Source: an uncultured Geobacteraceae bacterium
GTDB lineage: Bacteria > Desulfobacterota > Desulfuromonadia > Geobacterales > Geobacteraceae
Direction of reading: 5' to 3'
Assembly: GCA_964434465.1 (NCBI GenBank)
Contig: CAYSWG010000003.1
Span: 1 to 33,653 of the forward strand
Length of the DNA: 33,653 nucleotides
Made by a program: the position numbers and the translations under genes
The notes under the pieces: model-generated
What the model was told of the DNA's origin: nothing
Databases searched by the model: none
Seen by the model: only the letters and a program-made list of their open reading frames with translations
Part shown: positions 1 to 33,653 of the stretch, one piece after another
Numbering within the stretch: the first letter of the stretch is position 1
How the letters are laid out: each line of letters begins with the position of its first letter

Positions 1-2
1 AG

Positions 3-1172
3 CGGGCATTGCTCAGCACTGCAGCTGATTGTTTTTTTGCCCGGAATGAGACCACCCGTATGGAAGAGTTCTGGAACTTTTGTGACACCACCCCCTGGCT
101 CGACGATTTTGCCTTGTTCATGGCCCTGAAGGATCGTTTCCCTGCCGGCAGCTGGCGGAACTGGCCGGCTGAGCTTGCTGCCGGTCACGAGGGAGCCAAG
201 GACGAGGCCGCCCGGGATCTTGGTCCGGTCATCGGCGCCGTCAAATATGAACAATGGCAGTTTTTTCGTCAGTGGCGGCGGCTCAGGGAGTACGCCGGGA
301 GCCGGAATGTGGAGATCTTTGGCGATATGCCCATTTTTGTTGCTTACGACTCTGCCGATGTCTGGGCCAATCGCCGGCTTTTCCTCCTCGATCATACGGG
401 CAACCCTACGGTCGTTGCCGGAGTTCCTCCAGATTATTTCAGTAAAACCGGACAGTTGTGGGGTAATCCCCTCTATGACTGGGAAGCAGTTGCCAAGGAA
501 GGCTATGCCTGGTGGATAGATCGGGTGCGGGCGTCCCTGGAATTGTATGACCTGCTGCGCATCGATCATTTTCGCGGCTTTGCCGCGTGCTGGCAGGTGC
601 CGGCCGGTGAAAAGACTGCCGTTAACGGTCGTTGGGTCACCGGTCCGGGTGATGGTCTGTTTGCTTCCCTTGCTGCCGCTCTCGGTTCATTGCCCCTTGT
701 TGCGGAAGATTTGGGGGTGATCACGCCCGACGTGGAAGCGTTGCGTGACCAGTTTGCTTTTCCCGGCATGAAAATACTGCAGTTTGCCTTTGATTCCGGA
801 CCGGATAACCCCTATCTGCCCCATAACTTTGTCCGAAATGCCGTGGTCTATACCGGCACCCACGACAATGACACGACGGCGGGTTGGTTTGCTTCCCTGT
901 CATCCCGCGGTCGGAACAGGGTGCTCAACTACCTGGGTTGCAGTGATGGGAACATTGTCGAGGAACTGATCCGGTTGGCCGTGGCCTCCGTGGCCGATAC
1001 GGTAATACTGCCGTTGCAGGACGTGCTTGGTTTGTCTGGTGCGGCACGCATGAACGTGCCCGGTTCTCCCGTCGGCAACTGGTCATGGCGCTGCCCCCCG
1101 AATCATCTGCAGGCCAAAACGTTCAAGCGTTTGCATGGGTTGACCGAACTGTACGGAAGGTGTTCCCGGTAG
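3..1172 (+). CDS. malQ: 4-alpha-glucanotransferase (amylomaltase, GH77), 5' truncated by window edge
   Basis: The frame is open to the window edge, so the ORF-track 'M' at 9 is an internal TTG. GH77 motifs are present: 'LLRIDHFRGF', 'WGNPLYDW', 'VVYTGTHDNDT', 'LPLQDVLG'. Stop at 1170-1172. Confidence 0.85.
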   Translation, partial: RALLSTAADCFFARNETTRMEEFWNFCDTTPWLDDFALFMALKDRFPAGSWRNWPAELAAGHEGAKDEAARDLGPVIGAVKYEQWQFFRQWRRLREYAGSRNVEIFGDMPIFVAYDSADVWANRRLFLLDHTGNPTVVAGVPPDYFSKTGQLWGNPLYDWEAVAKEGYAWWIDRVRASLELYDLLRIDHFRGFAACWQVPAGEKTAVNGRWVTGPGDGLFASLAAALGSLPLVAEDLGVITPDVEALRDQFAFPGMKILQFAFDSGPDNPYLPHNFVRNAVVYTGTHDNDTTAGWFASLSSRGRNRVLNYLGCSDGNIVEELIRLAVASVADTVILPLQDVLGLSGAARMNVPGSPVGNWSWRCPPNHLQAKTFKRLHGLTELYGRCSR

Positions 1173-1211
1173 CTCCTCGGCCGGTGTTACCGGGTAGAAA
1201 CCAAATAGTTG

Positions 1212-1241
1212 TTGACACGAAAACTGGTAATTGGGTAGTGT
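1212..1241 (+). promoter_or_regulatory. possible sigma-70 promoter for metY
   Basis: TTGACA (1212-1217), 18-nt spacer, TAGTGT (1236-1241), about 60 nt upstream of the metY ATG. Pattern match only. Confidence 0.3.
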
Positions 1242-1301
1242 TCTGGCAGAGATTTACCATTACATTACTCGGATAATCCTCTTGTGAAAGGAGAATACCT
1301 G

Positions 1302-2588
1302 ATGGCCGATCAGAAGTACGACCTGGATACCCTGGCGCTCCATGCCGGACACACACCCGACTCGGCAACCCTGTCCCGGGCCGTGCCCATTTACCAGACC
1401 TCTTCATACGTGTTCCGCAGTTCTGAGCATGCGGCAAAGCTGTTTGCCCTGGAGGAACCGGGCAATATCTACACGCGGATCATGAATCCGACAACGGATG
1501 TGCTGGAAAAGCGCATGGCGGAGCTTGATGGCGGAGTAGGCGCTCTGGCGGTGGCGTCCGGCCAGGCGGCGATTACTTTTGCCGTACTCAACATCACCCG
1601 GGTCGGACAGAATATCGTATCCACCAACTCCCTCTACGGTGGAACCTACAATCTTTTCCACTATACGCTGCCCAAGCTGGGCATCCAGGTGAAATTCGTC
1701 GACAGTTCCGACCCGGAAAACGTTCGCCGGGCCATCGACGACAGGACGCGGCTGGTCTATACGGAGTCGGTCGGCAATCCGAAAAACAATGTGGACGACT
1801 TCGAGGCACTCGCCTGCATTGCCCATGATGCCGGAATTCCCTTTATCGTGGACAATACGGTGACAACACCGTACCTGTTCCGCCCCCTGGAACACGGCGC
1901 CGATATCGTCGTCTACTCCCTGACCAAGTTCATCGGCGGCCACGGCACCAGCATCGGCGGCTGCGTTGTCGATGGCGGCACCTTTCCCTGGAACAACGGC
2001 AGGTTTCCCGAGTTCACCGAGCCGGATCCTTCCTACCATGGAATCCGTTTCTGGGAGGCTCTGGGCAATCTTTCCTACATCGTCAAGATGCGCGTGGAAC
2101 TCCTCCGCGACCTGGGGGCGCCTCTGTCGCCGTTCAATGCCTTCCAGCTCCTGCAGGGCCTGGAAACGCTCCACGTGCGCATGCCCCGTCATGTGGAAAA
2201 TGCCGGGAAGATCGCCGAATGGCTTGAAAAGCACCCCCTGGTCACCTGGGTCAATTACCCCGGTCTGGCCAGCCACAGGGATTTTGCGCGGGCACAGCGC
2301 TATCTGGGCAAAGGTGCCGGCGCCATCATCGGGTTCGGTATCAATGGTGGGGTGGCTGCCGGAAAAAAATTCATCGACAATGTCAAACTTCTGTCCCATC
2401 TTGCCAATATCGGCGATGCCAAATCCCTGGTGATCCATCCGGCATCCACGACCCACCAGCAACTCACCGAGGAGGAACAGATTGCCACCGGTGTCACGGC
2501 CGATTTCATCAGGCTGTCGGTGGGCATTGAGAATGCGGATGATCTGGTTGCCGATATTGAGCAGGCATTGCAGGCTTCCCAGGTCTGA
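1302..2588 (+). CDS. metY: O-acetylhomoserine sulfhydrylase (PLP-dependent Cys/Met metabolism family)
   Basis: Contains 'TLALHAG' and the PLP-lysine motif '[16 protein letters not shown]', with length about 428 aa. AAAGGAG (1287-1293) lies 8 nt before ATG 1302. The ORF-track GTG at 1284 overlaps that SD and is rejected as the start. Confidence 0.9.
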
Positions 2589-2613
2589 CGACGCTATGCC
2601 GCTGCTGCACCAG

Positions 2614-2644
2614 GGCGACCTCTCCAGGGGGGTCGCCTTTTTTT
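2614..2644 (+). terminator. rho-independent terminator after metY
   Basis: Stem GGCGACC (2614-2620) pairs with GGTCGCC (2631-2637), followed by a T7 run (2638-2644). Confidence 0.8.
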
Positions 2645-2680
2645 GTGGGCGATGCCCGTAACTTTAATTAGAAAATGAAT

Positions 2681-2707
2681 TCAAGTTTTTTTCCAGCCCG
2701 CCGATGA
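2681..2707 (+). promoter_or_regulatory. sigma-28 (FliA)-type promoter upstream of MCP gene
   Basis: TCAAGTTT (2681-2688), N11, GCCGATGA (2700-2707), against the enterobacterial FliA consensus TAAAGTTT-N11-GCCGATAA. It sits about 125 nt upstream of the MCP start. Confidence 0.65.
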
Positions 2708-2833
2708 GATAGCCAGAAGCAGCGAATGGCGTTTCAGGTCGGGAAGAGTTCCCCGACTGTTATCGTTGTGCCAGACAACGCGTTACTGATTATAACCGGC
2801 AACGGGCGACTTTCGGGGAAAAGGAGAAGAATC

Positions 2834-4465
2834 ATGTTATTTGCAAAGATGCGGATTGGTTTGAAAATGGGGTTGGTGTTTGGATTCATCCTGTTCATGA
2901 TGGCTTTGATGATCTACTTCGGTATCAGCAGCATCGGCAAAATGGAGGGATCACTGGAAGGTATCGTCAACGGCGAGTATCGGAAAACCGTCCATGCCGC
3001 CGGGGCTACGCAGTCCCTTGACCAACTGATGATCGGCATGCAGAGCCTTATCATGGTCAGTAGTCATGCGGCGGTGGAACAGCAGAAGGCGGCCATCCTG
3101 ACAGCCCGCGGGGAATATCGCGAGAATATCAAAAAGCTCGAGGCATTGGAAAGAGACCCCCAGGGGATCAAGCTGATTGATTCCTTCAAGGCTGTTGCTG
3201 CCACTGCTGCCCAGGTCAACAACCGGGTCATCGACCTGGCCCTGGCTGGCAAGAAGGATGAGGCCTCCTCCCTGTTAAACCAGGAGGCGGCGCCGTTGAC
3301 GAAAAAGGCCCAGCAGACCTTGAATACTCTCAAGGGTTTACAGGAGGCAAACGTCAAAACAGCCTACGACCGGGCGGAGTCCCTCTACCGGAACCTGCGG
3401 ATCTTCATGCTGCTGGCCGGGGCGATTGCCTTTATCCTCGGCCTGGCCGGGGCCATATTCCTTATTCACAATTTTGTCACGCGGCTTCGCAGGGTGACCG
3501 CTGCTGTGGGGCGCGTTGCCGACGGTGACTTGTCCACCAAGCTGAAAATCTATGCCAAGGATGAAATCGGCGATCTTGGCCACGCCATTAACCGTATGCT
3601 CGATTCCGTGCATAGTGTCGTTTCCACCATCAAAATTACCGCCGATCAGGTGGCAACCGCGTCGAACCAGCTGTCGCAGACTGCCGAACAGATGGCGACC
3701 GGCGCCGAGGAGGTGGCGGCCCAGGCCGGTACGGTTGCCGTGGCCAGCGAAGAAATGTCAGCCACCAGCAACGACATAGCCCAGAACTGCCACATGTCGG
3801 CGGAAAGTGCCGGCCAGGTGACGGAAACCACGAAGAAGGGTTTCCAGGTGGTGCAGCACACGGTCAACGGCATTCGCAGTCGCGGCGAGCGGACCAAAGA
3901 GAATGCCAGGATCGTGGCCAGTCTTGGCGAGCGTTCTGATCAGATCGGCGCCATTGTGTCCACCATCGAAGATATTGCCGACCAGACCAACCTTCTGGCG
4001 CTTAATGCGGCCATTGAAGCGGCCCGGGCAGGTGAGCAGGGCAGGGGGTTTGCCGTAGTCGCCGACGAAGTGCGGGCACTGGCCGAGCGGACCACCAAGG
4101 CGACCAAGGAAATCGGTGAAATGATCCGCTCCATTCAGAGTGAGACGAAAACGGCCATCGTTTCCATGGAAGAGGGGGTGCGGGGCACGGAGCAGGGGGC
4201 CCAGGATGCTGCCCAGCTGGAGACGTCACTTCAGGAGATACTTGATCAGGTCAGCTCGGTAACCATGCAGATCAGCCAGATTGCCACTGCGGCGGAGCAG
4301 CAGACCTCGACCACCAGTGAGATTACCAATAATATTCAGCAGATCACCGAGGTTGTTGCAGATACGGCCAGGGGCTCCCAGGAGTCGGCTGCTGCGGCAA
4401 CACAGCTTTCACGTCTGGCAGAAGAACTGCAGCGGGTTGTGGAAACATTCAGGCTTGCATCCTAG
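2834..4465 (+). CDS. methyl-accepting chemotaxis protein (N-terminal TM, helical periplasmic sensor, TM2, HAMP, MA signalling domain)
   Basis: Conserved MCP hairpin '[42 protein letters not shown]' and HAMP-like '[25 protein letters not shown]'. AAGGAGAAG SD (2821-2829) precedes ATG 2834. The ORF-track start at 2726 lacks an SD and adds a non-MCP-like leader. Confidence 0.9.
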
Positions 4466-4496
4466 TCGGCGTTTCAGGTAGTGCGCGGAACCCTTT

Positions 4497-4527
4497 GCGG
4501 GCTGTCCATCGGGGCAGCCCGCTTTTT
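4497..4527 (+). terminator. rho-independent terminator after MCP gene (in convergent gap with selU)
   Basis: Stem GCGGGCTG (4497-4504) pairs with CAGCCCGC (4515-4522), followed by T5 (4523-4527). Confidence 0.7.
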
Positions 4528-5573
4528 CAGGAGTGGCAGGCGGAATGGCCTGATTGCTGCTCGTGGATAAACTTTTCCAATTCGGCAACGGCTGACGGGA
4601 AGCTCTCAAGAGATATCTGCCGGTCTTCCTGCCAGCTTCTCGTCTTGTAGTAGACCCGGTCGTAGTAGTTTTTCAGCAAACCGGCCATGAACGGCCCCAG
4701 GTTCCACCGCTCAAGGTGCTCGGTCAACTCCCGGTTGGTTGTACTGCCCAGTTTTTTACTGATTCGCCCCAGGGCGGCAGCCATGCCTTCCCGGTACTCT
4801 TCCTTGCCGTATTCAGTGATAAGTCGTGCGACTCTGGTTTCCAGGGACGCATCACACCAGATTTTGATTCCCTCCCGCATTACTTCATAGAGATTACCCG
4901 GAAGGGAAAGGGCACCTATCCGGCGGCTCTCTCCTTCAATAATAATCGGTTGCCCGGCCGGGCAGATGCGAAAGGCTTGCCAGAGGAGACTTTCAAACTT
5001 CTTCTGGTCCAGTGATTGATTGAGACCCAGTGAGCCGAAGGCAGAACCGCGGTGACGGGCAAGGCCCTCCAGGTCGACGGCGGCATGACCCCGTTCCGCG
5101 AGCTGGTGCAGTAGGGTTGTCTTGCCGACGCCGGTCAGACCGTGGAGGACAATCAGCGGTCCAGGGGGCTGAAAGGGTGAAAAGTATGTCGCTACCCGAT
5201 TCCGGTAGGCCTTGTAACCGCCGGTCAATTGGATTGCCCGGTGGCCGGTCAGTTCCAGGATGGCGGTAACGGTTTTGCTGCGCAGACCACCGCGCCAGCA
5301 GTAGACGAGTACCGGTCTGCCGTCGGCGTGATCGACAATTGCGGTCACAATGGCCGGAAATCGTCCGGAGGTCAATTCAAGGCCCCGTTGTCGTGCCGCG
5401 AGGGGGCCGTCCTTCTTATGGATGATGCCGATGACGATGCGCTCTTCGTTGGAGAGGAGTGGCACGTTTACGGCACCGGGAATATGATCTTCCCCGTACT
5501 CGAGGGGGGTGCGGACATCAACGGTCAGGTGGGTGTCCAGCAGGGATTCACAAAACTGGGTTGTCTCAACCAC
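4527..5573 (-). CDS. selU: tRNA 2-selenouridine synthase (rhodanese domain plus P-loop)
   Basis: Rhodanese active-site 'YCWRGGLRS', P-loop 'GLTGVGKTTLL', and 'DLEGLARHRGSAFG' identical to the E. coli SelU (YbbB) motif as I recall it. GTG start at 5573 is preceded by GGAGA 5 nt upstream. Confidence 0.85.
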   Translation of the reverse strand: MVETTQFCESLLDTHLTVDVRTPLEYGEDHIPGAVNVPLLSNEERIVIGIIHKKDGPLAARQRGLELTSGRFPAIVTAIVDHADGRPVLVYCWRGGLRSKTVTAILELTGHRAIQLTGGYKAYRNRVATYFSPFQPPGPLIVLHGLTGVGKTTLLHQLAERGHAAVDLEGLARHRGSAFGSLGLNQSLDQKKFESLLWQAFRICPAGQPIIIEGESRRIGALSLPGNLYEVMREGIKIWCDASLETRVARLITEYGKEEYREGMAAALGRISKKLGSTTNRELTEHLERWNLGPFMAGLLKNYYDRVYYKTRSWQEDRQISLESFPSAVAELEKFIHEQQSGHSACHS

Positions 5574-5666
5574 ACTATTCTCCGGACCAGCAGGTTTGTT
5601 ACCGTACCCGTACGGCAGGGAGGGTGATGCGCATCAGTCCTGATAGGGTAGACTTGATCTGGACAG

Positions 5667-8600
5667 ATGCAGATTCAGTTCGATGATATTTCACGCTCTC
5701 CGGACGTGTCTATGAACGACAAGTCACCATTAACACAAGCGCACGACCTGCGCAATGCAATCCATGTCGTGCCGGTTGCGGAGGTGTTTCCGCTGCTGGG
5801 CAGCAGCCCCACCGGCTTGACGAAGGATGAGGTGGTAGATCGTCGAAGGCGGTATGGAGTCAACCGCCTCCACCCGATACGGGAAAAATCATTGTTCGTC
5901 AGGTTTCTGGCAGCCATCACCCATTTGATGGCCATACTGCTCTGGTGCGGGGGCGGCATCGCCTTTGTCGCCGGACTTTCCCAGTTGGGCTGGGCAATCT
6001 GGGCCGTTGTCCTGGTCAATGGCGCGTTCTCATTCTGGCAGGAGTATCGGGCGGGCAAAGCCATGGAAGCGCTGCGCGGCATGTTGCCGCCGACGGCCCG
6101 GGTGGTGCGTGATGGCAGGGAACAGCGTGTTCCCGCCGTCGAATTGGTACCCGGAGACCAGATTACCGTTATGGAGGGCGAAAGGATTTCCGCAGATTGC
6201 CGGCTCGTGGTGGAGGCCGAGTTGCGAGTCGATCAGTCTGCCCTGAGTGGCGAGAGCCATCCGCTGCGTAAAACGGCGGAAGCGCTCACGACCCCTGACA
6301 GTTTCGGTGACGATTGTGCCAATCTGATCTATGCCGGCACTACGGTCACCAGTGGTACGGGCAGGGCAGTGGTCTATGCAACGGGTATGACCACCCGGTT
6401 CGGGACGATAGCCGACCTGACCATGGGCCTGCCCGAGGAGCTGAGCCCTCTGCAGAAGGAAATCAACAGGATGACGACGGTGGTGAGCGTTCTTGCCGTC
6501 AGTATCGGTATTGTCTTTTTTCTGCTGTCTGTGCTTGTCCTGCATCGTCCGGTGAGTGCCGGGTTCATGTTTTCTTTGGGGATGGTAGTCGCCTTTGTAC
6601 CTGAAGGGCTGCTGCCCACGGTAACGCTTGCCCTGGCCATGGGCGTGCAGCGCATGGCCAGGCGCAATGCACTCATCAAGAAATTATCTTCCGTTGAAAC
6701 CCTTGGCTGCTGCTCGGTTATCTGCACGGACAAGACCGGCACGCTTACCCAGAACGAGATGACCGTGCGAAGCCTGTGGGTTTCCGGACGCTCCATCATG
6801 GTGAGCGGAACTGGATATGACCCGACGGGTCAGTTGCTGGAAGATGGCCGGGTTCTTGCCACTATCTCGCCGGCGTCAGACTTGGACCTGCTCTTGCGGG
6901 CCATGGTTCTCTGTAACGATGCACGGCTTGTTCCCCCTGAGGCGGACGGCGACCCATGGCGGGTTCTCGGCGATCCAACCGAAGCAGCCTTGCTGGTTGC
7001 TGCGGGGAAGGGAGGCATGGATTTCGGGCAGTTGGCCCGGGAACTGCCCCGCCGCCGTGAACTACCTTTTGACTCTCGCCGCAAGCGGATGAGCACGATT
7101 CACTCGCTCGAGGTGCAGGGCAGTTCGCTGGAGACCGTTACGGGAACAAACGGAGCTGTCGGTTTCCTTGTCTTTGTGAAAGGGGCACCGAAAGAGATCC
7201 TTGATCTCTGTGAGACTGCACGACGCGCCGGGACAACGCGGATTCTTACTGACGCTGAGCGTCTGGAGATCGTCCGCGTAACGGACAGTCATGCCGCCGC
7301 CGGCATGCGGGTTCTTGCCATGGCCATGCGGTTCCTGCCGACGGATCATGACCGTTTCACCAGTGATGCGGTCGAACGGCAGCTGATATTTCTCGGGTTG
7401 GCCGCCATGCTCGACCCGCCCCGGGATGAGGTGGCTGCAGCGGTGGCAACCTGCCGACGGGCAGGTATCCGCATCATCATGATAACCGGCGACTATGGGC
7501 TTACCGCGGAAAGCATCGCACGACGGATCGGCATTGTCGGTGTTGAGCGGCCCCTGTTACTGTCCGGTCGGGATCTGGACGGAATGGATGATTCCTCCTT
7601 GGAGCAGGCCTTACAGGGCGAGGTGCTCTTCGCCCGGGTAGCACCGGAGCACAAGTTGCGCGTTGTCGGCACCCTCCAGGGCATGGGACATGTGGTGGCC
7701 GTAACCGGCGACGGCGTCAATGACGCGCCAGCCCTGAAAAAAGCCGATATCGGTGTGGCAATGGGCAACACCGGCACCGATGTGGCCCGGGAGACGGCTG
7801 ACATGGTGCTGGACGACGACAACTTCTCCTCGATTGTTCATGCAATTGAGGAAGGGCGCGCCGTCTATGCGAATATCAGGAAATTCGTCACCTACATTTT
7901 TTCCAGCAACATGCCGGAAGCCTGGCCGTTCATTCTTCAATTGCTGTTCGGTATGCCTCTTGCCCTGAATGTCATGCAGATTCTGGCCATTGATCTGGGG
8001 ACGGACATGGTCCCGGCCCTTGCCCTGGGGGCGGAGCGTCCAGAACCCGGAATCATGGACAGGCCGCCCCGCAGTCGCCGTGAGCGGCTCATTGACGGCC
8101 CCTTGCTGGTCCGTTCACTGCTCTGGCTGGGGACCTTGCAGACGGTGCTTTGCTTCACCGCTTTTTTTGCACTTTATGCCCTGTTCGGCTATCACGATCC
8201 ATTCAATTTGCCGCGAGTCGATCTGCTGCCCTTTGCCGAGCGCCTCACGAGCCGCGAGGGGTATGTCTACGCCCTCGCGTCGACGCTGTTTTTTACTGCG
8301 GTTATTGCCACACAGATCGGCAATGCTTACGCGTGCCGCACTGACCGGACCTCGGTCTTTTCCGTTGGCTTGTTCAGCAACCGCTTTCTTCTTGCCGGGA
8401 TACTGGTAGAATTGGTGCTAGCCGTCCTTCTTATCCATGTTCGATGTTTGCGGCAGCTCTTCGGGTTTGTTCCCTTGCCGACAGGCATCTGGCTGCCGTT
8501 GCTCATCGTGCCGCCGCTGCTCCTGGCCGCTGAAGAATTGCGCAAGGCTGGTGTCCGATGGCTGATGCGGCGACGGGATGCTCCGGGAGGAGTTCCATGA
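5667..8600 (+). CDS. cation-transporting P-type ATPase, type II, with Na,K/H,K-ATPase-like (P2C-like) ion-site motifs
   Basis: Motifs: 'LSGESHP' (TGES-type), 'ICTDKTGTLTQNEM' (phospho-Asp), 'MITGDYGLTA', 'VTGDGVNDAPALKKADIGVAMG'. TM4 is 'FVPEGLLPTVTLAL', TM5 is 'YIFSSNMPE', TM6 is 'ILAIDLGTDMVPALALGAE'. The start is uncertain: ATG 5667 or ATG 5712, neither with a clear SD. Confidence 0.9.
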   Translation: MQIQFDDISRSPDVSMNDKSPLTQAHDLRNAIHVVPVAEVFPLLGSSPTGLTKDEVVDRRRRYGVNRLHPIREKSLFVRFLAAITHLMAILLWCGGGIAFVAGLSQLGWAIWAVVLVNGAFSFWQEYRAGKAMEALRGMLPPTARVVRDGREQRVPAVELVPGDQITVMEGERISADCRLVVEAELRVDQSALSGESHPLRKTAEALTTPDSFGDDCANLIYAGTTVTSGTGRAVVYATGMTTRFGTIADLTMGLPEELSPLQKEINRMTTVVSVLAVSIGIVFFLLSVLVLHRPVSAGFMFSLGMVVAFVPEGLLPTVTLALAMGVQRMARRNALIKKLSSVETLGCCSVICTDKTGTLTQNEMTVRSLWVSGRSIMVSGTGYDPTGQLLEDGRVLATISPASDLDLLLRAMVLCNDARLVPPEADGDPWRVLGDPTEAALLVAAGKGGMDFGQLARELPRRRELPFDSRRKRMSTIHSLEVQGSSLETVTGTNGAVGFLVFVKGAPKEILDLCETARRAGTTRILTDAERLEIVRVTDSHAAAGMRVLAMAMRFLPTDHDRFTSDAVERQLIFLGLAAMLDPPRDEVAAAVATCRRAGIRIIMITGDYGLTAESIARRIGIVGVERPLLLSGRDLDGMDDSSLEQALQGEVLFARVAPEHKLRVVGTLQGMGHVVAVTGDGVNDAPALKKADIGVAMGNTGTDVARETADMVLDDDNFSSIVHAIEEGRAVYANIRKFVTYIFSSNMPEAWPFILQLLFGMPLALNVMQILAIDLGTDMVPALALGAERPEPGIMDRPPRSRRERLIDGPLLVRSLLWLGTLQTVLCFTAFFALYALFGYHDPFNLPRVDLLPFAERLTSREGYVYALASTLFFTAVIATQIGNAYACRTDRTSVFSVGLFSNRFLLAGILVELVLAVLLIHVRCLRQLFGFVPLPTGIWLPLLIVPPLLLAAEELRKAGVRWLMRRRDAPGGVP

Positions 8601-9247
8601 AACTGGTGATTGTCGGCTGTGGCCGCATGGGTGCGGCTTTGGCCCACGCCGTGCTCCGGCGCGGCCACGGGGTTACGGTCATCGACCGCGATTCCGCGTC
8701 TTTTGTCCGTCTGTCACCCTGCTTCAGCGGCGAGACCATTACCGGTATCGGTTTTGACCGGGAGGTGTTGCTGCGTGCTGGTATCGAGCGTGTAGACGGC
8801 TTGGCGGCGCTGACGGACAGCGATGAAGTGAATCTGGTAACCGCCCGTGTCGCCAAACTGTTTTTCCGGGTGCCCAAGGTTGTGGCCCGACTCCATGATC
8901 CACGAAAGGCAGAGATTTATCGCCGACTTGGCGTGCAGTCTATTTCACAGGTAACCTGGGGGGTCAACCGCGCCGTGGAAATTCTTTGTTACGCCCATCT
9001 GGAAACCTTGCTCAGTGTCGGGAATGGTGAGGTTGATATTGTCGAGTCGGAAGTGCCCCATCTGCTGGTCGGTCGTCCGGTCTGTGAACTGACCGTACCG
9101 GGTGAAGTGACCGTTATTGCCATAACCCGCCATGGTCGGACCGTTATTCCCACCCTCGGCACCCTTCTGCAGGCTGACGATCTGGTTCACCTGGCACTTT
9201 TGGCAGCATCGGGTGATCGACTCAAGGCGTTGCTCGGCCTCCATTAG
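8597..9247 (+). CDS. RCK-domain protein (TrkA_N Rossmann plus RCK_C), TrkA/KtrA-like, soluble
   Basis: 'MKLVIVGCGRMGAALAHAVL' GxGxxG NAD-fold, about 217 aa as for KtrA-type proteins. ATG 8597 overlaps the ATPase TGA (ATGA, 8597-8600). The ORF-track start at 8558 lies inside the ATPase gene. Confidence 0.85.
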   Translation: MKLVIVGCGRMGAALAHAVLRRGHGVTVIDRDSASFVRLSPCFSGETITGIGFDREVLLRAGIERVDGLAALTDSDEVNLVTARVAKLFFRVPKVVARLHDPRKAEIYRRLGVQSISQVTWGVNRAVEILCYAHLETLLSVGNGEVDIVESEVPHLLVGRPVCELTVPGEVTVIAITRHGRTVIPTLGTLLQADDLVHLALLAASGDRLKALLGLH

Positions 9248-9321
9248 TCCACTGGGCCGTTCCCGGCTTTTGCCGGGTTAGATTGGCTGGTCGTGACAAG
9301 GGAGCGTGGGGGAAAGAAGCC

Positions 9322-10014
9322 ATGAATATACTGATTGTCGGCGGTGGCAAGGTGGGTACCTCTCTGGCCGGCCTCTTGTTGGCCGGTGACGCCGCGGTGA
9401 CTGTTATCGAGGCGAATGCCGCAGTGGCCTCCCGTCTGCAGCAGGTACTGCCCGCCGACAGCATTCTGTCGGGCAGCGGTTCCGATCCGGTCGTTCTTGA
9501 AAAGGCCGGCATCCGCAAGACGGATGTGGTCGCTGCGGTTACCGGTGATGACGAGACCAATCTGGTGGTTGCCGGTTTGGCCCGTTTCGAGTTTTCCGTA
9601 CGTCGGATCATCGCCCGGGTCAATCACCCTGCCAACTCCTGGATGTTTACCCGGGAGATGGGCGTCGATGTGGCCCTCAATCAGGCCGACCTGCTGGCGC
9701 ACTTGATACTCGAGGAACTCTCCGTCGGCGAAATGATGACCCTGTTCAAACTGCGCAAGGGCGCCTATGTGCTGGTGGATGAAAAAGTGCATCCCCGTTC
9801 CTCTGCCGCCGGCAAGACCATTGCCTCACTGGCGCTTCCTGCCGAAAGTGTTATCACTGCCATAATCAGGAATGGCAGTTTGCTCATTCCCCGTGGCGAC
9901 CATGTGCTGTTGGCCGAGGACGAGGTGCTCGCCCTGGTGCACTCTGCCCGACTTGCTCAACTTGCCCAGGTGCTTGGGCCGGATGGGCACGATAGCGGGG
10001 GCGGTCAACCTTGA
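9322..10014 (+). CDS. second RCK-domain protein (TrkA_N plus RCK_C), TrkA/KtrA-like, soluble
   Basis: 'MNILIVGGGKVGTSLAGLL' GxGxxG, with a C-terminal RCK_C-like half ('ESVITAIIRNGSLLIPRGDHVLLAEDEVL'). A purine-rich GGGGGAAAGAAG stretch precedes ATG 9322. Confidence 0.85.
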   Translation: MNILIVGGGKVGTSLAGLLLAGDAAVTVIEANAAVASRLQQVLPADSILSGSGSDPVVLEKAGIRKTDVVAAVTGDDETNLVVAGLARFEFSVRRIIARVNHPANSWMFTREMGVDVALNQADLLAHLILEELSVGEMMTLFKLRKGAYVLVDEKVHPRSSAAGKTIASLALPAESVITAIIRNGSLLIPRGDHVLLAEDEVLALVHSARLAQLAQVLGPDGHDSGGGQP

Positions 10015-10123
10015 ATTGTCCCAAGTGACATGCTATACAGACTGGGAAGCGTAATGGCCGGTTTGGATCATGCGGCAACCGGATGTCCGGAAAAATTAAG
10101 CTGAAAACAAGGAGGCATCACCC

Positions 10124-11419
10124 ATGAGTACCCCGTGTTGCGGCTATGAGGCCGATTTTGTCAAGGCGTTGGCCATTGGCCGCCCGCCGAATATTGTGAA
10201 ACTGTTTCCACACTCCAGGGCGCTGTTGGTGAGCGGCAAAGCGATAGACCGGGCCATGCTTGCCAAGGGCAAGTCCATGGCCATAGCCGCCAACGGCCGG
10301 AATACCTTCATCATCCGCGGTGTGCTGCGGGCTGCCCAGCGGGCCAACGCTGCAGTCATCATCGAAATTGCCAAGTCGGAAGGGGGCGCCAAGGCCTATT
10401 GTCCGGTCAATTACTGGAACATGGCACTCCACGTGGATGCCATATGCAATGAACTGGGCATAACGGTACCGGTTGCCATCCATGCGGATCATTACGGCAT
10501 CAAAAATGACAAGGATCTCGTTGCTGCCCGGATTGAGGTGCCTTCCATGTTCGATGCGGGCATCACCTCCATTGCCATTGACGCATCCCATCTTCCCGAT
10601 GACCGCAACCTTCTGGCGAGCATTGCATTGAGTCCCTTTGTGCCGGGCTGGTCCGGCCTTGAAACCGAGGTCGGCGAGATAAAAGGCAAAGATGGTTTGT
10701 CCACGGTTGAAGATGCCCTGTTCGTGATCCAGGGTCTGAATGCCAACGGGATCTTTCCTGACTGGATCGCCCTCAACAATGGCACGACCCATGGTATTGA
10801 AGCCAGCGGCCAGGGAATCCAGGTGGGGTTGACCGCGGAGATCCATGGGGCGTTGCAACCCTATGGGCTTTCCGGCGCCCAGCATGGCACGTCCGGCAAT
10901 AGTTCGGAACGGCTCAGGGACATCGTGACCAGGACCAGAACCACCAAGGCCAATGTGGCAACGGCTCTGCAGATGGTGGCCTGGGGGCTGCGGGTGAATG
11001 ATTACGGTAATGCCATTCTCGATGACCAAGGTCGTTTCATCAAGGAGTCCGACAAGGGGATGGACGATGCCCTGTGGGCGGAGATTGTTGCGGTAGCTGA
11101 TTCCAGAGGGTACAAACCCGGAGATTACAAGAACTTCAATCTCCTCTTCGACAATCGCCTTCTTTCCCAGCCGCGGGAGTTCCGTGAGCGGATGGTTGCT
11201 GATGTGGAACGGTTCGCCTATACCATGATGACGGAGGTGTTCAACGCCGCAGACACGGCGCCCCTGGCACTAGAAGCGCTCCTTGCCGCCGGAAGTTACG
11301 ACCTGGGGGCCAAGTCGGCAAGGATTGAAGACCCTGCCGAATGGACCCCGGAAAAGATTGTTGCCCGGGCGGCGTTGCTGACTTCCGATAAAGGTCCGGC
11401 CGGGGACTTCGATGACTAG
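10124..11419 (+). CDS. fba: class II fructose-1,6-bisphosphate aldolase (long form, 431 aa)
   Basis: Zn/catalytic motifs 'IHADHYG', 'IAIDASH', 'LNNGTTHG', 'AQHGTSG'. AAGGAGG SD lies 8 nt before the ATG. Confidence 0.8.
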   Translation: MSTPCCGYEADFVKALAIGRPPNIVKLFPHSRALLVSGKAIDRAMLAKGKSMAIAANGRNTFIIRGVLRAAQRANAAVIIEIAKSEGGAKAYCPVNYWNMALHVDAICNELGITVPVAIHADHYGIKNDKDLVAARIEVPSMFDAGITSIAIDASHLPDDRNLLASIALSPFVPGWSGLETEVGEIKGKDGLSTVEDALFVIQGLNANGIFPDWIALNNGTTHGIEASGQGIQVGLTAEIHGALQPYGLSGAQHGTSGNSSERLRDIVTRTRTTKANVATALQMVAWGLRVNDYGNAILDDQGRFIKESDKGMDDALWAEIVAVADSRGYKPGDYKNFNLLFDNRLLSQPREFRERMVADVERFAYTMMTEVFNAADTAPLALEALLAAGSYDLGAKSARIEDPAEWTPEKIVARAALLTSDKGPAGDFDD

Positions 11420-11452
11420 TTCAATGCGGTCCCTGATGGTTATTTGATGTAT

Positions 11453-11485
11453 TGCCGGCGCTCATTGCGGTTGCCGGCATTTTTC
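11453..11485 (+). terminator. rho-independent terminator after fba
   Basis: Stem TGCCGGC (11453-11459) pairs with GCCGGCA (11473-11479), then T5 (11480-11484). Confidence 0.6.
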
Positions 11486-11538
11486 TGCGGGTTTTCGGGG
11501 GAGGGTATGGCCGGCAGGTAATCAGACCGGTCAATGGT

Positions 11539-12582
11539 ATGCGGGTACTGATCGTAAAAATGAGCGCCTTGGGCGATATTATTCATGCCTTGCCGGTTCT
11601 TGACTATCTGCACCAGGTTTCTCCAGGTATCGAAATCGACTGGGTTGTTGAAGAGCCGTTCCGGGATATTCTCGACGGCAATCCTCTGATCCGTCGCCTG
11701 TTTCTGGTGCGGACCAAGGTGTGGCGACGGAGACCTTTTGCCCGTCAAACCCGCCAGGAGGTACGTTTGTTGTGGCAGGAACTTCGTGCACAACAGTACG
11801 ATTTTCTCTTTGATCTGCAGGGGAACATGAAGAGCGCTTTTATTGACTGGCTTTCCGGGGTCGAGCAGCGAATCGGCTTTGTCCAGGAAAACCTTCAGGA
11901 GTCGGTGAACCAGTATTTTACCACGCGGCAGGTACCGACCCGGCCTCAGGATTACCATGTTACCGACCAGTATCTGCGGTTGGTGAGTATCTGCTTTGGC
12001 AAGGATTTTCATGCCATGCACCTTACTGCCCAGATCCATACTTCGCCGGAAGCAGACGAAACAGCCAGAACACTGCTCGCGACTCTTGCCGACAGCCTGG
12101 TCTTTCTTTTCCATTGCGGGACGACATGGCAGACAAAACTCTGGTTCGATGAAGGGTGGGTGACCCTCGGCAGGGAACTGCTTGCCGGGTATCCCGATGG
12201 CACAATCCTTCTGTCATGGGGCAGTGAAGCAGAGCGGATCGTGGTTTCCCGCATTGCTGCGGAAATAGGCCCGGGGGCACGGGTCATTGACCGCTATTCA
12301 CTCAAGGAATTCACTGCATTGCTGAAAAAAGTCGATCTGGTCGTCGGTGGCGATACCGGGCCGGTTCATATTGCAGCTGCCGTGGGTACGCCAACAGTTT
12401 CCCTTTATCGGGCCAGTGACGGTAAACGAAGTGGTCCGCGCGGGCATGGCCAGGTAATCGTGCAATCCCCACGTCACTGCACTTGCTGCTTTCGGACCGA
12501 ATGCGACAGCGATGCAGCCTGTCGCCGCAGTATCTCACCGGAAGCCATGCTTCAGGCCGTGGCAAAGGCGCTGTCTGCATGA
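11539..12582 (+). CDS. waaC: ADP-heptose:LPS heptosyltransferase I-like glycosyltransferase (GT9)
   Basis: 'MRVLIVKMSALGDIIHALPVL' and 'PGIEIDWVVEEPF' closely parallel E. coli WaaC 'MRVLIVKTSSMGDVLHTLPAL' and 'PGIKFDWVVEEGF' as recalled. 'GGDTGPVHIAAAVGTPTVSLY' is also present. The ORF-track start at 11452 runs through the fba terminator. Confidence 0.8.
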   Translation: MRVLIVKMSALGDIIHALPVLDYLHQVSPGIEIDWVVEEPFRDILDGNPLIRRLFLVRTKVWRRRPFARQTRQEVRLLWQELRAQQYDFLFDLQGNMKSAFIDWLSGVEQRIGFVQENLQESVNQYFTTRQVPTRPQDYHVTDQYLRLVSICFGKDFHAMHLTAQIHTSPEADETARTLLATLADSLVFLFHCGTTWQTKLWFDEGWVTLGRELLAGYPDGTILLSWGSEAERIVVSRIAAEIGPGARVIDRYSLKEFTALLKKVDLVVGGDTGPVHIAAAVGTPTVSLYRASDGKRSGPRGHGQVIVQSPRHCTCCFRTECDSDAACRRSISPEAMLQAVAKALSA

Positions 12583-12694
12583 TAGCATCGTCCTGAGCAC
12601 TTCACGCACGCTCTCTTCTCACCCTTTCCTGACAGTATTCTCCAGCACCTTCCCTGCCGCAAGGCATGCATTCCACCGGGAATCCGCATTACCC

Positions 12695-12717
12695 GCACTA
12701 ATCACGTGCACTAATCA
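12695..12717. repeat. tandem direct repeat GCACTAATCA x2 (13-nt period) flanking a CACGTG palindrome
   Basis: GCACTAATCA occurs at 12695-12704 and again at 12708-12717, immediately upstream of the sigma-28 -35 element at 12719. Confidence 0.6.
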
Positions 12718-12718
12718 G

Positions 12719-12745
12719 TTAAGTTGTGTTGTGTCGGGCCGATAA
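12719..12745 (+). promoter_or_regulatory. sigma-28 (FliA)-type promoter upstream of MCP-hemerythrin gene
   Basis: TTAAGTTG (12719-12726), N11, GCCGATAA (12738-12745; perfect -10 against the FliA consensus), about 80 nt upstream of ATG 12827. Confidence 0.7.
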
Positions 12746-12826
12746 GGATCTCGTGAACTGCTCCGTTATGCTCCGGCCGGATGTGGGGAGTTCGGAAAAC
12801 ATCCTATTCAGAATAAGGTGGGTGCC

Positions 12827-14872
12827 ATGGTTAAGAATCTCAGTATCCGGGTGAAGATCGCTGCAGCCGTTTTGACCGTTATGGTGTTCATGGTGGTTAT
12901 CGGTGGTATTGCGGTCTGGAAATTATCGGTTGCTTCGTCTGTTGCTGATCACATGGGCAGCAATCTCATGCCCGGGGTGGCGACCCTTGCCCAAATTGGC
13001 ACAACCGTAGATACCTATCGCCGTTCCGAGTTGCAGTTGTTGTTGGAAAACACACCCGAGGAGTTCCTCCGTTATCGGCAGCGTATGGAGCGCATGGAGT
13101 CTGCGCTGCGTTCCGCAAGCACCGCACTGGGGGGGTTCCACCTGACGGGTGCCGAACAAAAGTCCTTTGCCAGGTTACAAACGGCATGGTCCGAGTACAC
13201 CCGTTCTGCCCAAACTGTCCTTGGCCTGATTGCTGCGGGCAATGTCCATGCTGCTCAGGTGCAGGCTCGCACAGAGGGCAAAGCCCTCTACGATGCGGTC
13301 ACCACTCTTTTGACTGACCTGCGAACTTCCCGCCAGCAGGGCGCCGACGCGGCTGCCGCTCTGGTTCGGGACGCGGCGGCATCGGCTCGACTCTGGATTG
13401 CTGCGTTGATCGGTGCTGGTGTGCTTGTTGGTCTGCTGGTGGCGGTGCAGGCGGCGCGGGCAATTGCCGTCCCGCTCAGGCAGTTGGCCAGGGATGCGGA
13501 TCAGGTGGCAACGGGCGATCTGAATGTGGCCATCACCGTTGCGTCCCGCGATGAAGTCGGCCAGTTGGCTGGATCATTCGAGGTCATGGTCAACAGTCTG
13601 CGGGAACTGATCGGTACCCTTGCCGACTCGTCGTCGGAAGTACTCAAATCTTCGGAGGGAATGCGTTCCAATGCCGAGATGATGACTGATGGTGCCGAGC
13701 AGGTGGCTGAGCAGGCAATAACCGTCGCCACTGCCAGTGAGGAAATGTCCGCGACCGCCGCAGACATTGCCAGAAATTGTTCTCTGGCGGCGGAAAGTGC
13801 CGGCCGGGCCAACGAATCTGCCAACAAGGGTGCAATTGTCGTTGAGAATTCCATTGCGGCCATGCACCGCATTGCTGATCGGGTCAAAAACTCGGCGATT
13901 ACGGTGGAGGAACTGGGCCGGCAGAGCGAACGGATTGGTTCAATTGTCGGGACCATTGAGGATATTGCCGACCAGACCAACCTGTTGGCGCTCAATGCCG
14001 CAATTGAAGCAGCCCGTGCCGGCGAACAGGGACGTGGATTTGCCGTGGTGGCCGACGAAGTGCGGGCACTGGCTGATCGGACTACCAAGGCAACAAGGGA
14101 AATAGGCCAGATGATCTCCGTAATACAGCAGAATACCAGTTCGGCCGTTGCATTAATGGTTTCCGGAGTAGAAGAGGTTGAGCTTGGTACCCGGGAAATT
14201 GCCGGTTCAGGGGATGCCCTGCGCATGATCCAGGATGAAATCACCACGGTCAATGAGCAGATGCAGCAGATTGCCACGGCAGCCGAGGAGCAGACGGCAA
14301 CCACCAGTGAAATCAGTGGGAATCTGTATCGTATTAACGATGTGGTAGGCCTGACCGTAGAAAAGGCCCGTGATACGTCCCGTTCCGCACACCATCTGAC
14401 CCGTCTGTCCGATGAGTTGCGGCGGATTGTCGGTCAGTTCAGCCTTGACCAGTCGGGGAAGCTCATACACTGGAGTCTCAGTTACAGTGTTGACGTGGCT
14501 GCCATGGATGCGGAGCACCAGCGGCTGATAGACATCATCAATTCACTGTACGGCGCCATGCGGGAAGGACGCGGAACGGATTCCCTGGCCGGTATCCTTG
14601 ACGAACTGGTAAGCTACACCCGCACCCACTTCAGTCACGAGGAGCAGTTGATGCAGCAGGCGGGTTATCCGGACTATGACGCCCAGAAGGCAGCCCACGA
14701 GACACTCGTTGCGCGGCTCATGGAGATCCGCGAGAAGTTTGTCTCAGGAACCGCCTTGAGTCAGGAGGTCATGACCTTCCTCAAGGGGTGGCTTATCGGC
14801 CACATTCAGGGTATGGACAAGAAGTATGGTCCCCACCTGAACCGCAAGGGGCTTGGCAGGCAGGCGGCATAA
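12827..14872 (+). CDS. methyl-accepting chemotaxis protein with C-terminal hemerythrin-like domain (DcrH-like)
   Basis: N-terminal TM, helical sensor, TM2, HAMP ('[25 protein letters not shown]') and MA hairpin '[42 protein letters not shown]'. The C-terminal ~135 aa carry hemerythrin ligand-type motifs 'IHWS', '[11 protein letters not shown]', 'HFSHEEQLM', 'AHETLV', '[13 protein letters not shown]'. AAGGTG SD precedes ATG 12827. Confidence 0.9.
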
Positions 14873-15081
14873 GGGATGTGTTCGTACCGTTGTATGCTCC
14901 TCGGTGATTGTGCCTGCATCCAAGGGCATCAGGTTTCCCTGGTTTATCGGGACTGGCAGGAGAAAACCGGCTGTTGACCTTTGACGGATGCACTTCTTGT
15001 TGTATCGTTAGGGTGTTTGACATCCCCCGTCGATTCGGGGTGAGAACGAATACTGTAATCATATTTCGAGGAGGATGAACC

Positions 15082-15429
15082 ATGGAAGAGCAAAGGGTCG
15101 AGCAAAGTTCGGGGCAGGGGTTTGACAGGGATGATGTGGAAAAGAATAAGGGGATGGCCATTCTGGCCTACATAATTTTTCTGATTCCCCTTTTGGCTGC
15201 CAAAGAGTCCCGGTTTGCCCAGTTTCATGCAAATCAGGGACTGGTACTGTTCCTGGCTGCTGTTGCGGTAAACGTAATCGGGAGCATCATCCCCATCCTT
15301 GGGTGGTTTATCATTCTGCCCCTGGGTAACCTGTTTGTTTTCGTCCTGGCAATACTCGGTATTGTCAATGCGGCCAAAGGTGAGGCGAAACCGCTGCCGC
15401 TTATTGGCGGATTCAAGCTGTTGGGGTAG
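15082..15429 (+). CDS. small integral membrane protein, DUF4870-like
   Basis: 115 aa with 3 predicted TM helices. The 'AILAYIIFLIPLLAAKESRFAQFHANQGLVL' signature matches DUF4870 as I recall it. GAGGAGG SD lies 7 nt before the ATG. Confidence 0.7.
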   Translation: MEEQRVEQSSGQGFDRDDVEKNKGMAILAYIIFLIPLLAAKESRFAQFHANQGLVLFLAAVAVNVIGSIIPILGWFIILPLGNLFVFVLAILGIVNAAKGEAKPLPLIGGFKLLG

Positions 15430-15454
15430 TTTTTTGTCGTTTGGCTGATCTGGA

Positions 15455-15500
15455 GCGGCATGTGCTTCTATACAAGGAAGTACATGCCGCCTTTTTATTT
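15455..15500 (+). terminator. rho-independent terminator after DUF4870-like gene
   Basis: Stem GCGGCATGT (15455-15463) pairs with ACATGCCGC (15482-15490), with inner CTTC/GAAG pairs, followed by CTTTTTATTT. Confidence 0.75.
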
Positions 15501-16613
15501 GTCGCCCTTCAGATATTCGTCGAGAAATTCCAGTTTGAATCGTGCAAAACGCTGTTCTTCGATGGCTGAGCGGATATCGGCCATGAGATTCAGGTAGAAA
15601 TGGACATTGTGAATGCTCGCCAGTATTGCAGACAGAACTTCGTTGGAGACGAAGAGGTGGTGCAGGTAGGCCCGGCTGAAGTTGCGGCAGGTATAGCAGG
15701 TACAATTCGGTTCCACCGGATAGAAGTCGCGGCGAAACTTTCTGCTGGTCAGGCGAATACGTCCCCGGTTGGTGAACAGAGTGGCGCTGCGGGCGTAGCG
15801 GGTTGGAATGACGCAGTCAAACATATCCATGCCCCGCTCGACACTTTCCAGGATATCTTCCGGTAAACCGACGCCCATGAGATAGCGTGGTTTGTCCGCC
15901 GGCAGATGGGGGGCGGTACATTCGACAACCTTCTTGAGCAATTCGAGCCCTTCACCCACACTGACACCACCGATGGCGTACCCGGGGAAGTCCATGTCAA
16001 CGAGTTCTTTGGCGCACATGGCGCGCAGATCCTCGAAAACACTACCCTGAACGATGGCGAAGAGTGCCTGGTCAGGACGGTTATGGGTTTTTTTGCATGC
16101 TTCAGCCCAGCGCAGGGTTTTACGGGTCGATTGTGCTGCGTAGTGCCTATCACACGGGTAGGGTATGCATTCGTCGAAGGCCATGATGATGTCCGCGCCG
16201 AGCGCTTCCTGAATTGCCATGGCCCGAGCCGGATCCAGATAGATTTCTTCACCGGAGATTTCGTGTTTGAAGAAAACACCGTCCTCGGTGATCCGCTTAT
16301 TGGGCAGAGAGAATACCTGAAAGCCCCCTGAGTCAGTCAGTATGGGTCCATTCCAACCCATGAACTGGTGCAGGCCACCGGCCTTTTCCACCAGGGCTTC
16401 TCCCGGCCGGAGGTGGAGGTGATAGGTGTTGCAGAGGATGATCTGCGCTCCGGTTTCATTGACCTGCTGCGGCGTCATGGCTTTCATGGCGGCATGGGTG
16501 CCGACCGGCATGAAAATGGGAGTCTGTATTGTGCCGTGGGGCGTTTCCAGGACGCCGCGCCGGGCGGCAGTGCCGGAATCCGTGCCATGGAGGGTGAAGT
16601 GGAACTGTTTCAT
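15495..16613 (-). CDS. tgt: queuine tRNA-ribosyltransferase
   Basis: 'GTIQTPIFMPVGT', 'LTDSGGFQVFS', 'GYAIGGVSVGE', and Zn motif 'CTCYTCRNFSRAYLHHL'. ATG at 16613 ('MKQFHFTL') is chosen over the ORF-track start at 16646. Confidence 0.92.
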   Translation of the reverse strand: MKQFHFTLHGTDSGTAARRGVLETPHGTIQTPIFMPVGTHAAMKAMTPQQVNETGAQIILCNTYHLHLRPGEALVEKAGGLHQFMGWNGPILTDSGGFQVFSLPNKRITEDGVFFKHEISGEEIYLDPARAMAIQEALGADIIMAFDECIPYPCDRHYAAQSTRKTLRWAEACKKTHNRPDQALFAIVQGSVFEDLRAMCAKELVDMDFPGYAIGGVSVGEGLELLKKVVECTAPHLPADKPRYLMGVGLPEDILESVERGMDMFDCVIPTRYARSATLFTNRGRIRLTSRKFRRDFYPVEPNCTCYTCRNFSRAYLHHLFVSNEVLSAILASIHNVHFYLNLMADIRSAIEEQRFARFKLEFLDEYLKGDK

Positions 16614-16639
16614 CAGGCTGCTCTTTCTGAAATACAAGG

Positions 16640-16669
16640 TTGACAATATACCGAGTTTGTTGATATTTA
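16640..16669 (+). promoter_or_regulatory. possible sigma-70 promoter for sdhCAB
   Basis: TTGACA (16640-16645), 18-nt spacer, TATTTA (16664-16669). This would give a ~200-nt leader. Pattern match only. Confidence 0.4.
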
Positions 16670-16866
16670 TTCTCTTTTTATTAAGTCCTGCCTTTATTAC
16701 CAGATAGATCGTGGAAAAGCAACCGGTAGTATCCGCATCAACCCTCGTTCCGGTTAAACCACACCTGGATCTGCCCGCCGGTTTCCGGCAAGGGTTTTAC
16801 CGACGATGCAATGCGGTCCCTGACCCATGCCCAGAGAGGAGAGTGTCATCCTTGGCGACGTTACCC

Positions 16867-17469
16867 ATGGTATCCTTTTATGTGCGCAGGCTCCATTCTC
16901 TGACGGGAGTGCTGCCCATCGGCGCATTTCTTGTCGAACACTTTTTTACCAACAGTTTCGCCATGTTTGGTCCAGAGGTGTACAACTCCATGGTTGAGTT
17001 TTTCATGGGCCTTCCCTATATTCTGCTCATTGAAATTACGTTGATCTGGCTACCCATTCTGTTCCACGCCCTCTATGGTCTTTACATTATTGTGTCCGGT
17101 CAGGCCAATGTTCGACGTTATGGCTACCTGCGCAACTGGATGTACCTGTTGCAGCGGGTATCTGGTGTCGTTGCCTTTGCCTTTATCCTCTATCATGTCT
17201 ATGCAACCCGGATCAGCGGCCTGCTAACGGGAACCCACGCCAGCTTCGAGAGCGTTCAACAGAGCTTGCAGAGCCCGTTTATTCTGTTTTTCTACGTTGT
17301 TGGCGTTCTTTCCGCCTCGTACCATCTGGGGAACGGCATGTTCGGGTTCTGCATTACCTGGGGACTTGCAATAGGAGATAAAACCCAGCGGGCACTGAGT
17401 ATTGCCTGTTTGCTGCTGACTTCGGGCCTGGCGCTGTTTGGTCTTGCTGCACTTAGTTATTTTGTCTGA
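16867..17469 (+). CDS. sdhC: succinate dehydrogenase/fumarate reductase dihaem cytochrome b subunit (Bacillus/Wolinella type B)
   Basis: 'FYVRRLHSLTGVLPIGAFLVEHF', 'LLQRVSGVVAFAFILYHV' and 'GVLSASYHLGNGMFGFCITWG' are collinear with B. subtilis SdhC as recalled. ATG 16867 gives ~200 aa like SdhC. GTG 16843 is an alternative, and the ORF-track start at 16711 is not supported. Confidence 0.85.
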   Translation: MVSFYVRRLHSLTGVLPIGAFLVEHFFTNSFAMFGPEVYNSMVEFFMGLPYILLIEITLIWLPILFHALYGLYIIVSGQANVRRYGYLRNWMYLLQRVSGVVAFAFILYHVYATRISGLLTGTHASFESVQQSLQSPFILFFYVVGVLSASYHLGNGMFGFCITWGLAIGDKTQRALSIACLLLTSGLALFGLAALSYFV

Positions 17470-17502
17470 TCACCGGATTTGCCGGTTCTGGAGTACAGAG
17501 TG

Positions 17503-19284
17503 ATGAATAGCAGGATTATCATTGTCGGGGGCGGCCTGGCTGGCCTCATGGCGGCAATCAAAGTTGCCGAGGCCGGCGGTCATGTTGATCTGTTTTCCCT
17601 CGTGCCGGTGCGTCGTTCCCATTCCGTGTGTGCCCAGGGCGGGATCAACGGTTGTGTGCAACCGACACGGGAAGGTGATACCCCGGACGAGCATTTTGAT
17701 GATACCGTTTATGGCGGTGACTTCCTTGCCAACCAGACACCGGTGCGGAACATGTGCCACGCTGCGCCTGCCATCATCAAACTCATGGATCGAATGGGGG
17801 TCATGTTCAACCGGACACCCGAGGGCAATCTGGATTTCCGGGCCTTTGGCGGGGCAAAGTATCGCCGGACCGCTTTTTCCGGGGCTACTACGGGCCAGCA
17901 GTTGCTCTATGCCCTGGATGAGCAGGTCCGTCGCTTCGAGGTTGCCGGAAACATTACCAAGTACGAGTTCTGGGAGTTCCTGGGTGCGGTAATGGACGAT
18001 GACGGTGTCTGCCGGGGAATTTCCGCCCTTGACATGCGGACCCTTGCCGTACAGGTGTTTTCTGCCGATGCGGTGATCATGGCGACCGGTGGCCCGGGTG
18101 TTATCTTCGGCAGATCCACCAATTCGGTTATCAATACGGGCGCCGCGGCGGCAGCCTTGTATACACAAGGGGCCCGCTTTGCCAATGGCGAGTTCATCCA
18201 GGTACACCCCACTTCCATCCAGGGAATCGACAAGCTGCGCCTCATGTCTGAATCAGCCCGCGGTGAGGGCGGCCGGATCTGGACCTACAAGGATGGGAAA
18301 CCGTGGTATTTCCTGGAAGAGAAGTATCCTGCCTATGGTAACCTGGTTCCTCGTGATATTGCCACCCGGGAGATCTTTTCTGTCTGCGTCGACCAGAAGC
18401 TGGGTATTGACGGCAAGAACCAGGTATATCTGGACCTGACCCACCTCCCTGCAGAGTATCTCGATCGAAAGCTGGGCGGGATTCTGGAGATTTACGAGAA
18501 GTTTACCGGTGAGGATCCTCGCAGGAAACCCATGCGCGTGTTCCCCGGAGTTCATTATTCCATGGGAGGCCTGTGGGTCGATTCCAGGCATATGACCAAC
18601 ATTCCCGGTCTTTTTGCCGTTGGCGAGTGCGAATATCAGTACCACGGCGCCAACCGTCTTGGCGCCAATGCGCTCTTGTCCTGTATCTATTCGGGGATGG
18701 TTGCCGGCCCTGCCGCCATGGGTTTCGCACAGGGTTTGTCCAGCGCCTCGGCGGGGACATCCGGTGAATGGTTTGTCAGGGAAAAGCGTCGTCACGAAGA
18801 GGAGTTTGCAGCGCTTTTCCGGATGGATGGCGCCGGGAATCCCTATCGCATGGCCCAGGAGCTCGGTGCATTGATGACGGAAAATGTAACCGTTGTCCGT
18901 TACAATGACCGCTTGAAGGCTACTGATGAAAAATTGCAGGAGTTCCAGAAGCGCTGGCATGGCCTGGGGGTTCTTGATACTTCCCGGGGTACGGCCAATC
19001 AGTCAGTCCAGTTTGTCCGCCAGTTAAAGTACATGCTGGAGCTGGCCCGGGTCATCACCGTCGGCGCACTGCTCCGTGACGAGTCCCGCGGCGCCCATTA
19101 CAAGCCTGATTTTCCTGAACGTGATGATGATACTTTCCTGAAAACGACCATTGCCGCCTACTCATCTTCCGGTCCGCGCATCTCCTATGAGGAGGTTGAA
19201 ACCGCCTACATCGCGCCGCGTCCCCGGGTTTATACTGTGGATAAACAGTCAAGCGGCATTTCCGGAGGTGACACGCATGCCTGA
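17503..19284 (+). CDS. sdhA: succinate dehydrogenase/fumarate reductase flavoprotein subunit
   Basis: 'IIIVGGGLAGLMAA', 'RSHSVCAQGGIN' (FAD-linking His), 'HYSMGGLWVD', 'ESRGAHYKPDFPERDD'. Near-collinear with B. subtilis SdhA as recalled. GGAG precedes ATG 17503. Confidence 0.95.
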   Translation: MNSRIIIVGGGLAGLMAAIKVAEAGGHVDLFSLVPVRRSHSVCAQGGINGCVQPTREGDTPDEHFDDTVYGGDFLANQTPVRNMCHAAPAIIKLMDRMGVMFNRTPEGNLDFRAFGGAKYRRTAFSGATTGQQLLYALDEQVRRFEVAGNITKYEFWEFLGAVMDDDGVCRGISALDMRTLAVQVFSADAVIMATGGPGVIFGRSTNSVINTGAAAAALYTQGARFANGEFIQVHPTSIQGIDKLRLMSESARGEGGRIWTYKDGKPWYFLEEKYPAYGNLVPRDIATREIFSVCVDQKLGIDGKNQVYLDLTHLPAEYLDRKLGGILEIYEKFTGEDPRRKPMRVFPGVHYSMGGLWVDSRHMTNIPGLFAVGECEYQYHGANRLGANALLSCIYSGMVAGPAAMGFAQGLSSASAGTSGEWFVREKRRHEEEFAALFRMDGAGNPYRMAQELGALMTENVTVVRYNDRLKATDEKLQEFQKRWHGLGVLDTSRGTANQSVQFVRQLKYMLELARVITVGALLRDESRGAHYKPDFPERDDDTFLKTTIAAYSSSGPRISYEEVETAYIAPRPRVYTVDKQSSGISGGDTHA

Positions 19285-20026
19285 CCGACAGATCACCCTG
19301 AAAATAAAGAGACAGGATTCGCCCGCATCCGCTCCCTATTGGGAAGAGTTCACTATCCCCTATGAAACAGGTCATAACGTCATCTCCGTGCTCATGGAGA
19401 TTCAGAAGAATCCCGTTAATGCCCACGGCAAGGCAACAGCGCCGGTTGTCTGGGAATGCAATTGCCTGGAGGAGATTTGCGGTGCCTGCACCATGCTCAT
19501 TAATGGCGAGGTTCGCCAGGCATGTTCAACGCTGGTCGACACGGCAGGCGGCAGACTGACTCTTGAACCGCTTACCAAGTTTCCCGTTGTCCGGGACCTG
19601 CATGTTGATCGATCACGGATGTTTGAAGCACTGAAGAAGGTCAGCGCCTGGATACCCATAGACGGAACCTATGACTTGGGCGAAGGGCCACGGATGGCCC
19701 CCAGGGACCAGGAGGAAGGGTATCGGCTTGCCAGGTGCATGACCTGCGGTTGCTGCATGGAGGCCTGCCCCCAGTATAATTCCCATTCCACATTCATCGG
19801 TCCTTCTCCCATCGCCCAGGTTCGCCTGTTTAATCTCCATCCAACGGGCGACATGACCCGTGATGAGCGTCTCGAGACCCTCATGGGTGAGGGGGGCATT
19901 GCCGAGTGCGGTAATGCCCAGAACTGTGTCAGGGTCTGCCCCAAAGAGGTTCCCCTGACGAAAACCCTGGCGGAATTGAACAAGGACGTTAACCTGTATG
20001 GCTTTTTCGGCATGCTGAAAAAATAG
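19277..20026 (+). CDS. sdhB: succinate dehydrogenase/fumarate reductase iron-sulfur subunit
   Basis: Cys clusters 'CNCLEEICGACTMLING', 'CMTCGCCMEACP', 'CGNAQNCVRVCP'. GGAGGTG SD (19264-19270) precedes ATG 19277. There is an 8-nt overlap with the sdhA stop. Confidence 0.95.
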   Translation: MPDRQITLKIKRQDSPASAPYWEEFTIPYETGHNVISVLMEIQKNPVNAHGKATAPVVWECNCLEEICGACTMLINGEVRQACSTLVDTAGGRLTLEPLTKFPVVRDLHVDRSRMFEALKKVSAWIPIDGTYDLGEGPRMAPRDQEEGYRLARCMTCGCCMEACPQYNSHSTFIGPSPIAQVRLFNLHPTGDMTRDERLETLMGEGGIAECGNAQNCVRVCPKEVPLTKTLAELNKDVNLYGFFGMLKK

Positions 20027-20037
20027 TTTTTGTTGTT

Positions 20038-20076
20038 GTCGTGACCGGTCAGGCGGGCTCTTTGTCCGCCCACGAC
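20038..20076 (+). other. imperfect GC-rich hairpin after sdhB (possible operon terminator lacking a U-tract)
   Basis: GTCGTG (20038-20043) pairs with CACGAC (20071-20076), with an inner GGCGG (20052-20056)/CCGCC (20066-20070) stem. No T run follows. Confidence 0.3.
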
Positions 20077-20091
20077 GTCTGAAGGGCCGCA

Positions 20092-21011
20092 ATGGACGTT
20101 TCATATGCACGATTGCGATTCACATTGCGCCTGGAGGCGCCCGTCGCCGACCCTTTTGCCCTTTTTGTTCTCAAGGGTAGTTTTCCGTCAGCGTTCCGCT
20201 CGGTCGTTTGCCCTGATCCTTCTTTCTGCAGGGGCTGCAGCGACCAGGAGTCGTGCCCGTATCATGCCACGTTCAGCCAGGCGCTTGCCCCGGATCCCGA
20301 GGCGGTGCGGCGTCACCAGAAACCCTCACTGCCCTTTGTCTTCCAGATACCTGTTCTTCCTGTTGTCAGGCCGGCGAGGTTTTTTCCTTCGAACTGGTAG
20401 TGCTTGGAACCGCTGTTTACCATGCAGCGGTCTATTGCAAAGTTCTTATCACCATGTTCGACGGCTGGTATCAATCACTGAATCTGCCCGCCAGACTGAT
20501 AAGGATTGATTCTGTCGGTTGTTCACAGTGCCTCCTGCAGATCTACGGGGAAGGTGTTCCGACGCTTCTGGAGCAGTTTGCTATTGGAACACTTCATGAT
20601 CTTCTCGCTCTGCACACCCTCGCCCCTGACCGGGTCAATATTCTGCTCAAGACGCCTCTGCGCTGCGTTTCTTCCGGTCACCTGCTTAGAGAATTTTCTT
20701 TTTCTCCCTTTATCCGGAGTCTGCTGCGCCGGGTTTCCTCTCTTGCCTATTACTATTGCGGAGCGGTGCTTCCCCTTGATTACCCATTTCTTGCTTCAGC
20801 AAGCACTTCAGTGGTGTCGGTTGCAAATTCAGTTCGGTGGCACCATGCTTCTTCGGGCGGCGTTGACGGTCTGCGAGGCAACGTTTCCTTGCAAGGTGAC
20901 CTGACGGAGTTTTACCCGGTACTTCTCATGGGAGAACTGGTTAACTGTGGCAAAGATGCGCCCTATGGCCGTGGACAATTTCTTCTTGCGCCAGCAGCAG
21001 GTGGCGATTAA
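20092..21011 (+). pseudogene. Cas6/RAMP-like protein (DUF2276 / Cas6 C-terminal-type family as recalled), split by a frameshift, with no CRISPR array nearby
   Basis: Two overlapping ORFs, 20092-20400 (frame 1) and 20253-21011 (frame 3), read as one ~305-aa protein if one nt is restored near 20365-20385. N-terminus 'YARLRFTLRLEAP...LKGSF...VC...CRGC...CPY', then 'PFVFQIP', 'LLKTPLRCVSSG', and a C-terminal Gly-rich RAMP loop 'VNCGKDAPYGRGQFLL'. Confidence 0.55.
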
Positions 21012-21039
21012 GGTAGGTGATCGCTCTTGGGAGGCATGT

Positions 21040-22140
21040 ATGGTTCAGGTCCGGTTGCTGAAATTTCTTGATCGTTGTGTGGGTGCGGCCGCAGTATGGG
21101 GTCTGCCCCGTCCGACTGCCTCCGGAATGGACGTTCCCCGGAAGTTCCTGATCATTCGACCGGGAGGGATAGGGGACGCCGTATTGCTGATACCTGCCAT
21201 CAGGGTTCTGTACGATAATTATCCCGGCGCTGAAATTACGGTGCTGGCGGAGCAGCGTAACGGTGCAATCTTTTCGTTCTGTCCCTTCGTAACCCGGATT
21301 CTGTTGTATGATCGCCCGAAAGATCTCCGTAAAGCAGTCTCGGATACCTATGATGTTATTATTGATACAGAGCAGTGGCATCGCCTGTCGGCGGTGTACG
21401 CTCGATTTGCCGGTGCGGCCATGCGCATGGGTTTTGATACCAACGGGCGCCGACGCCTCTTCACCCATGCCATTCCCTATAGTCATGATACCTACGAAGC
21501 CGAGAGTTTCCTCACTCTTCTGGAACCGCTCGGGTGCAGTGGATCCTGGCCCAGCGCAACTCCCTTTCTCCAGATACCGGAACCCGCATTGCAGCAAGCC
21601 GACAGGTTGATGAAATCATTGCCGGGCAAAACCCATGTTGTCCTGTTTCCAGGCGCCAGTATTCCGGAGAGACGCTGGGGCGCCGAACGGTTTCATGAAC
21701 TGGCCCGGCGACTCTGTCGGCATGGCCTGCATGTAATCGTAATCGGTGGTCCTGGTGATGCCGCAGCAGGAGATGCCATTGTCGCCGATGGCAATGGTGT
21801 CAGTCTGGCCGGCAGAACTTCCCTGGCTGAGACGGCCGCAGTTCTGTCCCGGGCATCGTTGCTGGTAACGGGCGATTCCGGCATGTTACACCTTGCTGTG
21901 GGTCTGGATGTGCCTACCGTATCCCTGTTTGGTCCGGGAATTGCCAAGAAATGGGCTCCCCGTGGCAACCGGCACCGTGTTTTGAACAGAAATTTAGACT
22001 GCTCGCCCTGCACCCGATTTGGCACCACTCCAGCCTGTCCGCTTGATGCCCGGTGTCTGAAAGAAATCGACTGTGATGCGGTGGAGCAGGCTGTCGTTGA
22101 GTTGCTCACCTTCTGCGGGGTGAAGCTCTGCTGCAAGTGA
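21040..22140 (+). CDS. glycosyltransferase family 9 (heptosyltransferase-like)
   Basis: 'FLIIRPGGIGDAVLLIPAIRVL', 'VVLFPGASIPERRWGAERF', 'GDSGMLHLAVGLDVPTVSLFGP'. GGGAGG SD (21029-21034) precedes ATG 21040, which is chosen over the ORF-track start at 20947. Confidence 0.8.
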   Translation: MVQVRLLKFLDRCVGAAAVWGLPRPTASGMDVPRKFLIIRPGGIGDAVLLIPAIRVLYDNYPGAEITVLAEQRNGAIFSFCPFVTRILLYDRPKDLRKAVSDTYDVIIDTEQWHRLSAVYARFAGAAMRMGFDTNGRRRLFTHAIPYSHDTYEAESFLTLLEPLGCSGSWPSATPFLQIPEPALQQADRLMKSLPGKTHVVLFPGASIPERRWGAERFHELARRLCRHGLHVIVIGGPGDAAAGDAIVADGNGVSLAGRTSLAETAAVLSRASLLVTGDSGMLHLAVGLDVPTVSLFGPGIAKKWAPRGNRHRVLNRNLDCSPCTRFGTTPACPLDARCLKEIDCDAVEQAVVELLTFCGVKLCCK

Positions 22141-22149
22141 ATAATTTCC

Positions 22150-22179
22150 TTGACATTCACGGATCGACCTGCTAAAAAT
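22150..22179 (+). promoter_or_regulatory. probable sigma-70 promoter for tRNA-Val (and possibly thrS)
   Basis: TTGACA (22150-22155), 17-nt spacer, TAAAAAT (22173-22179), about 17 nt upstream of the mature tRNA 5' end. Confidence 0.5.
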
Positions 22180-22195
22180 CGCGTTGTTTTTATGA

Positions 22196-22270
22196 AGGCG
22201 CGTAGCTCAGGGGTAGAGCACTAGCTCGACACGCTAGGGGTCGGCGGTTCGAAACCGCCCGCGCCTACCA
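22196..22270 (+). tRNA. tRNA-Val (anticodon GAC), encoded CCA, with an unusual C at position 33
   Basis: Hand-folded cloverleaf. Acceptor AGGCGCG/CGCGCCT, D arm GCTC-AGGGGTA-GAGC, anticodon arm CTAGC-TCGACAC-GCTAG, variable GGGTC, T arm GGCGG-TTCGAAA-CCGCC, then A-CCA. Confidence 0.85.
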
Positions 22271-22286
22271 TTCATAAGCCAGCAAC

Positions 22287-22311
22287 AGGGGCATCGAGGT
22301 TCGATGCCTCT
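22287..22311 (+). other. stem-loop between tRNA-Val and thrS (tRNA terminator and/or thrS leader element)
   Basis: AGGGGCATC(GA)-GGT-(TC)GATGCCTCT forms 9-11 bp, followed by weak T-rich CTTTCTGTT. It lies ~20 nt upstream of the thrS ATG and just before its GGGGAGAG SD. Confidence 0.4.
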
Positions 22312-22332
22312 TTCTGTTAGGGGAGAGCGTAC

Positions 22333-24243
22333 ATGAGTGAGATCAGGATTACACTTCCGGACGGTTCACAAAAAGCACTTGCTGAAGATGCAACCGTTCT
22401 GGAACTGGCGCGGACAATCGGCGCCGGTCTCGCTAAAAACGCGCTTGCCGGTAAAATCAATGGAGAGCTTGCCGATATTACTGCCCGGTTGCATGATGGA
22501 GACCGTGTCGAGATAATCACGGACAAGAGTCCGGAGGCCTTGGAGGTAGTCAGGCATTCCACGTCTCACCTCATGGCCCATGCGGTAAAGAGCCTGTTTC
22601 CCGAGGCCAAGGTGACAATCGGACCGGCCATTGAGAATGGTTTTTACTATGATTTTGATGTGGATGCGCCCTTCAGTCCGGAAGATCTTGATGCCATCGA
22701 AGCAAAGATGCGTGAACTTGCCAAGGCGAATATTGCCGTTCAACGACAGGTGCTGACCAAGGTTGATGCGGTCAAGCTGTTCAAGGACATGGGAGAGGAC
22801 TATAAGGTCGAGTTACTGGAAGATCTGGATGCTGAATCGGTTTCCCTCTACCGACAGGGTGATTTTGTCGACTTGTGCCGAGGTCCCCATCTTCCTTCCA
22901 CTGTTTTCTGTAAGGCGTTCAAACTAACTTCCATTGCCGGCGCTTACTGGCGGGGTGATGAGACGCGCAAAATGCTGCAAAGGATTTATGGTACCGCGTT
23001 TGCCGATAAAAAACAGCTCGATGACTATCTTGCCCGTCTTGAAGAAGCCAAGCGTCGAGATCATCGCAAGATTGGCCGGGAACTTGATCTTTTTTCATTT
23101 TCCGACGAGGTTGGTGCAGGCCTGGTGATCTGGCATCCCAAGGGTGCCATGCTGCGGACCATTCTTGAGGATTTCGAGCGCCGCGAGCACGTAAAACGCG
23201 GGTATGACATTGTGCTTGGTCCGCAGATCCTGAAGCAGGAGTTGTGGCAGCGCTCCGGTCATTATGAAAACTATCGGGAAAATATGTATTTTACCGAGGT
23301 AGATGGGCAGAGTTACGGCATCAAGCCCATGAACTGCCTGGCCCACATGATGATCTACAAGTCACAACTGCGCAGCTACCGTGATTTGCCGCTCCGCTTT
23401 TTTGAGCTTGGTACCGTGCATCGCCATGAACGCGCCGGGGTGCTCCACGGCCTGTTGCGGGTACGCGGATTCACCCAGGATGATGCCCATATTCTCTGCA
23501 TGCCTGAGCAACTCGATGGGGAGATCAAGGGTGTCATCGCCTTCGTCAATGATGTGATGGGTATTTTCGGTTTCGAATACGAAATGGAATTGTCAACCCG
23601 ACCGGAGAAGTCCATCGGCAGTGATGAAGATTGGGAGCGTGCCACCAACGCGTTGCGGGCCGCCCTGGAGGAGTCTGGGCGTCCCTTCGATATCAACGAA
23701 GGCGACGGCGCATTCTATGGGCCGAAAATAGATATCAAGCTGCGCGACGCCCTTGACAGAAAATGGCAATGTGCTACAATCCAGTGCGATTTTACGCTCC
23801 CCGATCGTTTTGACCTGACGTATGTCGCGGCAAACGGTGAGCGCAAACGGCCCGTCATGGTCCATCGGGTTATTCTCGGCGCCATTGAACGGTTCATTGG
23901 TGTTCTCATAGAGCACTACGCCGGTAATTTCCCGCTGTGGCTTGCACCGGTTCAAGGCATGATTCTGACCGTAACCGACAGTCAAATCCCCTATGCTCAA
24001 GGGGTATTTACCTCTCTGCGAAATGCGGGTATCCGTGTCCAGCACGATTTCCGCAATGAAAAGTTGGGGTTCAAAATCCGCGAGGCCCAGTTGCAGAGGG
24101 TTCCCTACATGTTCGTCATTGGTGATAATGAGGTTGCATCCGGAACCGTCACGCCGCGTTACCGCGATGGTCGGAATTTACCGGCTATGCAGGTTTCCGA
24201 GCTTATAGAGTTTCTAGAACAGGAAGCAAAACGCTTTAATTAG
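22333..24243 (+). CDS. thrS: threonyl-tRNA synthetase
   Basis: 636 aa. N-terminal TGS domain 'ITLPDGS', '[12 protein letters not shown]', '[10 protein letters not shown]', '[25 protein letters not shown]', '[14 protein letters not shown]'. Confidence 0.97.
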
Positions 24244-24254
24244 GAGGTGGCGCC

Positions 24255-24767
24255 ATAGCGAAACCCACGGTAAATATCAATCAGGCCATTCGAGCTAAAG
24301 AAGTACGTGTTGTCGGAGCCAACAGTGAACAGCTTGGCATTCTACCGCTCAGGGAAGCATTGGCCCTTGCTGAAAATCAGCAGCTGGATCTTGTGGAGGT
24401 TTCACCCACTGCGGTTCCTCCTGTCTGCCGGATCATGGATTACGGCAAATACAAGTATCAACAGAGTAAGAAGCAACAAGAAGCCAAGAAGAAGCAGATT
24501 CAGATCCAGATCAAGGAAATCAAACTCAGACCGAAAACTGACGAGCATGATCTGCTGTTCAAGATCAAGCACGCCCGCAGATTCATAGAGGAGGGCAATA
24601 AGGCCAAGATTTCCGTGGTCTTCAGGGGCAGGGAAATTACCCATATGGAACTCGGCCAGCAGGTGCTGGATCGTTTTGTGGCGGCCCTTGAGGATATCTG
24701 CACGATTGAAGTAAGGCCAAAAATGGAGGGCCGTAACATGTTCATTATGGTCTCTCCAAAAAAATAA
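24255..24767 (+). CDS. infC: translation initiation factor IF-3, apparent non-canonical AUA start
   Basis: The reading frame opens at 24243 after an in-frame TAG and has no ATG/GTG/TTG before the conserved N-terminus 'AKPTVNINQAIRAKEVRVVG..EQLGI'. ATA 24255 lies 7 nt after GGAGG (24243-24247). The ORF-track 'M' at 24360 is an internal TTG. 'PPVCRIMDYGKYKY' is present. Confidence 0.9.
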   Translation: MAKPTVNINQAIRAKEVRVVGANSEQLGILPLREALALAENQQLDLVEVSPTAVPPVCRIMDYGKYKYQQSKKQQEAKKKQIQIQIKEIKLRPKTDEHDLLFKIKHARRFIEEGNKAKISVVFRGREITHMELGQQVLDRFVAALEDICTIEVRPKMEGRNMFIMVSPKK

Positions 24768-24809
24768 TCATGTTTCCATTACAGTAATCTGGAGCAAAAG
24801 GAGAAAGTG

Positions 24810-25007
24810 ATGCCTAAGATAAAAACAAACAGTGGCGCCGCCAAGCGTTTCAAGAAAACCGGCACCGGCAAGATCAAAAGGAGCCACGGTTTCACCAGCC
24901 ACATATTGACGTCGAAGACGAGAAAGCGTAAGCGGAATCTTCGTCAGGGCGCCCTGGTTGCAGCCGCTGATGCAAAGAATATTGCCAAGCTCATTCCCTA
25001 TATGTAG
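24810..25007 (+). CDS. rpmI: 50S ribosomal protein L35
   Basis: '[24 protein letters not shown]'. AAAGGAGAA SD precedes ATG 24810. Confidence 0.95.
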
Positions 25008-25095
25008 TATGCGGATACTGTCCGCTTCAAGTCCGTGAACCGTGAGGAACAGTCTCCCCTTGCGGATCCGGCAAAATACCGACAAGGAGTAGAAG

Positions 25096-25449
25096 ATGCC
25101 AAGGGTTAAACGAGGTTTTAAAGCGAGACAAAGAAGAAACAAGGTTCTTAAGCTTGCAAAAGGGTATCGAGGTGCACGCAGTAAGTTGTTCCGTAGTGCT
25201 ACCGAAGCAGTTGATCGGGCATTGAAGTATGCCTATCGTGATCGCAAAGTCAGAAAAAGAGATTTCCGTGCGCTGTGGATTACGAGAATCAACGCGGCAT
25301 CGAGAATCAGCGGTCTTTCTTACAGCAAATTCATCCATGGTTTGAAGCTGGCAAATGTTCAGATCGATCGTAAGGTTCTCGCAGATATCGCCGTTTCCGA
25401 TCCAGCCGCATTCGTCGAAATTACCGCCATGGCAAAATCAGCCATGTAA
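25096..25449 (+). CDS. rplT: 50S ribosomal protein L20
   Basis: '[33 protein letters not shown]'. AAGGAG SD precedes the ATG. Confidence 0.95.
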
Positions 25450-25477
25450 GAACTTGTTTGCTAGATTGAAGAGAATT

Positions 25478-25506
25478 GGGATACATCGTATCCCTTTTCT
25501 TTTTTC
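25478..25506 (+). terminator. rho-independent terminator after rplT
   Basis: Stem GGGATAC (25478-25484) pairs with GTATCCC (25488-25494), followed by TTTTCTTTTTTC. Confidence 0.75.
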
Positions 25507-25598
25507 TGAACCAATGTCTTGCAGGCTGTCAGATCGTCTACGGTGAAATTACTGTGCCGGAGATTGTGTACTGAAAGATTACTGGAAGGTAACTGAAT

Positions 25599-26615
25599 AT
25601 GAGAGAACAACTGGAACAACTTCTTGACGAGGCAGTAGCTGAACTTTGTTCTGTCAGGACTGAAAATGCACTGCAGGAGTTGCGCGTCAAGTATCTCGGC
25701 AAAAAGGGGTTGTTGACCGCGGTAATGAAGGAACTGGGTTCCCTTTCGCCGGAAGAGCGTCCTGCCGCCGGGCAGATTGTCAACCAGGTCAAGAGCAGGC
25801 TTGAGGAGCGTATTGAAGCTGCACTGATAACTATCAAGCAGACCGCACTGGAAGCCAAATTACAAAGCGAATTGCTTGATGTGTCGCTACCTGGCAGAAG
25901 GCGGCCGCTGGGAACAAAACACCCTATCACTCTGGTGATCGAAGAAGTTGTCGCACTATTTGCGGGACTTGGTTTTACGGTAGCGGAAGGGCCTGAAGTC
26001 GAGCTCGACTTCTATAATTTTGAAGCATTGAATATTCCGAAGGACCATCCGGCCCGTGATATGCAGGATACCTTCTTCGTCGATGAATCAATTGTTCTGC
26101 GGACCCATACCTCGCCGGTCCAGATACGAACCATGCTCAAGCAAGCACCGCCGGTGCGTATTATTGCGCCCGGCAGAGTATATCGCTGTGATTCTGACGC
26201 TACCCATTCACCCATGTTTCACCAGATTGAAGGCCTGCTCGTGGACAAGAGTGTCGCCTTTAGTGATTTGAAGGGTGTGCTGACCAATTTTCTCGGCCAG
26301 TTCTTCGGGCCGGGAACCGGTGTCCGCCTGCGTCCGAGCTTTTTCCCTTTTACTGAGCCGAGTGCCGAGGTGGATATAGCCTGTGTGATTTGCAAAGGGA
26401 AAGGGTGCCGCGTCTGCAAGAATACCGGTTGGCTTGAAATTCTCGGTGCAGGAATGGTGGATCCCGAAGTGTTCCGGCACGTACAATACGACAGTGATGC
26501 GGTGAGCGGATTCGCCTTCGGCATGGGCATCGAACGATTGGCAATGCTTAAGTACGGCATCAGCGATATGCGCTTGCTGTTCGAAAATGATCTCCGGTTC
26601 CTCTCCCAGTTTTAA
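25599..26615 (+). CDS. pheS: phenylalanyl-tRNA synthetase alpha subunit
   Basis: '[11 protein letters not shown]', '[11 protein letters not shown]', '[11 protein letters not shown]', '[18 protein letters not shown]'. Confidence 0.97.
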
Positions 26616-26676
26616 TCGTATTTATTGCAGCATTGCTTCAAGTTTTTGATTCCACCTTACTGAAAGTGCATTTACT

Positions 26677-29079
26677 ATGATCGTCACTTACAATTGGCTG
26701 AAGGATTTCGTTGATTTTGATTTGACGCCCGAGCAACTCGCTGACCTGTTGACCATGGTTGGCCTGGAGGTCGAAGGCATGACGTCGGTTGGCAGTGATC
26801 AGGATGATGTGGTCGTTGCCAGGGTCGTGGATAAAGCCTCGCATCCCAATGCCGACAAGCTCTCCCTGTGCCAGGTCGATAATGGTCGTGAAATTGTTAG
26901 CGTTGTCTGCGGCGCCCAGAATTTTTCTGCAGGTGACAAGGTTGCACTGGCCCAGATTGGAGCAGTGCTTCCCGGCGACTTCCGCATAAAGAAGTCAAAG
27001 ATCCGCGGCTGTGAATCGCTGGGGATGCTTTGTTCGGAAAAGGAGTTGGGACTCGCCGAGGAGTCTGCCGGCATTATGATTCTTCCCCCCGAACTTGATT
27101 GTGGTGTCCCCGTGTTTCAGGCGCTTGGCTTGAAAGACACCATTATCGAGATTGGTCTCACTCCCAACCGGGCCGACTGTTTGAGCGTAATCGGCATTGC
27201 CCGTGAAATTGCAGCCAAGCTGGGAAAAGAATTGTCTTATCCGAAAATCGCCCTGGTTGAAGGGGAGCGTTCCATTACCGATGTCGCAACGGTACGGATT
27301 GATGATCCCGACCTTTGCCCGCGATACACGGCGCGTTTCATTTCCGGTTGCACAATCGCTCCGTCGCCGCAATGGCTGGTAAATCGACTTGCGGCGGTTG
27401 GTGTGCGCAGCATCAATAACGTCGTTGATGTGACCAATTACGTTCTTCAGGAGTTTGGCCATCCGCTGCACGCCTTCGACCACAGCCGGCTTACCGATCA
27501 GACAATCATTGTGCGCCGGGCTTCCGCAGGAGAGGTGTTTACGACGCTTGATGGGCAAAGGCGCGTATTGACCACCAATGACTTGACCATCCGTGATGGA
27601 TGCAAGGCTGTGGCGCTGGCTGGGATCATGGGCGGAGGGAACTCGGAAATCAGTCCAACCACCAGTGAAGTACTGCTTGAAAGCGCCTATTTTTTACCCA
27701 CGGTAATTCGGAAAACGGCAAAAACACAAGGAATGCGCACTGAATCTTCCCATCGTTTCGAAAGAGGTGCTGACATAGCCATTCTGCCGAAGGCACTCGA
27801 CCGGGCTGCCGCATTGATTGCCGAGCTTTCAGGCGGCCGTGTCGCCGCTGGAACCATTGACGTGTATCCGGATCCTGTCGCTCCCCGAGTTGTTACAGTA
27901 CGTTGTGCCACCGTTGGACAGGTCCTTGGTGTCAGCCTTTCCCGGGAACAGATCCGGCGGATTTTTGAATCACTGGAGTTTACGGTTGTTGACGTGGATG
28001 CTGAGACGCTCAGTGTGACTGTTCCCCTATTCAGGGTCGACATTGAACGGGAAATCGACCTTGTTGAGGAAGTTGCCCGTCTGCATGGCTATGGGGCAAT
28101 TCCGGGCACGATGCCGCAGGTTGACTCTTTTGCCCTGAAGCCGTCACGGCACCAGCTGCTCGAGCGTGCGGTCAGGGAGGTACTTGTCAGTCAAGGGCTT
28201 TCAGAGGTCATTACCTACAGCTTTATCAACCCTGCCAGCTACGGCAAGGTACTGTTGGCTGATGACGATTCAAGGAGAAATTCCGTTACCGTACTCAATC
28301 CCCTTTCGGAAGATCAATCGGTTATGAGGACATCGCTTCTTCCCGGTCTGCTGGAAGTTGCGGCGCGTAATACAAGTTTCCGGACACTCGATCTGCATAT
28401 TTGTGAGGTGGGCAGGGTATATCTGCCGTCGGGCGAGGCGCTGCCCGACGAGCCACTGTGCGTGGGTGGACTCCTGAGCGGGCTGCGAAACCCCGACTCC
28501 TGGTGCAGCGGTAAGGAGCAGATTGATTTCTTTGACGTAAAAGGCATTCTGGAGAGCATCTTCGATCGACTTGGCATACCAGGCACAGCCTTTGAGAGAC
28601 GTGATATCGAGCCCTATTATCATCCGGGCAAGGCTTGCTCGCTGTATTTCGGTCAGGAGCGTATCGGGTCGTGCGGGGAGTTGCATCCAACGGTTCTGGA
28701 GAACTATGCCCTGGAGCGGTCAGTGTTGTATTTTGAACTCAATTGTGAACTCTTGACAACCCTGTGTCCAGGTACGCGTACTGCGGTTCCTCCACCAAGA
28801 TTTCCCGACGTCTCCCGGGATATTGCCATGCTCATACCAGACGAGATTGCAACCGGCGTTATTGTTGCCTGCATCGCCGGCACAGGGATAAAGGAGATGG
28901 AGCAGGTTGATGTCTTCGATGTTTACACGGGATCATCCATACCTGCCGGTCACCGGAGTGTTGCGGTCAGAGTTCGCTATCGTGCGTCTGATCGCACACT
29001 TACCGATGAAGACGTGTCGCGGTATCATCAGCGGGTTATTGATACTTTGTTGAAGAAAATAAATGTGACCATCAGGTAA
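26677..29079 (+). CDS. pheT: phenylalanyl-tRNA synthetase beta subunit
   Basis: 800 aa. 'MIVTYNWLKDFV', tRNA-binding domain 'VVARVVDKASHPNADKLSLCQVD', B3/4 and B5 regions, and a C-terminal FDX-ACB-like domain 'SVAVRVRYRASDRTLTDEDV'. Confidence 0.97.
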   Translation: MIVTYNWLKDFVDFDLTPEQLADLLTMVGLEVEGMTSVGSDQDDVVVARVVDKASHPNADKLSLCQVDNGREIVSVVCGAQNFSAGDKVALAQIGAVLPGDFRIKKSKIRGCESLGMLCSEKELGLAEESAGIMILPPELDCGVPVFQALGLKDTIIEIGLTPNRADCLSVIGIAREIAAKLGKELSYPKIALVEGERSITDVATVRIDDPDLCPRYTARFISGCTIAPSPQWLVNRLAAVGVRSINNVVDVTNYVLQEFGHPLHAFDHSRLTDQTIIVRRASAGEVFTTLDGQRRVLTTNDLTIRDGCKAVALAGIMGGGNSEISPTTSEVLLESAYFLPTVIRKTAKTQGMRTESSHRFERGADIAILPKALDRAAALIAELSGGRVAAGTIDVYPDPVAPRVVTVRCATVGQVLGVSLSREQIRRIFESLEFTVVDVDAETLSVTVPLFRVDIEREIDLVEEVARLHGYGAIPGTMPQVDSFALKPSRHQLLERAVREVLVSQGLSEVITYSFINPASYGKVLLADDDSRRNSVTVLNPLSEDQSVMRTSLLPGLLEVAARNTSFRTLDLHICEVGRVYLPSGEALPDEPLCVGGLLSGLRNPDSWCSGKEQIDFFDVKGILESIFDRLGIPGTAFERRDIEPYYHPGKACSLYFGQERIGSCGELHPTVLENYALERSVLYFELNCELLTTLCPGTRTAVPPPRFPDVSRDIAMLIPDEIATGVIVACIAGTGIKEMEQVDVFDVYTGSSIPAGHRSVAVRVRYRASDRTLTDEDVSRYHQRVIDTLLKKINVTIR

Positions 29080-29086
29080 AAATCGG

Positions 29087-29115
29087 TTGATAATATCGGC
29101 CCCCTATGCTATAAA
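29087..29115 (+). promoter_or_regulatory. probable sigma-70 promoter for ihfA
   Basis: TTGATA (29087-29092), 17-nt spacer, TATAAA (29110-29115), about 65 nt upstream of the ihfA ATG. Confidence 0.5.
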
Positions 29116-29179
29116 CCAGACGCCTACAGGACGTCGATTTAATCTAACCATTTGTTATTATTGTCTATTGAGGAACGTT

Positions 29180-29458
29180 ATGACAAAATCAGATATGGTG
29201 GAAAAGATTTACGAAAAGATCGGATTTTCTAAAAAAGAATCGGCCGAACTTGTTGAAATGGTTTTTGATATCATCAAGAGTACTCTGGAGTCGGGAGAAA
29301 AGATCAAAATTGCCGGTTTCGGGAACTTTGTCGTGAAAGAGAAGGCAGACCGACGCGGCCGCAATCCCCAGACTGGTGAAGAGATAGTGATATCTGCCCG
29401 TAAGATCCTTACATTCAAGCCCAGTCAAGTTCTCAAGGCATCACTCAACGAGAAATGA
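29180..29458 (+). CDS. ihfA: integration host factor alpha subunit
   Basis: 'KIAGFGNFVVKEKADRRGRNPQTGEEIVISARKILTFKPSQVLK' parallels E. coli IhfA '[42 protein letters not shown]'. GAGGAA SD precedes ATG 29180, which is chosen over the ORF-track start at 29087. Confidence 0.9.
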   Translation: MTKSDMVEKIYEKIGFSKKESAELVEMVFDIIKSTLESGEKIKIAGFGNFVVKEKADRRGRNPQTGEEIVISARKILTFKPSQVLKASLNEK

Positions 29459-29471
29459 TATCGTAGGCACG

Positions 29472-29834
29472 GTGCTCGCTTCGGTGCAAAGCAAGCAATA
29501 CTACAAAATCGGGGAAGTTGCCAGACTGGCGCAAGTAAATTGCTCAGTGCTCCGTTTCTGGGAAACGGAGTTCGCAGTACTTTCGCCGATTAAAAGTCGC
29601 AGCGGTCAGAGACGCTACACACAAAGTGATGTAGAGTTGGTTCTGGCAATTAAACGACTCCTCTATGAAGAGAAACTTACCATAGCAGGCGCTCGTGGCA
29701 GATTGGCCAATGCAGAGCTCCTCGTGGTTCCAGAGCACCGGATACCTGTCGTTTCACCGCAGGAGAATAGCGTGCTCAAGGATATTTACCGGGAATTGCG
29801 CTTATTGCGTGATGCTCTGGACCGTGAGCACTAG
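29472..29834 (+). CDS. MerR-family transcriptional regulator
   Basis: N-terminal wHTH 'YYKIGEVARLAQVNCSVLRFWETEF...SGQRRYTQSDVELVLAIKRLLYEEKLTIAGAR'. GTG start lies 13 nt after the ihfA stop. Confidence 0.85.
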   Translation: MLASVQSKQYYKIGEVARLAQVNCSVLRFWETEFAVLSPIKSRSGQRRYTQSDVELVLAIKRLLYEEKLTIAGARGRLANAELLVVPEHRIPVVSPQENSVLKDIYRELRLLRDALDREH

Positions 29835-29845
29835 TCATAAACAGT

Positions 29846-29924
<79 letters not shown>

Positions 29925-29986
29925 GATCGAGCCATGCTTGTTGTGGTTGCAGAAGCGGTGGACAGGGGGATTGAGGACACGTCGGA

Positions 29987-31036
29987 CTACCACCAAACCT
30001 CGTGCTGCTCGCTGACACCGAAGACGTCCTTCACTTCGTGGATTTCGCCGCTGCTGTCACGCAGAGTGCCGGAAAACAGCCCGAAGGGCTGCTTGTACCA
30101 GCTTCGAACAGGCCCCATTCGGGTGTCGGACTGACGCATTCCCTGCGGAACGAAGGTCAACTCCACTCGCCCATCCGTGGTGCGAAGGTGCCACGGCTTC
30201 ATGGAGTCGGAAGGGATGTCATATCGTACGGCAGACAGCCCCTCCAGGCGCCCCGAGAACCACAGGGCATTCTCGTTGTATTCCTCGTCCAGCTCTACCA
30301 CGTTGTGAGTGAGATTCGCCCCCACGAACCGACCTTTACGGTCCTTCCCTGCGAAGGTTGCCCACTTCCAGAACGTGTGTACAGGATAGAATCCTTTGTG
30401 AACGTCGAGAAGAGCGATATCCCGGTCGCGCTCATAGACATAGGTCGTGTCGCCGAAGCGGAGGGTGCCCTCAACAGGGCAAGGGATCTTGTGGGTGTAC
30501 ACCGGCATCCATCCCGGCAACGGCAATACGGCCACGAGGGGCCTGAAGTCCCTCATCTCCTCATGCAGCACCAGCTGCGCAGAAAGCGCCGGCTTCCCCT
30601 TCTCTGCCCTGGCTTCCACAGCGATCTCGTGTCGCCCCTCAGCCAGTTTGTTGTGGATCTCGATGCGAAGATCCCGATGCTCGAACCGTGCGTGTCCGTC
30701 CCACAGCAGGTCCGGCAGCCGGGCTGACTTCCCCGGAATCAGACGGTCGTAGTCCGTTGTCTGGCAACTGCCCCGATGAAACACGCTGGCGAATCCCTTG
30801 CCCGCGATCTTCGCATCCACCACAGCGAAGCTCATGTGGATGTCCGGATGGACAGCAGCGATGTGCTGCCACTCCTTCAGCCGGAACCTCTTCACCAGAC
30901 GAGGCAGGGAACCGTACAGTCCCACACCTCGGCTTTCGTCCAGGTTCATGGAGGAGAAGGGCTCGTCGTACAAGCCCCACAGGGGCACACCGCAGCGCAC
31001 CGGTGCCTTCGGCGCAGGGCGATTCACGTTCGGCAT
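29987..31036 (-). CDS. DUF2804-like protein of unknown function
   Basis: 349-aa ORF with a strong SD (AAGGAGAGG) embedded in the end of the upstream gene. '[10 protein letters not shown]', '[16 protein letters not shown]', '[11 protein letters not shown]' and C-terminal '[10 protein letters not shown]' resemble DUF2804 from memory. The family assignment is unverified. Confidence 0.65.
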
Positions 31037-31039
31037 GGG

Positions 31040-32236
31040 TCACCTCTCCTTCTCGTAGGTTCGATACCCCGTAGAGTCAACGTTCGCCAGCTTCCACCCT
31101 TGAAACGGCACGGGAGGATCCGACCACGGCATCTCCCGTCTCAGCAGCAGAGCCTCGTACTCCTCCACGCTCAGAGGGTACAAGGAGAATAGCTCGCCAT
31201 ATCGGGAGATCACGTGCGGAAGACGGGCAAGCTTCTCTCCCATGGTTCCCACCACGAACTTCGCGCCCGAACCACTGCCGTAAGTGAAGATCCCCACACG
31301 GCCGCCCACCAGAGACTCTCCCATTCCTTCGATGACTCCGCACAGTGCAAACAGCGCGGCAGCAGTATACGGATTCCCGATTCTGCTGCCAGCGCGGCGA
31401 GCAACCCCCAGCACGCCAAGCAGATGCTCCTCCACCTCGGACGGTACCGGATTCCACAAGAGCACCCGGGCCAGAGCCTTCAGCGGAAGCCGCGGGTAGG
31501 GAGTATGGAAGATCAGGGAGGACAACGCCCGTTGTCCTTCGAACAGATGCTCTATACCGGCCCTGCGCTGGTAGTCCTGAATCGCACGAAGAGATCTCAG
31601 ATAGCACTCCACGGAGTAGGCCCCATGGACTACCGCCTCCATTCTGCCGAAGGGCCGATAGAAATCGCCTTCATCCCGGGTATAGGTTCCGGTGGGGTCA
31701 ACGTCCAGGGACAGCACGTCTGGACGATCGCTGACCACCAGGGCCACCGCCCCCGCGCCCTGTGTGAACTCCGCAGAACCCATGGGACCGTACAGGGAGA
31801 TGTCCGTGGTGACCACCAGCACCTTCCCGCCGCCGGCAGCGCTGAAGCGCAGCGCGTCGAGGAGGGCGTACATCCCGCCTACGCAGGCGAACTTCACGTC
31901 GAATGCTTCGCAATCCTCCCGAAGCCCCAGCATACCGTGAAGCCAGGCCGCAACTGGCTTGGAGTTGTCCATGGAGGACTCCGTCGCGACCACCACCCGG
32001 GAGATGTCTTTCCGGGCCACATCCCCGGCCGAAAACAGGTGCTCGGCTGCATTCGCTGCCAGGGTCACCGCGTCCTCGAAGGGAAGAGGAACCGAGAAGC
32101 TCTCGATACCCAGACCCAGTCGGATCTTCTCCGGGTTCTGTCGGCGACGCTCGGCCAGCAACACCGCGGGCATGCAGTAACTGGGAACGTAGAATCCTAT
32201 CTGCTCGATACCGACGGGCGGTGAGAAGTACTTCAT
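31040..32236 (-). CDS. hydroxymethylglutaryl-CoA synthase-like condensing enzyme (thiolase fold, COG3425/PksG-type)
   Basis: HMGS Glu/Cys/His-type motifs 'VVATESSMDNSKP', 'DVKFACVGGMYAL', 'LIFHTPYPRL', 'IGNPYTAAALFAL', 'IFTYGSGSGA'. ATG 32236 lies 11 nt after the GT2 stop. The ORF-track start at 32473 would overlap the GT2 gene by 226 nt. Confidence 0.8.
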   Translation of the reverse strand: MKYFSPPVGIEQIGFYVPSYCMPAVLLAERRRQNPEKIRLGLGIESFSVPLPFEDAVTLAANAAEHLFSAGDVARKDISRVVVATESSMDNSKPVAAWLHGMLGLREDCEAFDVKFACVGGMYALLDALRFSAAGGGKVLVVTTDISLYGPMGSAEFTQGAGAVALVVSDRPDVLSLDVDPTGTYTRDEGDFYRPFGRMEAVVHGAYSVECYLRSLRAIQDYQRRAGIEHLFEGQRALSSLIFHTPYPRLPLKALARVLLWNPVPSEVEEHLLGVLGVARRAGSRIGNPYTAAALFALCGVIEGMGESLVGGRVGIFTYGSGSGAKFVVGTMGEKLARLPHVISRYGELFSLYPLSVEEYEALLLRREMPWSDPPVPFQGWKLANVDSTGYRTYEKER

Positions 32237-32247
32237 GGGGTGACTGC

Positions 32248-32970
32248 TTACCTGTAGATCTTTCGAAGTTTCCATACCGTGAGAAACGCCTCTTTGAAGA
32301 TCCCGCCGGACATCTTGGATGCTCCACGCTCCCGGTCGGGAAACAGAATCGGGATCTCCCTGACCCGGAAACCCCGGGCATGGGCCCGGGTCGTCAACTC
32401 GATCTGAAAGCAGTAACCCGTGGACAACAGGTGGTCCAGGTCGATGGCCTCCAGGACCGTCCGACGAAAGCACTTGAATCCCCCGGTCAAGTCACGGTAG
32501 GGCAGTCCCAGTACGGTTCGAGCGTACAGGTTTCCCCCGCCCGAAATGATCTTTCGACTCAGTCCCCAGCCCTGGGTTCCCCCTCCGGGCACGTAACGGC
32601 TTCCCAGCACCAGATCCGCATCCTGTACTGCAGCGAGAAACTCCGGGAGGTGCTCGGGACGGTGCGAGAAGTCACAGTCCATCTCGAACACGAACTGGAA
32701 GTCCCTCTCCAGCGCCCACTTGAATCCTGCCACATAGGCCTTTCCCAGACCCTGCTTCCCCTGTCGATGGAGTACATGAATCCGCGGATTCTGTGCAGCC
32801 AGTTCGTCGGCGAGAATGCCCGTCCCATCCGGGCTGTTATCGTCCACCACCAGGACCTGCACCTCGGACAACTGCCGGAAGATCTGTTCCAGCAACAGAG
32901 GCAGGTTCTCCCGCTCGTCGTACGTGGGAACCACAATCAGAACGTCGGCACCGGCCAGGAGACCCGTCAT
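32248..32970 (-). CDS. GT2 polyprenyl/dolichyl-phosphate mannosyl(glycosyl)transferase-like protein
   Basis: 'VLIVVPTYDERENL', 'LVVDDNSPDGT', 'GLGKAYVAGF', 'VFEMDCDFSH', 'VLGSRY' are typical of Dpm1/Ppm1-type GT2 enzymes. The ATG overlaps the upstream gene stop (ATGA at 32967-32970). Confidence 0.85.
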   Translation of the reverse strand: MTGLLAGADVLIVVPTYDERENLPLLLEQIFRQLSEVQVLVVDDNSPDGTGILADELAAQNPRIHVLHRQGKQGLGKAYVAGFKWALERDFQFVFEMDCDFSHRPEHLPEFLAAVQDADLVLGSRYVPGGGTQGWGLSRKIISGGGNLYARTVLGLPYRDLTGGFKCFRRTVLEAIDLDHLLSTGYCFQIELTTRAHARGFRVREIPILFPDRERGASKMSGGIFKEAFLTVWKLRKIYR

Positions 32971-33653
32971 ATTCTGTCCTCGTACAGCATGGCAATGAGA
33001 TCTTTGAATCGCTCCAGGACCACGGACCGACGGACCTTCAGGTCCCCGGTGAGTTCCCCCTGCTCCTGAGAGAAATCCCGATCCAGGATGGCAAAGCGCC
33101 GGACCCGTTCGTGGGGAGCGAAGCCTGGATTGATACGATGGATCTCCCTCTCGATCATCTGGTACAGGTCCGGGTGGGTTCGTAGAACCGGCACCGGGGC
33201 TTCCTCCAGTCCCCGATCCGTGGCCCAGCGATCCACGGCACGTTCATTCAGCGTGAGCAAAGCAACCAGGTAGCTGTGCAGATCTCCCACGACGACAGCC
33301 CGGGATACCACGGGAATCTGCTCCAACGCTTCCTCCAGCCTGGCAGGAACGACGTTCTCTCCCGTTGCCGTCACGATGAGATTCTTCTTTCGTCCAGTGA
33401 TGCGCAGCGTTCCCCCGGCCTCGATCACTCCGATGTCTCCGGTGTGAAACCAGCCGTCTTCGAACGCGGCTCCGGTTCCTTCGGGATCTCCGAAATACTC
33501 CGTCATCAGCCCGGGACTCTTCACCAGAATCTCCCCATCCGGGGCCACCCGGGTATCGACCAACGGAAGTGGGGCACCTACACAGCCGATTCTCCGGTAT
33601 TCCAGCCGATTGATGTGCGTCGCACCAGATGTCTCGGTGAGACCGAATCCCTC
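32967..33653 (-). CDS. AMP-forming long-chain acyl-CoA ligase (FadD/COG1022-like), N-terminus beyond window
   Basis: The frame is open to the window end. 'EGFGLTETSG', 'GWFHTGDIGVIEAGGTLRITGRKKNLIV', 'GENVVPARLE', 'FSQEQGELTGDLKVRRSVV'. The ORF-track 'M' at 33563 is an internal TTG. Confidence 0.85.
   Translation of the reverse strand, partial: EGFGLTETSGATHINRLEYRRIGCVGAPLPLVDTRVAPDGEILVKSPGLMTEYFGDPEGTGAAFEDGWFHTGDIGVIEAGGTLRITGRKKNLIVTATGENVVPARLEEALEQIPVVSRAVVVGDLHSYLVALLTLNERAVDRWATDRGLEEAPVPVLRTHPDLYQMIEREIHRINPGFAPHERVRRFAILDRDFSQEQGELTGDLKVRRSVVLERFKDLIAMLYEDRI

Follow-up and report, generated by a model that had tools for sequence, protein, structure and literature searches.

A beta-less Na,K-ATPase-like P-type pump encoded beside two stand-alone RCK proteins in a Geobacteraceae bacterium and in several other phyla

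The window, that is, the whole 33,653-nucleotide stretch of DNA from an uncultured Geobacteraceae bacterium that was analysed, contains a P-type ATPase gene followed by two genes for small RCK proteins. The genes and features at the locus are as follows.

4527-5573, minus strand: rhodanese/AAA SelU-like gene, the divergent flank upstream of the pump
5574..5711, no strand: intergenic region between the divergent SelU-like gene and the pump, presumed from its position to hold the operon promoter
5667-8600, plus strand: longer pump open reading frame from an alternative upstream ATG, 977 aa
5712..8600, plus strand: P2-type P-type ATPase (Na,K/H,K-ATPase-like, beta-less), 962 aa, assigned from Pfam, NCBIfam, PDB and ligands
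8597..8600, plus strand: ATGA in which the stop of the pump and the start of RCK1 overlap, translational coupling
8597..9247, plus strand: RCK1, stand-alone, TrkA_N + TrkA_C, 216 aa, like the amino-terminal half of TrkA (Pfam, PDB alignment)
9322..10014, plus strand: RCK2, stand-alone, TrkA_N + TrkA_C, 230 aa, like the carboxy-terminal half of TrkA (Pfam, PDB alignment)
10124-11419: class II fructose-bisphosphate aldolase, the other flank, downstream of RCK2

Gene callers and homologues place the start of the pump at M16 (position 5712) of the 977-aa open reading frame, whose Pfam matches make up the full P-type ATPase set (Cation_ATPase_N, E1-E2_ATPase, Cation_ATPase, Hydrolase and Cation_ATPase_C). 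An ATGA, read in the sequence as 'ccATGAaa', serves as both pump stop and RCK1 start, which confirms the coupling described in an earlier note on this DNA; the same note had the second RCK gene following shortly after the first, which is correct, at a spacing of 75 nt, which is in fact 74 nt. The RCK2 start is preceded by GGGGGAAAG. Both flanking genes are of the kinds named in that note. Within the intergenic region 5574..5711 a consensus scan gives weak, uninformative sigma-70-like matches, and Rfam finds no riboswitch. No TrkH or KtrB match occurs among the open reading frames of at least 150 aa in the 33.6-kb window, in agreement with the earlier statement that such a partner is not adjacent, and no small single-pass open reading frame (a beta-subunit candidate) lies near the operon. 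The best explanation is that the pump, RCK1 and RCK2 form one operon for a regulated ATP-driven monovalent-cation pump.

The 962-aa pump contains the catalytic motifs SGES of the A domain at 179, the phosphorylation site DKTGT at 340, TGD at 592 and GDGVND at 666. Its best NCBIfam match is TIGR01106 (ATPase-IIC_X-K) at 588.9 bits, which misses the curated cut-off of 946.1; the PMR1-type TIGR01522 (577.4 bits, cut-off 798.3) and the SERCA-type TIGR01116 (545.7 bits, cut-off 703.4) are not reached, and no curated Ca2+ or Mg2+ NCBIfam model reaches its cut-off. The best PDB matches are the alpha subunits of H,K- and Na,K-ATPases, and the preference for P2C is small by both measures: 589 versus 577 bits for the HMMs and 515 versus 477 bits (SERCA) in PDB. 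Public sources (JGI) name the homologues of the pump 'Ca2+-transporting ATPase' or 'magnesium-transporting ATPase'.

The ion sites were mapped by HMMER alignment to 7X23 (the non-gastric H,K-ATPase SPWC mutant) and in an 86-pump alignment. All six ligands of K+ sites I and II are present: E327 in TM4, S775, N776 and E779 in TM5, and D804 and D808 in TM6. The ion-site helix strings quoted in the earlier note (VAFVPEGLLPTVTLAL, YIFSSNMPEAWPF and ILAIDLGTDMVPALALGAE) are all found in the pump translation, and both alignments bear out its view that the P2C cation ligands (the TM4 Glu, the TM5 Ser-Asn-x-x-Glu and both TM6 Asp) are conserved. Beyond the ligands, Y771, P778, T807, Q923, C930 and E954 are also conserved in the pumps. 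TM4 (PEGLLxTVT) and TM6 (IDLGTDMVPA, with Asp at position 804) are of the Na,K-ATPase (NKA) type. In SERCA, Asn796 (TM6) and Glu908 (TM8) are Ca2+ ligands; both are absent from the pump, where the aligned positions are Asp and Gln, respectively.

The pump has the ten-helix P2 architecture, catalytic motifs, site I/II ligands, Q923, P778 and C930 of the animal Na,K-/H,K-ATPase alpha subunit (P2C), but it is prokaryotic, is partnered by soluble RCK proteins and differs at the determinants of Na+ site III, with Ile for Trp924 and Asn for Asp926 (PMC9463140). Neither Trp nor Asp is found at the respective positions in any of 81 related pumps; at the D926 position Asn is the commonest residue, with Glu in one RCK-linked pump. 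Site III arises from the combination of Ser, Pro, Trp, Cys and a free Asp, and a Ser-containing pump without this site occludes two K+ and takes Na+ or H+ (PMC9463140). The pump is also without a beta subunit gene and without the SYGQ motif for beta-subunit assembly, which aligns opposite 'PFAE' in a shorter TM7-TM8 loop and is reported to be lacking in the prokaryotic pump group (PMC9609216). Because the P2C margin is small, the cut-off is missed, and site III and SYGQ are absent, the pump is Na,K-ATPase-like and not a Na,K-ATPase. The likeness to Na,K/H,K-ATPases proposed in the earlier note is supported by the site I/II ligands and the best matches. The pump is a member of a large prokaryotic family that is sister to the animal Na,K/H,K-ATPase alpha subunit and has no beta subunit.

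RCK1 and RCK2 each contain TrkA_N and TrkA_C domains above the Pfam gathering scores (9e-25 and 1e-7 in RCK1; 1e-24 and 1e-11 in RCK2), as had been predicted. Both have the hallmarks of the RCK family, namely the Rossmann GxGxxG motif, an acidic residue after beta2 and RCK_C, and the motifs GCGRMG...VIDRD of RCK1 and GGGKVG...VIE of RCK2 are kept across orthologues. In PDB alignments RCK1 corresponds to TrkA residues 1-213 and RCK2 to residues 234-436; the two are paralogues with 34% identity. Each spans just half of the PRK09496 model, and the curated TrkA models of that NCBIfam series are not reached (107.5 for RCK1 and 142.9 for RCK2, versus 293). RCK1 orthologues are 213-220 aa long with 60-76% identity, and the orthologues carry the public name 'trk system potassium uptake protein TrkA'. 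The TM1088A/B-TM1089 system of Thermotoga maritima (PMC4380455) likewise has a pair of neighbouring RCK genes that are translationally coupled and equal the halves of TrkA; TM1088A lacks the RCK_C lobe, whereas RCK1 and RCK2 both have it. Both that system and TrkA-TrkH share with the present one Rossmann GxGxxG nucleotide sites and genes that adjoin the presumed client transporter, but here a P-type ATPase takes the place of the channel-like TrkH as membrane neighbour. The idea of an octameric (4+4) RCK1/RCK2 ring that might bind nucleotide stems from homology with both halves of TrkA and with TM1088A/B.

The adjacency of pump, RCK1 and RCK2, whose conservation the earlier note had left to be asked, is strongly conserved in related genomes, both in searches from pump to RCK and in searches from RCK to pump. 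In assessable species genomes with a pump above 900 bits (at least 49% identity), RCK1 and then RCK2 lie directly downstream of the pump in 17 of 18 cases, and the hosts include Geomonas, Anaerolineae, Chloroflexaceae, Bacillus marasmi, Anaerocolumna, Clostridiaceae, Collinsella, Olsenella, Thermoleophilia, Nitriliruptoraceae and Rokubacteria. The trio was confirmed in all seven of seven further look-ups and is also present in Bipolaricaulota, Methylomirabilia and betaproteobacterial MAGs; the RCK pair also accompanies a separate actinobacterial pump clade (Streptomyces, Streptosporangiaceae). Starting from RCK1, the pump is upstream in 4/4 orthologues on long contigs and in 51 of the 68 assessable metagenome loci, including every locus with RCK1 above 190 bits, and all 74 metagenome loci that could be assessed on this point have an RCK2-like gene downstream of the RCK1-like gene. 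The 4-nt pump/RCK1 overlap recurs in 12 of 24 distinct related loci; the RCK1-RCK2 gaps are mostly about 10 nt. The genes are co-inherited: distance-matrix correlations are 0.82 for pump-RCK1, 0.74 for pump-RCK2 and 0.89 for RCK1-RCK2, with 0 of 2000 permutations as high. The genes flanking the trio vary between genomes, and no TrkH was found within 4-8 kb in 27 pump-linked loci whose neighbours were examined. We found no pump-RCK fusion among close relatives and no residue set peculiar to the RCK-linked pumps. In the wider family, most pumps that share this set of ligands (Nitrospira, cyanobacteria, archaea) are without RCK genes, so the pump can work without them.

Of the related loci without the pump, those closest to RCK1/RCK2 are high-GC pairs of the CeoB/CeoC kind. 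CeoB/CeoC, the 'Trk' of actinobacteria such as M. tuberculosis, is likewise an operon that encodes two stand-alone TrkA-like proteins homologous to each other, and no TrkH is described for it (PMC13163235). Such pairs adjoin an APC-superfamily (KimA-like) permease of 600-750 aa (for the nearest pairs, in at least 11 of 17 loci), whereas the pair described here adjoins a P-type ATPase; RCK proteins of this lineage seem to go with whatever transporter is their neighbour. A sister clade of pumps without RCK genes has a fused amino-terminal PtsN-type EIIA domain with the histidine motif GIGNGVA(F/I)PHA. In E. coli, TrkA and KdpD are both under the control of EIIA-Ntr (references in PMC9239096).

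On balance, we lean towards the view that the operon encodes an ATP-driven K+ uptake pump (K+/Na+ or K+/H+ exchange) that is regulated by a nucleotide-sensing split-TrkA assembly. We infer K+ as the substrate, and the pump most likely imports it in exchange for Na+ or H+, since sites I and II are kept and the Na+-only site III is not; the exchange would probably be two for two and electroneutral. RCK1 and RCK2, as TrkA halves, would most likely form a heteromeric cytoplasmic assembly that may bind an adenine nucleotide, ATP/ADP or NAD(H). The assembly would bind the pump and toggle its activity by the energy or ion state of the cell, on the model of TrkA acting on TrkH and KtrA on KtrB. There is about an even chance, in our estimate, that the split-TrkA assembly docks on and gates the P-type pump, that the RCK pair is a portable regulator of TrkH, APC/KimA-like permeases and this pump, and that EIIA fills the same slot in the sister clade. 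P-type ATPases are usually monomers, which counts against the docking of an octameric ring. If the K+ reading is true, the system resembles KdpFABC in achieving ATP-driven K+ uptake on a P-type ATPase. KdpD-type sensor kinases adjoin some copies of the pump-RCK operon (flanking it in loci L086 and L013). KdpB, however, is of the P1A class and depends on the channel-like KdpA (PMC6255902), whereas here a single P2-type subunit has its own NKA-type K+ sites and soluble RCK accessories.

The RCK pair could instead be an ordinary two-subunit TrkA for a distant TrkH/KtrB or another K+ transporter, merely co-transcribed with a pump that extrudes Na+ or H+ and making no contact with it; K+ uptake and Na+/H+ export would then be switched on jointly. 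A distal TrkH partner is conceivable despite the lack of an adjacent one because trkA and trkH are unlinked in E. coli, and the alignments to TrkA halves and TM1088A/B, the public naming as TrkA and the lack of pump-RCK fusions fit this arrangement, as do the known two-subunit TrkA rings that serve TrkH (PMC4380455). We consider it unlikely, if not negligibly so. The only constant membrane-protein neighbour of the RCK pair, in several phyla and three pump lineages, is the pump; the pump and RCK1 stop and start codons often overlap; and RCK distances track pump distances. Moreover, the two-subunit TrkA of T. maritima adjoins its own TrkH (PMC4380455), and the closest pump-less RCK pairs adjoin APC permeases, again not TrkH.

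Distinctly less probable still is the reading of the pump as a P2A/P3B-type ATPase for divalent cations, Ca2+ or Mg2+, with an RCK role unrelated to K+ pumping. Most database labels of its homologues (JGI) would have it so, the PMR1 and SERCA models nearly match IIC (577 and 546 versus 589 bits), and the Asn at NKA position D926, which is position N911 of SERCA, is SERCA-like. Against this, all curated Ca2+ and Mg2+ models stay below their cut-offs, TM6 has Asp804 where SERCA has Asn796, Gln in TM8 replaces the Ca2+ ligand Glu908, TM4 is of the NKA type, and the partners and neighbours of the pumps are all parts of K+ homeostasis (RCK, PtsN-type EIIA, KdpD-like kinases). The ordinary Ca2+ or Mg2+ pump that the earlier note had named as a refuter is therefore not borne out, the best PDB and NCBIfam matches being P2C. 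That the three genes adjoin by chance or through an accident of one lineage, with no functional meaning, has the differing flanking genes as its sole support and is next to impossible because the arrangement recurs across many phyla. It occurs at no fewer than 27 loci in genomes or long contigs and at 51 in metagenomes, the gene order being fixed and codons overlapping, and neighbourhood statistics reject the chance reading.

RCK proteins regulate channels, channel-like transporters and antiporters, and P-type ATPases are regulated by their own terminal domains, small membrane peptides and phosphorylation. We found no published description of the pump-RCK1-RCK2 arrangement in the literature, and the analysis points to an undescribed on/off switch for an ATP-driven ion pump. 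It also suggests that many 'TrkA' or 'Ca2+/Mg2+-ATPase' annotations in these operons are wrong. The pairing of pump and RCK proteins would add a new class of RCK client and a new regulatory principle for P-type pumps; if docking occurs, the pump would be the first of the P2-type ATPases to have nucleotide sensors as separate regulatory subunits, and if the RCK pair is portable, evolution would have fitted it to three unrelated K+ transporter architectures. The pump-RCK system would also be a second ATP-driven route of bacterial K+ uptake besides Kdp, and a widespread one, with gut Coriobacteriia, Clostridia, Geobacter relatives, Chloroflexota and Streptomyces among its hosts. As a simple bacterial model without a beta subunit, the pump would serve for the K+ half of the Na,K-ATPase cycle. 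The docking reading would imply that prokaryotic relatives of the animal sodium pump are regulated importers of K+, and the system bears on the role of that pump's ancestor.

The operon consists of a P2-type ATPase gene (the pump) followed on the same strand by genes for two stand-alone TrkA-like proteins, RCK1 and RCK2:

5667-8600, + strand: P-type ATPase ORF with Cation_ATPase_N, E1-E2_ATPase, Cation_ATPase, Hydrolase and Cation_ATPase_C domains
8597-9247, + strand: RCK1, 216 aa, with TrkA_N and TrkA_C domains above Pfam thresholds
9322-10014, + strand: RCK2, 230 aa, with TrkA_N and TrkA_C domains above Pfam thresholds

The earlier note had described a pump translationally coupled to two RCK proteins with no TrkH/KtrB partner, and this layout is borne out: the ATGA at 8597-8600 can be read in the sequence as the TGA stop of the pump and the ATG of RCK1; both RCKs carry both TrkA domains; every pump motif string that had been quoted is found in the translation; and no TrkH/KtrB is present among the ORFs of at least 150 aa in the window. 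Two details are revised. The RCK1-RCK2 spacing is 74 nt, not 75, with a Shine-Dalgarno-like run (GGGGGAAAG) preceding the RCK2 start at 9322, and the pump likely starts at Met16 of the ORF (position 5712), as in gene callers and all homologues, which gives a protein of 962 aa. On one side of the operon lies a SelU-like rhodanese/AAA gene in divergent orientation, on the other a class II aldolase gene. No ORF around it encodes a small hydrophobic accessory protein (beta, FXYD or KdpF-like), Rfam searches of the window and six Firmicute/Coriobacteriia loci reveal no c-di-AMP, Mg2+ or Na+ riboswitch near the pump, and a promoter/terminator scan of 5400-10300 showed nothing clear and is uninformative.

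Outside this region the window consists of housekeeping chromosome, including malQ-like and Cys/Met PLP enzyme genes, tgt, sdh/frd, thrS, pheST and two methyl-accepting chemotaxis proteins (MCPs). One MCP (12818-14872, + strand) has a C-terminal hemerythrin domain and is possibly an O2/iron-sensing chemoreceptor; the second lies at 2726-4465. Between the succinate dehydrogenase/fumarate reductase genes and a gene for a heptosyltransferase lies a 252-aa ORF (20253-21011, + strand) that matches the Pfam domain CRISPR_Cas6 (E = 6e-11); the large ORFs of the window include no further cas gene. Rfam also identifies an L20-Deltaproteobacteria ribosomal-protein leader (25031-25089, + strand) upstream of pheS and two tRNAs (22196-22267 and 29848-29921).

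RCK1 and RCK2 are 34% identical to each other and align to residues 1-213 and 234-436 of Vibrio TrkA, respectively. Each is also matched by the two-subunit TrkA of Thermotoga (TM1088A/B), which forms an AMP-binding 4+4 octameric ring and adjoins its own TrkH, TM1089 (PMC4380455). The Rossmann motifs (GCGRxG then Asp in RCK1; GGGxxG then Glu in RCK2) are canonical and kept in orthologues, so that an adenine nucleotide or NAD(H) would be the ligand expected by default. The RCK_C c-di-AMP signature (I/L)(I/L)xxDxRxxxxxN(I/L)(I/L), quoted in PMC10117811, was not seen by eye in either protein. RCK1 orthologues share 60-76% identity and are nearly all 216 aa long, and the constraint on them equals that on the pump.

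The arrangement that had been read from one window recurs across genomes, both from pump to RCK pair and in reverse. In the forward direction, one genome per species was scanned with the pump alignment, 80 loci were kept, and all of their ORFs were searched with the three proteins of the window. An RCK1-like and then an RCK2-like gene lie directly downstream on the same strand in 17 of the 18 assessable loci whose pump exceeds 900 bits (at least 49% identity), the sole exception being L022 (L-numbers denote comparison loci from other genomes or metagenomes). These 17 comprise loci of Geomonas, Bacillus marasmi, Rokubacteria, Anaerocolumna, Chloroflexaceae, Collinsella (two loci), Coriobacteriaceae, Anaerolineaceae, Olsenella, Thermoleophilia, Bacillota, Nitriliruptoraceae and Clostridiaceae, as well as L001, L003 and L004. 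The trio also occurs in Bipolaricaulota, Methylomirabilia and betaproteobacterial MAGs, and the RCK pair also accompanies the pumps of a separate, actinobacterial clade (Streptomyces, Streptosporangiaceae and an Actinomycetota MAG); in a neighbour-joining pump tree, RCK-linked pumps fall in three places. Stop and start codons overlap by 4 nt in half of the distinct loci (12/24). In the reverse direction, RCK1 orthologues on long contigs have the pump upstream and RCK2 downstream in 4/4 cases. Among 80 metagenome loci obtained with the RCK1 alignment, RCK2 follows RCK1 in all 74 that are assessable and the pump precedes it in 51 of 68; wherever RCK1 exceeds 190 bits, the pump is present. Pairwise distances of pump, RCK1 and RCK2, uncorrected for species phylogeny, are correlated (r = 0.82 for pump and RCK1, 0.74 for pump and RCK2 and 0.89 for RCK1 and RCK2; 0/2000 permutations reach the observed values), which shows that the three are co-inherited.

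Genes flanking the trio differ between loci, two-component systems being the sole recurrent kind. Across 27 pump-linked loci, inspection of the 4-8 kb around the trio revealed no TrkH. Individual loci show further features, among them neighbours with roles in ion homeostasis: membrane pyrophosphatase (H_PPase) genes adjoin the operon in two (L087:6413-8560 and L088:6415-8406); three tandem Usp genes lie upstream of it in L003 (3180-5987); a second RCK1/RCK2-like pair follows the pump-linked pair in a metagenome locus (L129:6416-7471); and another metagenome locus contains five consecutive RCK genes (L141:78-3497).

These observations suggest a model in which RCK1 and RCK2 would form a TrkA-like heteromer, possibly 4+4, that would bind ATP/ADP or NAD(H), contact the cytoplasmic domains of the pump and gate its turnover, with the pump taking up K+ in exchange for Na+ or H+. 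In the main rival reading, the RCK pair would work with a TrkH encoded elsewhere in the genome and would only share its expression with the pump; this keeps some likelihood, since trkA and trkH are unlinked genes in E. coli. It is disfavoured in that no neighbour of the RCK pair other than the pump is constant, and in that the RCK lineage adjoins other non-TrkH transporters. At 17 metagenome loci the pairs, which are more distant and high-GC, lack the pump, and at least 11 of these loci (L138, L145, L157, L159-L161, L163 and L165-L168) have as a neighbour an APC-superfamily permease of 600-750 aa (AA_permease_2; one weak KUP match), encoded downstream in the same orientation or upstream and divergently. 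These permease-linked arrangements resemble the KimA-type K+ transporter and the CeoB/CeoC 'Trk' system of Mycobacterium tuberculosis, for which no TrkH is described (PMC13163235; PMC10117811), and suggest that high-GC CeoB/CeoC-type systems may use a KimA-like permease, not TrkH. Pump-linked and permease-linked pairs are interleaved in the RCK1 tree (neighbour-joining, no support values), suggesting that RCK pairs may have switched partners.

A Rosetta-stone query joining the pump C-terminus to RCK1 revealed no pump-RCK fusion among the top 120 matches, all of which are stand-alone RCK1 orthologues of 213-240 aa, and no difference in the C-terminal tails separates RCK-linked from RCK-less pumps. 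The pump N-domain positions R405, P409, E495 and D525 at first seemed specific to RCK-linked pumps; they are common to the close but RCK-less relatives L049, L026, L018, L022 and L054 and were rejected as an interface signature in favour of phylogenetic signal.

By sequence searches the pump appears nearest to P2C, only narrowly. With phmmer against PDB it scores 515 bits with non-gastric H,K-ATPase, about 490-504 with Na,K-ATPase alpha subunits, 477 with SERCA, 464 with SPCA and 461 with LMCA1; with NCBIfam it scores 589 bits with the IIC model (cut-off 946), 577 with PMR1-type and 546 with SERCA-type. By the curated cut-offs it therefore belongs to no named subfamily. The ion-site residues are more decisive; they were read from a HMMER alignment to the non-gastric H,K-ATPase SPWC mutant (7X23) and from 86 related pumps aligned with MAFFT. 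At aligned positions the pump has Glu327, Tyr771, Ser775, Asn776, Pro778, Glu779, Asp804, Thr807, Asp808, Gln923, Cys930 and Glu954 of Na,K-ATPase, and its TM6 (IDLGTDMVPA) equals that of the animal pump over ten residues; conservation of the P2C-class cation ligands in TM4, TM5 and TM6, first proposed by eye, thus stands in these alignments. Asp and Gln occupy the positions of the Ca2+ ligands Asn796 and Glu908 of SERCA. The residues in TM6 and TM8 speak against a pump for Ca2+ or Mg2+, a reading that is accordingly disfavoured. Adjacency of the three genes by chance is excluded.

The same ligand set is common to a large prokaryotic family, with or without RCK genes, that includes Nitrospira, Calothrix, Halobacteria and Methanococcoides; earlier work describes Na,K-ATPase-like sequences in prokaryotes and reports that they lack the beta-subunit SYGQ motif (PMC9609216). 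In agreement with this, the alignment to 7X23 shows no SYGQ motif in the window pump. Na+ site III is made by Ser775, Pro778, Trp924 and Cys930 with an un-neutralised Asp926, and a Ser-containing pump without this site occludes two K+ and is activated by Na+ or H+ (PMC9463140). In the window pump the Trp924 and Asp926 positions are Ile and Asn, and Trp or Asp occurs there in 0/81 aligned pumps, Asn being commonest at the latter and Glu present in one RCK-linked pump. Neither lysine nor arginine occupies the Ser775 position as a 'built-in counter-ion', and therefore the pump would need a counter-transported cation. We infer a two-site pump that would import K+ in exchange for Na+ or H+, probably electroneutrally.

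Members of the actinobacterial pump clade (L042, L046, L047 and the RCK-less L049) have His at the Ser775 position, where H,K-ATPases have Lys, and Gly or Ser at the Glu954 position, which hints that their ion specificity or stoichiometry may differ from that of the main clade. A separate case is a 1306-aa ORF in a Nitratiruptor MAG (L085:1226-5146), in which a Na_H_Exchanger (CPA) membrane domain (residues 19-393) is N-terminal to a complete P2-type ATPase with SERCA-like ligands, combining secondary antiporter and primary pump in a single polypeptide.

In an RCK-less sister clade of the pumps, a single ORF encodes the pump with a PTS_EIIA_2 (PtsN/EIIA-Ntr-like) domain fused at its N-terminus:

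L018:7449-10751, Omnitrophota, EIIA-fused pump
L022:2152-5355, Brocadiaceae, EIIA-fused pump
L031:3200-6382, Desulfobaccia, EIIA-fused pump

The PtsN-type histidine motif, GIGNGVA(F/I)PHA, is canonical in L018 and L022 and degenerate in L031. To our knowledge, EIIA-fused P-type ATPases have not been described. The regulator EIIA-Ntr binds TrkA and KdpD in E. coli, according to Lee 2007 and Luttmann 2009 as cited in PMC9239096. A full-length KdpD-type kinase is encoded directly downstream of the operon in L086 (6511-9222) and a DUF4118 histidine kinase upstream of it in Collinsella (L013:5298-6929); a kdp operon beside the Streptomyces copy (L042) was not confirmed.

Two-subunit TrkA rings (PMC4380455) and CeoB/CeoC pairs (PMC13163235) were already known. 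Full-text literature searches found no paper linking RCK/TrkA proteins with a P2-type ATPase, and a review of open questions on P-type ATPases leaves the pairing unmentioned. Regulator family and pump superfamily are thus each familiar, and we rate their pairing as new, widespread and conserved. Permease-linked RCK pairs, EIIA fusions and KdpD-type kinases together make K+ the most likely substrate of the pump, and the same three contexts point to post-translational control by a cytoplasmic sensor as a recurring theme of this pump family.
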